Part shown: in pieces, positions 1 to 64,000 of the stretch | How the letters are laid out: every line of letters starts with the position of its first letter | How positions within the stretch are numbered: position 1 is the first letter of the stretch | Assembly: GCA_036741715.1 (NCBI GenBank) | Contig: DAINRR010000005.1 | Span: 25,203-89,202, forward strand | DNA: 64,000 bases | Reading direction: 5' to 3' | Source: Gemmatimonadales bacterium | Lineage (GTDB): Bacteria; Gemmatimonadota; Gemmatimonadetes; Gemmatimonadales; GWC2-71-9 | Made by a program: the position numbers and the translations under genes | The notes under the pieces: generated by a model | The model's database searches: none | What the model was told of the DNA's origin: nothing | The model's input: only the letters and a program-made list of their open reading frames with translations

Positions 1-2291
1 ACCCGGAGACCGGTCACCCGCGAAGGCGCGGACGCCATCGCCATGATCGAGGCGACCGTCGTCCCGCTCACTGCCGCGACGAGGTGCTGGCTCACCGTCT
101 CGAGCACGTCGTGCGACTGGTGATAGTGCGGATTCCCCAGAATCGGGTAGGAGCCGATGCCGCCGACGATATCCCCGTACTGCTCGTAGTACGCGTGCGC
201 GTCGGTGTTCTTGTAGTAGCGGGCATCGTAGGTCACGAGATCGGTGAAGAGAAATGCCGCGGCGTGCTGCAGGTCGCGCACGCCGTCGTTCGAGTAGCGG
301 ATCGTGTTGTCGAGCCGGTGATCGTTCATGTACCCGACCATGTCGTTGTTGAGCGCGCCCACGATCCGCTTGCCGCCGGCCACCGCGCGGCGCACATACT
401 CCCGGCTCCCGAGCAGCCCCGCCTCCTCTCCCGTGAAGAACGCGAACTCGATCGTGGCCCCCTGCGGCCGCGCGGCCAGCACGCGTGCGGCCTCGAGGAG
501 CGCCGATGTGCCGGAGGTGTTGTCGTCCGAGCCGGGCCCCTCCTCGACCGAGTCGAAGTGGCTGCTGATCACGTAGACGAGGTCGGGATCCGTCGTTCCC
601 GGCAGCCGGGCGACGACGTTCGCGGTGCGGACGCCCGGCCGTGGCTCGAACCACTGGAGCTCCGGTTCGTAGCCGAACTCGCGGAGCCGGGCTGCGAGGT
701 ATTCGATGGCCCTGGCATTCCCGGGCTGCGTGATGTACTTCGAGCCGAAGGCGTAAAGGTCGCGCGCGTAGCCGTGGATCCGGCTGACGGAGACGTCGCG
801 TACGGCCTCCCGCACGCGGGCCGCGATCGGCTCGAAGGTCGCCTGGCCGCGTTCGCGCAGGTCCCGCTCACCCGCGAGGCTCGCGCTCACGCGTGCGCGG
901 AGCTCGGCCGCGGTGACGCGCCGGGACAAATCGGTGAGATACACCGACCGCTCGGGCGAGATCGTGTTGCCGTCCCGCTCCGCGACGACGAGGAGCTTCG
1001 TCCCGTCCGGAGACGCGGCCCACTCGTACTCGGCCGAGACCGTGCGGACCGTGTTGTTGTGAAATACGCGGATGCGGGCACCGGTGGCGAGGTCGTGAAT
1101 GTGCGCGCGGCGATGGCGCGCCTCCCCGATCACCGCGAGGACGCGGTTCGAGTCGAGGAAGCGCGGGAAGAGGTCGTGCTGGACCTCGTGCGTGATGCGA
1201 CGCTCACCCCGGCCCTCCACCCCGATCACGTACAGCTCCCAGTCCTCGCGCGGCATCATCTGGAACACGACCCGCGACTTGTCGGGCGAGAGCGCCGGGC
1301 TGTCCAGGCGCCGCGTGGTGCGAAGGAGGGTCTGCGGCTCGGCCCCGACGCCCAGCGGGAGGTAGGTGAGCGTGTGATGCGTGCTGTCGCGCTGCACGAA
1401 GACGATCGCGGTGCCGTCGCCTGCCGCCGAAAAGGCGCGTGCGGGAAAGCTGCGCTCACTGCCATCGGTCAGGTCGCGAACCACGACGCCGCGCTGCTCG
1501 AGATAGACCATGTGACGTCCACCCGCCGCGGCGAAGAGGCCCGCCCGCTGTCCCGGCTCATCCACGACCGGGGTCGGCGCGCCCGAGCCCGGAAGAACGT
1601 AGATGTCCGCGCGCTCTGCCTCCGACTCCGGGCCACCGACGAGATAGAGCGCACGCCCGTCGGCCGACCAGGCGAGACTCCGCCGCGAGAGCCCGGGCGC
1701 TGCGACCTCCCGCTCCCTCCCGGTCCGGAGATCGCGAACGCGAATCGTCGCCGTGGTCGCCTCGAGGCGCGAAAGCTCGGCCTGTGCACGGCGGAACGCC
1801 TCGGCGTCGCGGCGCCGGATCGCGGAATCGGCCTGCGCCCTGAGCGCAGCCATTGCCCGGGTCTCGGCGACGCCAAGATAGGCGGCCTCGGTGCCGAGCG
1901 GAGAGAAGACGAGGTTCCGGCCGGGAATCGTCGTCATCCCCCGGCGATCGTCCAGGTTCAGGATGTGCACCTTTCGCTCAGCGCCGGTGCCGCTGGCGAA
2001 GGCGGCGAAACGACCGTCTCGCGTCCACTGCACTTCCCGCCCGTCCGCCGCTATCGAATCGGTGTGAAAGAGCTCGCCGGTAAGGAGCGCGATCCGCTCG
2101 AGCGCGGCGCTCCCGGGCGCGGAGCCGAGCATCGACTCCAGGCGTGCGAGCGCTTCCGGATAATGACCGAGGCTCCACGCATGCTCGATCGAGTCGAGAA
2201 CGGCATCGGCGGGCGCGGCGGCGGCCTGCGCACCGAGCCCGGCAGGGGAGAATGCGAGGAGGAGCACGGCGGCGAATGCGTGACGCGGCAT
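1..2291 (-). CDS. M28 family metallopeptidase (aminopeptidase-like) with N-terminal PD40/TolB-like propeller region; 3' end runs off the window
   Basis: Absent from the ORF track because it has no stop inside the window. Hand translation of the minus strand from ATG 2291-2289 gives an open frame down to position 3. It starts with signal peptide MPRHAFAAVLLLAFSPAGLGAQA and has PD40-like 'LAWSADGRALY', 'ALSPDKSRVVF', 'AASPDGTKLLV'. These are followed by M28 zinc-site motifs 'VISSHFDSV', 'GSDDNTSGTSALLE', 'FFTGEEAGLLGS', 'LNNDMVG'. The plus-strand ORF 84-2780 is its antisense shadow. Confidence 0.85.
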   Translation of the reverse strand, partial: MPRHAFAAVLLLAFSPAGLGAQAAAAPADAVLDSIEHAWSLGHYPEALARLESMLGSAPGSAALERIALLTGELFHTDSIAADGREVQWTRDGRFAAFASGTGAERKVHILNLDDRRGMTTIPGRNLVFSPLGTEAAYLGVAETRAMAALRAQADSAIRRRDAEAFRRAQAELSRLEATTATIRVRDLRTGREREVAAPGLSRRSLAWSADGRALYLVGGPESEAERADIYVLPGSGAPTPVVDEPGQRAGLFAAAGGRHMVYLEQRGVVVRDLTDGSERSFPARAFSAAGDGTAIVFVQRDSTHHTLTYLPLGVGAEPQTLLRTTRRLDSPALSPDKSRVVFQMMPREDWELYVIGVEGRGERRITHEVQHDLFPRFLDSNRVLAVIGEARHRRAHIHDLATGARIRVFHNNTVRTVSAEYEWAASPDGTKLLVVAERDGNTISPERSVYLTDLSRRVTAAELRARVSASLAGERDLRERGQATFEPIAARVREAVRDVSVSRIHGYARDLYAFGSKYITQPGNARAIEYLAARLREFGYEPELQWFEPRPGVRTANVVARLPGTTDPDLVYVISSHFDSVEEGPGSDDNTSGTSALLEAARVLAARPQGATIEFAFFTGEEAGLLGSREYVRRAVAGGKRIVGALNNDMVGYMNDHRLDNTIRYSNDGVRDLQHAAAFLFTDLVTYDARYYKNTDAHAYYEQYGDIVGGIGSYPILGNPHYHQSHDVLETVSQHLVAAVSGTTVASIMAMASAPSRVTGLR

Positions 2292-2405
2292 CGGAGAGTT
2301 CCTGATCGGCGGGTTCAGCGGAATCTATCGAAAAACCTTGCACCCCGCTTCACCGAATCTTCATCGGCCTGGTCCGAGATTGCGGATGAAGATCGGGAGG
2401 GTCTC

Positions 2406-2780
2406 ATGCGGATCGCAATCGCCGTTTTCCTCGCATTGCATGGCTTCGCGCACTTCGTCGGCTTTGCGGGCTCGTTTGGTCTCGCCGAGTCGATTCCCTA
2501 CAAGACCACCGTGCTCGGCGGCACGGTGGACCTGGGGGATGCCGGCATTCGTGCGTTCGGAATGCTCTGGCTGGTAGCCGGGGGTGCCTTCCTCGTCGCT
2601 TCGGCTGCGGCGATGACGAGCCAGGAGTGGTGGGTCAAGGCACTGCTCGTCGCTGCCACGAGCTCGCTCGTGCTGAGCCTCATGGCACTGCCCGAGGCGA
2701 AGGTGGGCGTCCTCCTCAACCTGCTCATCCTCGCCGCGGTAGGTGTCTGGCGGATGGGCTGGCTCCCCGCCAGGATCTGA
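2406..2780 (+). CDS. small integral membrane protein (about 4 hydrophobic segments), unknown function
   Basis: This is the last 124 codons of track ORF 84-2780. ATG at 2406 is preceded by GGGAGGG. The sequence MRIAIAVFLALHGFAHFVGF...LLNLLILAAVGVW is clearly hydrophobic-helical, unlike the Arg/Val/Asp-rich upstream part. Confidence 0.6.
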   Translation: MRIAIAVFLALHGFAHFVGFAGSFGLAESIPYKTTVLGGTVDLGDAGIRAFGMLWLVAGGAFLVASAAAMTSQEWWVKALLVAATSSLVLSLMALPEAKVGVLLNLLILAAVGVWRMGWLPARI

Positions 2781-2792
2781 ATCGCCCGCTCG

Positions 2793-3032
2793 TCAGTCTT
2801 CCCGGGTCGTATCGCTGTCCACAGGCCGGTCTCCCCGGCGCACGGTCGTATCGACCGTGACGTTCGTATCGCGCGTGACGATCACGGTGTCCTGCATCGT
2901 CCGCTCGACCACGGTCGTATCCGCCGAGATGCCTGGCTCCCGGTCGGCCGCGCCCTCGTCCCGGTCGCCATCATTGTCATCGTCGCATGCCACCACCGCT
3001 GCCACCAGCGCCAGCACGGCAAGTCGTCGCAT
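2793..3032 (-). CDS. small acidic lipoprotein, unknown function
   Basis: This is the last 79 codons of track ORF 2793-4250. ATG at 3032 has GGAG about 8 nt upstream. It has lipobox signal MRRLAVLALVAAVVAC followed by a D/T-rich mature part. Confidence 0.5.
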   Translation of the reverse strand: MRRLAVLALVAAVVACDDDNDGDRDEGAADREPGISADTTVVERTMQDTVIVTRDTNVTVDTTVRRGDRPVDSDTTRED

Positions 3033-3133
3033 CAGATTGCTCCTGTCAGAGATCGCCCGCCTGCACCTCCTGAACGATCTCGCCGGCGATGCATGGCTGC
3101 GGTGAGTCGGGTCACACACCGGGACATCGGGGA

Positions 3134-4294
3134 TCAGTCGGCCGCGGCAGCCGCCGGTCGGAGGCGTATGACTTTCCCGTTGTCCGCGTCGGTGACGACG
3201 TAGACCAGCCCGTCGGGACCCTCCTTCACGTCGCGGACACGCGCACCGCCGTCCACCCGGTACCGCTCTTCCCTCGTGATGCGCCGTCCGTCGAGCACCA
3301 GCCGCACGAGTGATCCGCTGCCGAGCGAGCCGATGAGCACGTTGCCCCTCCACCCGGGAAACGCATCGCCGGTATAGAACGTCATGCCCGAAGGCGCGAT
3401 CACCGGATCCCAGTAGTAGACCGGCTGCTCCATCCCTTCCTTCGCCGTGCCTTCCCCGATCCGCATTCCCGAGTAGTCGACGCCGTAGGTGATCACCGGC
3501 CACCCGTAGTTGCGTCCCTTCTCCGGCTGGTTCAGCTCGTCTCCGCCGCGGGCGCCGTGCTCGACCGTCCAGAGGTTGCCGTCCGGGTCGAGCGTCGCCG
3601 CCTGGGCGTTGCGATGGCCGTACGACCAGATCTCCGGGCGCGCCCCCTCGCGATTCACGAACGGATTGTCGCGCGGAACGGTGCCGTCGGCGTTGATGCG
3701 CATGATCTTTCCGATGCCGCTCGAGAGGTCCTGCACCCGGGCCCGCTGGTTCTGCCGGTCTCCCTGCGTCACGAAGAGCGTGCCGTCGGGATGAAAGACG
3801 AGGCGGGACCCGTAATGCCCTCCGCTCCGCACCTTCGACACCTGGCGATAGATGACCTGCACGTTTTCCAGGCCGGTCGCTCCGAGTCGCCCTCGCGCCA
3901 CGGAGGTTCCCGCCGCGCCGCCCTCTCCCGGCTCCGAGAACGAGAGATACACGAACCGGTTCTCGGCGAATTTCGGGTCGAGCGCCACATCGAGGAGACC
4001 GCCCTGGCTTCGGGCCGCGACCTCGGGCACGCCGCCGAGCGGCGGGGATACCTGGCCCCCAGCGGTGACGATCCGCAGCCGGCCCGGCCGCTCGGTGACG
4101 AGCATCCGCCCATCGGGAAGAAACTCCAGTGCCCAGGGGTGCTCGAGCCCCTCGGCGACGACCTCGCTCCGGACGACGCCGTCGGTCGGCTCGGGCGTCG
4201 GCGAGCGCTGGGCCGGCCCCTCCTGGCTCGCAGCGCCGCGCGGCCCGCACGCCGCGAGGATGCCGCCGAGCAGGAGGGCGGAAAATGCACGCAT
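3134..4294 (-). CDS. PQQ-dependent soluble sugar (glucose/sorbosone) dehydrogenase family lipoprotein
   Basis: 386 aa with signal/lipobox LLLGGILAAC. Family-typical blocks are 'GLEHPWALEFLPDGRMLVTERPGRLR', 'GGLLDVALDP', 'HYGSRLVFHPDGTLFVTQGD', 'SYGHRNAQ', 'GGDELN', 'GRNYGWP'. GGAG lies before the ATG. Confidence 0.9.
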   Translation of the reverse strand: MRAFSALLLGGILAACGPRGAASQEGPAQRSPTPEPTDGVVRSEVVAEGLEHPWALEFLPDGRMLVTERPGRLRIVTAGGQVSPPLGGVPEVAARSQGGLLDVALDPKFAENRFVYLSFSEPGEGGAAGTSVARGRLGATGLENVQVIYRQVSKVRSGGHYGSRLVFHPDGTLFVTQGDRQNQRARVQDLSSGIGKIMRINADGTVPRDNPFVNREGARPEIWSYGHRNAQAATLDPDGNLWTVEHGARGGDELNQPEKGRNYGWPVITYGVDYSGMRIGEGTAKEGMEQPVYYWDPVIAPSGMTFYTGDAFPGWRGNVLIGSLGSGSLVRLVLDGRRITREERYRVDGGARVRDVKEGPDGLVYVVTDADNGKVIRLRPAAAAAD

Positions 4295-4309
4295 GATCTT
4301 CGTCTCCGT

Positions 4310-5410
4310 TCAGTGCTGCATGGGTGGCGCCGTGCGCGCCGAATCGGGGGCATTCGGATCGATGGCGCGAAGCACGCCGACCGCGCCCTTCGTGGCGTCG
4401 GCAAAGGCGTGCGTCACGAACGGATAATCGCCGGGCTCGCGCAGGCGCGTCTCGAAGATGGCGCCGCCTCCCACCGGGACGTTCACGGTCTGCACCCCGC
4501 GCAGCGGGTTCGCGAGCGAGCCGTCCTGGAAGACCTGCGAGAAGATTCCGCCGACCACGTGGAACGACGAGATGCGGTTCGGTCCGGCGTTGACGACGTA
4601 CATCCGTACCAGCTCGTTCGGCGCCACCTCGAGGGGGTGCTCCGCGTACTGCGATGCGCGCCCGTTGAAGACGACGTGGTCGGGCGCGAGGCCGAGCATG
4701 CGGTTCCAGTCGATGGTGAACGCGCCGTTCGCGTCCTTGTTGGGTGACAGGTAGAACTCGCTCTGTACCAGCACGAACTCCTTCGCCCGCGGGCGCGGCG
4801 ACGGCGGATCCACGATGAAAGCGCCATACATCCCGTTCGCGATGTGCAACGCGACGGGTGCCGTGCCGCAGTGATACATGAACGCACCCGGAACACGCGC
4901 CACGAAGCGGTACTGGATCGAGTCCCCCGGCATCAGGTTGCGGTAATACTTGTCCGGTGCGATCTCGGCGGCGTGGAAATCGAGACTGTGCGGAATCGGG
5001 GCGCGATTGATCAGGGTGAAATCGATCGTGTCGCCCTGCACGACGCGGAGGACCGGCCCGGGCACTCGGTTGTCGAACGTCCAGCCCGCGTAGGTCTTCC
5101 CAGGGGCGATCGTCACGGTCGCATGCGTCATTTCCAGCCGGAGCCGATGCAGCCGGCGACGCGTGCCCGGTTCGAGTTCCGCCGAAATCGGAGCCGGAGC
5201 CGATCCCGGGCGGCCGACGGGTGCTTCGCCGTGCGAGACATTGGCCGGCGGGTTCGTGTCCGGCCGGGCGGCGCCGGACTGTGGAAGTCCCACCGGGCGA
5301 TCGCCCGGTTGCGCGGCCGCCGACGTGTCACCGGCGGCGGCGGTTCCTTCATTGCGGGCATCACAGGCGGCCAGGAACGCCGCCGCGACGAGAATGACGT
5401 GGTATTTCAA
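4310..5410 (-). CDS. nirK: copper-containing nitrite reductase (NirK-type two-domain multicopper protein), lipoprotein
   Basis: Type-1/type-2 Cu ligand blocks are 'HSLDFHAAE', 'FMYHCGTAPVALHIANGMYGAFIV', 'SSFHVVGGIF', 'YPFVTHAFADATKGAVGVL'. I place the start at TTG 5410 (GGAGAG 4 nt upstream), giving lipobox signal (M)KYHVILVAAAFLAAC. An alternative ATG is at 5479. The track ORF extends to 5794, which I consider an unlikely N-terminus. Confidence 0.8.
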   Translation of the reverse strand: MKYHVILVAAAFLAACDARNEGTAAAGDTSAAAQPGDRPVGLPQSGAARPDTNPPANVSHGEAPVGRPGSAPAPISAELEPGTRRRLHRLRLEMTHATVTIAPGKTYAGWTFDNRVPGPVLRVVQGDTIDFTLINRAPIPHSLDFHAAEIAPDKYYRNLMPGDSIQYRFVARVPGAFMYHCGTAPVALHIANGMYGAFIVDPPSPRPRAKEFVLVQSEFYLSPNKDANGAFTIDWNRMLGLAPDHVVFNGRASQYAEHPLEVAPNELVRMYVVNAGPNRISSFHVVGGIFSQVFQDGSLANPLRGVQTVNVPVGGGAIFETRLREPGDYPFVTHAFADATKGAVGVLRAIDPNAPDSARTAPPMQH

Positions 5411-5518
5411 CGGTCTCTCCGGGTCGGATGAATGTCGTGATCTCACGATCCTCCCGGAATCTATTCCCCGGCCGGACATCGGACGTGCCGGCCCGGGGTG
5501 GCTGGACGTCCTCCGGGT

Positions 5519-6703
5519 ATGAACCGGGCTCGCAGACCCTTGCCGCTCATCCTCCTCGCGCTGCTCTCCTGCAGTGAGCCGACGGAGCCGACGGTTCCCA
5601 TCATCCGCGCGGTTACGACCCTTGCCGTCGGTGCCGGGCATGCATGCCGGGTGGCGCCGACTTCGCACGTTTACTGCTGGGGCCGTGGCAGCGAGGGACA
5701 GCTCGGCCATGGCCAATTCGTGCCGGTGCCGGCACCGCCCTCTGAGGTATTCGATGCCGCGTCGTACCGGAGCGTTGTCGGCGGCCGCTCGCACACCTGC
5801 GCGCTCGACGCCGAGGGCGGCGCGTGGTGCTGGGGCGCGAACGACCGGGGCCAGCTCGGCATTGATCCAGCGGATTTCGTCACCTGCGGTGCCGCGTCAT
5901 GCAGTCCGGTACCGGCACCGGTCGTCGGAAATCACCGGTTCGTCGCACTGGCCGCGGGTGACCAGTTCACCTGTGGGCTCGAGGCCAGTGGCAGCGCGTG
6001 GTGCTGGGGCATGGGTGACGTCGGTCAGCTCGGCCAGGCGATTTCCGCGGAGTGCGGCGGCAATCGCTGCTCGATGGTCCCGGTCTCCGTACAGGGCGGG
6101 CACCGCCTTCGTACGCTCAGCGCCGGACTCGCGCATGCGTGCGGCCTCAGCGAAGCCGGCGAGGCCGTCTGCTGGGGCTACAACGATCAGGGCCAGCTTG
6201 GCCGCGGCGACAGAGTGTCCAGCCCGCTGCCTCTCGCCGTCCCGAGCGACGAACGGTTCGTGCAGGTGAGCGCCGGCGGATTGCACACCTGCGCCGTGAC
6301 CGAGGCGGGATCGGCCTGGTGCTGGGGGATCGATGCGCTGGGTGCGGGACCGGCCATTCTCGAAAGCGACGTCCCGGTACCGGTGACAGGCGGCGGCACC
6401 TGGATCCAGGTCGAAGCCGGCCGTGTCTCGACCTGCGCCATCCGGACGGAGCGACGCGTCGAGTGCTGGGGCACCAATCTGAGGAGCGAGATGGGCTTTC
6501 CCGAGGAAGAGATCCACCACCTCTTCCCGGCCCCGCGGCCCACCGACAGCGATCGGCCTTTCGACACGATCGCGGGCGAGTACCAGACCTACTGCGGTAT
6601 CAATCCCGCGGGCGAAGTCTGGTGCTGGGGTGCCGGATCCCAGGGGCAGCTCGGGTCGGGGACGATGGACAGCGCGGAGCCCATCCGCGTTCCCCTCCCG
6701 TAA
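5519..6703 (+). CDS. RCC1-repeat (beta-propeller) lipoprotein
   Basis: Signal/lipobox MNRARRPLPLILLALLSC. It has repeated 'H(T/A)C(A/G)L...G..WCWG.N..GQLG' units about seven times. A GTG at 5498 is an alternative start. Confidence 0.8.
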   Translation: MNRARRPLPLILLALLSCSEPTEPTVPIIRAVTTLAVGAGHACRVAPTSHVYCWGRGSEGQLGHGQFVPVPAPPSEVFDAASYRSVVGGRSHTCALDAEGGAWCWGANDRGQLGIDPADFVTCGAASCSPVPAPVVGNHRFVALAAGDQFTCGLEASGSAWCWGMGDVGQLGQAISAECGGNRCSMVPVSVQGGHRLRTLSAGLAHACGLSEAGEAVCWGYNDQGQLGRGDRVSSPLPLAVPSDERFVQVSAGGLHTCAVTEAGSAWCWGIDALGAGPAILESDVPVPVTGGGTWIQVEAGRVSTCAIRTERRVECWGTNLRSEMGFPEEEIHHLFPAPRPTDSDRPFDTIAGEYQTYCGINPAGEVWCWGAGSQGQLGSGTMDSAEPIRVPLP

Positions 6704-6713
6704 CCCCCGGGGC

Positions 6714-7919
6714 TCACCGCGCCGACGCCTCCAGTCTGGACGTCACGCTCGTCAGCTTTTCCGCCGAAGCATCGAGGACGGGATCATTGTTCTTCCGCGC
6801 GAGCGCCACCGCGCGCGCAAAGCTTTCACGCGCATTCTGCAATTCCCCGGCAGCCTCGTATCCGTCGCCCAGGCTGTCGAAGGTGTTCGCGGACTGTGGA
6901 TAGCGTTCCGTGTTCACCTTGAACACCGCGATCGCCTCCTGGGAGAGGTTGCGCCCGAGAAGGATGTACCCCAGCCGGTTGATCATCGGCTCGGTGACGG
7001 GGATCGTGTAGCCGTACTTCCGGGAAAGCGTCTCGTACCGCCGCTCGAGATCGGCCACGCTGCGCATCGTCGTGTCGAGCTCGAGCCGCAGGTCCGCGAA
7101 CATCGCCTCCAGCCCGTCGTAGAGCGACCGGTGCGGGATCGACCCGTGCGATTCCGCAGGCATGTGATGAAACTGCCACTGCATCGTGGCCGGGGCGTCT
7201 CGCTTCAGGATTTCCGCGATGCGCTGCGCGCTCGAGAGCATCTCGCCGCCCTCATTGCCTGTGGTCATGTAGAGCGATGCGCGAAGGTCGCGCTGCTTTG
7301 CGAGAAAGTCCGGGAGGGCCGACACCAGCGCCTGCTGGTTCCACCAGGTGGACGGGCTGATGGCGATGTACCCGTCGAACACCTCCGGCCGCGCCATCAG
7401 CGCGTGCAGGGCGAAGAGCCCGCCGAACGAGTGGCCCACCAGCACCCGGTAATCGAGCGTGCGATTCGTCTCGTCGAGATACGGGATCAGCTCGTCGCCC
7501 AGGAAGCGGAGGAACTGGTCGGCCCCGCCCGTGCGATCCCGGAATTGCGGGTCGTTCGTCGGCGGCGTGAGGTCGCGCGTGCGGTCCCGGTTGCCGACGC
7601 CCACCACGATCATCGGCGGAATCCGCTGATTGGCGACGAGGAAGTCCACCACCCCTGACGCATGGTGGAAATGTCCGTCGCCGTCCAGGAGGATCAGGAG
7701 CGGGTAGCGCTCGTTGTTCCGCTCGTACCCGCCTGGCCGATAGATCACGAGCGGATACTCCGCGCGCAGAATCGCCGAGCGGAACGTGGTGCGCTCGCCG
7801 ATGATGACGGGGAGTGACGGGGTCGTGAGGCTGGACGGCGGGCTTCCGCTCTGAGAGGAGAGCGGCGCAGCCCGGACGAGGACGGCGGCAGCCAGGACGA
7901 CGAACGTACGGATGCGCAT
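6714..7919 (-). CDS. alpha/beta hydrolase (putative esterase family) with C-terminal TPR-like region
   Basis: Signal peptide MRIRTFVVLAAAVLVRAAPLSSQ. Nucleophile elbow 'VGHSFGG'. 'PLLILLDGD' and 'ISPSTWW' are typical of the putative-esterase fold. The C-terminus is helical-repeat. Confidence 0.85.
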   Translation of the reverse strand: MRIRTFVVLAAAVLVRAAPLSSQSGSPPSSLTTPSLPVIIGERTTFRSAILRAEYPLVIYRPGGYERNNERYPLLILLDGDGHFHHASGVVDFLVANQRIPPMIVVGVGNRDRTRDLTPPTNDPQFRDRTGGADQFLRFLGDELIPYLDETNRTLDYRVLVGHSFGGLFALHALMARPEVFDGYIAISPSTWWNQQALVSALPDFLAKQRDLRASLYMTTGNEGGEMLSSAQRIAEILKRDAPATMQWQFHHMPAESHGSIPHRSLYDGLEAMFADLRLELDTTMRSVADLERRYETLSRKYGYTIPVTEPMINRLGYILLGRNLSQEAIAVFKVNTERYPQSANTFDSLGDGYEAAGELQNARESFARAVALARKNNDPVLDASAEKLTSVTSRLEASAR

Positions 7920-8073
7920 GCCAGGCTCCTGTGGCCGGGGGAAGCGTGGGGGATTCGTACCCTACGTGGACAGGCCACGAACGGTTGCGTGGGCCTCTGC
8001 CGGGACGCTTCGGTAAAGGAATCTTCCAGCGGCATTCACGGCCATATCACCGGCAGGAGGCGAAATTGCCGGC

Positions 8074-8622
8074 ATGACGACTCCATCGAAAGCCCTTCGG
8101 GCCACTCTGTTTGCCGCCGCGCTCACGGTTCCCGGCGCAGCCGCCGCCCAGCATGCCGACCATGCCGGCCATGGCGCCGGTCTTCCCTCCATTCCCGGCT
8201 CGATCCGTGCCGAGCACCAGGAGATTCACGCGCGACTCGAAGCCGCGACGAAGGCGCCTGGCGCCACTGGCCGGGCCGCTCGCGAGCTGGCCGCCGTCCT
8301 TCACCCGCATTTCCTCCGCGAGGAACAGATCGCGCTGCCCCCGCTTGGCCTGCTCGCTCCACTCGCGCGCGGTGAATTCGGTCCGGAAATGCGCAGCGTG
8401 CTTCCGCTCACCGATTCACTTCGCGCCGAGCTGCCCCGGATGCTCACGGAGCATGAGGCCATCCACGCAGCGACGGCCCGGCTTCTCGAAGCCGCGCGCG
8501 CCGAGCACCAGGCCGAGGCCGTCGGGCTTGCCGAAGCACTCGCACTCCATGCGACGAGCGAAGAAGAGATCTTCTATCCCGCGGCCGTGCTCGTCGGGGA
8601 TCTCGTCCGGGCACACAGATGA
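8074..8622 (+). CDS. hemerythrin (HHE cation-binding) domain protein with N-terminal signal peptide
   Basis: Two H..xH / H...EE half-sites: 'IRAEHQEIHARL...LHPHFLREEQIALP' and 'LTEHEAIHAA...LHATSEEEIFYPA'. N-terminus is MTTPSKALRATLFAAALTVPGAAAAQ. Confidence 0.8.
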   Translation: MTTPSKALRATLFAAALTVPGAAAAQHADHAGHGAGLPSIPGSIRAEHQEIHARLEAATKAPGATGRAARELAAVLHPHFLREEQIALPPLGLLAPLARGEFGPEMRSVLPLTDSLRAELPRMLTEHEAIHAATARLLEAARAEHQAEAVGLAEALALHATSEEEIFYPAAVLVGDLVRAHR

Positions 8623-9152
8623 CCATCACGCTCCCGCCGGAACAGCATCTGGAGGTCCGCGCTGCGCTTCCCGGGCTCACGCTCGCCGTGATCACCCTGC
8701 TCTTCGGCTTCGGGCTCGGCATCGTCTTCGGGCTCAACGAGGACGCGATCAAGTCACGTTTCGTCGCGTCTGCCGCCGCCGTACAGGAAACGGTCTACCG
8801 GGGCGATTCGGCCGCGGCGAAGCCCGTGCTCGACAAGTCGTGGAGCTACGCCCAGCGCGCCCACCTGCATGCCGGCAGCCTCGGTGCGTCGGGGATCGCA
8901 CTCACGGTCACGCTGCTCCTGATCGGCACGGGCCCCGGCCTCACGCGGGTACTGTCCCTCGCGTTCGGAATCGGCGGACTCGGCTACTCGGCCTTCTGGC
9001 TGCTCGCGGCGTTTCGGGCACCCGGGCTCGGCAGCACCGGAGCCGCGAAGGAGTCACTCGCCTGGCTGGCGATGCCCTCGGCGGGACTCTTCGTGGCGGC
9101 AACGGCGGTGGTGGCGCTCCTCTGCCTTCGCGGGCTCTTCCGGCGGCGGTAG
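8619..9152 (+). CDS. membrane protein (4 predicted TM segments), unknown function
   Basis: Its ATG overlaps the stop of the hemerythrin gene (ATGA at 8619-8622). Hydrophobic segments include LTLAVITLLFGFGLGIVFGL, IALTVTLLLIG, LGYSAFWLLAAF, LFVAATAVVALLCL. Confidence 0.7.
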   Translation: MTITLPPEQHLEVRAALPGLTLAVITLLFGFGLGIVFGLNEDAIKSRFVASAAAVQETVYRGDSAAAKPVLDKSWSYAQRAHLHAGSLGASGIALTVTLLLIGTGPGLTRVLSLAFGIGGLGYSAFWLLAAFRAPGLGSTGAAKESLAWLAMPSAGLFVAATAVVALLCLRGLFRRR

Positions 9153-9176
9153 ACCGGCGGCGTTGATCCAGCGGGG

Positions 9177-11186
9177 TCAGTCGCGACGTCCCATGCCTTC
9201 GATTGGCCGTCCGCGCGCGTGCCTGGGCGCCGGCATCCGGAGCCAGGCACTCGCGGTCGGCGCCGCATCGATCGTGCGGGCAGGCGGGAGACGGCCGGCC
9301 GCTACCGCGGCACCCACGGCACAGAACGCGGTATGCATGTCGGCAGCAGTGGAGGGAAAGCCGTGGTCCGCGCCGACCCACCCGGACCCGGCCGCAGGAC
9401 CTGTGGTGCTGCGGGACCAGACGTACCCCGGCGCCGTCTCGTAATACAACTGGCCGCCGACCGGCCCGCCGCGACCCAGCGAGTCCGGTCCGCGCACCTG
9501 CCACGTCCGGGTGACGACCGGAATTCCATCCTCGCCACGCACCGCCCGCAGCGCGCTGTCGGCGCGCTCGAGGACACTCGCCACCGAGTCCGGCGCCACC
9601 ACGCCGTCGAGCCAGTCCGTCGTATTGACCGAGACATACAATCCATCGGGCGAGTAGGCCTCCGTGCGCGATGCGATGGCGCGGCCGGAATCGTCCGTCG
9701 CCAGGAGCCCGGCCGCCGTGAGCGCGACGTTCGGACGAAAGACGCGCCACGTCGGCCGCATCCCGTGATCCCCGGACACGAAGAGCACGGCGCTGCTGTC
9801 GCCGTCGACGAGACGGCGGAGACCCTCGAGTTTCACGTCCACCAGTTCCCACGCGCGCTCGCGCATCGCCTGGATCGCCCCGGCGAGCGGCTCGCGGTAC
9901 GCCGGTGAGTCGCGCGCCACGAAGCCGTACCACATGTGATCGACTTCGTCCGCGACCGGGAAGTAGTCGAGCATCAGGTCCGGCCCCTGCGCCCAGCCCC
10001 ATTCACTTCCGCGCATGAACTGCCGCGTCACCAGCTCCAGGCTCTCGAGATAGCGCAGCTCCGCCGTGCCGTCGCCTCCATTCTGCAGCGTCGGCCCGAG
10101 CTGGCCGTCGATCAGGAGGTTCTGCGCGCCGTTTCCCACCCACCCGCCGATCGCATCCCCATAGGCGCGCGCCTCCGCAGCGTGGTTCGACTCGACCACG
10201 GATGGGGCAGGCTGGAAGATGAGGAAGCGCGAAGCGTCGGGGGCGAGCGCGAAGACGCGGATCCGGAGATGGACGCGGCCGGCCTCGACATCGAGCGGCA
10301 GTGCCTCCGAGAAGTGCCGCGCGAGCGGGTGCGCCCGCACGGAACCGCGCTCGGGCGGCGCGGCGTGCGCCACCACACCGGATGCCGCATCGCGGGTCGG
10401 AGAGAGGAACACCGACTGATACGTTCCCCGGCCGAAGATCAGCGCGAACACGGAGTCGCCTCCGGCGGTCCAGGCGATTTCTCTCGGTGGAATCATCGCG
10501 CCGAGGCGATCGAGGTTGCGCCACCCGATGGCCGGCCGCGGCGGCGAGGTGCGCTCGGTGATGGCCAGGTCGGGACCGTGGAGGCGATTGTATCCGTTGA
10601 GCACGACCGCCCTGGGATCACGAAGCGAGCGCTGCGCGTCCGCTCGAGCGCGCTCGCGCGTGTCGTTCGCGTCATCGGAATCCTGCGCCCCATAGCCGGG
10701 CACTCCCGGGGCCTGCGTCGTATGGTGCGCGACCACCCGCCGGCCGGCCAGCGCGGCAGTGACCCAGATGGGTTCCGCGCGGAGCGCGGCGGATCCGTAC
10801 CCGGAGGTCCCCTCGGTGATGCGATGACGATCACGCGGCAGCGCCGGCTGCCAGTTCGCCGCGATGCCGTTGACGTCTCCGTACGCGCCGGTCCAGAGTG
10901 ACGCATGCGATGCGGCTGTCTTGCTCGGCCACGCCGGCAGCGCGTACTCGGCGCATGCGCCATCACTGAACAGCGCGCGGAACGCCGGCACGGCATGCGC
11001 CGGCAGCGTCTCCAGGGCGCGCCGTTCGTTCAGGGCGTCGAAGCTGACCAGAATGGCGCGACGATGGGAGGGTGCCGGTTGCGGGACGTCGGACTCGGAA
11101 GCGGGCCGTGCGCAGCCTGCCAGCAGAAGGACGATTCCGGCAGTGCGGGCGCGAGCGTGCCAGCGGCCCGGAGTGCCTTCAGACAA
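9177..11186 (-). CDS. alkaline-phosphatase superfamily, nucleotide pyrophosphatase/phosphodiesterase (NPP)-like lipoprotein
   Basis: Lipobox 'IVLLLAGC'. NPP blocks are 'ILVSFDALN', 'PSKTAASHASLWTGAYGDVNGI' (Thr nucleophile) and 'VLFVSGDHGM'. The start is TTG at 11186, which overlaps the stop of the upstream M24 gene by 8 nt. Confidence 0.85.
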   Translation of the reverse strand: MSEGTPGRWHARARTAGIVLLLAGCARPASESDVPQPAPSHRRAILVSFDALNERRALETLPAHAVPAFRALFSDGACAEYALPAWPSKTAASHASLWTGAYGDVNGIAANWQPALPRDRHRITEGTSGYGSAALRAEPIWVTAALAGRRVVAHHTTQAPGVPGYGAQDSDDANDTRERARADAQRSLRDPRAVVLNGYNRLHGPDLAITERTSPPRPAIGWRNLDRLGAMIPPREIAWTAGGDSVFALIFGRGTYQSVFLSPTRDAASGVVAHAAPPERGSVRAHPLARHFSEALPLDVEAGRVHLRIRVFALAPDASRFLIFQPAPSVVESNHAAEARAYGDAIGGWVGNGAQNLLIDGQLGPTLQNGGDGTAELRYLESLELVTRQFMRGSEWGWAQGPDLMLDYFPVADEVDHMWYGFVARDSPAYREPLAGAIQAMRERAWELVDVKLEGLRRLVDGDSSAVLFVSGDHGMRPTWRVFRPNVALTAAGLLATDDSGRAIASRTEAYSPDGLYVSVNTTDWLDGVVAPDSVASVLERADSALRAVRGEDGIPVVTRTWQVRGPDSLGRGGPVGGQLYYETAPGYVWSRSTTGPAAGSGWVGADHGFPSTAADMHTAFCAVGAAVAAGRLPPARTIDAAPTASAWLRMPAPRHARGRPIEGMGRRD

Positions 11187-12363
11187 CGATCAGCTCGCGC
11201 TGGTAATCCCGCGGCGTGACATCGAGGCCATCGGCGCGTGCATGCGCGTTCACTTCGCTGCGGAGCCCGATCTCCCCCGCGATGTAGATGCCCGGCTCGA
11301 TCGAGAACCCGCTCCCCGGCAGGATCTGCCGGCCGTCGTAGCTCTCGGTGTCGTCGATCGTGGGTCCGTAACCGTGGAGGCCGAACCGGTCGATCGAGTG
11401 CCCGGTGCGGCAGATGATCCGGTCGCCGAAACCGGCGTCGTCGATCACCTGCCGCGCAGCGCGATCCGCTTCGGCCCCCGTCACCGGCGTTCCCGCCGCG
11501 AGTCGCGACTGCAGGAGATCGATGGCCGCATCCCGCGCGCTCCGTACGATCGTCCAGAGGACGCCTGCGCGTTCGGAGGGCGGACCGAACGATGCCATCC
11601 ACGTCTGGTCGGCGAACACGCCGCCAGGCTCCCTGGCCCACAGGTCGAGCAGCATCAGGGCTCCGGGCACGAGCGGCGCCGACCCTTCCGGCGGCGCATC
11701 GTAGTGGGCGCGCGCCGCGTGCGGTCCGTACGACACGCTGGGCGACCACACCGTCTCGAGCCCCGTCCGCTCGAAGGCCTGCATGATCCAGGTAGTGAGG
11801 GCGTGCTCGGACAACGGCTCATCGGTGCGAGAACGCTCGCCGGCGAGCGCTATCGCGGAGCGCGCGATGTCGGCGATCGCCTCTGCCGCGCGCAGGTGAC
11901 TGGCCAGATCCGCCGGAGTCCACGCCGAGCAGCACCGCGTCACGAGCTCGGCCGACGAGACCGGCGTGGCACCCGCCGCGCGCACGAGCTCGAGCGTGCC
12001 GGCGGGGACATAGTCGCCATAGGGCACGTTTCCCTGCGGCGAATATTCCATCGCGACGGTCCTGCCGCCGACGAGCGCCGCGAGCTCGCGCGCCAGCGCC
12101 TCGCGGCGAATCCAGACGATCTTCCGCCACTCGGCGGGCCAGCCTCGCCAGAGCTCCGCGTCGACCGCATGCACGATGGCCGTCGGCGTTCCATCACGCG
12201 GCACCCACACGTACGCGCGCCGGGAGCCCACCACTTCCGGACCCGCGACGGCAGCCATGACCGGGTTGATGCCGCGGAAATCGAAGAGCAGCCAGCCGTC
12301 CAGGGCGTCGGACGCATCGGCGAGGGCGGCGTGCAGTCTGGGGAGCTCGGACGGATTCAGCAT
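11179..12363 (-). CDS. M24 family metallopeptidase (Xaa-Pro dipeptidase/aminopeptidase-like)
   Basis: I trimmed the start to ATG 12363 (MLNPSELPRL). The pita-bread C-terminal half has 'LLDLWA', 'ADQTWM', 'GHSID', 'FSIEPGIY', 'RSEVN'. The upstream 170 codons of the track ORF are Arg-rich and implausible. Confidence 0.85.
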   Translation of the reverse strand: MLNPSELPRLHAALADASDALDGWLLFDFRGINPVMAAVAGPEVVGSRRAYVWVPRDGTPTAIVHAVDAELWRGWPAEWRKIVWIRREALARELAALVGGRTVAMEYSPQGNVPYGDYVPAGTLELVRAAGATPVSSAELVTRCCSAWTPADLASHLRAAEAIADIARSAIALAGERSRTDEPLSEHALTTWIMQAFERTGLETVWSPSVSYGPHAARAHYDAPPEGSAPLVPGALMLLDLWAREPGGVFADQTWMASFGPPSERAGVLWTIVRSARDAAIDLLQSRLAAGTPVTGAEADRAARQVIDDAGFGDRIICRTGHSIDRFGLHGYGPTIDDTESYDGRQILPGSGFSIEPGIYIAGEIGLRSEVNAHARADGLDVTPRDYQRELIVV

Positions 12364-12473
12364 GATCGGAATCTGCAGGGGATCGGGTGCGTGCGGTAGA
12401 CAGCCGGCGACAAGTGCGCACGGGAAACGGCCAGGGGCGAAAGGCTTCGTGCTCGCGAGCAGATGGTGGCGGC

Positions 12474-13076
12474 CTACCCCACGTTCCCCTTCCACTGAAC
12501 GACCCGGTACACGTACCCGAAGGCCAGCACGATGAGAATTCCATTCGTCACCGGGCCGAGATAGCGCTCGACCGCCGCGTGATTCTCGCCGAGCAGGCTT
12601 CCGGCAGCTGCCAGCGCAGCGGTCCAGACGAGCGAGCCGATCGCCGAGAAGAGCAGGAACTTCGGCAATGGCATGCCCGCGACTCCCGCCGGCACCGAGA
12701 TGAGCGTGCGGACCGCCGGAATCAGCCGGCCGAAAAGGACCGCCTTGGTACAGTGCTTCTCGAACCACTGCTGCGCCTTCTCGACGTCGCCCGGGGCGAG
12801 TGCGAGCCACCGCCCGTGCTTTCGGGACCACGCGGCCAGGCGCCGGATCCCGATCCAGTGACCGATCCCGTACCACGGCAGCGTACCGAGCACCGAGCCG
12901 AGTGAGCCCGCGAGGATGACGATCGGGAGGCTGAGCTCTCCCTTGCCCGCCGTGTATCCGGCGAGCGGCATGATCACTTCCGACGGAATCGGCGGGAAGA
13001 CGTTCTCCAGCAGCATGAGCGCAGCCACCGCGAAATAGCCGCCGCTCTCGAGGAGCCCCGTGATCCAGTCGTGCAT
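12474..13076 (-). CDS. DedA/SNARE-associated family membrane protein
   Basis: 'LLENVFPPIPSEVIMPLAGY' and 'FGRLIPAVRTLISVPAG' are hallmark DedA motifs. Confidence 0.9.
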   Translation of the reverse strand: MHDWITGLLESGGYFAVAALMLLENVFPPIPSEVIMPLAGYTAGKGELSLPIVILAGSLGSVLGTLPWYGIGHWIGIRRLAAWSRKHGRWLALAPGDVEKAQQWFEKHCTKAVLFGRLIPAVRTLISVPAGVAGMPLPKFLLFSAIGSLVWTAALAAAGSLLGENHAAVERYLGPVTNGILIVLAFGYVYRVVQWKGNVG

Positions 13077-13083
13077 CCGCGCG

Positions 13084-13644
13084 TCAGCGCTGCGTGAGCG
13101 CGGCGACCCAGCGCGCGAATGCCTCCCCGAACTTCCGCAGGAAATCGCGCGTGCTCTCGTTCACCAGCCTGCCGTCCGGTCCCAGCAGCGTCATCGCGTT
13201 GGCGATGTACGCCTCCGGGTGCGCCATGGCGGGCGCATTCACCGCCATGAGCGCCTGGCGCAGGTGATGATTCGCGCCCAGTGCGCCAAGTCCGCCGGTG
13301 GTGACGCTGATGATCGCGGCCGGCCTGCCACTCCATGCATTCTGGGTCTTCGGCCGGGATCCGACGTCGATGGCGTTCTTGAGCACGCCGGGAATCGATC
13401 GGTTGTACTCCGGCGTCGCGAAGAGCAGCGCGTCTTTCGAGCGGATGCGCTCGCGGAACGCGATCCACTCGGGCGGCCGCTCGGGCGCGTCCTCGAGATC
13501 CTGGTTGTATAAAGGAAGGGCGCCGATGTCGATTGTTTCGAAGGCGAGGGTTTCGGGCGCGAGCTCCATGAGCGCGTTGGCGATCTTCCGGGTGAAGGAC
13601 TCACGCCGGAGGCTGCCGATCACGGTGGCGACGGTATATGTCAT
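13084..13644 (-). CDS. NADPH-dependent FMN reductase (ChrR/YieF-like)
   Basis: Start trimmed to ATG 13644 (MTYTVATVIGSLR). 'FATPEYNRSIPGVLKNAID' is the family signature. Confidence 0.9.
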   Translation of the reverse strand: MTYTVATVIGSLRRESFTRKIANALMELAPETLAFETIDIGALPLYNQDLEDAPERPPEWIAFRERIRSKDALLFATPEYNRSIPGVLKNAIDVGSRPKTQNAWSGRPAAIISVTTGGLGALGANHHLRQALMAVNAPAMAHPEAYIANAMTLLGPDGRLVNESTRDFLRKFGEAFARWVAALTQR

Positions 13645-13728
13645 GCAGGATGGTAACACTGGTGGTGCCGATTCACCTGCGAGCAGCACTCCACGCAGCG
13701 ACGATGATGCTGGGCACTTCGGCGTGGT

Positions 13729-14751
13729 TCAGATCGCGCCCGTCGGCACCTCGAGCCGGCTGAGGAGCCCGAGGATCAGGGCAAGGCCTGCGTAAAGGCC
13801 GAGCATCGCGTTGTCGCCCTCGTCGGGCGCCTGGGACAATGCGTTGACGACCCCCGCAATACCGAGGAGGAAGAGGAGCGGCTCGGCGGTGAGGAACCAG
13901 ACGCCACCGAGCACGGCTACGGCCGTCCACCGCTGCCGCCGCGAGAGCGCGCGGAAGCCGCGCCCCCCGTCGAGCTGCCAGACGGGGAGGAGATTGAACA
14001 GGTTGATCCACGCGCCGAACCGCGCGATGGCAGCCCAGATCGGGGCGCCGGTGGCGAGATGGATCCCGAGCGCGGCGAGTGCCGCCCCGAGCCCCCAGAG
14101 CGGACCCGCGAGGCCGACCCGTGCATCTTCGCCGACCGTCGCCGGGTGCTGGTGCAGTCGCACGATGGCGCCGAAGCCCGGAATGAACATCGGCGCGCTC
14201 GCCCTGATGCCGAAGTGCCGGAGCGCGGCGACGTGGCCCATCTCGTGGATGTAGATCGAGCCCACGATTCCGAACGCGAACTTCCATCCCCAGAGACTCC
14301 AGTACACCCCGGCCGCGGCGAGCATCGAGAGCAGGGTCGACGCCTTCGTGAGCCCGAGGAGCAGGAACTTCGCCTTGGTCAGCACGAAGACGAGGATGAA
14401 CTTGAGCTTCCAGAGAATGAGGGCGAGGCCGAAGAGCCACGGTCCCAATCGCCGAAGCGCCGCTGGCGGCGCGGGCGCCGCCTCGGCGCCTGCGCCGGCC
14501 GCCACCAGCGCGGCCACCCGGCGCTGGACCGACTCGGCCTGTGGTGCGTCGGCCGGAAGCAGCGACAGCGCCATGCGCCACGCGCCGAGCGCTTCCTCTC
14601 GCCGCCCGCCGGTCTCGAGCTCGGCCGCCTCGCGCGCAAGGCGTGAGAGCTCGGCTGCGTGCGCGAGCGCTCGGCACGCGGGACAGCGAAGGAGGGCGGG
14701 GGCGAGCTCCGTGCCGCAACTCGCACAGACGGTGGATGCGTAGCTGGTCAT
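13729..14751 (-). CDS. M50 (site-2 protease) family zinc metalloprotease with N-terminal zinc-ribbon
   Basis: Start is ATG 14751, overlapping the upstream stop (ATGA). It has 'CASCGTEL...CPAC' ribbon, 'HEMGH' and 'NLLPVWQLDGG' catalytic motifs, and is multi-TM. Confidence 0.85.
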   Translation of the reverse strand: MTSYASTVCASCGTELAPALLRCPACRALAHAAELSRLAREAAELETGGRREEALGAWRMALSLLPADAPQAESVQRRVAALVAAGAGAEAAPAPPAALRRLGPWLFGLALILWKLKFILVFVLTKAKFLLLGLTKASTLLSMLAAAGVYWSLWGWKFAFGIVGSIYIHEMGHVAALRHFGIRASAPMFIPGFGAIVRLHQHPATVGEDARVGLAGPLWGLGAALAALGIHLATGAPIWAAIARFGAWINLFNLLPVWQLDGGRGFRALSRRQRWTAVAVLGGVWFLTAEPLLFLLGIAGVVNALSQAPDEGDNAMLGLYAGLALILGLLSRLEVPTGAI

Positions 14752-15416
14752 GACCCCTGCGGTGCTCCGGCCCGCGCGCCGCCCACGGCATAGGGACCCG
14801 AGATCACGAGCGGACGCCGCGCATTCATCTGCCAGGCCTGCCAGAGGGCGAATCCGATGATGAGAAGGCCGATGATGTTCTTCAGCCCCGCGAGAAACGG
14901 GGCCGCCAGCGCCGTCAGGAGGATGACCGCTCCCTCGAGCGGACCGAGCCCGACATCCGGCGAGCCGCCGAATGCATCGAGGATATACGGGATGTACGTG
15001 CTGACGATCGCGACGTACGTGAGCCCCACGGCGAGTATCTGGTAGACTCGGCCACCGCGATGGCGTGACCCGAGCTGAACGGCGCGTCCCACCAGCCACC
15101 CGACCGCGATGGCGACGAGCCCGATCTCATACCCCGTGAGCGCCACGATGCCGTAGTAGAGGGCCGCCCCGGCGGCCGCGCCGCCGAAACCATAGACGAG
15201 AGCGCGCGTGAACCGGCCGCCGGGGCTTCCTTCATCGATTTCCGACGCGAGTGCCGCGCTGCATGCCTGGCAGACGATAGCGCCCGCCACCTCGAAGTAC
15301 TCGGACTCGATCGCCTGTCCGCACCGGGCGCACGCCGGGGCGGCCGGGGCGTCGGTCGGTGCCTCGTCGAATCGCAGATCGGTGTCGAGCCGCTCGCTGG
15401 CGGATTCAGGATACAT
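14748..15416 (-). CDS. membrane protein with N-terminal zinc-ribbon, unknown function
   Basis: 'CARCGQAIESEYFEVAGAIVCQAC' is followed by about 5 hydrophobic helices. It is translationally coupled to the M50 gene. Confidence 0.7.
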   Translation of the reverse strand: MYPESASERLDTDLRFDEAPTDAPAAPACARCGQAIESEYFEVAGAIVCQACSAALASEIDEGSPGGRFTRALVYGFGGAAAGAALYYGIVALTGYEIGLVAIAVGWLVGRAVQLGSRHRGGRVYQILAVGLTYVAIVSTYIPYILDAFGGSPDVGLGPLEGAVILLTALAAPFLAGLKNIIGLLIIGFALWQAWQMNARRPLVISGPYAVGGARAGAPQGS

Positions 15417-15562
15417 GCGCGGTCCTTTCGCCGGCGGTCACGCGACGCGACCCTCCCCGGCAGAGGCCGGGACGTGCGGACTCGAAGCTCGATCTCGCTG
15501 TCGGGGGTCGCGTGAAAGATACATCCCTGACGCGCCGCGCAATCGGGCGGTAGTTTCGCCGG

Positions 15563-16105
15563 GTGCCGGACGAACCTGCCCTGACCACTCGCAGCGGTCG
15601 CCGCGTCGTGAAACGCCTGCTGATCGCCGGCGGCGCGCTCCTCGCGCTCGTCGCCCTGGTCACGGCAATCGGCTCGGCGCTCCCGATCCGGCACACGGCA
15701 GCGCTCGAATCGGTCTTTCCCGCCCCGCGTAATTCGCTGTACGCCCTGATCACCGACGTGGCGCGGTACCCTGAGTGGCGCGCGGGTGTCGAGCGCGTCG
15801 AACTGCACCCCGCTGCCGGAAGGCTGCGTTGGGCCGAAACCGGCGCCGACGGGAAAATTCTCTATGAGGCCGTCGAGTCGGTCCCGGGCATTCGGCTGGT
15901 CACGCGCATCGCCGATCCCGGCCTCCCCTTCGGCGGGTCATGGACGTTCGAGCTCGAGGACACGCCTGCGGGGACGCGGCTCCGGATCACCGAGGACGGC
16001 GAGGTGTACAATCCAGTCTTCAGGTTCCTGTCCCGATTCGTGTTCGGCCACGACCGGACGATCGAGCGCTTTCTGGCCGACTTGAGGACCGCGATCGGCA
16101 GCTGA
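15563..16105 (+). CDS. SRPBCC (START/polyketide cyclase-like) family protein with N-terminal TM anchor
   Basis: TM segment LLIAGGALLALVALVTAIG, then 'LYALITDVARYPEWRAGV...WTFELEDTPAGTRLRITEDGEVYNPVFRFL', typical of the SRPBCC fold. Confidence 0.8.
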   Translation: MPDEPALTTRSGRRVVKRLLIAGGALLALVALVTAIGSALPIRHTAALESVFPAPRNSLYALITDVARYPEWRAGVERVELHPAAGRLRWAETGADGKILYEAVESVPGIRLVTRIADPGLPFGGSWTFELEDTPAGTRLRITEDGEVYNPVFRFLSRFVFGHDRTIERFLADLRTAIGS

Positions 16106-16142
16106 TCCGCGCCGGTCTCGCCCCCGGCTCTGCGACCGTTTG

Positions 16143-16364
16143 CTACATCGGTCGGGTCAGCGAGTGCGTCGGGGCGCAGCCGAACAGCCCGAACCGGCCG
16201 AGGATCCGCTCGAGCGGGCAGAAGTTCGTGAACGACGACTGCAGCAGGTTGAAGCCGACGAAGGCTGTGAAGAACAGCCACGCCGGATTCACCAGCCAGC
16301 CGAGCAGCAGCGAGCCGAGCACGAAGAGGCCGGCGATGCGCCGGATGATGCGATCGTTGCACAT
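16143..16364 (-). CDS. DUF2892 (YgaP-like) small membrane protein
   Basis: This is the last 73 codons of track ORF 16143-16586, starting at ATG 16364. 'RIIRRIAGLFVLGSLLLGW...FFTAFVGFNLLQSSFTNFCPLE' matches the two-TM DUF2892 pattern. Confidence 0.75.
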   Translation of the reverse strand: MCNDRIIRRIAGLFVLGSLLLGWLVNPAWLFFTAFVGFNLLQSSFTNFCPLERILGRFGLFGCAPTHSLTRPM

Positions 16365-16375
16365 GCAGCACGCTC

Positions 16376-16666
16376 CTAGAGAAATCGTTCGACCGGCAGC
16401 TCCGCCACGTGAAGGCGCTCGCCGGGCACCGCATCCGAAGTCTGGTCGCGCAGTGCGGCGATGACCGACTCGATCACCGTTTCGTCCGCGACCGAGAAAT
16501 AGACTTCCGAGTCCCCGGGCCAGGCGCGCGTTCCCTCGCGCCGCCCGCTCCTCCCTGCACCCCGCCCCTCGGCGAGCTGCGTCCACCCCGACACACCGAT
16601 CCGGTCGAGAATTGCCGGGACGAGGTCGCGCCTGGGCCCGCCGTAGATCACGACCAGCATTTTCAT
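16376..16666 (-). CDS. small PII-like/DUF3240-like protein at the end of the RND operon
   Basis: ATG 16666 overlaps the RND stop (ATGA). The 96-aa MKMLVVIYGG...LDRIGVSGWTQL...VYFSVADETVIESVIAALRD has a beta-alpha-beta pattern. The family assignment is tentative. Confidence 0.6.
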   Translation of the reverse strand: MKMLVVIYGGPRRDLVPAILDRIGVSGWTQLAEGRGAGRSGRREGTRAWPGDSEVYFSVADETVIESVIAALRDQTSDAVPGERLHVAELPVERFL

Positions 16667-19600
16667 GGGGTCCGTGTCTCCCGCCGCCGCTGCAGCTCCC
16701 AGTAGAGAAGCGGCACGACGACCATCGTGAGCAGTGTCGCCACCACCGCCCCGCTCATCAGCGCGACGGCAAGGCCCTGGAAGATCGGATCGAGCACCAT
16801 GACGAGCCCGCCGACGACGACAGCCGCCGCGGTGAGCGCAATTGGCCGTGCCCGGACGCTCCCTGCCTCGATCACCGCCTCGGCGAGCGGCGCACCCCGC
16901 TCCTCCGCGAGCTGGATGAAATCCACGAGCAGGATCGAGTTCCGGACGATGATGCCCGCCAGCGCGATCATGCCGATCATCGAGGTCGCCGTGAAGAAGG
17001 CACCGGTGACGGCGTGTCCCGGCAGGATGCCGACCAGCGTGAGCGGAATCGGCGCCATGATGACGAGCGGAATCGTGAACGACTGGAACCAGCCGACCAC
17101 CAGCACATAGATGAGGATGAGAACCGCGGCGAAGGCGATCCCGAGATCCCGGAACACCTCGATGGTGATCTGCCACTCGCCGTCCCATTTCATCGCGGTC
17201 TCGTCGAGGCGTTCGGGCTGCACCGCGTTGTATCGACCGATCTCGGCGCCCCCGACCCGCACGGTGTCGAGCGCCCGGTTCATCGCCAGAATCGCGTACA
17301 CTGGAGACTCGATGGTGCCGGCCACATCGCCGGTCACGTAGATGACCGGACGCAGGTCCTTCCGGAACCGCGCCGGCTCCCTGCGGGCTGAATCCATAGT
17401 CACGAAGCGCGCGAGGGGCTGCGGCCCGCTGGCCGTGGCGACCGGAATCGCCAGCAGGGCCTCCCCGCTCGAGCGCGAGGCGAGCGGAAGCCGCGGCACG
17501 ATGGCCACCGCTTCGCGAGCCGACGGATGGCTCGCAAGCCCGACGACGCCGCCGGAATGTGCCAGCGCCACGGCCTGGGCGATCTGCTCGACACTCGCTC
17601 CCGCCGTGGCTGCGCGCACCCGGTCCACCCGGAAGTCGAGCTGACGCTGCGGCGCCTCGACGGTCCAGTCCACGTCCACCACCCCGCTCGTGGATTCGAA
17701 GACCTCGCGCACCCGGCGCGCCGTCTCGAGCCGGGTCGAGTCGTCCGCCGCATAGATCTCGGCGACGAGCGTCGAAAGCACGGGCGGGCCCGGCGGGATC
17801 TCGGCCACCTTCGCGCTGGCGCCGAAGCGGCGGGCGATCGAGTCGACACCCGGCCGTACGGCGACAGCGATCTCGTGGCTCAGGCGGCTCCGCTCCCCCT
17901 TCTCGAGGAGATTCACCTGCACGTCCGCCACGTTCGAGCCGCGGCGCATGAAGTAGTGCCGCACGAGGCCGTTGAAGTTGAACGGCGCCGCGGTGCCCGC
18001 GTAGACCTCGGTACTCAGCACCTCCGGAATCGTGCGGAGATAGCCCGCCACCTCGGCACCGAGCGCCGCACTCGTCTCCAGCGACGTCCCTTCCGGCAGG
18101 TCGAGCACCACCTGGAACTCACTCTTGTTGTCGAACGGGAGCATCTTCACCGACACGGCCCGCAGCGCAACGAGACCCACCGAGATCACCAGCAGGGCGC
18201 CCACGACACCATAGAAGAGGTGCCGGCGCCGTGGCTGCTCCATGAGCCCCGACATGATGCCCCGGTAGAGGCGGGCAAAACGACTCGGCCGGCCCGCGCC
18301 CGGCCCGCGCTCGTGCCCCCCCGCATGCACATGTCCCCGCAGCAGCCGGAGCGCGAGATACGGAGTCACGATGAACGCGACGCCGAGCGACGCCAGCATC
18401 GCCACGGATGCGCCGACGGGAATCGGCCGCATGTACGGTCCCATGAGGCCGGTCACGAACGCCATCGGCAGGATCGCCGCGATGACGGTGAAGGTGGCGA
18501 GGATCGTCGGGTTCCCGACCTCGTCGACCCCCTCGATCGCCGCGGTGGCGGGGTCCTTCCCGCCCAGCGCGAGGTGCCGGTAGATGTTCTCGACCACGAC
18601 GATGGCGTCGTCCACCAGGATGCCGATCGAGAAGATCAGCGCGAACAGCGTGATCCGGTTGAGCGAGTAGCCGAGCGCGTAATAGGCGAAGAGGGTGAGC
18701 GCGAGAGTGACCGGAACGGCCACCAGCACCACGACCGCCTCCCGCCAGCCGAGGAAGAAACCGATGAGGATCGTGACGGAGAGCGTCGCGATCGCGAGGT
18801 GCAGGATCAGCTCATTCGCTTTTTCGCTTGCCGTTTCGCCGTAGTCGCGCGTCACGGCCACCCCGACATCCGCCGGGAGGATCCGGTTCCGCGCCGCCTC
18901 GACGCGGGCCATGACCGCATGCGCCACCTCGGTCGCATTCGCCCCGGGGCGCTTGGCGACACTGATCGTCACGGCGCTTTCACTCGCGCCGTCCGCCGCT
19001 GCATGCGACACGTAGTCGGTCCGCTCGCCGAACTCCTCCGTGATGGACGCGACGTCCCGCAGGTAGACGGGCTCCGGACCACGCGTCGAGACGATGACGC
19101 TCCCGGCATCGGCCGCCGTGACGAGGGGCGCGCCGACGCGCACCAGGTGCACCTCGTCCGCCGCAGCGAGCTCGCCGGCCTGCAGCCTGACGTTCGCGCT
19201 CCGGAGCGAGGCCGCGACTTCGCCGGGCGTGACACCCGCCGCCGCGAGGCGGCTCGGCTCGAGCGTGACCCGGATCTGCTCCGCCTGCCCCCCGATCACG
19301 GAGGTCGCCGCGACGTCCGGCACCGTGCGGACCTCGTCCTCGAGATGGATGGCGATCGCGCGCAGCTCGTTCGAGCCGTAGCGGCGGGAATGCAGCGTGA
19401 GCGTGAGGATCGGGACGTCGTCGATCGAATGCGGTTTGACCAGCGGGGGCAGCGCGCCGGGAGGGGCCTCGTCCATGGCGGAGAGGAGCCGCGCATGCAC
19501 CTTGACGATGCTGGTCTCCTGGTTCTCCCCGACGTCGAAGCGCACGGTCACCAGGGCCCAGCCGTCGCCGGCCGTCGAGTAGATATGGTCGACGCCGGCG

Positions 19601-19830
19601 ATTTCGTACATGCGGCGCTCGATGGGCCGGACGAGCAGGTTCTCCGTTTCCGCCGGGGTCGCGCCCGGCAGCGCCACGAGCACGTCGATCATCGGCACGG
19701 AAATCTGCGGCTCCTCCTCGCGGGGAGTGGCGAGCATCGCCATGAGCCCCACGGCGAGCGACGCGACCGTGATGAGCGGCGTCAGCTTCGAATGCAGGAA
19801 CCGGCCGGCCACCCGGCCCGCGATGCCCAT
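16663..19830 (-). CDS. RND efflux transporter permease subunit (AcrB/CzcA superfamily)
   Basis: About 1055 aa with 12-TM RND architecture throughout. Start set to ATG 19830 (MGIAGRVAGRFL), with GGGAGGA 7 nt upstream and 1 nt after the MFP stop. The track start is GTG 19848. Confidence 0.95.
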   Translation of the reverse strand: MGIAGRVAGRFLHSKLTPLITVASLAVGLMAMLATPREEEPQISVPMIDVLVALPGATPAETENLLVRPIERRMYEIAGVDHIYSTAGDGWALVTVRFDVGENQETSIVKVHARLLSAMDEAPPGALPPLVKPHSIDDVPILTLTLHSRRYGSNELRAIAIHLEDEVRTVPDVAATSVIGGQAEQIRVTLEPSRLAAAGVTPGEVAASLRSANVRLQAGELAAADEVHLVRVGAPLVTAADAGSVIVSTRGPEPVYLRDVASITEEFGERTDYVSHAAADGASESAVTISVAKRPGANATEVAHAVMARVEAARNRILPADVGVAVTRDYGETASEKANELILHLAIATLSVTILIGFFLGWREAVVVLVAVPVTLALTLFAYYALGYSLNRITLFALIFSIGILVDDAIVVVENIYRHLALGGKDPATAAIEGVDEVGNPTILATFTVIAAILPMAFVTGLMGPYMRPIPVGASVAMLASLGVAFIVTPYLALRLLRGHVHAGGHERGPGAGRPSRFARLYRGIMSGLMEQPRRRHLFYGVVGALLVISVGLVALRAVSVKMLPFDNKSEFQVVLDLPEGTSLETSAALGAEVAGYLRTIPEVLSTEVYAGTAAPFNFNGLVRHYFMRRGSNVADVQVNLLEKGERSRLSHEIAVAVRPGVDSIARRFGASAKVAEIPPGPPVLSTLVAEIYAADDSTRLETARRVREVFESTSGVVDVDWTVEAPQRQLDFRVDRVRAATAGASVEQIAQAVALAHSGGVVGLASHPSAREAVAIVPRLPLASRSSGEALLAIPVATASGPQPLARFVTMDSARREPARFRKDLRPVIYVTGDVAGTIESPVYAILAMNRALDTVRVGGAEIGRYNAVQPERLDETAMKWDGEWQITIEVFRDLGIAFAAVLILIYVLVVGWFQSFTIPLVIMAPIPLTLVGILPGHAVTGAFFTATSMIGMIALAGIIVRNSILLVDFIQLAEERGAPLAEAVIEAGSVRARPIALTAAAVVVGGLVMVLDPIFQGLAVALMSGAVVATLLTMVVVPLLYWELQRRRETRTP

Positions 19831-19831
19831 C

Positions 19832-20905
19832 TCAGCGTCCTCCCGCACTGGTCGCCGGAACCAGGACGCGGTCGCCGGCGCGGATGCCCGACAGCACCTC
19901 CACCAGCTCGCCGTGCGTGTCGCCCAGCCGGATCCAGCGGAGCTCGCCGCCCGTGGCTCCGACGACCCGCACGCCGGTGAGGTCTCCCTCCGCGATGAGT
20001 GCCGCTGCCGGGATGAACAACCCGCTCCGGGTCCCGCCCGGGAGCCGGAGCGTCGCCGTGCCGCCCGACGGGAATGTGCCGCCGACGTTGTTCACCACGG
20101 CGTTCACGGTGTATACGGCGCCCGATGACGGCACGACCCCTTCGATCACCGCCTCGACCGGAGTGCCCTCGATCGTTCCGCCGATGCTCGTCCCTGCCGC
20201 GAGACGACCCGCAGCCGGGGTCGTCGTGACGCGGAGCCGGAGACGACTCGCGTCCTCGATCGTGACGACCGGCGCGCCCGGCGCGACGAAGGCACCGGGA
20301 TCGACGAATCGCCGCGTGACGATGCCCGGGAACGGGGCCTGGATCCTGGCGTAGGCGCCGAGCGCGTCGACCTCGGCCGCGCCCGCGCGCGCCGAGGCCG
20401 CCGCCGCTGCGGCCCGCGCGAGACCGGTCTCGGCAGCCTCGAGCTGGACCCGCGTCGCGGCGCTCTCGGCGTACAGGGCGCTCATGCGCGCAAGCTGCGT
20501 CTCCGCGTCACGGTGCATCGCGTCCGCGGCGGCGCTGCCGGCGGCGACCTGCGTGCGCCGCGCGGCGATGTCGCGCGCGTCGATCGTGGCGACCACCTGG
20601 CCGGCGCGAACGCGCTCGCCCTCCCGCACCGTGACGGTGGTGACGGCGCCCATCAGCTTCGTACTGAGGGTCGCGCGCTGGATCGGTTCCGCGATGCCCG
20701 CTGCCTCGAGCGTCGCATCGATGACGGTGTCGCGCACCGTCACGATCGACCCGGCAGCGGAGCCGGCCATCGCCGTCGCCGTCGCCGTGGCCTCAGGCTC
20801 GGGCGCGCCGCCGCCGCAGGCGGCGACGAGGAGGGCCGCCATGGCGTAGCGGGCCGGCCGGCGGAACGGGTGGGCGCGAAAGGCCGTGCGGGTCGGCTCG
20901 CTCAT
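19832..20905 (-). CDS. RND efflux periplasmic adaptor (membrane-fusion protein, HlyD family), lipoprotein
   Basis: Lipobox 'ALLVAAC', Ala-rich coiled-coil hairpin, and lipoyl/beta-barrel blocks 'IQAPFPGIVTRRFVDPGAFV'. Confidence 0.9.
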   Translation of the reverse strand: MSEPTRTAFRAHPFRRPARYAMAALLVAACGGGAPEPEATATATAMAGSAAGSIVTVRDTVIDATLEAAGIAEPIQRATLSTKLMGAVTTVTVREGERVRAGQVVATIDARDIAARRTQVAAGSAAADAMHRDAETQLARMSALYAESAATRVQLEAAETGLARAAAAAASARAGAAEVDALGAYARIQAPFPGIVTRRFVDPGAFVAPGAPVVTIEDASRLRLRVTTTPAAGRLAAGTSIGGTIEGTPVEAVIEGVVPSSGAVYTVNAVVNNVGGTFPSGGTATLRLPGGTRSGLFIPAAALIAEGDLTGVRVVGATGGELRWIRLGDTHGELVEVLSGIRAGDRVLVPATSAGGR

Positions 20906-22248
20906 TACTGTCCATCCTCGAGAGTGACGATCGCGGAGACGTCTCCGCCCCGTGCCTGCAGCCGCTCGGCCGCAGCGATGATTGCCTGATACCGCGATTC
21001 GGCAAAAGCGAGCCGCGCACCTGTCTCCGCGGCAGCCGCGTCGAAGAGCTCGGTGATCGAGGCGACGCCGCCTTCGTATTTCCGCGTGACGATCCGGTGG
21101 GCTTCGACGCTCTGCGCCACTGCCCGCTCGGCGAGATCCATCCGCGCGAGCGCCACTGCCGCCCGCGTCTCCGCGGACCGCACGTCGAGCCGTGCCTGTG
21201 CTCCTGCCGCCTCCGCCCTCGCCGCGGCGCTCTCGCGCCGCGCCCGGGCTGCGCGCCCTTCGGCGAGCTCCGATCCCCCACTGAACGGCGACCAGCTCAG
21301 CATGATGCCGGCGGTCCAGCTTTCGTCTCCACCGAACGGCGTGCCGGCGGTGTTCCAGTCGAGCCGACCGAAGGCATTGACGCGCGGAAGGAGGAGCGCT
21401 GAAGCACGCCGGGCGTCGGCGCGCGCGGCGTCGAGTCCGAGGCGAGCGGCGCGGACATCGGGCCGCTCGATGGCGGGCGGGAGGGGGGCCGTGAGGATCG
21501 TACGGATCCGGGAGACATCCGGGAGCACCACGGCCTGGATGCTCACACTGTCGAGCGGTGCGCCGATGGCGAGCGCAACGCGCGCGCCGGAAAGTGATGA
21601 ATCGCCACGCGCGCCGACGAGCCGCGCCTCGACCTCGCCCGCGCGCACCGCGGCGAGCAGCGCATCGGATCGCGTCACCACCCCGTTACGATGCAGCGAC
21701 TCGGCCTGCCGCTGGTGTGCCAGCGCGGAGGCCAGTGCCGTGTCGAGGGCCAGGACCGTCTCGTGCGCCAGCACGGCGCCATAGTAGGCCGCGATCACGC
21801 CCACCCGGGTGCCGCTCCGCGCCCATGCCTCCGAAGCACGCGCCGCATCGGCGGCGCGCACTGCCGCGCGCCGGGCGTAGAGCACGTCGGCATTGAAGAT
21901 CGGCTGCTCCACGATGGCCCCTGCGGCCAGATTCCCGATCGCGGCGGGCCGATTGAGGCGTGCCGGGTCGAAGGCCTCGGGCGTCACGGCGCGCTGGCGC
22001 AGCAGGTAGCCGAAGGCACCGAGCGGGTCGGTCGTGCGGGTGTATCCCCCTTCGAGACGAACGGTCGGGAGCACGCCCCGGGGGGAGGCGGAGGCCGCAG
22101 CGGCGCGCGCCCGCGTTTCCCCTGCAGCGCCGCGGTTCGCGAAGCCGTCCGCCTCCGCCCGGGCGAGAGCCTCACGGAGCGAGATCGCCTGCGCCGCGAG
22201 GGGATCGGCAGCGCCCGCCAGAAGGAGGAAAAGTCCGATCAGTCGCAT
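20905..22248 (-). CDS. TolC-family outer membrane efflux protein
   Basis: Start trimmed to ATG 22248 (MRLIGLFLLLAGAADPLAAQ). It has two TolC repeats with 'SLREALARA' and 'AAR...LLPRV' patterns. TAATG overlaps the MFP start at 20905. Confidence 0.9.
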   Translation of the reverse strand: MRLIGLFLLLAGAADPLAAQAISLREALARAEADGFANRGAAGETRARAAAASASPRGVLPTVRLEGGYTRTTDPLGAFGYLLRQRAVTPEAFDPARLNRPAAIGNLAAGAIVEQPIFNADVLYARRAAVRAADAARASEAWARSGTRVGVIAAYYGAVLAHETVLALDTALASALAHQRQAESLHRNGVVTRSDALLAAVRAGEVEARLVGARGDSSLSGARVALAIGAPLDSVSIQAVVLPDVSRIRTILTAPLPPAIERPDVRAARLGLDAARADARRASALLLPRVNAFGRLDWNTAGTPFGGDESWTAGIMLSWSPFSGGSELAEGRAARARRESAAARAEAAGAQARLDVRSAETRAAVALARMDLAERAVAQSVEAHRIVTRKYEGGVASITELFDAAAAETGARLAFAESRYQAIIAAAERLQARGGDVSAIVTLEDGQ

Positions 22249-22267
22249 CCATGCACCCGGAAGGAAG

Positions 22268-22300
22268 ATTACTACCGTATGACTATATAGTAATATACTA
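22268..22300. promoter_or_regulatory. AT-rich dyad-symmetry region upstream of the TolC-MFP-RND operon (candidate promoter/operator)
   Basis: This is the only AT-rich patch in its neighbourhood. It contains perfect palindrome ACTATATAGT (22282-22291), arms ATTACTA (22268-22274) / TAGTAAT (22288-22294), and TAGTA-ATA-TACTA (22288-22300). It lies 20-50 nt upstream of ATG 22248. Confidence 0.35.
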
Positions 22301-22385
22301 ACGCCGGAACCCACAGCAAGTGTGCGCTGCAGCTGCTGTAGCGGGGATGAGGGAATCAGGAAGATTGGTTCAGGCGGCCCGGGCG

Positions 22386-23063
22386 CTACCGCAGGGGAAC
22401 GCCCCGGTCCGCTGCGGGCACGCCCCTGTCGCCCGTACGAAACACCACCTCGGTGGTATATCCGTCTGCCTGGATGAGCGCTTCGAGCAATCGCCTGGCG
22501 CTCGTGTCGGCGGCAACGAGCGCGCCGCTCTCGGCGGCCCCGGCCGCGAGCTGACGGCGGGCCAGGGCGAAGATGGTATCACGATCCGCGGGCCTGAACC
22601 GGTTCAGGATCCCGTTCTGCTCGTCCCAGGTCCGCATCTCGGTGATTTCCACCGCGAGGACGCTCGCCGCAGGCAGCTCGATGCGCACCTTCCGCTCCGC
22701 ATGGTCGATGGCGACCTCGGTCCCCCGGTCGAGATCGATCCCCGCCAGGATCCTGCCGGAAACGACGACGAGGGCCCGCTTGGTCGAGCCGAGCCGCCGA
22801 TTCTCGTAGGTCACGACATCGCGCACCGTGGTCTCGTTCGTGACGAGCTGGGCCACGGTGCGCATCTTCCCCACGATCACGGCCTGCGTCACCGACGTCT
22901 CCCCCGCGCGCGCCTTCCCGAGTCCGAAGGGATCGAATGCGCGCACGATCGACCGGACGGCGAGGAACGCCAGCAGGAAGAGAATTGCGGCGATGGCGGG
23001 CCGCAGGAAGGGCCGCCAGGCCGGCGCAGCGGGGATGCGGGAGTCGTCGTTCGGCGAGGTCAT
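22386..23063 (-). CDS. DUF4230-like membrane-anchored protein
   Basis: N-terminal TM segment AIAAILFLLAFLAV, then 'VTQAVIVGKMRTVAQLVTNETTVRDVVTYE...VVVSGRILAGIDL'. The family call is from memory and moderately sure. Confidence 0.7.
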   Translation of the reverse strand: MTSPNDDSRIPAAPAWRPFLRPAIAAILFLLAFLAVRSIVRAFDPFGLGKARAGETSVTQAVIVGKMRTVAQLVTNETTVRDVVTYENRRLGSTKRALVVVSGRILAGIDLDRGTEVAIDHAERKVRIELPAASVLAVEITEMRTWDEQNGILNRFRPADRDTIFALARRQLAAGAAESGALVAADTSARRLLEALIQADGYTTEVVFRTGDRGVPAADRGVPLR

Positions 23064-23099
23064 GGATTAAGGTTACCCGGATTCCCCGACGGAGGCAGG

Positions 23100-23531
23100 A
23101 TGAGCACCATCGATATCCGGATACTGACGCAGGTGGATGCGGTCCTGCTCGAGACGGTCGCTCCCGACGTCTTCGACGAGCCGATCGATGCGAACTGGAG
23201 CGCCGAGTTCCTCGCCGACGCTCGGCACCACCTCGCGGTGGCGATCGACGATGGAGTAATCGTCGGGATGGCGTCGGCCGTGCACTACATCCATCCCGAC
23301 AAGCCGCCCGAGCTCTGGATCAACGAGGTCGGCGTGGCGGAGACGCACCGGCGCCGGGGGCTCGCGCGCCGGCTGCTCGAAGCGCTCTTCGAGCGTGGTC
23401 GCGGCCTCGGGTGCTCGGAGGCGTGGGTGCTGGCCGATCAGTCGAACGACGGCGCGCGCCGCCTGTACGAGAGCGCGGGCGGGAGGGCGGCCCCGGAGCC
23501 GGCGATCATGTTCGAGTTCCCGCTGATCTGA
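23100..23531 (+). CDS. GNAT family N-acetyltransferase
   Basis: ATG 23100 is preceded by GGAGGCAGG. Acetyl-CoA motif is 'INEVGVAETHRRRGLARRLLEAL' ... 'GARRLYESAG'. The upstream part of track ORF 22320-23531 is antisense to the DUF4230 gene. Confidence 0.85.
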   Translation: MSTIDIRILTQVDAVLLETVAPDVFDEPIDANWSAEFLADARHHLAVAIDDGVIVGMASAVHYIHPDKPPELWINEVGVAETHRRRGLARRLLEALFERGRGLGCSEAWVLADQSNDGARRLYESAGGRAAPEPAIMFEFPLI

Positions 23532-24309
23532 TCGCCGGCCGGCTCACCGTCACCACCCTTCCCCGCCACCGATCCCCGTCCCACTCCGCCAGGACGACGC
23601 ATTCGCCGGTTCGTGGCGCCGCGGCAAGTAGCCGGCCGGCGTCGTCCCACGCGGCCGTACCGCCCGCGGCTTCGAGCTCGGGCGAATCCGCGAAATTCGC
23701 CATCAGCGCCGGGACGCCGAGCGTCTGCGTGCACGTGGTGAGGCGCAGGAAATCCTTCTCGTACCCGCGCGGCGAGAGGAAGCTGCTCGCCGCATAGACC
23801 CGCGCCCCACTCGCCACCGTATCGGGGAAGTGCGCCGGATGGTTCACCTCGGCGCAGATGGCGAGGCCCACCGCCGTACCGCGCACGCTCAGCATCGGAC
23901 CGCCGTTTCCCTGCGCGAACACCGGCGTCTCGCTCTCGTGCAGGTAGCGCTTGGTGTACGTCCCGCGCATGCCGTCCGCTCCGAAGATGATGCTTCCGAT
24001 CATGAGGCCCTGCCCGGCCGCCAGCGGCGCCCCGGCGACGATCGTGATCCCGCGGCGCGCCGCCAGCTCCGCGAGCGGCTCGAGCACCCCATCACCCGGC
24101 CCGATCGCATCGCCGAGCGTGAGCGTGTCGCGGTATCCCGTGAGGGAGAGCTCGGGGAAGATCACGAGTGACGCCCCTGCGTCCGCCGCCGTCTCTGCGA
24201 GCCGCAGGTGCGCTTCGATCGACTCTTCCATCTTTCCCGGCCGCGCCTCCACCTGCGCCGCAGCCAGGGTGCGAGCCTGGCGCTCGCCCGACCCGTTCGA
24301 TAGACGCAT
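23506..24309 (-). CDS. carbon-nitrogen hydrolase (nitrilase superfamily)
   Basis: Glu-Lys-Cys triad blocks are 'VIFPELSLTGY', 'YTKRYLH', 'GLAICAE'. Start set at ATG 24309 (MRLSNG...). The 3' end overlaps the convergent GNAT gene by 26 nt. Confidence 0.85.
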   Translation of the reverse strand: MRLSNGSGERQARTLAAAQVEARPGKMEESIEAHLRLAETAADAGASLVIFPELSLTGYRDTLTLGDAIGPGDGVLEPLAELAARRGITIVAGAPLAAGQGLMIGSIIFGADGMRGTYTKRYLHESETPVFAQGNGGPMLSVRGTAVGLAICAEVNHPAHFPDTVASGARVYAASSFLSPRGYEKDFLRLTTCTQTLGVPALMANFADSPELEAAGGTAAWDDAGRLLAAAPRTGECVVLAEWDGDRWRGRVVTVSRPAIRSAGTRT

Positions 24310-24630
24310 CGCCGCTCCACTCGTCAGGAAACACTCGACCGCCGGTGGTATCAATTAGGCCGCCGATCTCGCCGGCCGTCAAGCAACACCCACTCCCCCC
24401 TCCGTCCTCCGCAGTTCCCGGTGCCAGCGTGGTCACTTACGGTCACTGTCCGGGGACCCGCGCATTGACAGGATGAGCGGCCGGCCGGAAACTGGAGCAG
24501 CGCGCCGTCGGGGCGCCTCCTGTCCGCGGCAAGGGAGCCTGCTCCCACCCGATCCGGTTCATCGCCCTTCGATCGAACCTTCTTCCTGCCTGCCGATCAG
24601 CGGACCTCAGGCGTTACGGGAGGAGGTCTC

Positions 24631-26559
24631 ATGTCCAGGCACATTTCGCCTGCTACCACGCTCGACACGCTGAAACAGGATGCGAAGCGCTGGCATCGCA
24701 GCCTTCTCGCCGGCGATGCCGAGGCGCACGCCCGCTTCCGGGCGGCGGCGTCCGGCGCCGCCGCCTCGTCCACCGCTCCCACTCTCCGCGCCGTCCAGCA
24801 CGCCCTCGCCCGCGAGTACGGCTTTTCCGGCTGGGCGGCGCTGAGGCGGCAGATCGAGAACGCAGCGCTCACGCGGTATGAAGCCGTGGCCGAAGCGCTC
24901 GTACGGGCGTATCGCGCGCCTGAGCCCGACGCGATGCGAGTCGTGCACGAGTATTTCGGTCACCGGCGCGCGTGGGACGGCATGCGCCGCTACATCCGCC
25001 TCGACCTCGGCGGCCCCGAGGAAGTCGCGGACGCCGCGGAGGACTTCATTACGATCGCACAGGCGCGCCACCTCGTCGCGCGCCGGCAGGGGTTTCCGGG
25101 GTGGGACGCGCTCCTCGCATTCACCGAGTCGATCCCTCCGGGAAAGCCGATTCTGCCGAAGCAGGTCGGCGCATGCGTCGCCGGCGATCCCGATCCGCTC
25201 GAATCGCCGACGACAGTGCTGGCGCGGAACTGGGACGACCTCATCGACGCGCTCGCCGGGCGCCGGCTCACGGCGGTCCACGCCGCCGGCCAGATGACCG
25301 ACGCCGTGCTCGAGCGGATCGCGCGGCTCGATCACATCGAGGAGCTCGACCTCAGCGGCTCGCGAGGCATCACCGACGAAGGACTTCGCTGCCTCGCAGG
25401 GCTCACGCGCCTCACGAGCCTGCAGCTCGGCGGCTGTGCGACAGGCGATGCGGGCGTCGAAGCGGTAGGACTGATCCCGAGTCTCGAGAAACTGGGACTC
25501 GGCGGGACCCGCGTTTCGGACGCCGGTGTCGCACATCTGGCGCGATGCGAGCGCCTCCGGATGGTCGATCTTTCCGGCACCCATACGGGCGATGCCGCCA
25601 TCCGGGTGCTCGCCGGCAAGCCGGCGCTCCGGCATTTTCGCTCGGGCGAGCACGTCACCGACACCGGGCTCGCCGCTTTCAGGGACTATCCCGCGCTCCG
25701 CACCTGGAGCGGAGACGAGCCGCCGCTTCATCTCTTCAGCTACGACGAGCATCCGACGCAGCTCCGCCTCCGCGGATCATTCACCGACGCGGGGCTCGCC
25801 CGCCTCGCCGCGTGCGATGGCCTCTACGCTCTCGACCTCGACAGCGACCGCCTGGCCGTCACCGGCGCCGGCCTGGCCCCGCTCGCCGCACTGCCCCACC
25901 TCTCGGCGCTCGCATTCGACGCCGAGGACGCCGACATGCCGTACATCGCGGCACTCCCACGGCTCCGCCATCTCGTGTGCCAGGATACGACCGCGGGCGA
26001 CGGCGGCTTCGCAGCGCTCGGCGCGTCACGTTCGCTCGAGTTCCTCTGGGGGCGGCGTTGCCACAACCTGCACCGCCGCGGCTTCGTGGCGCTCGCGAAC
26101 ATCCCGACGCTCCGCTCGCTTTCGGTGAGCTGCCTCAACGTCGATGATGCAGGCCTGGCCACGCTGCCGCACTTCCCGGCGCTGACCGAGCTCATGCCGA
26201 TGGACGTCCCCGATGAGGGATTCCGGCACATCGCCCGCTGCCCGAACCTCGAGTCGCTCGTCCTCATGTACTGCCGCGAGACGGGGGACCGGGGGACCGA
26301 GCATATCGCGGGCATGGGCCTCAGGAAATACTTCGCCAGCTACAACCGGATCACGGACCGGACGCCGGAGCTCCTGAGCGGGATGATGACACTCCAGGAC
26401 GTGACCCTCGACTCCTGTGGAAGACTCACCGATGCGGGTATAGCCGCGCTTGCGAGACTTCCCGCGCTGAGATTGCTGCGGATTTCCGGCATGCGCGGGG
26501 TGACGCGCGACGTGATCCGCGTCTTCGGAGCGGGGGTCAGGGTCGCCTACGCCCCGTGA
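24631..26559 (+). CDS. leucine-rich repeat protein of the RNI/F-box-LRR (cysteine-containing LRR) type with helical N-terminal domain
   Basis: Strong RBS GGGAGGAGG before the ATG. The C-terminal roughly 400 aa has repeated 'L..L.L.(G/S)...(T/I)(T/G)D.G(L/V)..LA..P.L' units. The N-terminus has two 'A(Q/R)..(L/V)AR..GF.GW.AL' helical motifs. Confidence 0.85.
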   Translation: MSRHISPATTLDTLKQDAKRWHRSLLAGDAEAHARFRAAASGAAASSTAPTLRAVQHALAREYGFSGWAALRRQIENAALTRYEAVAEALVRAYRAPEPDAMRVVHEYFGHRRAWDGMRRYIRLDLGGPEEVADAAEDFITIAQARHLVARRQGFPGWDALLAFTESIPPGKPILPKQVGACVAGDPDPLESPTTVLARNWDDLIDALAGRRLTAVHAAGQMTDAVLERIARLDHIEELDLSGSRGITDEGLRCLAGLTRLTSLQLGGCATGDAGVEAVGLIPSLEKLGLGGTRVSDAGVAHLARCERLRMVDLSGTHTGDAAIRVLAGKPALRHFRSGEHVTDTGLAAFRDYPALRTWSGDEPPLHLFSYDEHPTQLRLRGSFTDAGLARLAACDGLYALDLDSDRLAVTGAGLAPLAALPHLSALAFDAEDADMPYIAALPRLRHLVCQDTTAGDGGFAALGASRSLEFLWGRRCHNLHRRGFVALANIPTLRSLSVSCLNVDDAGLATLPHFPALTELMPMDVPDEGFRHIARCPNLESLVLMYCRETGDRGTEHIAGMGLRKYFASYNRITDRTPELLSGMMTLQDVTLDSCGRLTDAGIAALARLPALRLLRISGMRGVTRDVIRVFGAGVRVAYAP

Positions 26560-26610
26560 TCAGGCCGGCGCCCGCATGGGGCCGCCTCCTCTATTCAGAA
26601 CGGACAAGCG

Positions 26611-27414
26611 ATGATGCCCGAACGTGACGATCCGGAACAGGCAACGCGCGAAGAGCGCAGCGAGCGCACGGCAGCCCTGACGCAGCTCGAAGCGTGGCTC
26701 GAGTGGCCGATGCAGATCCTCGGCTTCGTCTGGCTGGGGCTCCTCGTCATCGAGCTGACGGAGGGGCTGACACCGGTCCTGGCGGCGCTCAGCACGGTAA
26801 TCTGGATCGTGTTCATCCTCGACTTCGCGCTCAGGCTCACACTCGCCCCCGAGAAGGGCCGCTACCTCAAATCCAATTGGCTCACCGTCATCTCGCTCGC
26901 CGTCCCGGCGCTGCGTGTGCTGCGTCTCGCGCGGGCATTCCGCCTGCTTCGCGCCGGCCGGGCGGTGCGCGGGGTGCGGCTCGTCAAGGTCATCGGCTCG
27001 ATCAATCGCGGGATGGGAGCGCTCGGCCGCAGTATGGGGCGCCGTGGCCTCGGCTATGTCGTGATGCTCACGCTGCTGATCACCTTCGCCGGCGCCGCGG
27101 GCATGTACGCCTTCGAGCGCGAGACACCGGGCGGTGCAATCGTCGACTACCCGACCGCGCTCTGGTGGACGGCGATGATCATGACGACGATGGGGTCGGA
27201 GTACTGGCCGAAGACGGCCGAAGGACGGGCGCTCTGCATTCTCCTCGCGCTCTACGCCTTTGCCGTCTTCGGCTACGTCACGGCGTCCCTGGCGACGTAC
27301 TTCGTGGGGCAGGAAGCGGAGTCGAGCGACTCGGAGCTCGCCGGCGCAGCGGCGATCCGCGCGCTGCAGGCGGACATCGCCGAGCTCACGGCGGAAGTGC
27401 GGGCGAGGATGTGA
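26611..27414 (+). CDS. six-TM voltage-sensor-containing cation channel (Ion_trans family) with atypical pore signature
   Basis: S4 is 'LRVLRLARAFRLLRAGRAVRGVRLVK', with a basic residue every third position nine times. The pore is 'ALWWTAMIMTTMGSEYWP', S6 is 'LCILLALYAFAVFGYVTASLATYF', and there is a C-terminal coiled-coil. Confidence 0.85.
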   Translation: MMPERDDPEQATREERSERTAALTQLEAWLEWPMQILGFVWLGLLVIELTEGLTPVLAALSTVIWIVFILDFALRLTLAPEKGRYLKSNWLTVISLAVPALRVLRLARAFRLLRAGRAVRGVRLVKVIGSINRGMGALGRSMGRRGLGYVVMLTLLITFAGAAGMYAFERETPGGAIVDYPTALWWTAMIMTTMGSEYWPKTAEGRALCILLALYAFAVFGYVTASLATYFVGQEAESSDSELAGAAAIRALQADIAELTAEVRARM

Positions 27415-27420
27415 GGGACG

Positions 27421-29007
27421 TCAGGGGGTCAACGAGTAGACGCGCGTCTCACCTTCAGCATCGTAGATGGCGTGGAGCGCCGTGCCCGCCGCAGCGAGGA
27501 ACGCCGCGTTGCCCGCACTGGGGGAAGGCCACGGCGCCACGACTTGCCACGCGTCTGCGACTGGGTCATAACCGGCCAGATCGGAACCGAGCGAGTACAG
27601 CCTGCCGCCGAGGATCCCCGTCGCCCGGTAGGTGACGCTGGGAGTGGCGGCACGCGTCGACCAGGTGTCGGTCGCCGGATCGTACGCTTCGACAGTCGTG
27701 GTGTAGCCGCCACCGGCCTCCGGCGAGGTAGGCGCTCCGTTGATCACGTGGAGCAATCCGTCCACGACGCCGACGCCGACGGCAATGCGCGGAGTCGGCA
27801 TGTCGCGCTTCCGGGCCCAGCTGTCCGTGGCGGGATCGTACGCCTCGATGACGCCGCCGTTGTGGAGCCCACCGACCGCGTACAGGACGCCTCCCACGAC
27901 GCCGACGCCGAGCGCCAGCCTCGGTGTCGGCATCGAGGCTCGAGTCGTCCAGGTGTCCGTGACAGGGTCGTAGGCTTCGACGGTGCCCACCATGTCATTC
28001 CCATCGTAACCGCCCACTGCGTAGAGGATCCCGTTCACGACGCCGACGGCGAAATCGTGCCGCGGCGTCGGCATCGGTGACCGTGTCGCCCATTCCCCGG
28101 TGGCCAGGTCGAATGACTCGACGGTACCGACCGGCTCACTCGGGACGGGGTCCCAGGGGCAGCAGTCCGTCCGACCGCCGACGACATAAAGGATGCCGTC
28201 GATCGCGGCGCCGGCGGTTCGATAGCGAGTGGTGCTCCTCGTGCCTGTCAGTCCCCACGTCGACGCCTGCGCCGGGGGCGGCGGTCCCGCGCTCGACGTG
28301 CTGAACTCGAACGTGGTCGGCCCTTCGATCCGTTCACCCGTGCGGTCGGCGACGTCCTCTGCGACGACGACCTGATACGCGACGCCAGAGGTGAGCGATG
28401 CCGCCGGTACGAACTCGACCGCCAGGTGCCCCGGGCCGAGGCGCAGGGAGCCTTCGACCGCGCCCCCCTGATGCAGCAGCCGCACCGACGCCATGTCGAG
28501 TGTCGTCGAATCGATGGGTTCGCTGAAGACCACGACGATCGACCCGTTGAGGGCGACATCCGTGCGGCCCTTCGCCGGGCTTGTCCTGACGACGCGGGGA
28601 CGCCGAGCCGCGGGCACGACGGCCCGGGCCGTGAGCACGCCGGGAGGCCGCACAGCGGCGAGCTCGAGGGTATCGCCGACTTCCGCGATGATACCCACCG
28701 GATCGAAGCCGCCATCGAACATCACGCGACGGAACGTCTCGCCGTTGGCGAGATTCGTCACGGTCGCCGACTGCCCGTCAGGGATCGATCCCGGAGGCAG
28801 TGCGACGTATGCCAGGGGATCCACGGAGTGGTTGCCGGCCGAGAAACTCGCCACGCCCGGCACGACGCCGCCGATTGGGGCGTCCGAAATGATGAGAGGC
28901 GCGGGCTCGCCGTCCTGAGGACTGACCGGCGAATCGCCGCACGCCACAGCCATGGCGAGCGACACCGGAGCGACAGTGCGCACCGCTGCACGAGTCGGTA
29001 GTCTCAC
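27421..29007 (-). CDS. lipoprotein: Ig-like (SbsA/Big_5-type) module + Kelch-repeat beta-propeller
   Basis: Start set to GTG 29007 (GGGAGGGG upstream), giving (M)RLPTRAAVRTVAPVSLAMAVAC. It has Kelch units 'ILYAVGGY...VEAYDP.TD.W..(R)..MPTPR' about five times. The track start is 29034. Confidence 0.85.
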   Translation of the reverse strand: MRLPTRAAVRTVAPVSLAMAVACGDSPVSPQDGEPAPLIISDAPIGGVVPGVASFSAGNHSVDPLAYVALPPGSIPDGQSATVTNLANGETFRRVMFDGGFDPVGIIAEVGDTLELAAVRPPGVLTARAVVPAARRPRVVRTSPAKGRTDVALNGSIVVVFSEPIDSTTLDMASVRLLHQGGAVEGSLRLGPGHLAVEFVPAASLTSGVAYQVVVAEDVADRTGERIEGPTTFEFSTSSAGPPPPAQASTWGLTGTRSTTRYRTAGAAIDGILYVVGGRTDCCPWDPVPSEPVGTVESFDLATGEWATRSPMPTPRHDFAVGVVNGILYAVGGYDGNDMVGTVEAYDPVTDTWTTRASMPTPRLALGVGVVGGVLYAVGGLHNGGVIEAYDPATDSWARKRDMPTPRIAVGVGVVDGLLHVINGAPTSPEAGGGYTTTVEAYDPATDTWSTRAATPSVTYRATGILGGRLYSLGSDLAGYDPVADAWQVVAPWPSPSAGNAAFLAAAGTALHAIYDAEGETRVYSLTP

Positions 29008-29100
29008 GGCCCCTCCCTGAACATCCCAGTCCATGGCCCGGTGGTGCGGCGAATAGCTCGCCAGTATTGAACGGACGGCGGCTGCCGGACTACTCAGGCA

Positions 29101-29994
29101 TCACGGAATCTCGAAGAGCTCGATCATCCCCATCTGGATGTGCAGCACCGTGCCGGTCGAATCCTGCTCCGGCGTCCCGCAGCCGGCGAAGTACCGGCCC
29201 GGCTCGAGATCGAGCTCGACCAATCCCTCGCGGCCGGGCGCGAGCGTCACCATGCCGCCGACAGGGATTGCGGGGGGATCCCCCGCCCGCGTCGCGTACC
29301 AGGTGGCGAAATCGCGGATGGTGCGCCCCGGCGCGAAGCGGTAGAACGTGAGGTCGTGTGGCCGCTCGCCGGTATTCCGGACGCGCAGGAGGTTTGCGCC
29401 GCGGCGATACGTTCCCGAATCGTGCACGATCCGGAAATCCTCGAGCATGACGTCACCGGTTGCGACGGGAGTGGCGACCGGCTCCGGCGCGGCCGACTCG
29501 CCGGTGACGGAGATGACGAGCGTCGAGATCATCCCGGCATTCACATGATTGTCCGCCCAGCAGACGACGGCATAGCGACCCGGCTCGAGCTCGAGCACGA
29601 CTTCCGATGAATCCCCTGCCGCCACCTTCCCCGGCCCACCGATGTCCGTGGCTGCGACAGGGAAGGCATTGCCCGCGCGCGCCTCGGCGAGATACTGGTC
29701 GGCCGAGACCGTATCGGGAAGCCGGGTGAGCAACGCCTCATGCCAGGACGGCCCGTGATTCACCAGGCGCACTCGGGTGAGTCCGGCGGAGACGATCGTA
29801 TCGCCGGAGAACGAGAAGTCGTGGGCCTCGAGCCGGAGGAGCGCCGGTTCAGCGGGCGGCGCCACGCGCCCGTCGCCGGCACACGCCGCAAGCGCGGTGA
29901 TCAACCACGCCAGAGAGTGGCGGGCGAGATCGAGCGACCGGATCTTCGCGGTGGCGAGGGCGCGAAGCACGGGATCGCCGTTCGGTGTGGCCAT
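29101..29994 (-). CDS. lipoprotein with two tandem cupredoxin-like domains
   Basis: Lipobox 'LITALAAC'. Domain 1 ligand-like pattern is 'VNHGPSWHEA' ... 'VVCWADNHVNAGM' (C-x4-H-x4-M). Domain 2 is 'VRNTGERPHDL' ... 'AGCGTPEQDSTGTVLHIQMGM'. Confidence 0.7.
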   Translation of the reverse strand: MATPNGDPVLRALATAKIRSLDLARHSLAWLITALAACAGDGRVAPPAEPALLRLEAHDFSFSGDTIVSAGLTRVRLVNHGPSWHEALLTRLPDTVSADQYLAEARAGNAFPVAATDIGGPGKVAAGDSSEVVLELEPGRYAVVCWADNHVNAGMISTLVISVTGESAAPEPVATPVATGDVMLEDFRIVHDSGTYRRGANLLRVRNTGERPHDLTFYRFAPGRTIRDFATWYATRAGDPPAIPVGGMVTLAPGREGLVELDLEPGRYFAGCGTPEQDSTGTVLHIQMGMIELFEIP

Positions 29995-30113
29995 GACTGC
30001 TCCTCGGATCGCGGGACATCAACCCGATCATAAAGATACGAGCAGACCTGGGATCCGAAACGTTCCTGCCAAGCGACCAGTGCCAGGGCGAGCGAGGCAA
30101 ACCGCTCCGGCGT

Positions 30114-30217
30114 GTCGCGGCGTCACTGGCGAACTACTTTGTGGGGCACGAAGCGGAGTCGAGCGAGTCCGAGGTCGCGGGCGGGAGCCCACGGCGGAAC
30201 TGCGGGCGAGCAGGTGA
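30114..30217 (+). pseudogene. relic 3' end of a paralogue of the ion-channel gene 26611-27414
   Basis: Hand alignment shows 30114-30229 matches 27277-27426 at most positions. The match includes the block TGGGGCA(G/C)GAAGCGGAGTCGAGCGA, the last codons ACGGCGGAA(G/C)TGCGGGCGAG and the TGA. An internal deletion of about 34 nt breaks the frame. There is no start and no upstream channel sequence. Confidence 0.6.
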
Positions 30218-30223
30218 GCGACG

Positions 30224-32350
30224 CTACGGCCGCCACGCCGGATCGAATCCGTCACTGATCGTGGCGGACGTGCCGGTTCCATCCGTGCGCAGATAGGTGA
30301 TTCCCGGACAGCCGCTGCACTGGGAATACGCGAACGTGCTTCCGTCCGGGGACCAGGCCGGTCGATGCATCCATCCGGCAAGGGGGATGATGGTACTCCC
30401 CCGTCCGATGAGCGGACGGATCTCGAGCGAGAGCTTCGTGCACTCCCCGTCGATCGGGTCGCGACAGGTGAAGACCGCGATCCTCCGACCATCCGGCGAC
30501 CAGGCGGGAGACTCCCACGTCGCCATGCCCGCGACATCGTCGAGGATCTCCAGCATGTAGGTCCCGCCGGCGTCGGCGATCCGGACGCTCCTTCCCCAGA
30601 TGTATGCGATCCTCGAATCCACCGGGGACCACGAGTAGGTCCCGAACGACAGGCCGGTGATGGTGAACTGTCGCACGGCCGGAGCTCCGTACTCGCCAAT
30701 GTAGCCGTCGGCCGGCACGATATAGGTGATTCGATCCGTTGCGAGGGCAAGCTCCTGCCCACCAGAAACCCATGCAAGCGAATGTATGGCTCCCGGATCG
30801 AAGGGAAGTTCGCGCTGCCTGAGGCCGGACCCGTCGGCATTCGCGACGTACACCTGCGACCCGTTCCATTCGTAGCCACGAAGGAATGCGAGCTTCGTAC
30901 CGTCGGGAGACCAGGCCGGGAGCCGATCCCACGCGCTCCCGTCGGTGATCTGGACGCGATTCGAGCCGTCGGCATCGGCGACCACGATCGCCGACGACCC
31001 TTCCGCGATGTACGAAGCGAAGGCAATCCGTCCGGCAGGGATGAAGTCGGGAGTGCATACGAGCGAGAACGCCACCGTCCCGGCCTCGCCTGCGGAGAGA
31101 TCGACGAGTCGCCGAAGCGTGTTGGGGTCCCTGCAATTGCCGCGCACACCGCTCAGCGTCACGACGTTGGTCCCGTAGCGCACCGCGCGGAGCTGCAGTG
31201 TGCCTTCCGTGGGTACGTCACTGATCCACTCGCGATTCACCACGACCTGGTACCCATCCTCGTCGGGCGGGGCTCCCGTGGTCGCCACGCGAAGCTCGAG
31301 CTGGGGAAGGTCGGTGCAGGTCACGTTGAAGGTGACCGTGGCGTCCTGCGTACGCGTGAGTCTCGCCTGACGGTAGAGGCCACCGGTCGCATAGCAGTAA
31401 TCGCTCATCGCCGACAGGAGCACATGATGCTCGCCGGCGCCGAGCCCGGTGATCACGACGGTGTCGCTGACGCCGATGCGCTCGGCCAACCTCCCGTCCA
31501 CCATGATGTCGTAGCCGTCCGGCCTGTCGGTCCCCTGCGTGCTCGTGATCACCGTGAGCGCGCCCGTCCCGCCCTCGCCGAACGTGACGAACTCGACCGG
31601 CTCGGGAACCTCGAGCGGGTCGCCCGAAAGGTCGAGGATTCGAGTGTCGAAGACGAGCTTGTAGGCCGTTCCCGGCAGGAGCGCTTCGGCAGGAACGAAT
31701 TCGACGCCCGGGACCGCGCCTGCGGTCGGCCTGAGGGTGCCGCGAACGGCGATCCCGTCACGCAGCAGCCGGACCGTCGAGTCGCGGAGCGTCGTCGGGT
31801 TGATCGGCTCGCTGAAGACGGTGGTGACGATCGAATTGATGGCGACGTCCCGTCTCCCACGCGCCGGGTGCGTGCGCACGACCCTCGGCCTGCGGCGGGC
31901 CGGCACTGCCGCCCGCACCGCCATGACGCCCCCGGCGACGAGCGTGAAGCGGAATTCGAGTGAGTCCCCCACGACCGCTGCGAGGGTCACCGGATCGAAG
32001 CCGCCGGCCACGAGCTGCGCTGACGTCGTCTGCTGCAGGCGCAGGTTCTCGATCTCGACCGCGTTCGCACCCGCCACGCTTCCAGGTTCGGCTGATATGT
32101 ACGCCGAGCCCTCGTTCATCCGGAAGCTGGTCGTCATTCCGGAGCCGATCCCCGCCCCGGATGCCTGCATGGCGCGCGCCGGCTCTGACACGATGAGCGA
32201 AACCGCGGACCCGGTGCTCGGATTCGGATCGAGGGGGGACGACGAGTCGCACCCGCCGATGGCGAGCGCGACTGAAAGCACCACGATGAGAGAACCCTGG
32301 GTAGACCGGGCCATTGGCACCGACCTGAAGTGGCGAGACCGCCTGACCAT
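30224..32350 (-). CDS. lipoprotein: Ig-like (SbsA/Big_5-type) module + PD40/TolB-like beta-propeller
   Basis: Lipobox 'LSVALAIGGC' (an alternative start ATG 32314 gives MARSTQGSLIVVL...). PD40 units are 'PAWSPDGTKLAF', 'YSWSPVDSRIAY', 'PAWSPDGRRIAVF', 'PAWSPDGSTFAY'. Confidence 0.85.
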   Translation of the reverse strand: MVRRSRHFRSVPMARSTQGSLIVVLSVALAIGGCDSSSPLDPNPSTGSAVSLIVSEPARAMQASGAGIGSGMTTSFRMNEGSAYISAEPGSVAGANAVEIENLRLQQTTSAQLVAGGFDPVTLAAVVGDSLEFRFTLVAGGVMAVRAAVPARRRPRVVRTHPARGRRDVAINSIVTTVFSEPINPTTLRDSTVRLLRDGIAVRGTLRPTAGAVPGVEFVPAEALLPGTAYKLVFDTRILDLSGDPLEVPEPVEFVTFGEGGTGALTVITSTQGTDRPDGYDIMVDGRLAERIGVSDTVVITGLGAGEHHVLLSAMSDYCYATGGLYRQARLTRTQDATVTFNVTCTDLPQLELRVATTGAPPDEDGYQVVVNREWISDVPTEGTLQLRAVRYGTNVVTLSGVRGNCRDPNTLRRLVDLSAGEAGTVAFSLVCTPDFIPAGRIAFASYIAEGSSAIVVADADGSNRVQITDGSAWDRLPAWSPDGTKLAFLRGYEWNGSQVYVANADGSGLRQRELPFDPGAIHSLAWVSGGQELALATDRITYIVPADGYIGEYGAPAVRQFTITGLSFGTYSWSPVDSRIAYIWGRSVRIADAGGTYMLEILDDVAGMATWESPAWSPDGRRIAVFTCRDPIDGECTKLSLEIRPLIGRGSTIIPLAGWMHRPAWSPDGSTFAYSQCSGCPGITYLRTDGTGTSATISDGFDPAWRP

Positions 32351-32528
32351 GCAACGTGGAACGGACGAGACCGGCGCAATTGCTCACGACGCCTCGTGAT
32401 CGGGCCGCGGTGAGAACATACCCCGCGTACGCGGCGGCGATAGGGATGGCCCGGTCCGAGCCCCCCGGGCGGGGGCCGCACGATATATTGGGAACACGGC
32501 CCCAACCCGCTGTATCCCGGAACGCGCG

Positions 32529-34820
32529 ATGAGCACCTCCCCCGCAATCCATCTCAGGCTCTTCGGGAGCCCCTCGCTCGAGCGGGAGGACGGGAGTGTG
32601 CTCGCAGGGCGCGCCGCCCAGCGGCACCGCCTCGCCCTCCTCGCCCTCCTCTCGCTCGCCCCCGGTCATCGCATCAGCCGCGACAAGCTCATGGCCTGGC
32701 TCTGGCCCGAGGCCGACGGCAAGCGTGCGCGCAATCTGCTCAACGTCTCGACGCATGTGCTGCGCGGCGTTCTCGGCGAGACCTCGATCGTCTCGGCGGG
32801 TGAGGACCTGCGACTGGATGTGGCCGCGGTGCGGCCGGACGTGGCCGAATTCGAGCGCGCGATGCAGGCGGGAGACGAGGAGAGCGCGGTCGCACTCTAT
32901 CGCGGACCGTTCCTGGACGGGTTCTTCCTCCCCGAGGCGGAGGAGTTCGACCAGTGGAGCGGCCGGGAGCGACAGCGGCTGGCCGATATATATGGAAAGG
33001 CACTCGAGGGTCTGGCCGAGCGGGCCGAAGCCGCCGGTGACTTCGGCACCGCGGCCGTGCGGTGGCGCGCGCGGGCGGCGCACGATCCGCTGGATTCGCG
33101 CGTTGCCCTTCGCCTGATGCGGGCGCTCGATGCCAGCGGAAATCCGGCGGCCGCGATTCAGCACGGGGCGGCGCATGCCCGCCTCCTGAGCGAGGAACTC
33201 GGCTCGAGCGCCCCCGAAGTCACCGCCCTGTCTGACCACCTTCGCCGCCATCCCCGGCCCCATCCGTTCCCGGAACGGCCCGTCATCGGCAGCCCGGCGT
33301 CGGAAGCGCCGACACCCGTGCCGGCGCACGAGGCCCCTCGGCCGCGGCAGCTTCCATTCCCCCGCTGGGCAGCCGCTGCAGCCCTCGCCGTCGTCGCGCT
33401 GTCGTTCACTGCCTGGCTCGCCGTTGCCGGCGCGCCCGCGGCCGATCCGTCGATCGTCGTCCTGCCGTTCGCGAATCTCGCGCCCGGCGCGGCCCCCGAT
33501 TATCTGAGCGACGGGCTCACCGACGAGATCATCGCCGGCCTGGCGACCGTCCCGCGACTCACCGTCATCGCGCGCAATTCCGCAGACCGCTATGCGAGCT
33601 CCGTGGCCACCCTTCCGGAGATCGCACGCGAGCTCGGCGTCTCGCATGTGCTCCATGGCACGGTCCGCCCGGAGGGAGGCCAGGTACGGGTCACGGCGCG
33701 TCTCGTCGCGGCCGAGCGGGAGCGCGTCGTGTGGGCGCAGACGTACGATGCGCGCGAGGGGCAGCTCGCGCGGATTCAGGACGACATCGGGCGGGATGTC
33801 GTGCGCGCGCTCAAGCTCGAGCTGGTGGGGGACAGCGCGCCGGCGCAGCGGGGCACGCGCAATCCAGAGGCGTACGAGCTCTACCGCCGGGGACGGTTCC
33901 ATTGGGCCACGCGCACCCGCGAAGGTCACGAGGCGGCCATCGCCTATTTCGAGCGCGCGATCGCCCTCGATTCGAACTACGCGGATGCGTACGCGGCGCT
34001 CGCCGACGCCCACCTCACGAGCCGGCGGCTCGGCATGAGCCCGCACTCGGAGGAGGAAGCCCAGGCGCTGGTGACGCGCGCCGCGGAACGGGCGCTCGCG
34101 CTCGACGACGCATCGGCCGACGCGCACAACGCCTTCGCCAACGTCCTCTGGTGGCAGAAGAACTGGCCCGGCGCGGAGCGGGAGCTCCGGCGCGCACTCG
34201 AGCTCAACCCGAACCATGCCGGTGCGCACAACTTCTATGCACTCCTCCTCCACGGCATGGGCCGCCAGCAGGAAGCGCTGAGCGAGGCCCGGCGCGCCGC
34301 CGAGCTCGATCCGTTCGCGATGATGGTCGTCATGACCTACGGCTTCCTGTGTTACGTGACGGACGACCTGGAGTGCGCGATCGAACAGTTCGACCGGGTG
34401 GTCGAGCTGAACCCCGCATGGGGAATCGCCCTGCGCCGCAAGGCGATCGTACAGGCCATGCTGGGGCAGCACGCCGAGGCGCAGGCGAGCATTCGCCAGG
34501 CTCATGAAGTCGAGCCGGACAATGCGTACGGGCTCATCGATCGCGCGATCGTTCTCGCCCTCGCCGGCGATACCGCCGCTGCGCGAGCCGCGCTCCGGGC
34601 TGCGGAAGGCGCCACGGGATCGACCGTCGACTTCAATCTCGCGCGGGCCTACACCACCCTCGGCGACCGGGACAGCGCCTTCGCGGCCCTCGAGCGCTAC
34701 GATGGCTGGCTCTGGCCCGGCGTCAGCGCGCTCGCCGAGCCGCTGTTCGATCCGATCCGCACCGATCCGCGGTTCGTGGCGCTGGAAGACCGGGTGCTGC
34801 GGGAAATGGGCGTGAGGTAG
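32529..34820 (+). CDS. SARP/BTAD-family transcriptional regulator: winged-helix + BTAD + TM + periplasmic TolB_N-like + TPR domains
   Basis: 'LRLFGSPSLE...QRHRLALLALLS...SRDKLMAWLWPE' is the OmpR-type wHTH. 'FERAMQAGD...YRGPFLDGF...EFDQWSGRERQRL' is the BTAD. One TM segment is AAALAVVALSFTAWLAV. 'VVLPFANL...LSDGLTDEIIAGL' and TPR repeats follow. Confidence 0.9.
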   Translation: MSTSPAIHLRLFGSPSLEREDGSVLAGRAAQRHRLALLALLSLAPGHRISRDKLMAWLWPEADGKRARNLLNVSTHVLRGVLGETSIVSAGEDLRLDVAAVRPDVAEFERAMQAGDEESAVALYRGPFLDGFFLPEAEEFDQWSGRERQRLADIYGKALEGLAERAEAAGDFGTAAVRWRARAAHDPLDSRVALRLMRALDASGNPAAAIQHGAAHARLLSEELGSSAPEVTALSDHLRRHPRPHPFPERPVIGSPASEAPTPVPAHEAPRPRQLPFPRWAAAAALAVVALSFTAWLAVAGAPAADPSIVVLPFANLAPGAAPDYLSDGLTDEIIAGLATVPRLTVIARNSADRYASSVATLPEIARELGVSHVLHGTVRPEGGQVRVTARLVAAERERVVWAQTYDAREGQLARIQDDIGRDVVRALKLELVGDSAPAQRGTRNPEAYELYRRGRFHWATRTREGHEAAIAYFERAIALDSNYADAYAALADAHLTSRRLGMSPHSEEEAQALVTRAAERALALDDASADAHNAFANVLWWQKNWPGAERELRRALELNPNHAGAHNFYALLLHGMGRQQEALSEARRAAELDPFAMMVVMTYGFLCYVTDDLECAIEQFDRVVELNPAWGIALRRKAIVQAMLGQHAEAQASIRQAHEVEPDNAYGLIDRAIVLALAGDTAAARAALRAAEGATGSTVDFNLARAYTTLGDRDSAFAALERYDGWLWPGVSALAEPLFDPIRTDPRFVALEDRVLREMGVR

Positions 34821-34832
34821 CCGCAGCACCAC

Positions 34833-34872
34833 TCGCCTGCCGCCGCCGGCGCGGGTCGGCAGAGGCAGGCGA
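34833..34872. terminator. GC-rich hairpin between convergent genes (candidate bidirectional terminator)
   Basis: TCGCCTGCC (34833-34841) pairs with GGCAGGCGA (34864-34872), and an inner GCCG...CGGC pairing is possible. It lies between the stop at 34820 (+) and the stop at 34881 (-). There is no clear U-tract. Confidence 0.4.
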
Positions 34873-34880
34873 GCGCCGGG

Positions 34881-35492
34881 TCAATGTACCCGCACCTCGC
34901 CGGTCATTCCCGCGTGCAGGTTGCACCGATACGGGAAGATGCCGCTGCTGGCGAAAGTGCGGCTCGCCGACGTGTTCTGGATCGGCGGGATGTCCGACGG
35001 GGCGCCCGCCGAGGTGAAATCCACGTCATGCTGGACGGCGGCGATCGTCCACGTCACTGCCCCTCCTGCCGCGATATCCACGACCCTCGGTGAAAAGAGC
35101 GTTTGGGGCGCCGTCACCGTCGCGGTGGCGGAAGCGGCTTCGACCGTCACCTGGGTCGTGCCGGTCGCCGTCGCGCCACCCAGGGTAATCGAGGCCGTGA
35201 TCTGCGCCATCCCGGGACCGACGCCCGTCACGGTCCCGTCTTCCGCGACGGTCGCCACGGCCGGGGCGCTGGTGGTGAACCCGAGGTCGCCTCCGCTTAC
35301 CGGCTGGCCATCGTCGTCCCGACCCACCACGGTCAGCTTGACCGTATTGCCGGGCGCGGCCGAGAAGAGCTCCGCTGCGTCGGGCGTGACATCGACGGTG
35401 GCGAGACCGCCACCCCCGCCGGGGCCGCTTTCCCCGCCGCACGCGGACACGAGGACGAGCACGATCGAGGCGAGAAGGAATCGAGCAGACAT
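34881..35492 (-). CDS. lipoprotein: Big_2 (bacterial Ig-like) domain + type-1 copper cupredoxin domain
   Basis: GGAGG before the ATG and lipobox 'VLVLVSAC'. Big_2 block is 'VTLTVVGRDDDGQPV...TVTGVGPGMAQITASI'. Cupredoxin ligands are 'VQHDVDF' ... 'YRCNLHAGMTGEVRV' (C-x2-H-x2-M). Confidence 0.85.
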   Translation of the reverse strand: MSARFLLASIVLVLVSACGGESGPGGGGGLATVDVTPDAAELFSAAPGNTVKLTVVGRDDDGQPVSGGDLGFTTSAPAVATVAEDGTVTGVGPGMAQITASITLGGATATGTTQVTVEAASATATVTAPQTLFSPRVVDIAAGGAVTWTIAAVQHDVDFTSAGAPSDIPPIQNTSASRTFASSGIFPYRCNLHAGMTGEVRVH

Positions 35493-35708
35493 GGTAACCT
35501 CCGGGGTTCAGAAGCCGTGGTATGCCACGCCGCCGGCACCGAGCCGGCAGGCGACGCGACATATTCGGCGCCCCCGGTGAACGGCCGCTGTCGGGCGGCT
35601 GTACCACCGGTGAACTCGGAGGATTGGGGGTAAGGCGGGTCCGGGAGGGAGGATGCAGGGAGGGTGCGGGTCGAAGCCGAGCGCGCGGGACGGAACTGGG
35701 GGAACCGC

Positions 35709-36596
35709 TCAGTCCCCCCGCGATGCGAGAAGCCGCTCCACCCCGCCGATCCCTCCATCGCCCCGCCACTCGAGCCGGCCGTCAGGCCCGAGCACGAAGA
35801 CCGTGGTCGCATGGTCCACGTCGCCGGTCGTCTCGTTGCGCCGCCGCGCGACCCCGAGGCTGTCGAGGACGGACTCGACGTCCTCGACCGTGCCGGAAAG
35901 AACGCGATCATTGGGACCCAGTTCCCAGTGCCGGGCCAGTGAGACCAGGCGCTCGGGGGTGTCCCGCCAGGGGTCGAGCGTGACGACGATGAGTGCGACG
36001 TCGGGGCGGTTCGAGCGCCGGCGGGCGGCACGGAGGTCGTTGACGACCAGCGGGCAGACCGTGGCGCAGTGGCCGAAGGCGAAGGTGACGAGTGCGGGAC
36101 GGCCCCGCCACTCCCCCAGGGAATAGCGCCGTCCATGCTGGTCCACCAGCCGGACGCCCGGCGCCTCGTGCTCGGCCGGACGCAGCGTGGCGAGATCCGG
36201 CGCGTACGCGACCCGCCCGCCTTCCCACGCCCGCGCAACACGCACACCGAGTGTGAGGGTGCCCACGACGGATGCCGCCGCCACGGTCAGTCCCGCGATG
36301 CGACGCCAGGGCGAAGCCCCCAGCCACGCCAGGTCGCGCCGGAGCCCGCGATTCCCGATGGCGAGGAGCATCCCGAGCATCCCGAAGGGCTCGCCGATCA
36401 GGATGATCCAGCCGCGCGTGTCCGGCAGTCCGCCCCGTTCCGATCCGAAGCACGCGGCGCGCGTCCGGGTAAGCCACTCCGGCTCCGCGGTCGCGGGCCA
36501 GAGCGCGAGCGCCCACCACGCTGCGGTGATCACGAGGATCGCCACGAGTGCGGTGAGCGCGAGCCCGGGCCGCTCGTCGCGGCCCGTCGCGTCCAT
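35709..36596 (-). CDS. SCO1/SenC-family copper chaperone fused to an N-terminal 3-TM domain
   Basis: Thioredoxin-fold block 'ALVTFAFGHCATVCPLV' (CxxxC) and 'DHATTVFVLGPDG'. Its ATG overlaps the subunit I stop by 1 nt (TGATG at 36594-36598). Confidence 0.85.
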   Translation of the reverse strand: MDATGRDERPGLALTALVAILVITAAWWALALWPATAEPEWLTRTRAACFGSERGGLPDTRGWIILIGEPFGMLGMLLAIGNRGLRRDLAWLGASPWRRIAGLTVAAASVVGTLTLGVRVARAWEGGRVAYAPDLATLRPAEHEAPGVRLVDQHGRRYSLGEWRGRPALVTFAFGHCATVCPLVVNDLRAARRRSNRPDVALIVVTLDPWRDTPERLVSLARHWELGPNDRVLSGTVEDVESVLDSLGVARRRNETTGDVDHATTVFVLGPDGRLEWRGDGGIGGVERLLASRGD

Positions 36597-38344
36597 CAGC
36601 CGATTCTCCAGAGGAAGCTCAGCAGCTTCCAGTTGGTGAAGTAGTAGAGCATGAAGGCGAGGAAGAAGATGCCCACGAGCACGAGCGTGCCGGGCGTCGG
36701 GCCGGCCCAGCCGCGCGCGGGGGCGTGCAGCTCTTCATTGAGCGCATCGGCGCCCGGGCCGTGCACTGGCGGGTTGGTGAGCCCCTGGGGAATACCGCGG
36801 ATCGGCTTCCCGCGCGGGAACTCGGTCACGCGCTCGCCAAAGAACACCGACGTGACCGCGATCAGGATGAAGGCGAAGGCCCCCGTCGCCGCGATGACGC
36901 CGCCGATTCCGACCATCGCCATGAAGAGGTCCACCACCGGGCTGAACGGCACGTCGTGCGCCGACTGCGCAAAGCTGATGTCCCAGTGCCGGCGCGGGAC
37001 GCCGAAGCTGCCGGCGAACGTCATGCCGAACTCGAGGAGCAGCAGCCCGCCGGCGAACAGGTACGGCTGGATCTTCGCGAGCCCCCAGAACGCCACCTTC
37101 CGCTGGAAGATGAGCGGCAGGAGGTAGTAGGTCGCGCCCATGAAGGCCACGGCCGTGCCGCTCACCACCGTCGCATGGAAGTGGCCCGGAATGCGCAGCG
37201 TGTTGTGCGCGATGATGTTGATCTGCTCGGTGCCGATCGTGACGCCGGTGATCCCGCCGAAGAAGCCGAACACGACGACCGAGAGCACGAGCGACGAGAA
37301 GCCGGGGTCGCCCCAGGGCGCCTTGCGCAGCCACTCGAACAGTCCCTTCGTGTACCCGCGCAGTCGCATGCCGAGCTCGAGCCCGGCCGGCACCGTGAAC
37401 CCGTGGATCATCGACGCCAGCACCGCCATGTACATGAAGTAGGAGGTGTTGACGATCTTCCACGCCGGCCCGAAGCCCGGGTCCACGAGGAGGTGGTGCG
37501 CCGAAGCCATCGAGATGAAGAGGATGTAGAGCACGAAGGCCCATCGGCTCACCTTCTCGTTCAGCACGACCGCACCCACGGTGAGCGCACCCAGCATGTA
37601 CCAGATCGCCACCATCGCCGCGACGTTGATCTGCTGGGCCGAGTGCCCGAGCCCCCACCAGAGGAGCCGGTACATCTGGGGATTGACGCTGTCGACGAGG
37701 CCGATGGACCAGAGGAAGGTGGGGATGTAGACCATCGCCCCATGGAGCAGCGTGATGACGGCGATGATGGCCGCGGTCATCGCGCCGTAGACGACGAGCG
37801 GCATCGATCCTTCGTACGTCCGCTCGCGCTTCGCGATCGTGAGCGTCACGAAGAACTGGCCCACGACGCTCAGCGCGCCGACGGCGAAGAGGATGATGCC
37901 GAGATAGAAGAGCGGGTGCGCCTTGAGCGGCGGATACGAGGTGTAGAGCACGTCCGCCTTGCCGCTCCACTGCATCGCCTCGACCATCAGCGACCCGACC
38001 ACCATCAGCCCGAAGTTGAACCAGCCGTACCGCGGTGCCGCGGGTCGCGCGTTGAGCAGCACCGTGGCCGCGAACCAGAGCACCGCCATCTCGAAGAAGA
38101 TGATGAAGAAGATCAGCATGTTCATCCCGTGCACGCCGAGAATGCGGTAGTACCACTCGGCGGGCAGGAGATGGATCGCCTGCCAGCGGGTCAGCGCGAG
38201 GAGCAGGGCCGCAACGGCGCCGATCAGGAGCGCCACCACCGACACCACGGCGTTCGCGCGGATGAGGCGCTCCGCCTGCAGGTCGATGCGCCGGGTCGTG
38301 ATCGGGCAGGTCCGCACGGGGCGCTCGAGGGCCGTCGTGGTCAC
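36596..38344 (-). CDS. heme-copper oxidoreductase subunit I, ba3 (B-family)-like but lacking the helix-VI cross-link tyrosine
   Basis: Start is GTG 38344 (GGAGG 6 nt upstream), overlapping the subunit II stop (GTGA). Blocks 'YYRILGVHGMN', 'VLYTSYPPLKAH', 'LWWGLGHSAQQ', 'SAHHLLVDPG', 'NTLRIPGHFHATV' run collinear with ba3 subunit I. The track ORF 36596-39004 over-extends the N-terminus. Confidence 0.9.
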   Translation of the reverse strand: MTTTALERPVRTCPITTRRIDLQAERLIRANAVVSVVALLIGAVAALLLALTRWQAIHLLPAEWYYRILGVHGMNMLIFFIIFFEMAVLWFAATVLLNARPAAPRYGWFNFGLMVVGSLMVEAMQWSGKADVLYTSYPPLKAHPLFYLGIILFAVGALSVVGQFFVTLTIAKRERTYEGSMPLVVYGAMTAAIIAVITLLHGAMVYIPTFLWSIGLVDSVNPQMYRLLWWGLGHSAQQINVAAMVAIWYMLGALTVGAVVLNEKVSRWAFVLYILFISMASAHHLLVDPGFGPAWKIVNTSYFMYMAVLASMIHGFTVPAGLELGMRLRGYTKGLFEWLRKAPWGDPGFSSLVLSVVVFGFFGGITGVTIGTEQINIIAHNTLRIPGHFHATVVSGTAVAFMGATYYLLPLIFQRKVAFWGLAKIQPYLFAGGLLLLEFGMTFAGSFGVPRRHWDISFAQSAHDVPFSPVVDLFMAMVGIGGVIAATGAFAFILIAVTSVFFGERVTEFPRGKPIRGIPQGLTNPPVHGPGADALNEELHAPARGWAGPTPGTLVLVGIFFLAFMLYYFTNWKLLSFLWRIG

Positions 38345-38946
38345 AGGGCACCTCCATGCTCGATGCCGGCCGGCTTGTCGGCCACGGTGTTCCCGACCGA
38401 GTCCACCACGATCACGCGGCCCACCATCGTGTGGTGGCCGATCCCGCAGAACTCGTTGCAGATGATGCGGAAATCGCCGGACGAGGTGGGCGTCACGCGC
38501 AGGGCGTAGTCGAAGCCGGGCACGACGGCGAAGTTGATGTTCAGCGGATAGAGCGAGAAGCCGTGGTTCACGTCGAGCGCGGAGAGGTGGAGCATGTACT
38601 CCTTCCCCTGCTCGAGCTGCAGGATCGGATACCACTGGTAGGTGAGCCCCACGAGATAGACATCGGCGCCCGGCGGCGGCGCGGCGATCGGCATGCCGGC
38701 GTCGGTGCCGATCTCGTACTGCTTCGCGAACTCCACCGTGCGCTGGTAGAAGGCGCGGGGCTCCACGCGGCTCCGGACGCCGGCCGGATTCTGTCCCCCC
38801 TTCCAGTGCCAGAGCGGCATCATCGCGAAGAGCACGATGCACCAGGCGAACGCGATCGAGACCCAGATCCGCTCCGCCTTGTGCGCCGGTTTCCACCACA
38901 CGCCCGGGACCGGATCGATACCGGTATGGACCTTGGTCAGCGGCAT
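38341..38946 (-). CDS. heme-copper oxidoreductase subunit II with CuA centre
   Basis: One TM segment (IWVSIAFAWCIVLFAMMPLW). CuA ligands are 'DVNHGFSL' and 'ICNEFCGIGHHTM' (C-x-E-x-C-G-x2-H-x2-M). GGAGAA lies before the ATG. Confidence 0.9.
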   Translation of the reverse strand: MPLTKVHTGIDPVPGVWWKPAHKAERIWVSIAFAWCIVLFAMMPLWHWKGGQNPAGVRSRVEPRAFYQRTVEFAKQYEIGTDAGMPIAAPPPGADVYLVGLTYQWYPILQLEQGKEYMLHLSALDVNHGFSLYPLNINFAVVPGFDYALRVTPTSSGDFRIICNEFCGIGHHTMVGRVIVVDSVGNTVADKPAGIEHGGAL

Positions 38947-38955
38947 GCCGTTCTC

Positions 38956-39129
38956 CTAGGGAAGCGTGGCGGCGGGGAGGGAGACGATCTCCCAGAGGCC
39001 CCACCCGGTGAAGACGACGAGCATCACGAGCACGCCGAGGAAGAGCAGCAGGTACATGTTGTCGAAGACGCGCTGGCCGAGCGGGATCCGCTCACCGGCA
39101 TCGTCGTGGGGAGGGACTGACGGATCCAT
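38956..39129 (-). CDS. 57-aa single-TM peptide upstream of subunit II (not in ORF track)
   Basis: Hand translation gives ATG 39129 ... TAG 38958-38956. The product is MDPSVPPHDDAGERIPLGQRVFDNMYLLLFLGVLVMLVVFTGWGLWEIVSLPAATLP. GAGG lies 6 nt upstream and overlaps the Rrf2 stop region. It is packed 9 nt from both neighbours. It falls below the track length cut-off. Confidence 0.6.
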   Translation of the reverse strand: MDPSVPPHDDAGERIPLGQRVFDNMYLLLFLGVLVMLVVFTGWGLWEIVSLPAATLP

Positions 39130-39138
39130 GCGGCTACC

Positions 39139-39582
39139 TCACTTGGGTGAGCGGGTCAGGGCGTGCAGTCGGTGCCGTCTGGTCGCGACCGAATCCTCGA
39201 GCAGCGTGGCGATGGTCGTGGTGGTGAAATAGTTCTCGACCGTGCTCGCGACTTCGCTCCAGCGGGCGTGGGCCGCGCAGGGATTGCGGTCGCCGCAGGT
39301 CGGGCGGCCAAGCAGGCAGCGGAGGCCCGGCCGGGAGAAGGGCGCGATCACCACGGCCAGCGTCAGACGCTCGGGAGCGTGCGCGAGCCGGAAGCCACCG
39401 CGAGGGCCTCGCTCCGACGTCAGGACGCCGGCGCGCGACAGTGCGTGCAGGACCTTCGAGAGGTAGTTCCGCGGGAAGCCGGTCGCTGCCGCGATGCCGT
39501 CCACGCGGAGCGGCTCCCCACCCTCCCGCGCAACACAGAGGACGGCGTGAATCGCCTGCTGGGCCGTGCTGGAAAGCCACAT
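39139..39582 (-). CDS. Rrf2-family transcriptional regulator with three-Cys Fe-S cluster motif (NsrR/IscR-like)
   Basis: wHTH block 'AQQAIHAVLCVAREGGEPLRVDGIAAATGFPRNYLSKVLHALSRAGVLTSERGPRGGFRL'. Cys motif is 'RCLLGRPTCGDRNPCAAH' (C-x6-C-x5-C). Confidence 0.9.
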   Translation of the reverse strand: MWLSSTAQQAIHAVLCVAREGGEPLRVDGIAAATGFPRNYLSKVLHALSRAGVLTSERGPRGGFRLAHAPERLTLAVVIAPFSRPGLRCLLGRPTCGDRNPCAAHARWSEVASTVENYFTTTTIATLLEDSVATRRHRLHALTRSPK

Positions 39583-39611
39583 TCGATCGATGTCCGGGGG
39601 GAGGTACTGGA

Positions 39612-39633
39612 TTTATCATGCATTCATGATAAA
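39612..39633. promoter_or_regulatory. perfect 9-4-9 AT-rich inverted repeat, candidate Rrf2 operator in the divergent intergenic region
   Basis: TTTATCATG (39612-39620) - CATT - CATGATAAA (39625-39633). It lies in the 53-bp gap between Rrf2 ATG 39582 (-) and TTG 39636 (+), the only AT-rich patch locally. Confidence 0.5.
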
Positions 39634-39635
39634 CT

Positions 39636-41228
39636 TTGCGCAAGACCCTCGTGCGAATCCTTGAACGCGGTGCCCGACGCCTCCTCGGCGCTCTCGACGC
39701 CGGCGCCACCCGTGCCTGGGGATGGCGCTGGAATCCGCTGCACCAGAGCGGCACCATCGCCGTCGCCATGCTGCTGGCGCTCCTGGCGACGGGCATCTAC
39801 CTCGTCTTCGTCTATCGCGTCGGCGCTCCCTCCGCGTCCGTGGCTCGCATCGCCGCCGACCCGTGGCTCGGCGGCTGGATCCGGAGCCTGCACCGCTACA
39901 CGTCCGATCTCTTCATCGTCGCCGCGGCGCTCCACTTCCTCCGCATGTTCGCGCAGGCACGAAGCTGGGGCCCGCGCCGGCTCGCGTGGATCTCGGGTCT
40001 GATGCTGCTCGGCGCCGGCCTCGTCTGCGCCTGGACCGGCTTCGTGATGGCGTGGGACAGCTTCGGCGAGCGCCTCGCGCGCGAAGGGGCGCGGCTGCTC
40101 GACCTGCTCCCTGTGCTGTCGGAACCGCTGAGCCGCCTCTTTGCGGGAGACCGGCCGCTGCCGGACGCGTTCTTCTTCGTCAACCTCTTCGTGCACATCG
40201 GGCTGCCGCTCGCGATGGGAGCCCTCCTCTGGCTGCACGTCTCGCGCGTCGCGCGACCGGTGCTGCTGCCGCCGAAGCGCATCACGTGGACGATCCTCGC
40301 GGCGCTCACGGTCACCGCAGTGCTCCTTCCTGCCCCGCTCGGTCCGGCAGCCGATCCGTTCCGGCTTCCCTTCGACACGCCGACCAATCTCTTCTCCGCC
40401 TGGTGGCTGCCGTTCACCGAGCGGATGTCGCGCGGCGCCGTGTGGGGCGTCGGGCTGGGCCTGTCCGTCGCGCTCCTGCTCGTGCCGCGATTCACGCGGC
40501 GGCCGCGCGTCGAGCGCTGGGCGCCGAGCGTCGTGGATCCGCGGCTCTGTACCGGGTGCAACCAGTGCCCGCAGGACTGTCCGTGGGATGCGATCACGAT
40601 GGTCGAGCGGGACGACGACCGCCCGTCGCTCGTGGCGCTCGTGAATCCGGCGCGCTGCGTGAGCTGCGGCATCTGCGCCGGCTCCTGCCCGCCGATGGGC
40701 GTCGGGCCCCCGGGACGTACCGGGCGGGATCAGCTCGCTGCGGCGCGGGTGGTGATCGGTGCGGGGCTCGGGGACGCGGGGCGCGAGGGGGTGGGGGCGG
40801 GCAGTATCGTCGCCATCTGCTGCAGCATGGCGCCCGATTCCCATGTGGTGGCCCTCCGCGAGCGTGGCGCACACGTCCACCAGGTCACGTGCGTCGGCAA
40901 TCTCCATTCGTCGGTCGTGGAGACGTTCGTGCGGAGCGGCACGCCGGGAGTGGTGATCTGCGGTTGCCCGCCGCGCGACTGCGTCGGCCGCGAGGGGCCG
41001 AAGTGGCTGCACGAGCGCCTGTTCAACGCGCGCGAGGCCGAGCTCAAGCCGCGGGTCGATCGCCGGCGCGTCCGGACACTGACGCTCGCGCCGGGCGCGC
41101 GCGGCGAGGCACTTGCCGGGTACGACGCCATCGCACGCGATTTCGCGGCGCTCGATCTGCCGGGCGCCGAGCAGGTCGAGCCGGATCTCGTGTGCGTTCC
41201 GGTGCCGCTGGAGGAGGAGGATCGATGA
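39636..41228 (+). CDS. fusion protein: di-heme cytochrome b (N-terminal domain type) + 2x[4Fe-4S] ferredoxin + MvhD/FlpD-like domain
   Basis: Heme ligand pairs are 'SLHRYTSDLFIVAAALHFL' and 'FVHIGLPLAMGALLWLHV' (each H-x13-H). Two further TM segments follow. Then come 'CTGCNQCPQDCP' and 'CVSCGICAGSCP', then 'IVAICCSMA...VTCVGNLHSSVVETFVRSGTPGVVICGCPPRDC'. The start is uncertain (TTG 39636; GTG 39651 is possible). Confidence 0.85.
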   Translation: MRKTLVRILERGARRLLGALDAGATRAWGWRWNPLHQSGTIAVAMLLALLATGIYLVFVYRVGAPSASVARIAADPWLGGWIRSLHRYTSDLFIVAAALHFLRMFAQARSWGPRRLAWISGLMLLGAGLVCAWTGFVMAWDSFGERLAREGARLLDLLPVLSEPLSRLFAGDRPLPDAFFFVNLFVHIGLPLAMGALLWLHVSRVARPVLLPPKRITWTILAALTVTAVLLPAPLGPAADPFRLPFDTPTNLFSAWWLPFTERMSRGAVWGVGLGLSVALLLVPRFTRRPRVERWAPSVVDPRLCTGCNQCPQDCPWDAITMVERDDDRPSLVALVNPARCVSCGICAGSCPPMGVGPPGRTGRDQLAAARVVIGAGLGDAGREGVGAGSIVAICCSMAPDSHVVALRERGAHVHQVTCVGNLHSSVVETFVRSGTPGVVICGCPPRDCVGREGPKWLHERLFNAREAELKPRVDRRRVRTLTLAPGARGEALAGYDAIARDFAALDLPGAEQVEPDLVCVPVPLEEEDR

Positions 41229-41848
41229 TCCGAAGCGCCGGCCGGAGCATCGCGACGATCGTCGTCAGCGCGGCCGCCGCGATGGGTATTGCCGCCGGAT
41301 CGGGGGTCGCGGTGCCGTACCACGCCGATGACGCCGCGCGCCTCCGGCTCTCATGGAGCGCGCGGCCGGAGCGGATCGAGCAGTGCCGCACGCTGTCCGA
41401 AGAGGAGCTCGCGCTCCGGCCGGAGCACATGCGCCAGCGCATCGAGTGCGAGGGCGGCTTCGCGACCTACGCGCTGGCGATCGCGATCGACGGCCGGCGG
41501 GTCGACGAGGCGGTGCTCCTGGGCGGCGGTGTTCGCAACGACCGGCCGATCCACGACCTCAGGGACCTCGATGTCTCGCCCGGCCGGCACCGGGTGCAGA
41601 TCTCACTCACGCGGCGCGAGGCCGATGCGTCGGGAGACGAGGACGACGATGAGGATGACGACGACGATGCCGGCATCTCCGCCGACCGCGCGCAGCGCGA
41701 GCGGACGGAGCGCACGCGCCGCCAGCGCGCGGCGCTTCCGGCGGCGGTGACGCTCGATACGACGATGGTGCTTGAGGCCGGCCGGGTCGCGGTCATCACC
41801 TTCGATGCCGGGCGGCGCAGCTTCATGATCGTGCCGGGTGCGCCCTGA
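41225..41848 (+). CDS. membrane-anchored hypothetical protein with poly-acidic insert
   Basis: ATG 41225 overlaps the stop of the cytochrome b fusion (ATGA). N-terminal anchor is IATIVVSAAAAMGIAAG. Acidic run is 'SGDEDDDEDDDDDAG'. This is only the last 207 codons of track ORF 39722-41848. Confidence 0.65.
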   Translation: MIRSAGRSIATIVVSAAAAMGIAAGSGVAVPYHADDAARLRLSWSARPERIEQCRTLSEEELALRPEHMRQRIECEGGFATYALAIAIDGRRVDEAVLLGGGVRNDRPIHDLRDLDVSPGRHRVQISLTRREADASGDEDDDEDDDDDAGISADRAQRERTERTRRQRAALPAAVTLDTTMVLEAGRVAVITFDAGRRSFMIVPGAP

Positions 41849-43807
41849 GCTCGCCAACTTCGCCAGCCGGAACGCCACGACGTAGTCCCCTTCCCCGAAC
41901 GGCCCCCCTCCCCCGACCGCGATCGCCACGAACTGCTCGCCGGTCGCGAGCTGCCACGTCATCGGCGTCGCCTTCCCGCTCTCGGGAAGCGGGCCGCGCC
42001 AGAGCTCGCGTCCGCTCTCGATGTCGTACGCCTTGAGCGAGCGATCGAGCGCTGCGCCGATGAAGACCAGGCCACCCGCCGTCGTGATCGGGCCGCCGAG
42101 GTTGATCGAGCCCCAGTCGGGCGGCAGCGGTGTGCCCTCCGGAACCAGGCGCTCGAGCGAGCCGAGCGGGACCGTCCAGCGATGCTTTCCGGTGTCGAGA
42201 TCGATCGCGACGAGCGCGCCGAACGGGGGCGGGGTGCACGGAAGGCCGGATGGCGCGCGCAGCAGGCGCCGCCGCATCACGTACGGCGTCCGGCTCATGA
42301 TGTTGTATTCGTAGCCCAGGCCGAGCCGCTCGCTCTCCGCCTCCGCCGCGTCGAAGTCCACCGACTCGCGCGGAAGCAGCTGCACTTCGGCCGCGATGCG
42401 ATTGACGGGCACGACGGCGATCCGCCGCACCGGGTCCCACGCGAGCCCGCCCCAGTGCGCGCCGCCGATGTTGGACGGCATGACGAGCGTGCCCTGGGTG
42501 TCCGGAGGCGTGAAGATCCCCTCGTTCCGGAGCGGCGCGATCATGGCGCGACAGGCCGCACGGTCCGCCTCGGCCGCGCCCCAGGCGTCGTCGGCCGTGA
42601 AGGCGTGCGGACTGAGCGGCGCGATGCCCGTCGTGAACGGCTGCGTCCGCGACGCCTCCTCACCGGGGATCCGGCTTGCCGGCACGGGGCGCTCTTCGAC
42701 GGGAAAGAGCGGCTCGCCGGTTTCGCGGTGCAGCACGAAGAGCATGCCGGTCTTCGTCGCCTGCAGCACGGCGGGGACCTCGACGCCATCGCGCACGAGC
42801 ATCACGAGCGCAGGCGGGGCCGCGTTGTCGTAGTCCCAGAGATCGTGGTGCACGCTCTGGAACGACCAGACGCGCTTGCCGGTCGAGGCGCGGAGTGCCA
42901 CGAGCGAGTTGGCGTAGCGGTTGTCCCCGAGCCGGAGCGCCCCGTAGTAGTCGGGCGCGGCGCTGCCGGTCGGAATGAAGACGAGATCGCGCTCGGCGTC
43001 CGCCACCAGGACCGACCAGGCGTTGGCTCCGCCGGTTCCGTGCGCGAGCTTGCCGCGCCAGTCGCCGAAGGCGGGGTCGGCCGAATCCTGCGGAATCGGG
43101 TCCCAGCTCCAGCGCAACGCGCCGGTGCGCGCGTCGTACGCCCGCACCTCGCCGCTCGGCAGGTCGGGGCGGGTGTTGTCGCCGATCGACGAGCCGGTGA
43201 TCACGAGATCGTTCACGACCGCGGGCGGCGACGTCATCGTGTACGCCGCCGGCTCGAACGGCGCGATGCGGAGGCCGCGCGTGAGGTCCACGATGCCGTT
43301 CTCACCGAACCGGCGGCAGACCGACCCGCTCGCCGCGTCGAGCGCGATGAGCTGCGACTGCGCGGTCGCGACGAAGATGCGGCGGCGGCACGGCGCGCCG
43401 CTTGCCGCCTTCGGATCCACCCACAGCGATACGCCGCGGCTCGCGAAATCTCCATAATCGACATCGCGGCGGATCTTCGGGTCGTAGACCCACCGTTCGC
43501 GGCCCGTCGCGGCGTCGAGCGCGATCACCCGGCCGAGCGGCGTGCCGATGTACATCAGACCCTCGTGCACGAGAGGCGTCGCCTCGAAGGAGGCAGGGGT
43601 CGACGTGGCGTAGGCGGGCCCCGACTCGCCCGTGCGGTACGTCCATGCGACGTGCAGGCGAGTCACGTTCTCGCGAGTGATCGCGGCCGCGGGCGAGTGG
43701 CGCGTGCCGCCGGCGTCGCGACCGTTCGCTTCCCAGCCGATTTCCTGCGCGGCGGCGGACGCGTTGACGGTGATCAGGGCGGCCGCGAGAGTGATCAGGC
43801 ATTTCAC
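41603..43807 (-). CDS. PQQ-dependent dehydrogenase (quinoprotein glucose/alcohol dehydrogenase family), secreted
   Basis: Propeller blocks are 'TRHSPAAAITRENVTRLHVAWTYRTG', 'EATPLVHEGLMYIGT', 'GANAWSVLVADAERDLVFIPTGSAAPDYYG', 'SVHHDLWDYD', 'GGAHWGG', 'LKAYDIESGRELW'. Start set to GVG-type GTG 43807 ((M)KCLITLAAALITVNASAAAQE, GGAGCG upstream). The track start is 43852. The last roughly 86 codons (41606-43863 region end, i.e. 41606-41863) are a doubtful extension; see findings. Confidence 0.85.
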   Translation of the reverse strand: MKCLITLAAALITVNASAAAQEIGWEANGRDAGGTRHSPAAAITRENVTRLHVAWTYRTGESGPAYATSTPASFEATPLVHEGLMYIGTPLGRVIALDAATGRERWVYDPKIRRDVDYGDFASRGVSLWVDPKAASGAPCRRRIFVATAQSQLIALDAASGSVCRRFGENGIVDLTRGLRIAPFEPAAYTMTSPPAVVNDLVITGSSIGDNTRPDLPSGEVRAYDARTGALRWSWDPIPQDSADPAFGDWRGKLAHGTGGANAWSVLVADAERDLVFIPTGSAAPDYYGALRLGDNRYANSLVALRASTGKRVWSFQSVHHDLWDYDNAAPPALVMLVRDGVEVPAVLQATKTGMLFVLHRETGEPLFPVEERPVPASRIPGEEASRTQPFTTGIAPLSPHAFTADDAWGAAEADRAACRAMIAPLRNEGIFTPPDTQGTLVMPSNIGGAHWGGLAWDPVRRIAVVPVNRIAAEVQLLPRESVDFDAAEAESERLGLGYEYNIMSRTPYVMRRRLLRAPSGLPCTPPPFGALVAIDLDTGKHRWTVPLGSLERLVPEGTPLPPDWGSINLGGPITTAGGLVFIGAALDRSLKAYDIESGRELWRGPLPESGKATPMTWQLATGEQFVAIAVGGGGPFGEGDYVVAFRLAKLASSGRTRHDHEAAPPGIEGDDRDPAGLKHHRRIERHRRRKRRALAARALRPLALRAVGGDAGIVVVILIVVLVSRRIGLAPRE

Positions 43808-43824
43808 GAATGCACGCTCCGGTC

Positions 43825-44754
43825 TCAGTGCAGAGGCTTCTCGTAGCGCCACACCGTGATCGCCACGATCCCTTCAGGCGTCGTCAGGTTGCTCACGACC
43901 TCGCCCGTCCGGCGCCATCCGCTCTTCTCGTAGAAACGGGCGGCGCGATGGTTGCCGATGGCGCAGTCGAGCCACGCCACGGTGAAACCCCGCGCCACGA
44001 GCTGCCGTTCCGCGTCGGCGATGAGCGCGGAGGCCACGCCGGCGCCTCGGGCGCGGGCCGAAACGTAGAGCTGGTTCAGCTCGCCACCCTTCAGCATGTG
44101 AAACCCGCGCGGATCGCGGGGCGGGCCGGCAACGCGGACATCCGATAGGGCCGCCGAGAGGCGTTCCGCGAACCGCTCCGGGGTACGATCGCGCTTCAGC
44201 TCCTCGGGGAGGATGGCAGCGTGGGCATCCTGCCAGCCGTCGAACCAGAGGGCGGCCAGGGGCTCGATGTCAGCGGGGCTCGCGTCGCGGACGGCGACGC
44301 TGCCCTCGACGAGTCGCGCCAGCTTCCCCAGCGACAGCCGCCAGCCGAGCTCGTTGTCGGCCGGCGACAATCCGGAAGGAAGCCCGGCGTGGACAGCGAC
44401 GAGCTCGGTCCCGCCATCCCGATCGGCGAGCGAGAACGTCACCGTCATTTCGCCCTGCATCGTCGGATCCTGCGTTTCGAACTCGACGGTGTGCACGACC
44501 CGCTCGCCGGGCACGAGCTCGAGGTAGCGCCCGTGCCAGGTATCGGTGTGTGCGGTGGTCTTTCCCGCCGGCCCGGGCTCGTCATAGGTGAGCGAGACGC
44601 GGATCCGCCCGCCCGCGCGCGTATCGAGCTCGTGCACTTCGCTCGACATGCCGTCGGGGACCATCCAGGCGCGCAGCGACTCCGCCTCGACGAGGGCGCG
44701 GTAGACGGCGCTGCGCGGAGCGGCAATATGCCGGATGAGGCGAGTCGATGACAT
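43825..44754 (-). CDS. fusion of SRPBCC/AHSA1-like domain and GNAT acetyltransferase domain
   Basis: The N-terminal half has 'RHIAAPRSAVYRALVEAESLRAWMVPDGM...VTFSLADRDGGTELV'. The C-terminal half has 'LYVSARARGAGVASALIADAE...NHRAARFYEKSGW'. Start is ATG 44754 (the track uses TTG 44760). Confidence 0.85.
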   Translation of the reverse strand: MSSTRLIRHIAAPRSAVYRALVEAESLRAWMVPDGMSSEVHELDTRAGGRIRVSLTYDEPGPAGKTTAHTDTWHGRYLELVPGERVVHTVEFETQDPTMQGEMTVTFSLADRDGGTELVAVHAGLPSGLSPADNELGWRLSLGKLARLVEGSVAVRDASPADIEPLAALWFDGWQDAHAAILPEELKRDRTPERFAERLSAALSDVRVAGPPRDPRGFHMLKGGELNQLYVSARARGAGVASALIADAERQLVARGFTVAWLDCAIGNHRAARFYEKSGWRRTGEVVSNLTTPEGIVAITVWRYEKPLH

Positions 44755-44763
44755 CGGCAACTC

Positions 44764-46860
44764 TCACTCGAGATTCATCGCGCGCATCAGCGCCTGGAAC
44801 CGCGGATGCTCGCGGAGCGGCACGAAGAGAAACGATCCCTTGATGCTGTAGGTCGGTCCCGTGCGATCGGCAACCGCCCGCTCGAGGTAATCGAGCGCCC
44901 GGTCCGGTTCACCGAGGCCGGTGTGGATGTAGGCTAAATGGTATGGCGAGACGAACTCCCGCCCGGCGCGCTCCTCGAGCTCGCGGAGGAGCGCGCGCGC
45001 TTCCGCGACCCGGCCATCCATGCCGAGCATTTCCCCGAGCTGCGCGACCCAGAGCGGCGTCCGCGCCGAGCATTCGACGGCCCGCTCCAGCTCGGCGATG
45101 CCGCCTTCGCGGTCGCCGGTGAGGAAGCGGGCCCAGCCGAGGGTTGCGCGGGCGCGCGGGTGGTCCGGCTCGACCTCGACGACCTGCCGGACGTTCACGA
45201 GCGCCTCATCATACCGCCCGGCGCGGAGGAGCATCGTGGACATGTCCGTTCGATTCGCGGCCGGATCGAGCTCCTGCGCCTGCCGGCCGAGCGGGATCGC
45301 TTCCTCGAACCGGCCCGTCGCCCAGCAGAGGCGCGCCAGAAGATCGATCGCGTACCCGCTGCCGGGGCTCAGCTCGACGGCGCGCCGCAGCCCCGCCTCG
45401 GCCGTGCGCCAGTCGAAGTCCGCGACCATCCTCAGGTAGCCCCGGGTGGCGTGCGCGTCGCTCAGGTCGGGCGCGAGCTCGAGGGCGCGCGCCGCGGCGA
45501 CGGTGGCGCACGCGAAAAGCTCCTTGGTCGGCCTCGCCGCCAGCTCCGCAAGCTCGACGAACGTCATCGCGAGGAGCGAGTGCGCGAGGGCGAATCCGGG
45601 ATCTCGCGCGATCGCCGCCCCGAGCAGCGTCACGGCGCGCTCCATTTCGGGCGCCGTGAACTGGATGAACGCCTGCCGGCCCCGGAGGAAGAGGCGGTAC
45701 GCCTGGATGTCCTGCGTCGGCTCCGCGCGCACGCGGCCCCGCTCGTCGGGGGAGAGCTCGGCCCGGAGCGCGGCGGCGATCTGCAGCGCGAGGTCGGTCT
45801 GGATCGCGAAGATGTCGCTGATCTCGCGATCGTAGGTCTCGCTCCAGAGGGGCCGCCCCGACGCCGCATCCAGGAGCGTCGCCACGACGCGCACGCGATT
45901 CCCCGCATGACGCACGCTGCCATCCAGGACGGTCCGGACGCCGAGCGCCGCGGCGATCTCCCCGACCGGTCGGTCGCGGGAGCGGAACGGCATGACGGAC
46001 GATCGGGCGATGACGCGCAGCGACCGGATCTTCGAGAGATGCGCAATCACGTCCTCGGTGACGCCGTCGGCGAAGTACTCCTGCTCGCCGGCGCCTCCGA
46101 GACCGAGGAACGGCAGCACCGCCACGGATGGCATCGGGGCCGCCGCCGCGGGGGCGCGGCGCAGCTCGTCGGCAAGCGCCTGCACCGCGGGCTCGGGCGG
46201 AAGTTCGAGGTCCTTCCGCACGCGGTGTGCGTGATCCGCGGCATGACGGAGCGCGGCAGGACGGTCACCCCCGGCGTCGAGGGCGCGCATGAGGCGGCAG
46301 GCGTGGTGGGCGGAGTGCGGATCGAGTGCGGCCAGCCGGCGGGCCGCAGCGAGGCGCGCAGCGATGTCGCCCGACCGCTCCGCGGCGTCGCCGGCCGCGA
46401 CAAGGATGCGCGCGTATTCCGCGGCGAGCTGGCTCCGCCGCGCATCGAGCCACTGCATGAACTCGGACGACTCGGGGAGATGGAACCCCTCGAGGAGCGT
46501 GCCGGCGTACGCCTGTGTGGCGGCTTCCGCATCGCGGGCGGCGAGCGCGGCGCGGAGCTCGTGGAAGTCGCACTGGACGCCGGCGGGCTCGAAGACGAGA
46601 CCATCCCCTACCGACCGGATGACCCCTTCGCCGAGCGCGCCGCGGAGAACGTGGACGGAAAGGTTGAGGAGCCGCCGGGCGGCCGCATCGTCGCGCTCGG
46701 GCCAGAGGAGTGCGAAGGCGCGATCGCGGGCGAGCGGCCGCGGCCAGGCGTCAATGACGAGCGTGAGGAGTGCAACGCGGTGGCGCTGCGACGGCGGGCC
46801 GCTCAGCACCGTGTCGCCGGCGCGGAGGCAGGCCCCGCCGAGGAGGGAGATCGCAATCAT
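44764..46860 (-). CDS. SARP/BTAD-family regulator with periplasmic TolB_N-like and TPR domains (paralogue 2)
   Basis: wHTH 'QRHRVALLTLVIDAWPRPLARDRAFALLWPE', BTAD 'FHELRAALAARD...YAGTLLEGFHLPESSEFMQWLDARR', then 'VAVLPFLGLGG...FADGVTEDVIAHL' and TPR repeats. Confidence 0.9.
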   Translation of the reverse strand: MIAISLLGGACLRAGDTVLSGPPSQRHRVALLTLVIDAWPRPLARDRAFALLWPERDDAAARRLLNLSVHVLRGALGEGVIRSVGDGLVFEPAGVQCDFHELRAALAARDAEAATQAYAGTLLEGFHLPESSEFMQWLDARRSQLAAEYARILVAAGDAAERSGDIAARLAAARRLAALDPHSAHHACRLMRALDAGGDRPAALRHAADHAHRVRKDLELPPEPAVQALADELRRAPAAAAPMPSVAVLPFLGLGGAGEQEYFADGVTEDVIAHLSKIRSLRVIARSSVMPFRSRDRPVGEIAAALGVRTVLDGSVRHAGNRVRVVATLLDAASGRPLWSETYDREISDIFAIQTDLALQIAAALRAELSPDERGRVRAEPTQDIQAYRLFLRGRQAFIQFTAPEMERAVTLLGAAIARDPGFALAHSLLAMTFVELAELAARPTKELFACATVAAARALELAPDLSDAHATRGYLRMVADFDWRTAEAGLRRAVELSPGSGYAIDLLARLCWATGRFEEAIPLGRQAQELDPAANRTDMSTMLLRAGRYDEALVNVRQVVEVEPDHPRARATLGWARFLTGDREGGIAELERAVECSARTPLWVAQLGEMLGMDGRVAEARALLRELEERAGREFVSPYHLAYIHTGLGEPDRALDYLERAVADRTGPTYSIKGSFLFVPLREHPRFQALMRAMNLE

Positions 46861-46970
46861 CGCAGCCCGGCTAATTCCCGGCTAACGCGGAGGAGCAGGG
46901 CGCGTAAACCGGCGTCGCGCATGTTGCCCCCTCACATGGAAGTACTCTCACCTCGACTCCGGAGCGTTTC

Positions 46971-47552
46971 ATGAAGCCATCCATTCTCCTCCTCGCTGCG
47001 GCCGTGCTCGTCGCCGCCTGTGATGCGGGCACGCCCGTCGCCACCGAATCGCCGTCCGTCGTGAGCGCGGCCATGGGCGGGCTCGCTCCCGACGAGCTGT
47101 CGCCCGAGCTCATGAAGGACCTGGCACGCGCCCGGTCGGCCACGGCGCGCTTCCATCGCTTCGCCGCCGCGGACGCCGCCGAATACGACTTCCTGTTCAT
47201 GGATATGTGCATGGAGAACCAGCCCACGGGCGGCATGGGCTATCACTATGTCAATGTCGGGCTGCTGAACGACGTTGTCGAGGTCGAGCACCCCGAGGCG
47301 GTCATGTACGAACCGGGCCCGAACGGGCAGCTCCGGCTGGTGGGGCTGGAATACGTGATTCCGGCAGCGGCGTGGACCTCGGAGGACCCACCGGTGCTCT
47401 TCGGGCAGGAGTTCACGCTCAACCAGTTCGACCTCTGGGCGCTGCACGTCTGGATCTGGAAGGAGAACCCGCGCGGGATCTTCGCGGACTGGAACCCGAG
47501 GGTCGGCTGCGCGAATGCGACCGAGGTGACCGGCGCGGGGAGCCACCACTGA
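46971..47552 (+). CDS. lipoprotein of unrecognised family (paralogue of 60280-60897)
   Basis: GGAG before the ATG and lipobox 'AAVLVAAC'. Blocks shared with the paralogue are 'ARFHR', 'GGMGYHYVN', 'EHPEAVMYEPGPNGQLRLVGLEYV' and 'HVWIWKENPRGIFADWNP.V.C'. Confidence 0.75.
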   Translation: MKPSILLLAAAVLVAACDAGTPVATESPSVVSAAMGGLAPDELSPELMKDLARARSATARFHRFAAADAAEYDFLFMDMCMENQPTGGMGYHYVNVGLLNDVVEVEHPEAVMYEPGPNGQLRLVGLEYVIPAAAWTSEDPPVLFGQEFTLNQFDLWALHVWIWKENPRGIFADWNPRVGCANATEVTGAGSHH

Positions 47553-47851
47553 TGCCCCGCTACCTCATCGAGCGGGAGATTCCCGACGCGGGCGCACTCT
47601 CGCCGGCGGAGCTGAGGGCGATCGCGGAGAAATCGTGCGCCGTGCTTCGCGACATGGGGCCCACGATCCAGTGGGTGCAGAGCTACGTGACCGAGGACAA
47701 GATCACCTGCGTCTATCTCGCACCCAATGCTGACCTCCTCCGCGAGCACGCCCGGCTCGGCAGGTTCCCGGCGGACCGGGTGCTCGAGGTGGCAGCGGTG
47801 ATCGATCCGACGACGGCAGAGCTGGGGATGCTGTCGGAGGCAGGGGCGTAG
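47552..47851 (+). CDS. DUF4242-like small protein
   Basis: ATG 47552 overlaps the preceding stop (TGATG). 'MPRYLIEREIPDAGALSPAELRAIAEKSCAVLRDMGPTIQWVQSYVTEDKITCVYLAPN' fits the DUF4242 pattern from memory. Confidence 0.75.
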   Translation: MPRYLIEREIPDAGALSPAELRAIAEKSCAVLRDMGPTIQWVQSYVTEDKITCVYLAPNADLLREHARLGRFPADRVLEVAAVIDPTTAELGMLSEAGA

Positions 47852-47882
47852 GGCGGTTCAGGCGTCGTTGCGGGGAGCGAAG

Positions 47883-47931
47883 CGACGAAGCAATCGGGTT
47901 GCGTACTCACCGCGACCCGATTGCTTCGTCG
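47883..47931. terminator. 17-bp perfect stem hairpin between convergent genes (candidate bidirectional terminator)
   Basis: CGACGAAGCAATCGGGT (47883-47899) and ACCCGATTGCTTCGTCG (47915-47931) with a 15-nt loop. It lies between the stop at 47851 (+) and the stop at 47966 (-). Confidence 0.5.
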
Positions 47932-47965
47932 GTCGCTTTGCGGCCTCCTCGCAATGACCGCCCGC

Positions 47966-48292
47966 TCAATCGCAGTTCGGGGCTCCGATGAAGCAGGGAA
48001 GCTGGTCCACGAGAAGCGAGCCCCAGAGCCACGCGGCGACGAGAACGATCGAAGCCGCGAGGAGCACCCGGCCGCGCGGCCGGCTGGTCGCCCCCGCCGG
48101 CCGGTGGAGGAGCCTGAAGGAGGAGCTGATCGACACCGTCGGGAGGAGCCAGAGGAGAGCGAAGAGCGCCGTTACCCCGACGATCCCATTCCGGCTTACG
48201 CCACCGCTCCGGATCTGGAGGATCGCAAAGGGCAGGATGAGGGCGAGTCCGGCGAGGGCGGCGAACCGATAGGGGTGCGCTCCGGTCGTCAT
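47966..48292 (-). CDS. small 3-TM membrane protein with C-terminal Cys pair
   Basis: Start trimmed to ATG 48292 (MTTGAHPYRFAALAGLALILPF...), with GAGG about 6 nt upstream. It ends '...QLPCFIGAPNCD'. Confidence 0.6.
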   Translation of the reverse strand: MTTGAHPYRFAALAGLALILPFAILQIRSGGVSRNGIVGVTALFALLWLLPTVSISSSFRLLHRPAGATSRPRGRVLLAASIVLVAAWLWGSLLVDQLPCFIGAPNCD

Positions 48293-48467
48293 GGCTGCCT
48301 CGGGAAGTGGAGGTCGGGAGTGCCACGCGGTGCTCGGACTACGACTTGCCGTCTCAATTATAGCAATTCCGGTTCGCAAACGCCCGCCCGCGCCCGGAAA
48401 CTACTCGCTCCCCGCCACGTATTACGTTTAGGTCTGCAACATCACCCTCGCCGGGAGGCTCCGCGCA

Positions 48468-48797
48468 ATGGCCCTCAACCCTCGCCTCTGGCAGCCCATC
48501 GCCGCATTCCTGTCGGTCGCCAACCTCGTGGGCGCGGGGATTCACCTGGGCATGGAACAGGGGGAAGGCGCGGCGATTCATGCACTGCTCGCCGCCGGCG
48601 CAGCCTGGTGGGCCGTCCGGCTCGGCCGGCATCGTGCCGCGGAACTTCAGAACCCGGATGCCGAGGAGCGCATGGAGCAGCTCGAGACGGAGTTGATGCA
48701 GCAGCGTCAGGAGCTGGCCGAGGCGCAGGAGCGGCTCGACTTCGCGGAGCGGCTGCTGGCGCAGAATGTCGAGCGGAAGCGGGACCTGCCGGGGTGA
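48468..48797 (+). CDS. small protein with two TM segments and a C-terminal coiled-coil, unknown function
   Basis: MALNPRLWQPIAAFLSVANLVGAGIHL...LLAAGAAWWAVRL, then 'MEQLETELMQQRQELAEAQERLDFAERLL'. It has no homology anchor. The competing minus ORF 48475-49341 is Arg/Pro-rich junk. Confidence 0.5.
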   Translation: MALNPRLWQPIAAFLSVANLVGAGIHLGMEQGEGAAIHALLAAGAAWWAVRLGRHRAAELQNPDAEERMEQLETELMQQRQELAEAQERLDFAERLLAQNVERKRDLPG

Positions 48798-48857
48798 GCT
48801 GAAACAGTCCGGATCGGACGCTGAGTCGTGGCCCCGGCCACGCGCCCCGTCTGAGCT

Positions 48858-49490
48858 CTATCGCGCTCCCTCCGGACTCGCGCGATACAGCTGCAGGGAA
48901 ACCACCGCCAGCCACGCCCACCCCATCACCACACTGAACCAGATACCGGTGATCCCCGCCGGCCCGAGCATCGCGCCGCCGAAGAAGCCCAGGAGGACGG
49001 CGAGCCCGCTCAGCAGGGAGAAGCCGGCGAGCGCCTTCGCTCCTCGTCTCCTGAACGCAGCTGCGGCGGAGAAACAGCTGATCGCGAGCGCCATGAAGCC
49101 GAGCGTGCCGGCAATGAAGTGGATCATGCCGGCGGTGCTGATGGCGGTGGGAAAGCCTTCGGGCGTGCCGGGCGGGAACCCGTCCACGGGGTCCGCGCGA
49201 AAGACGGCTGCGACGAGCATGCCCGCTCCGAACACGGAGAGAAAGAAGCTCGTTGCGCGCGAGCCGAGCGCCCGGCGAATGCCCGCAGCGGCGGCGATGA
49301 CGAGAAGGCCCGAGACGACGAAATTCGCAGTCTGCACCCACCCGCCTGGTCCGTTCGCGAGGACGCTGAGCGGATGGCGCGCGAAGTCGAAGCCCTCGCG
49401 CGTGAAGGCCTGGGCGAGACCCACGGCAAGGTAGAGCGGGCCGACGATGACTCCGGAACGGAGAAGGGACTGCGTGGCGCGGTCAGCCAC
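48858..49490 (-). CDS. DUF998-like multi-TM membrane protein
   Basis: I place the start at GTG 49490 ((M)ADRATQSLLRSGVIVGPLYL), overlapping the amidase stop by 8 nt. It has six hydrophobic helices. The upstream part of track ORF 48858-49706 is implausible. Confidence 0.7.
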   Translation of the reverse strand: MADRATQSLLRSGVIVGPLYLAVGLAQAFTREGFDFARHPLSVLANGPGGWVQTANFVVSGLLVIAAAAGIRRALGSRATSFFLSVFGAGMLVAAVFRADPVDGFPPGTPEGFPTAISTAGMIHFIAGTLGFMALAISCFSAAAAFRRRGAKALAGFSLLSGLAVLLGFFGGAMLGPAGITGIWFSVVMGWAWLAVVSLQLYRASPEGAR

Positions 49491-51081
49491 CCGGCGCCCT
49501 GAACCGCTTCGACTGCCGCTCGTATGCATGCGCGAGCGCGAGCACCTGCGCGTCCTCGCCGGGCAGGCCGACGACCGAGAGATTGAGCGCCGGCATCCCG
49601 TCATCATCATACCCTGCCGGCACCGACACTTCCGGCAACCCGAGCCAGTTCCCGTAGCCGAGCGCGGTCCGGACATCGGGCCACTCGTCGGGGAGCGGGA
49701 ACGCATTGAACGGCATCGTCGGGTAGACCATCGCCTTCACGCCCGCCGTCCGCATCGCGCTCGCGAGGCTCGAGACCACTTCCTCCCGCGACTTGGCGAA
49801 CGATTGCCCCGCAGGATCCTGCGCCATCGGCTGTCCGAAGAGCGGCTCGCACTCTTCGAACGTCTCGGGAAGCACGTCGTAGAATTTCCGGTAGGCGGGA
49901 TAGCCGATGCGAACGGCTTCGCGCGGGTCGGCGGTGCGGCCGGCGAAATAGGTGTAGAGCGCGTTGGCGGTCGGCGCGGGGGAGCGCGGGTCGGGCCCCA
50001 CGTCACCCCTCTGCTCGGCGGCTTCGGTGAAGAGCGCGCGGAAATTGGCGAGCGTCACCGGCGCGTCGAAGCGATCGATGACGGCGCCGGCCGAGCGGAG
50101 ATCGGCGACCGCGCGATCCCACGTCGCCACGGCGCTCGGCGTCATCTGCGCGCGGGGCACGTGCGCCTCGACGACGCCCAGCTGCACGCCCTCGAGCGCA
50201 TCGTCGCGGAGCGAGGTGAGGCGTGTCCCGTCCCACAGCCCGGCGAGGGCCAGCGGGTCCGACGGATCGGCGCCGGCGATCACGGCGAGCATCAGCGCGG
50301 CATCGGTCACCGTGCGCGCGAGCGGGCCGTGCGTATCGAGGTACGGCCAGGTGGGAATGACGCCGGTGCGCGGCACGAGACCGAACGTCGGCTTCATGCC
50401 GACGACGCCGGTGCACACCGCCGGGATCCGGTTCGACCCGCCGTCATCGGTGCCGAGCGCCGCGAACGCCATTCCGCACGCGACGGCGACGGCCGACCCC
50501 GCGCTCGACCCACCGGGCGTGCGCGTGCGCGTGCGATCGTACGGATTGATCACCTGGCCCGTGTGACTGCTCGTCCCCTCGCCTTCATAGGCAAAATCAT
50601 CTGCCGCCGTCTTGCCGAGGACGATCGCGCCGGCAGCACGGAGGCGGGAGACCTCGAGCGCGTCGCGGGATACGGGACTCGGGAAGAGCCGGGCCCACTC
50701 GGCGCTCGACGCCGTCGTGGGAAGGCCGGCCATGTCGTAGATCGACTTCGCGAACATCGGCACGCCCTCGAGCGGGCGCCGGAGCGTGCCCGCCCTGCGC
50801 CGCGCATCGGCCGCGCGCGCCTCGTCGAGTGCCGTGGGCGCGAGCGCGTCGATGGCGTGGAGCGCCATGCCCTGCCCCCGGCACCGCTCGAGTGCCGCCG
50901 CCGTGACCTCGGCCGAGGACCACCGGCCACGATGGAAGCCGGCGAGATACTCGGCGATGGTGCCGTCGAGCGGATCGTCGTCGGAGCCGCCGCCGGAGCG
51001 GGACACGGCACAGCCGGGAATTGCGGTCATGGCGGCGAGGGCGGCGAGCCGGGCGATGGCGTCGCGTCGGGAGAGAGACAT
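49483..51081 (-). CDS. amidase-signature family amidase with twin-arginine (Tat) signal
   Basis: Start is ATG 51081: 'MSLSRRDAIARLAALAAMTAIPGCAVS'. AS signature is 'GGSSAGSAVAVACGMAFAALGTDDGGSNRIPA'. Confidence 0.9.
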   Translation of the reverse strand: MSLSRRDAIARLAALAAMTAIPGCAVSRSGGGSDDDPLDGTIAEYLAGFHRGRWSSAEVTAAALERCRGQGMALHAIDALAPTALDEARAADARRRAGTLRRPLEGVPMFAKSIYDMAGLPTTASSAEWARLFPSPVSRDALEVSRLRAAGAIVLGKTAADDFAYEGEGTSSHTGQVINPYDRTRTRTPGGSSAGSAVAVACGMAFAALGTDDGGSNRIPAVCTGVVGMKPTFGLVPRTGVIPTWPYLDTHGPLARTVTDAALMLAVIAGADPSDPLALAGLWDGTRLTSLRDDALEGVQLGVVEAHVPRAQMTPSAVATWDRAVADLRSAGAVIDRFDAPVTLANFRALFTEAAEQRGDVGPDPRSPAPTANALYTYFAGRTADPREAVRIGYPAYRKFYDVLPETFEECEPLFGQPMAQDPAGQSFAKSREEVVSSLASAMRTAGVKAMVYPTMPFNAFPLPDEWPDVRTALGYGNWLGLPEVSVPAGYDDDGMPALNLSVVGLPGEDAQVLALAHAYERQSKRFRAPGG

Positions 51082-51232
51082 GAGAGCAGGGTCGAAAGGA
51101 ATCGGAACGCGAGACTGGCGACTGCCAGGGAAGTCAACGGGCAACATACTGCGTGTCGGCCAGTTGCGCAGGGGATGCGCGGGAGCGGATCCGGAGCGAA
51201 AGCAGGGGGCGTCGGAGCACGATCACAGAAGC

Positions 51233-51263
51233 GCGCAGCGGGGCCGGGTCAGGGACCCGGCCC
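51233..51263. repeat. asymmetric GC hairpin element, left copy
   Basis: GCGCAGCG-GGGCCGGGT-caggg-ACCCGGCCC. Its exact reverse complement (apart from the loop) is at 51859-51889. Confidence 0.7.
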
Positions 51264-51294
51264 TACGTGAGCGGATTCGTGGGCTCCGTTTTTT

Positions 51295-51340
51295 CGCGGC
51301 TGAAGCCGCGGCTCGGCTGGTGGTCGCTGAAGCGACCTGG
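51295..51340. repeat. double-hairpin repeat element, orientation A
   Basis: CGCGGC-TGAA-GCCGCG, linker GCTCGGCTGGT, GGTCGC-TGAA-GCGACC. The same element occurs inverted at 51503, 51643, 51783 and 58022, and directly at 58152. Confidence 0.75.
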
Positions 51341-51416
51341 TGCCGTGTGCGGGCGAGGACCGAGCCCTGTGATGACATCCGGAGCGTGTCCGGAGGGGAA
51401 CGGAGGGTACTCGGGA

Positions 51417-51829
51417 TCCCACGGTCGCCCGGGAAGAATCGCGGGAATCAGGTTTCAGCTACCGGGCGCCCCGGGGTGCAACGTCGGCGGGCATGAGCGG
51501 AGCCAGGTCGCTTCAGCGACCACCATCTGAGCCGCGGCTTCAGCCGCGAGCGAGAGGCATCCCGCGGTCGTCCGAGGAAATTGCGGGATAAAATCTCAGA
51601 GGCGGGGCGCCCCGGGTGCGACGGCCGCGGGCATGAGCGGAGCCAGGTCGCTTCAGCGACCACCAGCCGAGCCGCGGCTTCAGCCGCGAGCGAGAGGCAT
51701 CCCGCGGTCGTCCGAGGAAATTGCGGGATAAAATCTCAGAGGCGGGGCGCCCCGGGTGCGACGGCCGCGGGCATGAGCGGAGCCAGGTCGCTTCAGCGAC
51801 CACCAGCCGAGCCGCGGCTTCAGCCGCGA
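51417..51829. repeat. direct tandem repeat, 140-bp period, about 3 copies, each carrying one inverted double-hairpin element
   Basis: Units 51491-51630 and 51631-51770 differ at only 2 positions by my reading (CATCTGA vs CAGCCGA). The third unit is truncated near 51829. A diverged partial unit precedes at about 51417-51490. Elements lie at 51503-51548, 51643-51688 and 51783-51828. Confidence 0.8.
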
Positions 51830-51858
51830 ACGAGCCGGGACGCCGACATATGAACACA

Positions 51859-51889
51859 GGGCCGGGTCATCGACCCGGCCCCGCTGCGC
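51859..51889. repeat. asymmetric GC hairpin element, right (inverted) copy; possible terminator of the cupin gene
   Basis: GGGCCGGGT-catcg-ACCCGGCCC-CGCTGCGC, 37 nt downstream of the cupin gene stop (51926, minus strand). Confidence 0.7.
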
Positions 51890-51925
51890 TCGCATGAAAT
51901 CGCGCGCCCGGAAACTCCCGTCAAT

Positions 51926-52498
51926 TCAGAACGGGCAGTTCGTCGGCGCCGGCGCGTCGATGCGGAGCGGTTTGCCGGGAGGCGCCAGGTACACCACCGT
52001 ATTCACGGCAGGCTCGTCCGTCTCGTTCCGCGCGATGTGCGCATGCTCCCCCTTGTCGAGATAGCCCTGCCCTGCCGTACGCACGATCGGCGTGCAGGTC
52101 GGATCGTCCGACTCGTAGAACGTCATCGTGCCGGACAGCACCTGAATGAAGACCGGCCCCGGGTGGCGGTGCCAACCGCTGTACGAGCCGGGCGCGAAGT
52201 TGATCGACTGGACCGCCACGTCGAGTCCGCGGAGCGCCTTGACCTCCACGTGCCAGTCGCCCTCGATCCGCTTGACCTTGAAGGTCTGCTCGCCCGGGGT
52301 GGTGAAGGTGGCGCGTCCGAGCGGTGTGGAGCTCGACCCGGACCCGACGGTGAAATGCATGTCCTCGTGGGCGTCGGTCGTCATCGGAACGGCCGGGGGC
52401 GCGGTGGCCGGCTCGAACGGCTTCTCGGCATCGGTGCAGGCGAGGAATGGTGCGCCCAGCAGAACGACGGCCAGCGGATAACGGCGATGAAAACGCAT
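51926..52498 (-). CDS. cupin-domain lipoprotein
   Basis: Start is ATG 52498 with GGAGG 6 nt upstream. Signal/lipobox is 'MRFHRRYPLAVVLLGAPFLAC'. Cupin core is 'GSYSGWHRHPGPVFIQVLSGTMTFYE...GEHAHIARN'. Confidence 0.8.
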   Translation of the reverse strand: MRFHRRYPLAVVLLGAPFLACTDAEKPFEPATAPPAVPMTTDAHEDMHFTVGSGSSSTPLGRATFTTPGEQTFKVKRIEGDWHVEVKALRGLDVAVQSINFAPGSYSGWHRHPGPVFIQVLSGTMTFYESDDPTCTPIVRTAGQGYLDKGEHAHIARNETDEPAVNTVVYLAPPGKPLRIDAPAPTNCPF

Positions 52499-52677
52499 GA
52501 GTGCCTCCAGGGGGAAAGTGCCTCGGGAGGGCGCAGCAATCTGTCCGCGGTTCCGGCCGAGCCATATATTGGCGTCGAACGAGCCGGGTGCTCCCTCTTC
52601 CCCTTGTACGGGATGCGCTGGCGAATCCCGACATCGCCGTTTTCCGCGAATCGTGCCGCCTTCCCGGAGAGCCCTCC

Positions 52678-53238
52678 ATGGATCGTGATGCGCCGCCGTC
52701 CGGTGCCGGCGGGATGCCCGGCAGCGGGGGGCAGGAGTCGCTCGAACGGGTCGTCGCACTCACCTATCAGGACCTGCGTGCGATCGCGCATCGCCGGCTC
52801 AGGGCGCACGCTCGCGGCGGCACGCTGTCCACGACGGCGCTCGTGCACGAGGCCTACCTCAAGCTTTTTCATGCCTCGCGCGCCTCGTGGGAAGACGTCG
52901 CGCACTTCCTCGCGCTCGCGTCGACCGCGATGCGGCACGTGCTGATCGATCGCGCGCGCGAGCGCAGCGCCCTCAAGCGCGGCGGCGCGCGGCAGCGGAT
53001 CTCCCTCGATGCCGATGCACTCGCCATCGAGGACCAGCCCGATGCCCTGCTGCAGCTCGACGACGCGCTCGATCGCCTCGCGAAGCTCGAGCCGCGCCTC
53101 GCGCAGGTCGTGGAGTGCCGCTTCTTCGGCGGCCTCACGGAGCCGGAGACCGCGGAGGCGCTCGGCGTCACCGAGCGCACCGTGCAGCGGGACTGGGTCA
53201 AGGCGCGCGTGCTGCTGCGCCGGCTCCTCGGGCCCTGA
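52678..53238 (+). CDS. ECF-type sigma-70 family RNA polymerase sigma factor
   Basis: ATG 52678 (GGAGAG upstream). Region 2 is 'TTALVHEAYLKLF...FLALASTAMRHVLIDRAR'. Region 4 is 'LAQVVECRFFGGLTEPETAEALGVTERTVQRDW'. Confidence 0.9.
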   Translation: MDRDAPPSGAGGMPGSGGQESLERVVALTYQDLRAIAHRRLRAHARGGTLSTTALVHEAYLKLFHASRASWEDVAHFLALASTAMRHVLIDRARERSALKRGGARQRISLDADALAIEDQPDALLQLDDALDRLAKLEPRLAQVVECRFFGGLTEPETAEALGVTERTVQRDWVKARVLLRRLLGP

Positions 53239-53255
53239 CCGCCCGCGCATCGCCC

Positions 53256-56207
<2,952 letters not shown>

Positions 56208-56235
56208 GGCGGAAGCCTGGGCGTGACGGCCGACA

Positions 56236-57843
56236 TCAGTCGGCCAGAAATGCGCGCGCCTCGCCGATCGCCGCGCGCCGGCTGTCGCCGGCCACCACGA
56301 GCAGCGCCTCGTAGGAGGCGCGCGCCATCCCGGTATCGCCCACCGTGCGGGCGGCGCGCGCCGAGCCGAGCAGGCTATTGAAGCGGCGCGGATAGAGGTC
56401 GAGCGATCGCCGATAGGCGGCGAGAGCTTCGGCCGGGCGTTCCTGCGTGAGGAGCAGGTCGCCGAGGAGCTCGTGCGCCGGGAGTGTCGGCGCCGGCGTG
56501 ACGGCGTGCTTCGGCGTTGCGAGCTCGAGCTCGGCCGCCGCGGTCATGAGCGCCACCGCCGAGTCGGCGTGTCGTTCGCCTTGCAGGATCCATGCATCGA
56601 GCTCGAGCTGGAGAACGCGGATGTTGCGAGCGAAGAGCGCTTCGCCCGCTGCGGTTGCAGCGCGCTCGAGGGCGGCGAGGCGCGCCGCCGCCTCCCGCGC
56701 CGGCGGAAGGGACGACGCGCGGGCGGCGCCGAGGCCGCGCGCAAACCAGGTGATCGCCTCGGGCCAGGGAAAGCGGTCCCAGGCGAGCGTTGCGGGTGCG
56801 CGGACCGGCAACGCGGCCGCCTCGAGCCAGGACTTTCGCTCCAGCGCGTCACGCGCGGCGGTAGAGGCGAGGTGGAACGCCGTCTTGAAGGTGGGCTCGA
56901 GTCGCGGAGTGGCGCGGAGCCGGTGGAGCTCCGCACGGGCGGCGCTGTCCGCACCGAGCTGAAGCAGGGCGTAGACGAGGTACTCGATCGCGTGGGGGAA
57001 TTCGTCCCACACCAGCTCTCGCTGCTCGCCCGCGGGGTGCGCGAGCGCCGCCTCCGCCGCGCGCCGGTTGCCCGCGATCACGGCGAGCCAGTCGCCCTGC
57101 CGCACGTAGATGTGCGTCGGCATGTGCAGCGCATGCGGATTCTCCGGGGCCTCGGCGGCGTAGCGCCGCACCACCTCCGGCGATCGCCCCTCACGACCCG
57201 GTGCATCGTTGGCGTGCACGAGATAGTGCTGCGCGCCCGGGTGGTGCGGATTGCGGTCGAGGAGGCCGAGCAGCAGCGCCGCAGCGCGATCCGCATTCCG
57301 TGAGGACGACGAGTCGGATGGCGCGACGGCGAGAAGGGCGAGCGCACGGAACGCCGCGATCTCGTCGTCATCGGGGTGCGCAGCGTGAGCCTCCGCCATC
57401 GCCCGCTCCCACCGCCGGATGCGCTCCCAGTAATCCGCTGCCGGCTCGCGATAGAACGCCTCCGCCGCGGCGATGAGGCTGCGCTCGCGAGGTCCCGGAT
57501 CCTGCGCGAGTGCGTCCGCAACGGCTTCCCGCCCGCGGCGCAGCTCTTCCGGCCCCGGCCGCGTGGGCCAGAGCGGCTGGAAAAGGCTCATGGCCACGCC
57601 CCAGTGCGCGATGGCGCAACGGGGATCGATCCGCGCCGCGCGCCTGAACGCCGCGCGCGCTTCCGGGTACGTCATGTGATGCAACAGGACCAGTCCCTGC
57701 TCGAACGCGGCCCGAGCCGGCGCCGTGCACGCGACGGACGGCGCACGCGCGCCGCTCGACGATGGGACCTGGGCGGACGCAGTCATCGGGATCGCAGCCA
57801 GGGCGGCGATGACCGCGACGATCGGGACACTGGCACGGGGCAT
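56236..57843 (-). CDS. secreted all-helical (TPR-like) protein, unknown function
   Basis: Start trimmed to ATG 57843 (MPRASVPIVAVIAALAAIPMTASAQ). It is helical-repeat throughout, with conserved-looking 'HYLVHANDAPG' and 'HALHMPTHIY'. Confidence 0.75.
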   Translation of the reverse strand: MPRASVPIVAVIAALAAIPMTASAQVPSSSGARAPSVACTAPARAAFEQGLVLLHHMTYPEARAAFRRAARIDPRCAIAHWGVAMSLFQPLWPTRPGPEELRRGREAVADALAQDPGPRERSLIAAAEAFYREPAADYWERIRRWERAMAEAHAAHPDDDEIAAFRALALLAVAPSDSSSSRNADRAAALLLGLLDRNPHHPGAQHYLVHANDAPGREGRSPEVVRRYAAEAPENPHALHMPTHIYVRQGDWLAVIAGNRRAAEAALAHPAGEQRELVWDEFPHAIEYLVYALLQLGADSAARAELHRLRATPRLEPTFKTAFHLASTAARDALERKSWLEAAALPVRAPATLAWDRFPWPEAITWFARGLGAARASSLPPAREAAARLAALERAATAAGEALFARNIRVLQLELDAWILQGERHADSAVALMTAAAELELATPKHAVTPAPTLPAHELLGDLLLTQERPAEALAAYRRSLDLYPRRFNSLLGSARAARTVGDTGMARASYEALLVVAGDSRRAAIGEARAFLAD

Positions 57844-58021
57844 CTGTGCTCCAGGCGGAATGCGCCCACCATATTCGCCGCGGGAAGGCGGAGGGGCAAG
57901 CACGATCAGACCACTCGGGCGGGACGGCAGGGCTCTCACGACAGAAGAGGCATTCCTCGGCTGGGGAGCGTCGATGCGGAGACCTCAGCCTGGGCGCGCG
58001 AAGTAATTCGCCGGGTTCTGC

Positions 58022-58064
58022 GCCCGCTTCAGCGGGCACCAGCCGAGCCGCGGCTTCAGCCGCG
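58022..58064. repeat. double-hairpin repeat element, inverted orientation, variant second stem
   Basis: GCCCGC-TTCA-GCGGGC, linker ACCAGCCGAGC, CGCGGC-TTCA-GCCGCG. Confidence 0.75.
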
Positions 58065-58095
58065 AATGCGCGCGATCCGCGTCCCTGCGGACAAG

Positions 58096-58120
58096 GGGCC
58101 CGGGTCTCCGACCCGGGCCC
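58096..58120. repeat. GC hairpin related to the 51-kb hairpin elements
   Basis: GGGCCCGGGT-ctccg-ACCCGGGCCC followed by TTCTC. It sits between the two 58-kb double-hairpin elements. Confidence 0.6.
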
Positions 58121-58151
58121 TTCTCGAACAAACACGTTATCCTCGCGGTCT

Positions 58152-58197
58152 CGCGGCTGAAGCCGCGGCTCGGCTGGTGGCCCCTGAAGGGGCCTGG
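58152..58197. repeat. double-hairpin repeat element, orientation A, variant second stem
   Basis: CGCGGC-TGAA-GCCGCG, linker GCTCGGCTGGT, GGCCCC-TGAA-GGGGCC, then TGG. Confidence 0.75.
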
Positions 58198-58301
58198 CTC
58201 CGCTGCCCGTACAGCTCCCGCTCGCATCCTTTGATCATGTTTCTCCGTAGTGTTCTCTGCAGCAGCGCCCGCGATCCCTCTCCAACCGATCCGAGACGAT
58301 C

Positions 58302-59549
58302 ATGCCATCCTCGCTGTGTCGCACCGTCATGGTCTTGTGCCTCGCTCTCGCCGTGGCCTCGTGCGCGGCGGAGCCCGCCGAGTCGTGGGGCTTCGTCGCG
58401 ACGCTCGGCGACGACACGACCTCCGTGGAGCGCGTCACCCGCGAGGGCAACCGGATCACGGGGGACGCCGTCGGCCGCTCGCCGATGGTAGTGCGCCGCC
58501 ACTGGGAGGCGACGCTCGCGCCGGACGGGTCGGTCGAGCGCTGGGTGATGGATACGCACATCCCGAACGCGCCCGAGGGCGAGCGCGATCTGCACCACGA
58601 GATCGAGCGACGGGACGGCAGCATCCGCATGGTGCGGCAGGCGGGAAAGGACTCGATGGACCGCACGGTGCGCGAGGCCTCCATCCGCACGGTGCCGTGG
58701 AACGCCTTCCTCTATGCGACGTCGGAGCTGCTCTTCCAGAACGCGCGCGGGCTGCCGGATACGGCGCGAGTCGGGCAGTACTTCTTCGAGGGATGGGCCG
58801 AAGGGAAGCTCGGCTTTGCGCGAGTTCGGCCGCTCGGCAACGGGCGCGTCTCGATCACGAGCACGGGCCTCGCCGGCTCCGGCGTGGCGGAGCTCGACGA
58901 CTCGGCGCGAATGCTTTCCTATTCGGGTGCTGGCACCACGTATCACCAGGAAGTGCGACGAGTGAGCGATGTGCCGGACCTCGATCCGATCCTGCAACGA
59001 TTCGCGGCCGAAGAGCGCTCGAAGGGAGTTCAGCGCTGGCTCAGCGTGCGGGATACGATGCGGGCGACGGTGTCGGATAAGGCGGACGAGGCGGACGAGG
59101 CGGACGAGAGGGTGGAGCTGATTGTCGATTACGGGCGGCCGCTGCGGCGGGGGCGCACGCTGCTCGGCAATCTCATTCCGTACGGCCAGGTCTGGCGCAC
59201 CGGTGCCAACGCCGCGACGCAGTTCACGGCCTCGGCGCCGATCCGCCTCGGCGGCGTGCCGCTCGACAGCGGGACGGTGACGCTCTGGACGCTCCCCACC
59301 GAGCGGGACGTGCAGCTCATCATCAACCGGGAGACCGGGCAGTGGGGCACGTCGTACCGCGCGGAGAACGACATCGCGCGGATCGCGATGCAGGTGGACA
59401 CGCTGGGAACGCCGGTCGAGGTGTTTACGATCGCCGTGGACAGTGCGAGCTCGCGGCTGGTGATGGAATGGGGCACGTTCAGTTGGAGCGTGCCGGTGAG
59501 CGCGTCCGTGAGCCAGGCCACACCCCGCGCGACGCGTCCTCGGCCGTAG
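58302..59549 (+). CDS. lipoprotein with C-terminal DUF2911-like domain
   Basis: Lipobox 'LALAVASC'. The C-terminal 'VDYGRPLRRGRTLLGNLIPYGQVWRTGANAATQFT...LWTLPT' matches the DUF2911 pattern from memory. Confidence 0.8.
   Translation: MPSSLCRTVMVLCLALAVASCAAEPAESWGFVATLGDDTTSVERVTREGNRITGDAVGRSPMVVRRHWEATLAPDGSVERWVMDTHIPNAPEGERDLHHEIERRDGSIRMVRQAGKDSMDRTVREASIRTVPWNAFLYATSELLFQNARGLPDTARVGQYFFEGWAEGKLGFARVRPLGNGRVSITSTGLAGSGVAELDDSARMLSYSGAGTTYHQEVRRVSDVPDLDPILQRFAAEERSKGVQRWLSVRDTMRATVSDKADEADEADERVELIVDYGRPLRRGRTLLGNLIPYGQVWRTGANAATQFTASAPIRLGGVPLDSGTVTLWTLPTERDVQLIINRETGQWGTSYRAENDIARIAMQVDTLGTPVEVFTIAVDSASSRLVMEWGTFSWSVPVSASVSQATPRATRPRP
59082..59108 (+). repeat. in-frame 9-bp tandem repeat GCGGACGAG x3 inside the DUF2911 lipoprotein gene
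   Basis: It encodes ADEADEADE at the junction between the N-terminal region and the DUF2911 domain. The 9-mer is the same as one unit of the kinase repeat. Confidence 0.9.
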
Positions 59550-59598
59550 ACCTCACCCTGCCACCACTACAGAATGCAGCCTCACGCTGGAGGTGGAT

Positions 59599-60024
59599 AT
59601 GGCCACACGGACGATCGACGCGGAAGTGCTGGAGCTGGAGCAGCGCTTCTGGCAGGCGCTCAAGGACATGGATGTGGAGACGGCGGCGAGCCTGATGGAC
59701 GAGCCATCCCTGCTGACCGGGGCGCAGGGCGTGGGCATGGTGGACCGGAAGTCGTTCCGGGAGATGATGGCGGCTCCAAACTACACACTCGACCGGTTCG
59801 AGCTGAAGGACGGGGCCCAGGTACGCCAGCTGAGCGATGACATCGTGATCATCGGCTACGAGGCACATGAGGAGCTGACGGTCGAAGGGAAGCCGGTGAC
59901 CGTGGACGTCGTGGATACCTCCGTCTGGGTCCGGAAGGAGGGGCGCTGGCTCTGCGCGGCGCATACCGAAGCGATCCGGGGTGATCCGTTCGGCCGGGAT
60001 AGGACCGTCGCGCCTTCCCGTTGA
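59599..60024 (+). CDS. NTF2-like (SnoaL/DUF4440-type) small protein
   Basis: ATG 59599 with GGAGG 5 nt upstream (the track start is GTG 59593). 'LELEQRFWQALKDMDVETAASLM...VDTSVWVRKEGRWLCAAHTE' is typical of the NTF2-like fold. Confidence 0.8.
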   Translation: MATRTIDAEVLELEQRFWQALKDMDVETAASLMDEPSLLTGAQGVGMVDRKSFREMMAAPNYTLDRFELKDGAQVRQLSDDIVIIGYEAHEELTVEGKPVTVDVVDTSVWVRKEGRWLCAAHTEAIRGDPFGRDRTVAPSR

Positions 60025-60038
60025 TCGACGAATAGATT

Positions 60039-60070
60039 CGCCGCTGCCCGCTACGAAGCGGGCAGCGGCG
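60039..60070 (+). terminator. intrinsic-terminator-like hairpin after the NTF2-like gene
   Basis: CGCCGCTGCCCGC (60039-60051) - tacgaa - GCGGGCAGCGGCG (60058-70), a 13-bp perfect stem. It lies 15 nt after the stop and is followed by ACTGGCTTTCCC. Confidence 0.6.
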
Positions 60071-60279
60071 ACTGGCTTTCCCTCCCCCCATCAAGACACC
60101 CATCTTCGGCACGCGCCTGGCACCCTCGCCAGAATCGGCGCTGATGAATCCCGAGCTCGCGTGCCGTCTCATGGGGACTGGACATCGGTGCGTCCAGGTT
60201 ATTCGCCGCCGCCGCTTCCGAGCGGCGGCTCATCCATTCGCAGTCAGGGCCCGGAGTGCCTGAAAGACCGGAGGCCACC

Positions 60280-60897
60280 ATGAAGCGTGCAGTCGACACT
60301 CTCTTCGCGTTCGTCGCCTCTTTCCTGCTCGCTGCCTGCAGCGAAGGCACCACTCCAGTGGCGCCCGCCCCGGACCTGGCGGCGCACCAGGCCGCCGCGC
60401 CGGAAGCCGGCGTCGCGGCACACGATCACATCGCCCTGACCGCCGGCGTGCAGGATGAACTCGCACAGGTGCGGAGGGCGACTGCCCGGTTCCACCGGGT
60501 CGAGGAGGCGATCGCGGCCGGATACGAGCTCGGCTGGGTTAACGGGTCAGGCGTCCGCATCATCACCGGCTGCGTCGCCCACCCCACGGCAGGGGCGATG
60601 GGGTATCACTATTTCAACCAGGAGCTGGTGGACGACCTCGCGGTCGATGCGCTCGAGCCCGAAGTCCTGGTCTACGAGTCTGCGCCCGATGGCGGTCTCA
60701 AGCTCGTCGCCGTGGAGTGGGTCGTTCCCGGGCCGAACACGAACCCCCCTGGCACGGCCGTCGCGCCGAGCGTGCTCGGGGAGGAGATGCACATCCTCGT
60801 TCCCGCGGTCGGGTTCTGGCTCAGGCACGCGTGGATCTGGAAGCACAACCCGGCAGGAATGTTCGCAGACTTCAACCCCGACGTGACGTGCCCATAG
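60280..60897 (+). CDS. lipoprotein of unrecognised family (paralogue of 46971-47552)
   Basis: ATG 60280 with GGAGG 5 nt upstream. Signal/lipobox is 'MKRAVDTLFAFVASFLLAAC'. Shared blocks are 'ARFHR', 'GAMGYHYFN', 'LEPEVLVYESAPDGGLKLVAVEWV', 'HAWIWKHNPAGMFADFNPDVTC'. Confidence 0.75.
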   Translation: MKRAVDTLFAFVASFLLAACSEGTTPVAPAPDLAAHQAAAPEAGVAAHDHIALTAGVQDELAQVRRATARFHRVEEAIAAGYELGWVNGSGVRIITGCVAHPTAGAMGYHYFNQELVDDLAVDALEPEVLVYESAPDGGLKLVAVEWVVPGPNTNPPGTAVAPSVLGEEMHILVPAVGFWLRHAWIWKHNPAGMFADFNPDVTCP

Positions 60898-60924
60898 GCC
60901 CGGACAGGCTGGAGAGCATCACAC

Positions 60925-60959
60925 AGCCGCCGCCGTGTCCGGAGCTGACGGCGGCGGCT
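60925..60959. terminator. 12-bp perfect stem hairpin between convergent genes
   Basis: AGCCGCCGCCGT (60925-60936) and ACGGCGGCGGCT (60948-60959) with an 11-nt loop. It lies between the stop at 60897 (+) and the stop at 61083 (-). Confidence 0.5.
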
Positions 60960-61082
60960 CACTTCCCGCCCTGCTCGATACCGTGACGGCTCGGGAAGTC
61001 CGGCGCACTGGCGAAGGGAAACGCTGGCCGTCGCTGCGCTTGGCGCGCGACGTCGATCGAAGCCCCGGGATGCATCGCAGAA

Positions 61083-63389
61083 TCAGCGCACCGCCATCTC
61101 CCTGAGCACCCTCTCCTCGAGCGCCGCGAACCGCGCATCCCCGCGCACCGGATCGAAGATCGGATCCGCGAGCAGGCCACGGTGCGGCCACTTCCAGTCG
61201 TCGTACCGCTCGAGCGCCGCGAACGCACTGTCGCGCTCGCCGAGTGCGATCCAGGCGCGAGCGAGGTCGAACGCGCTCGTGCGCCCGATCGCACGCTGCA
61301 GCGACGCGCGCGCGGCCGTGGAATCACCGGCCCGGGCCTGGACGATGGCAAGCTCGGCCTGGGCATAGCCGGCTTCCGGCACGAGGCCAAGGACCCTGCG
61401 CATCGCCGCCTCCGCCTCGACGTGCCGTCCGCGCATCGCCTCGGCCATGGCGAGGTACCGGATGGCCTGCACGTATTGCGGGTCGAGCTCGAGCGACCGG
61501 TCGAGCTGCTCGACCGCGCAGCTCCAGTCGCGCACCAGATAGCAGTGCCATCCCCAGCTCTTCACCATGACCACGGCGAACGGATCGAGTTCGGCCGCTC
61601 GGCGTGCCTCCTGCAGCGCTTCGTCCTCACGCCCCATGGCGGCGATCAGCTGGGCGAGCCAGTTGCGCGCGCGGGCGTGACCCGGCGTGAGTTCGACGGC
61701 GCGCCGGAGCTCACGCTCCGCGCCCGGCCAGTTCTTCTGCCACCAGAGCGACATCGCAAAGGAGGTGTGCGCATCCGCTGACGCAGGATCGAGCGACAGC
61801 GCGCGCTCGGCCGCGCGCGTCATCTGCACACGCACTTCCTCTTCCGACAACGCAGTCGCCCCATGGTGCCAGCCCGTCAGGTGGGCGTCGGCGAGCCCGG
61901 CGTAGGCGTCGGCATAGCCCGAATCGAGCGCCAGCGCGCGCTGGAAGTAGGCATGCGCCTGCCGGTGTCCCTCGATGGTACGCCTCGCCCAGTGGAAGCG
62001 GCCCTGCTGATAGAGCGCGTAGGCCTCGGGGTTGCGCGTCTGGCGGCGCACGAGGGTCCGTGTGCTGTCGCCCACCAGCCTGACTTCGAGGGCGCGTACC
62101 ACGTCGTGGGCGATCGCGTCGAGGACCGGCGCGATGCCGTCGACGCTCGCGTCGTACGAGCGCGCCCAGAGCACTCGCTCGCGCTCCGCCTGTACCAGCC
62201 GCGCCGTGACGCGCAGCTGGCCACCGTTCCGCTTCACGGTCCCGTGCAGCACGTGGGCGACCGCGAGCTCGCGCGCAATCTCCGGCAGCGACGCCACCGA
62301 GCTGCCATAGCGCTCGGCCGACTCGGGCGCGATCACCGTGAGGCCGGGAACCGTCGCGAGCCCCGCGATGATCTCGTCGGTGAGGCCGTCGCCCAGGGGA
62401 TTCGACGCGGCACCGGGCGTGAGGTCCGCGAACGGGAGGACGACGAGTGACGGGGCCGGCCGAGGCCCCTGCCAGAGCGACCAGGATACGAGCGCGAGCG
62501 CGAGGACTGCGAAAACCGCGACCGGAATCCGGCGGGACCGCGGCCTCCGCTCGGCCGGTTCCGGAAGTTCCGCTGGCTGCCCCCCGTCGTCCGGCAGCTC
62601 CGCGAGCGGCTCGCGGGCGCCGGCTCGGCGAGCCGCCCGCGGCGGGATGTCCGAGCGCGGCGCCGGGTCAGTGCGCAGCTGCTCCGCCTTCGCGGCGACT
62701 TCGGGCGCGGTGGTGCCCAACTCCTCGTCGAGCAGCCGCTCGTGCACGGCCGCATGCTGGATCGCGCCGGCGCGATTGCCGCTCGCCTCGAGCGCCCCCA
62801 TCAGCCGGAGGGCGATCTCCGAGTCGAGCGGATCGAATGCCGCGCAGGCGCGCCACCGCTCGATCGCCACGCGGAAGTCTCCCGCCGCTTCCGCCGCTTC
62901 CGCCATTCCCGCCAGACTCTTGCGATAGAGCCCGGCGAGCCGCTCCCGCTCTCGCCCGCTCCACTGGTCGAACGCTTCCGCGTCCGGGAGGAAGAACCCG
63001 TCGAGGAACGGTCCGCTGTAGATCGCAACGGCGGCATCCGGGTTGCCACCGGCCACTGCCGCCTCGAACTCGGACACGTCGGACCGGACGAGGGCGTCGT
63101 CGAGCCGGATGTCATCGCCGTGCGAGACGATCGCCGACCGTCCGAGCGCGTCCCTGAGCACGTGAATGGAAACGCTGAGGAGATTCCGGGCCCGCGGGCC
63201 GTCCACGTCCGGCCACAGCCAGCCCATCAGCTTGTCCCGGCTCATCCGGCGGTCGGGCACGAGCGAGAGGAGCGCGAGCAGGGCGATGCGATGCCGCTGC
63301 GCCGGCCGGCCCGATGCGGGAGTGCCATCGGGGAGCTCGAGCGACGGACTGCCGAGGAGTCGAAGGCGGGCCGGGCGGGACAGGGTCAT
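61083..63389 (-). CDS. SARP/BTAD-family regulator with periplasmic TolB_N-like and TPR domains (paralogue 3, closest to 32529-34820)
   Basis: Start trimmed to ATG 63389 (MTLSRPARLRLLGSPSLELPDG). Long stretches are near-identical to paralogue 1, for example 'GLTDEIIAGLATVP.LTVIA', 'LPEIARELxVxHVLHGTV', 'LRVTARLVxAERERVxWA'. Confidence 0.9.
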   Translation of the reverse strand: MTLSRPARLRLLGSPSLELPDGTPASGRPAQRHRIALLALLSLVPDRRMSRDKLMGWLWPDVDGPRARNLLSVSIHVLRDALGRSAIVSHGDDIRLDDALVRSDVSEFEAAVAGGNPDAAVAIYSGPFLDGFFLPDAEAFDQWSGRERERLAGLYRKSLAGMAEAAEAAGDFRVAIERWRACAAFDPLDSEIALRLMGALEASGNRAGAIQHAAVHERLLDEELGTTAPEVAAKAEQLRTDPAPRSDIPPRAARRAGAREPLAELPDDGGQPAELPEPAERRPRSRRIPVAVFAVLALALVSWSLWQGPRPAPSLVVLPFADLTPGAASNPLGDGLTDEIIAGLATVPGLTVIAPESAERYGSSVASLPEIARELAVAHVLHGTVKRNGGQLRVTARLVQAERERVLWARSYDASVDGIAPVLDAIAHDVVRALEVRLVGDSTRTLVRRQTRNPEAYALYQQGRFHWARRTIEGHRQAHAYFQRALALDSGYADAYAGLADAHLTGWHHGATALSEEEVRVQMTRAAERALSLDPASADAHTSFAMSLWWQKNWPGAERELRRAVELTPGHARARNWLAQLIAAMGREDEALQEARRAAELDPFAVVMVKSWGWHCYLVRDWSCAVEQLDRSLELDPQYVQAIRYLAMAEAMRGRHVEAEAAMRRVLGLVPEAGYAQAELAIVQARAGDSTAARASLQRAIGRTSAFDLARAWIALGERDSAFAALERYDDWKWPHRGLLADPIFDPVRGDARFAALEERVLREMAVR

Positions 63390-63625
63390 CGTGAATTGTC
63401 GGGAATGCGGGGATGATTCGACGTACCGTTTCAATGTACCGCGCCCGACCGCGCCCCGCTCGCGGCCGCGCGGCGACGCCGGCACACCCTGCCTAACACC
63501 TTCGCGCACACACACTTCGCTCAGGTGAAATCCAGGCGAAGCCGAGGTGAGCGCGCCTCGTAGCATTCCCTCGTCGGTCGACGGCACTTCCGCCGCCGCC
63601 CCGCCACCATCACGACGAGGGCACC

Positions 63626-64000
63626 ATGAGATCGAAGCTGCTGTACGCGGTCCTGAGCGCCGCCGCGCTCTCCGCCTGCTCCGCCGATGCCGACCCGGTC
63701 GGCCCTTCGGCGGACCCCATCATCGAATCGGCAGCCAGGCCCTCCGCCCCATCGGCCGGCGACGTCGAGGACCTCCAGGACGCGCTCGATCGGATCGCGA
63801 CGAGCCTCGACGGCGCGGCCGCGGGCACGCTGCGCTCGGCGCTGCAGCAGACCATTGCCGCGACGCGCTCGGCCGACGCTGCGGGACGGCGTGGAGCCAT
63901 CGGGGCCGCGCTTCGTGCCGTGGACAATGTCGAGCTCGAGGGCGGTGCAGCTGTCGCCGCCGAGGCGGAAGCGATCCGGCTGGTGCTGCTGGCGCGGCAG
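63626..64000 (+). CDS. lipoprotein, unknown function; 3' end runs off the window
   Basis: Absent from the track because it is edge-truncated. ATG 63626 gives MRSKLLYAVLSAAALSAC (lipobox), followed by an Ala/Asp-rich helical sequence that stays open to the window end. Confidence 0.6.
   Translation, partial: MRSKLLYAVLSAAALSACSADADPVGPSADPIIESAARPSAPSAGDVEDLQDALDRIATSLDGAAAGTLRSALQQTIAATRSADAAGRRGAIGAALRAVDNVELEGGAAVAAEAEAIRLVLLARQ

Follow-up and report, generated by a model that had tools for sequence, protein, structure and literature searches.

A probable BIME-like cluster of REP-type double hairpins between an amidase gene and a cupin gene in a Gemmatimonadales genome, from a repeat family that flanks Y1 transposase genes in relatives

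The window (the whole stretch of 64,000 nt that was analysed) contains an 844-nt intergenic gap at 51082–51925 that separates the start codon of an amidase gene (up to 51081) from the stop codon of a cupin gene (from 51926). The first-pass annotation had given the same bounds for this gap, and every feature that it had listed there is present where it had been placed. The gap holds four 46-nt double hairpins, one on the + strand and three on the − strand; the three − copies lie inside a 140-nt tandem array, and the whole cluster is faced by the 3′ end of the cupin gene. The features are as follows.

49483–51081, − strand: flanking gene, amidase with a Tat-type signal (PF01425, 243 bits)
51233–51889, no strand: entire cluster, probably BIME-like, bracketed at both ends by composite inverted repeats (T hairpin, 32-nt spacer, double hairpin)
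51233–51263, + strand: left T hairpin, with an 8-nt foot GCGCAGCG, stem GGGCCGGGT(C), a loop of 3–5 nt and (G)ACCCGGCCC
51295–51340, + strand: REP-like double hairpin, copy 1 (80 bits with covariance model R1)
51463–51829, − strand: direct tandem array of 140-nt units, 2.6 copies as read from a short-read-type MAG assembly (138 contigs), each unit being one − double hairpin plus a 94-nt local spacer
51503–51548, − strand: REP-like double hairpin, copy 2, with two mismatches, both in the linker (CTCAGATG)
51643–51688, − strand: REP-like double hairpin, copy 3, exact
51783–51828, − strand: REP-like double hairpin, copy 4, exact, which together with the right T hairpin makes up the right composite unit
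51859–51889, − strand: right T hairpin with foot, an inverted copy of 51233–51263 save three loop bases, 46 nt past the cupin stop codon
51926–52759, − strand: flanking gene, exported cupin-domain protein (PF07883, 35 bits)
58019–58197, no strand: second cluster of the same family, between divergent TPR and DUF2911 genes

Copy 1 is composed of a first hairpin H1 (CGCGGC-TGAA-GCCGCG), the linker GCTCGGCTGGT and a second hairpin H2 (GGTCGC-TGAA-GCGACC). It had been described as one element with three inverted copies, and this is correct, with 2, 0 and 0 mismatches, respectively. The left T hairpin, forming the outer part of the left composite unit, reads GGGCCGGGT-N5-ACCCGGCCC after the foot GCGCAGCG. 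The right hairpin had been taken for its exact inverted copy; the stem and the 8-nt foot are indeed identical, but the loop differs (AGG versus GAT when turned round). The inverted repeat is also longer than the hairpin that had been noticed at first, because hairpin, spacer and double hairpin are repeated together: the terminal composite inverted repeats are ~108 nt long with 83% identity, and as single-stranded DNA both cluster ends pair into one long stem (−228 kcal/mol, z = −15.5). The second cluster runs in the order double hairpin on the − strand (58019–58064), T hairpin (58098–58118) and double hairpin on the + strand (58152–58197). A 25-nt core of the element had 6 matches in the window versus 0.00 in 100 shuffles. 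The upstream region of the amidase gene contains the motif GGCAACATACTGCG, which is also found in two genomes of the same genus.

The motif recurs elsewhere in the genome. The 3.26 Mb assembly holds 21 element copies, all within 8 intergenic clusters on 4 contigs. The 16-nt first hairpin occurs 21 times, the estimated chance expectation being ~0.02 at 69% GC, and the 3.7 kb of the clusters contain 40 of the 41 perfect hairpins of the form N5-CTGAAG-N5′ that the 3.26 Mb hold. Both orientations are present in each cluster, the other clusters combine the same modules in different order and number, and the genes beside the clusters are functionally unrelated.

The basic unit of the family is the bipartite 46-nt double hairpin. 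In its consensus, H1 is conserved and capped by a TGAA or TAAA loop, the single-stranded linker (G/A)CTCGGC is conserved too, and H2 combines a CTGAAG loop with a stem that varies. No GTAG or CGTC end tag was found in the alignments, where the conserved unpaired part is the internal linker. There are two 6-bp stems, and 98.7% of the cells in the own-genome alignment are paired, compared with 25–53% in slid registers. A covariation check had been recommended, and it showed that the stems are maintained by compensatory changes: within the own genome, two-sided changes affect 5 of 6 H2 pairs and one-sided changes none, and in the cross-genome alignment, which was fitted to the model, 11 of 12 pairs show two-sided changes. 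Pairs that change on one side only, such as G-C to G-U, are almost missing, as would be expected if both DNA strands must fold.

The T hairpin belongs to the composite unit. Its core, CCGGGTC-N3-GACCCGG, occurs 7 times in 3.26 Mb, each time ~32–37 nt 5′ of a double hairpin. In this genus, a GC-rich terminator-like T hairpin often stands ~35 nt 5′ of H1, and the same pairing is seen in the related genome G003. A common genome-wide terminator was considered for the T hairpin and rejected, the exact core being confined to the clusters.

Tandem Repeats Finder reported a single array at 51464–51834, with a period of 140, 2.6 copies in this assembly and 96% matches. When 51487–51689 was compared with the sequence 140 nt downstream, only 2 mismatches (51526 and 51528) were found over 203 positions, which confirms the description of a 140-bp repeat whose full units differ at two positions. 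A diverged partial unit lies to the left of the array, at ~51444–51486. Every unit has a 94-nt spacer with a CGGGGCGCCCCG palindrome and a hairpin ATCCCGC-N17-GCGGGAT, both of which had been read correctly in the first pass, and no second copy of this spacer was found in the own genome. The recent amplification that had been proposed for the 140-nt unit requires no transposase.

We believe it unlikely that the array or its number of copies was produced by the assembly, and the elements themselves would be real even then. The MAG of 138 contigs from which the array is known lends itself to such an artefact, contigs C5 and C97 of the same genome terminate within tandem arrays of this family, and contigs of related MAGs likewise break at these repeats. 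On the other side, the units differ at two positions, unique sequence is joined to the array at both sides, and tandem arrays of the double-hairpin family with other periods (65, 110 and 130 nt) are present in independent assemblies.

The scan of relatives with a covariance model, also suggested in the first pass, found the element (model R1) in 22 of 41 related genomes, 17 of which rose above a stray weak hit and had 5–33 copies each. Nearly all carriers are from one family, together with one genus of a second family, and the element family is probably specific to the order Gemmatimonadales. In G022, three regions, none longer than 33 kb, account for 22 of the 32 copies. The junction itself was compared in two relatives. 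In G002, which belongs to the same genus, the amidase–cupin junction has a spacer of ~215 nt that is free of the element, and in G003 a TPR gene sits at the corresponding junction instead. The T hairpin is absent after the cupin gene in both G002 and G003, which indicates that it arrived with the composite; a pre-existing terminator at this locus, targeted by the elements, was rejected on the same comparison. The G000 and G002 spacers do not align past the GGCAACATACTGC motif, and because the spacers of the relatives do not align, neither exact insertion boundaries nor a target site can be defined.

The first-pass annotation had also advised a search for a RAYT or IS200-type tnpA in the genome. 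This idea failed for the genome itself and succeeded for its relatives. The sole Y1 gene of the own assembly (C39:8232–8573) belongs to a different clade and has no flanking elements; being ~30% identical to the cognate clade, it was rejected as the partner enzyme. The tblastn search of four cognate enzymes against the whole assembly, aimed at a gene or its remnant, returned only the C39 gene and noise. The assembly is 98% complete. It has no contig below 2,475 nt, which means that a small repeat-bounded contig may be missing from it. Since no cognate gene is present in the assembly, its 21 copies are either orphans or served by a gene lost from the assembly.

Among the relatives, Y1_Tnp genes stand beside or between R1 hits in G002, G005, G008, G011, G012, G020 and G022. 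The enzymes form one clade, with 47–85% identity to the G022 reference and ~30% to the Y1 gene of the own genome, in a comparison that took in the enzymes of G002, G005, G011, G012, G020, G022 and G024 and left out the G008 gene. Among 51 loci of this clade in Gemmatimonadales MAGs, the numbers with R1 within 300 nt on both sides, on one side and on neither side were 34, 9 and 8, respectively, and the non-cognate Y1 loci (n = 6) had no significant R1 hit. Each of the 7 relatives that have the cognate clade falls within the 18 element-carrying genomes of the 41 (hypergeometric p ~0.0014). The common layout at cognate loci is a + element upstream and a − element downstream, and the flanks often hold several copies in both orientations. 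A Y1 gene between inverted element copies, as seen in these relatives, is the layout of a REPtron.

The Y1 gene might instead be an ordinary autonomous IS of the IS200/IS605 type, with the double hairpins as its ends and the intergenic copies as PATE/MITE-like derivatives, which we regard as distinctly unlikely. The enzymes score 48–89 bits with PF01797 and fail the NCBIfam RAYT model NF047646 (35.6 and 19.3 bits, cut-off 80), while the G022 enzyme reaches 79 bits with the IS200 model NF033573, above its cut-off of 55, and the G005 enzyme stays below it at 45.6 bits. The tyrosine motif is Y---Q--HH (some members RH) and the class 2 signature Y---NP is absent; Y---Q is a class 1 motif (PMC6006769) and, like the IS200 score and the failed RAYT model, it favours an IS. 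The low copy number of the small elements and the three gene copies plus one remnant in G022 point the same way. However, those three copies are 82–85% identical in protein and thus not products of recent transposition, and most genomes have a single cognate enzyme copy. The flanks are inverted copies of one element, frequently multi-copy in both orientations, unlike the two distinct hairpins on the same strand of IS200/IS605, and the Y---Q--HH group was described without IS properties by Quentin et al. (PMC6006769). Several points count against the REP reading: there is no cognate transposase in the assembly, the 21 copies are far fewer than the hundreds usual for proteobacterial REPs and are regionally clustered, G022 has the three gene copies and the remnant, and by its model scores the enzyme may be an ordinary IS200-type transposase with ends that resemble REPs.

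The first-pass annotation had offered two further options, a tandemly duplicated structured RNA and a MITE-like element, neither of which was supported. RNA genes or cis-regulatory elements on the − strand, read with the cupin and amidase genes and duplicated in tandem, would agree with the compensatory changes in both stems, with array copies that are co-directional with both flanking genes and with a weak terminator-like site on the − strand of each unit. We nevertheless consider them very improbable. An Rfam scan of 50.5–52.5 kb with E up to 10 gave only noise (E at least 1.4; best score 18 bits versus a gathering score of 31), every cluster has both orientations within a single intergenic gap, and the flanking genes are functionally unrelated. 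The near lack of one-sided changes such as G-U, the element-free junction in a genome of the same genus and the physical tie to a transposase clade also speak against RNA. That the whole 657-nt segment is one non-autonomous MITE moved by a DDE-type transposase is hardly credible: the ~108-nt terminal inverted repeats at 83% identity and the one long stem formed by the ends would suit it, but neither the genome nor the genus has another copy of the interior (the 94-nt spacer and the 160 nt to the left of the array), no target-site duplication or direct repeat was found next to 51233 or 51889, and the modules are reordered in other clusters, as would suit a patchwork of small units. On anatomy (both orientations, identical "spacers", unrelated neighbour genes), readings as integron attC sites, CRISPR or riboswitches were rejected too.

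We therefore return to the first option of the first-pass annotation, a REP/BIME-like element, which the dispersed intergenic family and the element-flanked Y1 clade support. In our view, the gap very probably holds a BIME-like cluster of REP-type elements, from a Gemmatimonadales-specific family that flanks Y1 genes in relatives. Studies have shown that E. coli TnpA-REP and IS608 TnpA recognise hairpins and carry out cleavage and rejoining on single-stranded DNA. By analogy, the Y1 enzyme of the relatives would recognise the linker and the hairpins as folded in single-stranded DNA and would cut and rejoin there, and this activity could seed the intergenic copies. At this locus, two composite units (T, H1 and H2) may have been placed convergently between the cupin stop codon and the promoter region of the amidase gene. 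The right-hand unit would then have been amplified along with 94 nt of neighbouring local DNA in two rounds, an ancient and a very recent one, and the probable route is unequal recombination or replication slippage between direct 46-nt copies, in which no transposase would take part. We predict a likely side effect on the neighbouring genes: the stable hairpins, among them the T hairpin 46 nt past the stop codon of the cupin gene, may terminate or stabilise its mRNA and act as an insulator for the amidase gene.

To a wider proposal we give about an even chance, namely that this is a separate, undescribed REP system of Gemmatimonadales. A subclass-1.2-like Y1 enzyme (Y---Q--HH), recruited independently of the class 2 RAYTs, would maintain a double-hairpin repeat that is read via its single-stranded CTCGGC linker. 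Short-range spread would lead to REP-rich regions of tens of kb, the repeats would mark gene-order changes, and in this genus they would carry a portable terminator-like hairpin.

Proteobacterial REPs have ~100 to >1000 copies per genome and are distributed over the whole chromosome. In contrast, the Gemmatimonadales repeat has 5–33 copies per genome, massed in few regions of tens of kb, and it is bipartite with a CTCGGC linker and without a GTAG or CGTC tag. The Gemmatimonadales enzyme also differs from RAYTs, since the class 2 Y---NP motif is missing and its score is too low for the NCBIfam RAYT model. In other respects, the family resembles the REP/BIME repeats and REPtrons of Proteobacteria, for example E. 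coli RayT/TnpA-REP and the REPINs/RAYTs of Pseudomonas (PMC3333891, PMC3479197, PMC3733652), which are also short extragenic hairpin repeats. BIMEs have been described as clusters of units with linkers that are reiterated in tandem with flanking DNA (PMC3733652), and the clusters here have mixed orientations, variable linkers and units reiterated in the same way. A Y1 HUH gene bracketed by inverted repeat copies, here in relatives, a patchy lineage-specific distribution and the persistence of repeats in genomes without the enzyme are further similarities.

Among Y1 proteins, a close group is subclass 1.2 (PMC6006769), judged by motif, copy number and similarity: it shares Y---Q--HH (or RH), the HuH motif H-V/L/I-H, a short protein, a low copy number and a sequence close to IS200. 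This IS200-like subclass was reported to have neither IS properties nor associated structures (Quentin et al. 2018, PMC6006769), whereas the genes here are found in Gemmatimonadales and flanked by a defined family of hairpin repeats. The class 3 Y1 proteins of Solibacter usitatus and others have REP-like structures and, as here, can have several related gene copies per genome; they are viewed by the authors as intermediates between IS and REPtrons (PMC6006769). Class 3, however, has Y----Q and a CnGA hairpin foot, while the present enzymes have Y---Q--HH and the repeats have no such foot and far fewer copies. IS200/IS605 elements and their miniature derivatives (IS608, ISDra2 and PATEs) have enzymes of the same family (PF01797, NF033573), and the chemistry, in which subterminal hairpins are recognised on single-stranded DNA, is probably shared. 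Each of their two ends has a distinct hairpin of its own, both on the same strand (IS608; PMC3333891), unlike the inverted copies of one element seen here, where tnpB and identical multi-copy IS units are lacking. The BOX elements of Streptococcus pneumoniae and similar mosaics share an intergenic position, variable tandem sub-modules and a modular construction (in the present case T, H1, H2 and variable tails), but there is no sequence relationship and BOX has no associated Y1 enzyme.

Taken alone, the locus is of modest interest, being a REP cluster of ordinary appearance in which a local duplication took place recently. Of the domesticated transposases that maintain a set of small repeats in a bacterial genome, those of REP/RAYT systems are the best known, and to our knowledge almost all work on them concerns Proteobacteria and class 2 enzymes. 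Our literature search found no paper that ties REP or RAYT to Gemmatimonadota, with incidental word matches only, and no published description of an element-bracketed IS200-like enzyme in soil Gemmatimonadales. In this family, a Y1 enzyme, here from the IS200-like branch, would have been paired with a hairpin repeat for a second, independent time, in a poorly studied soil phylum. If this is true, an orphan subclass gains a testable substrate, and the system would be a natural intermediate between insertion sequences and REPtrons.

The repeats also matter in practice. They break MAG assemblies, in which contigs end in them, and they coincide with synteny breakpoints within a genus. They can give neighbouring genes stop codons and terminator-like hairpins and are therefore relevant to the annotation of Gemmatimonadales genomes; in the own genome, one element copy provides the stop codon of a globin-like ORF. 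Looser terminator-like hairpins of the GGCCGGG type are present outside the clusters as well.

The locus is an ordinary cluster of a REP-like repeat family in which a local duplication has recently taken place. An intergenic gap of 844 nt separates the amidase gene from the cupin gene, and inspection of the window sequence confirmed that the features listed for it in the first-pass annotation were all present:

Genes and repeat features of the gap (genes from Pfam matches, hairpins from the window sequence)
51081, minus strand: start of the amidase gene (PF01425)
51233-51263: left GC hairpin with an 8-nt foot (T)
51295-51340: 46-nt double hairpin, H1 CGCGGC-TGAA-GCCGCG, linker GCTCGGCTGGT, H2 GGTCGC-TGAA-GCGACC
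51503, 51643 and 51783: three inverted double-hairpin copies
51859-51889: right, inverted GC hairpin (T)
51926, minus strand: end of the cupin gene (PF07883)

The outer hairpins had been described as exact inverted copies; they are inverted but not exact, because three loop bases differ. The inverted repeat of the gap spans hairpin, spacer and double hairpin, approximately 108 nt at 83% identity.

The own genome is a 3.26-Mb MAG of 138 contigs with 69% GC. The 16-nt H1 occurred 21 times in it, the copies being confined to eight clusters between genes, located on C5 (three, two of them within the window), C29, C96 and C97, and 40 of the 41 perfect N5-CTGAAG-N5' hairpins of the genome fell inside the 3.7 kb of these clusters. 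H1 and the linker GCTCGGCT were without variation among the own-genome copies. The H2 stem was GGTCGC, GCCCGC, GGCCCC, TCGGC, TCCGC, GGCGGC or GGCCGC, and its partner always matched, with a both-sided change in five of six pairs and a one-sided change in none. The T core CCGGGTC-N3-GACCCGG had seven genome copies, each 32-37 nt 5' of an H1, and the outer GC hairpin belongs to the repeat family. Looser GGCCGGG-type hairpins with runs of thymine were present elsewhere in the genome and look like ordinary terminators. The T core was found only beside H1 and the looser hairpins elsewhere, so T is a terminator-like module travelling together with this repeat. Each cluster is a mosaic built from T, + and - modules, the signs giving copy orientation:

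Module order of clusters in the own genome
C5a (the gap under study): T, +, then -, -, -, T
C5b (window 58019-58197): -, T, +
C29: +, -, T
C96a: +, +, + spaced 110 nt, then -, T
C5c and C97b: arrays of approximately 130-nt period running into contig ends

The ends of C5 (93340-93419) and C97 (9000-9122) carry near-identical tandem units of approximately 130 nt in opposite orientation. A collapsed array probably links these contig ends, in which case C5 and C97 may adjoin each other. Past the window end (C5:93033-93041), a globin-like ORF terminates at the TGA of the first-hairpin loop (CGCGGC-TGA-A...), and the repeat thus supplies its last three codons and stop. Short word arrays were also observed next to REP clusters (regions C96:1190-1240 and C96:4885-4915): cluster C96a is followed by (CTCGCCC)n, and (GCGCTCTC)n immediately precedes the C96b double hairpin.

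A covariance model (R1) was built on the 53-nt unit and run on 41 related genomes. The idea of a wider element family was borne out, as R1 found it in 22 of the 41, and the 17 relatives beyond a stray weak match had 5-33 copies each. The positive relatives were nearly all in the family of the window, and one genus belonged to a neighbouring family. Across genomes, H1 covaried (CTCGGC/GCCGAG, CGCCGC/GCGGCG and CGCGAC/GTCGCG) in an alignment that was model-fitted and leans to structure, and the loops T(G/A)AA and the linker (G/A)CTCGGC were kept. The own-genome copies were regionally concentrated, not dispersed (C5 at 76-93 kb, C97, C96 and C29), and in the relative G022 (10 contigs) 22 of 32 copies fell into three regions, none longer than 33 kb (C10:28-55 kb, C8:1-23 kb and C1:32-65 kb), and one of these regions includes two enzyme genes as well as a remnant. 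Such concentration might stem from spread over short distances or from plasticity zones.

An IS200- or RAYT-type gene, for which the first-pass annotation had proposed a search elsewhere in the genome, was found beside the element in relatives and not in the own genome. The own genome has one PF01797 (Y1_Tnp) gene, C39:8232-8573, and its flanks were without element copies. It also carries the Y---Q--HH motif (YLLNQERHH), has close relatives in G001 and G003 in the alignment to the same query, and is followed by two GGCCCCGGGC-N4-GCCCGGGGCC hairpins. Y1_Tnp genes directly adjoin or sit between R1 matches in G002, G005, G008, G011, G012, G020 and G022. The enzymes of G002, G005, G011, G012, G020, G022 and G024 were compared, the G008 gene being left out, and they group as a single clade that shows the pattern MRHRLYxHxxWTT ... 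HxHLL ... Y---Q--HH, with 47-85% identity to the G022 reference and only approximately 30% to the C39 gene. All seven cognate-clade relatives belong to the 18 genomes, out of 41, that bear the element (hypergeometric p ~0.0014). The clade alignment was then scanned against one genome per GTDB species, giving 51 loci, all but one weak match from Gemmatimonadales or Gemmatimonadota MAGs. R1 matches within 300 nt of the gene were on both sides in 34 loci, on one side in nine and on neither in eight. The flanks were usually inverted, with + upstream of the gene and - downstream of it, and no significant R1 match was obtained at six loci of other Y1 genes. A Y1 gene flanked by inverted repeat copies is the layout that defines a REPtron (PMC3333891), and this is the usual layout of the cognate loci. 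The REP/BIME-like reading is thus supported by a dispersed family and by Y1 genes between inverted copies in relatives.

In same-genus REPtrons, a small inner hairpin GTCGCC-N4-GGCGAC brackets the enzyme gene, inverted between the sides, with the double hairpins further out (G002:C146, stretch L044, 2296-2318 and 2800-2826; G005:C108, stretch L045, 206-226 and 698-720). A decayed cognate-enzyme remnant with a frame break lies at 7268-7385 of L035 (G022:C10), with R1 matches at 7210 and 7386.

The most serious rival is that these loci are ordinary IS200-type insertion sequences, and the distinction is partly one of degree. With NCBIfam, the G022 enzyme scored 79 bits for the IS200 model (cut-off 55) and 35.6 for the 'REP-associated tyrosine transposase' model (cut-off 80), and the G005 enzyme scored 45.6 and 19.3 bits, respectively, passing neither. 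These scores place the cognate clade nearer the IS200 transposases. Under the scheme of Quentin et al. 2018 (PMC6006769), Y---NP is the motif of class 2 RAYTs; the Gemmatimonadales clade has the motif of subclass 1.2, to which it may be assigned by motif only, yet a defined hairpin repeat flanks it. Against an ordinary insertion sequence, the flanks are inverted and identical, the enzyme copies within one genome are diverged, and the state is mostly single-copy.

No cognate enzyme gene or remnant was found in the own assembly by tblastn with four cognate enzymes. Its shortest contig is 2,475 nt and two contigs end inside family arrays, so a repeat-enclosed gene of approximately 0.4 kb could have been lost from the bin. 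G017 and G021 have the element and no Y1 gene at all; orphan repeat populations therefore exist, which counts against bin loss.

In G002, a member of this genus, approximately 215 nt free of the element separate the amidase start from the cupin 3' end. A tandemly duplicated structured RNA, also raised in the first-pass annotation, is unlikely, because this site is empty, Rfam gave no match, each gap holds copies in both orientations, the neighbouring genes are unrelated, one-sided pair changes are almost absent, and the element is linked with a transposase. A MITE comprising the whole 657-nt segment is unlikely as well, its interior being unique and a target-site duplication being absent.

Within the REP cluster, Tandem Repeats Finder gave one array (51464-51834; period 140, 2.6 copies, 96% matches), and base-by-base comparison at offset 140 gave 2 mismatches in 203 positions. 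This near-identity agrees with a recent last amplification step, as had been proposed, although the step is inferred. A diverged, older partial unit adjoins the array on the left. The 94-nt spacer of the unit had no further copy in the own genome or genus, so the unit combines a REP with neighbouring local DNA. Further clusters and genomes had arrays of this family at periods of 65, 110 and 130 nt. The simplest route would be slippage, or else unequal recombination, involving the direct 46-nt copies, and the copy number, as assembled in the MAG, is provisional.

The gene order around the locus has also changed. In G003 (C31:1-7178, stretch L120), compared with window 51082-58197, the amidase gene is followed by a TPR gene, the 4.3-kb cupin block and a REP copy; in the own genome, the order is amidase, REP cluster, cupin block, TPR gene and second REP cluster, the TPR gene lying 4.3 kb further on. 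The order is thus A-B-C-REP in G003 and A-REP-C-B-REP in the own genome, and each of the two REP clusters in the window sits at a changed junction. The cupin gene is not followed by a T hairpin in G002 or in G003, so T came in with the composite. Elsewhere, two genes, one small and one for a hydrolase, enclose the cognate REPtron of G002; they are adjacent and 19 nt apart in G005 and split over C29 and C96 in the own genome, with a REP doublet after each. In three genus genomes, the motif GGCAACATACTGCG (window 51139-51153; L120 ~1306-1320; L122, from G002:C303) precedes the amidase start by approximately 60-70 nt, within an otherwise unalignable spacer, and it may be a promoter or operator.
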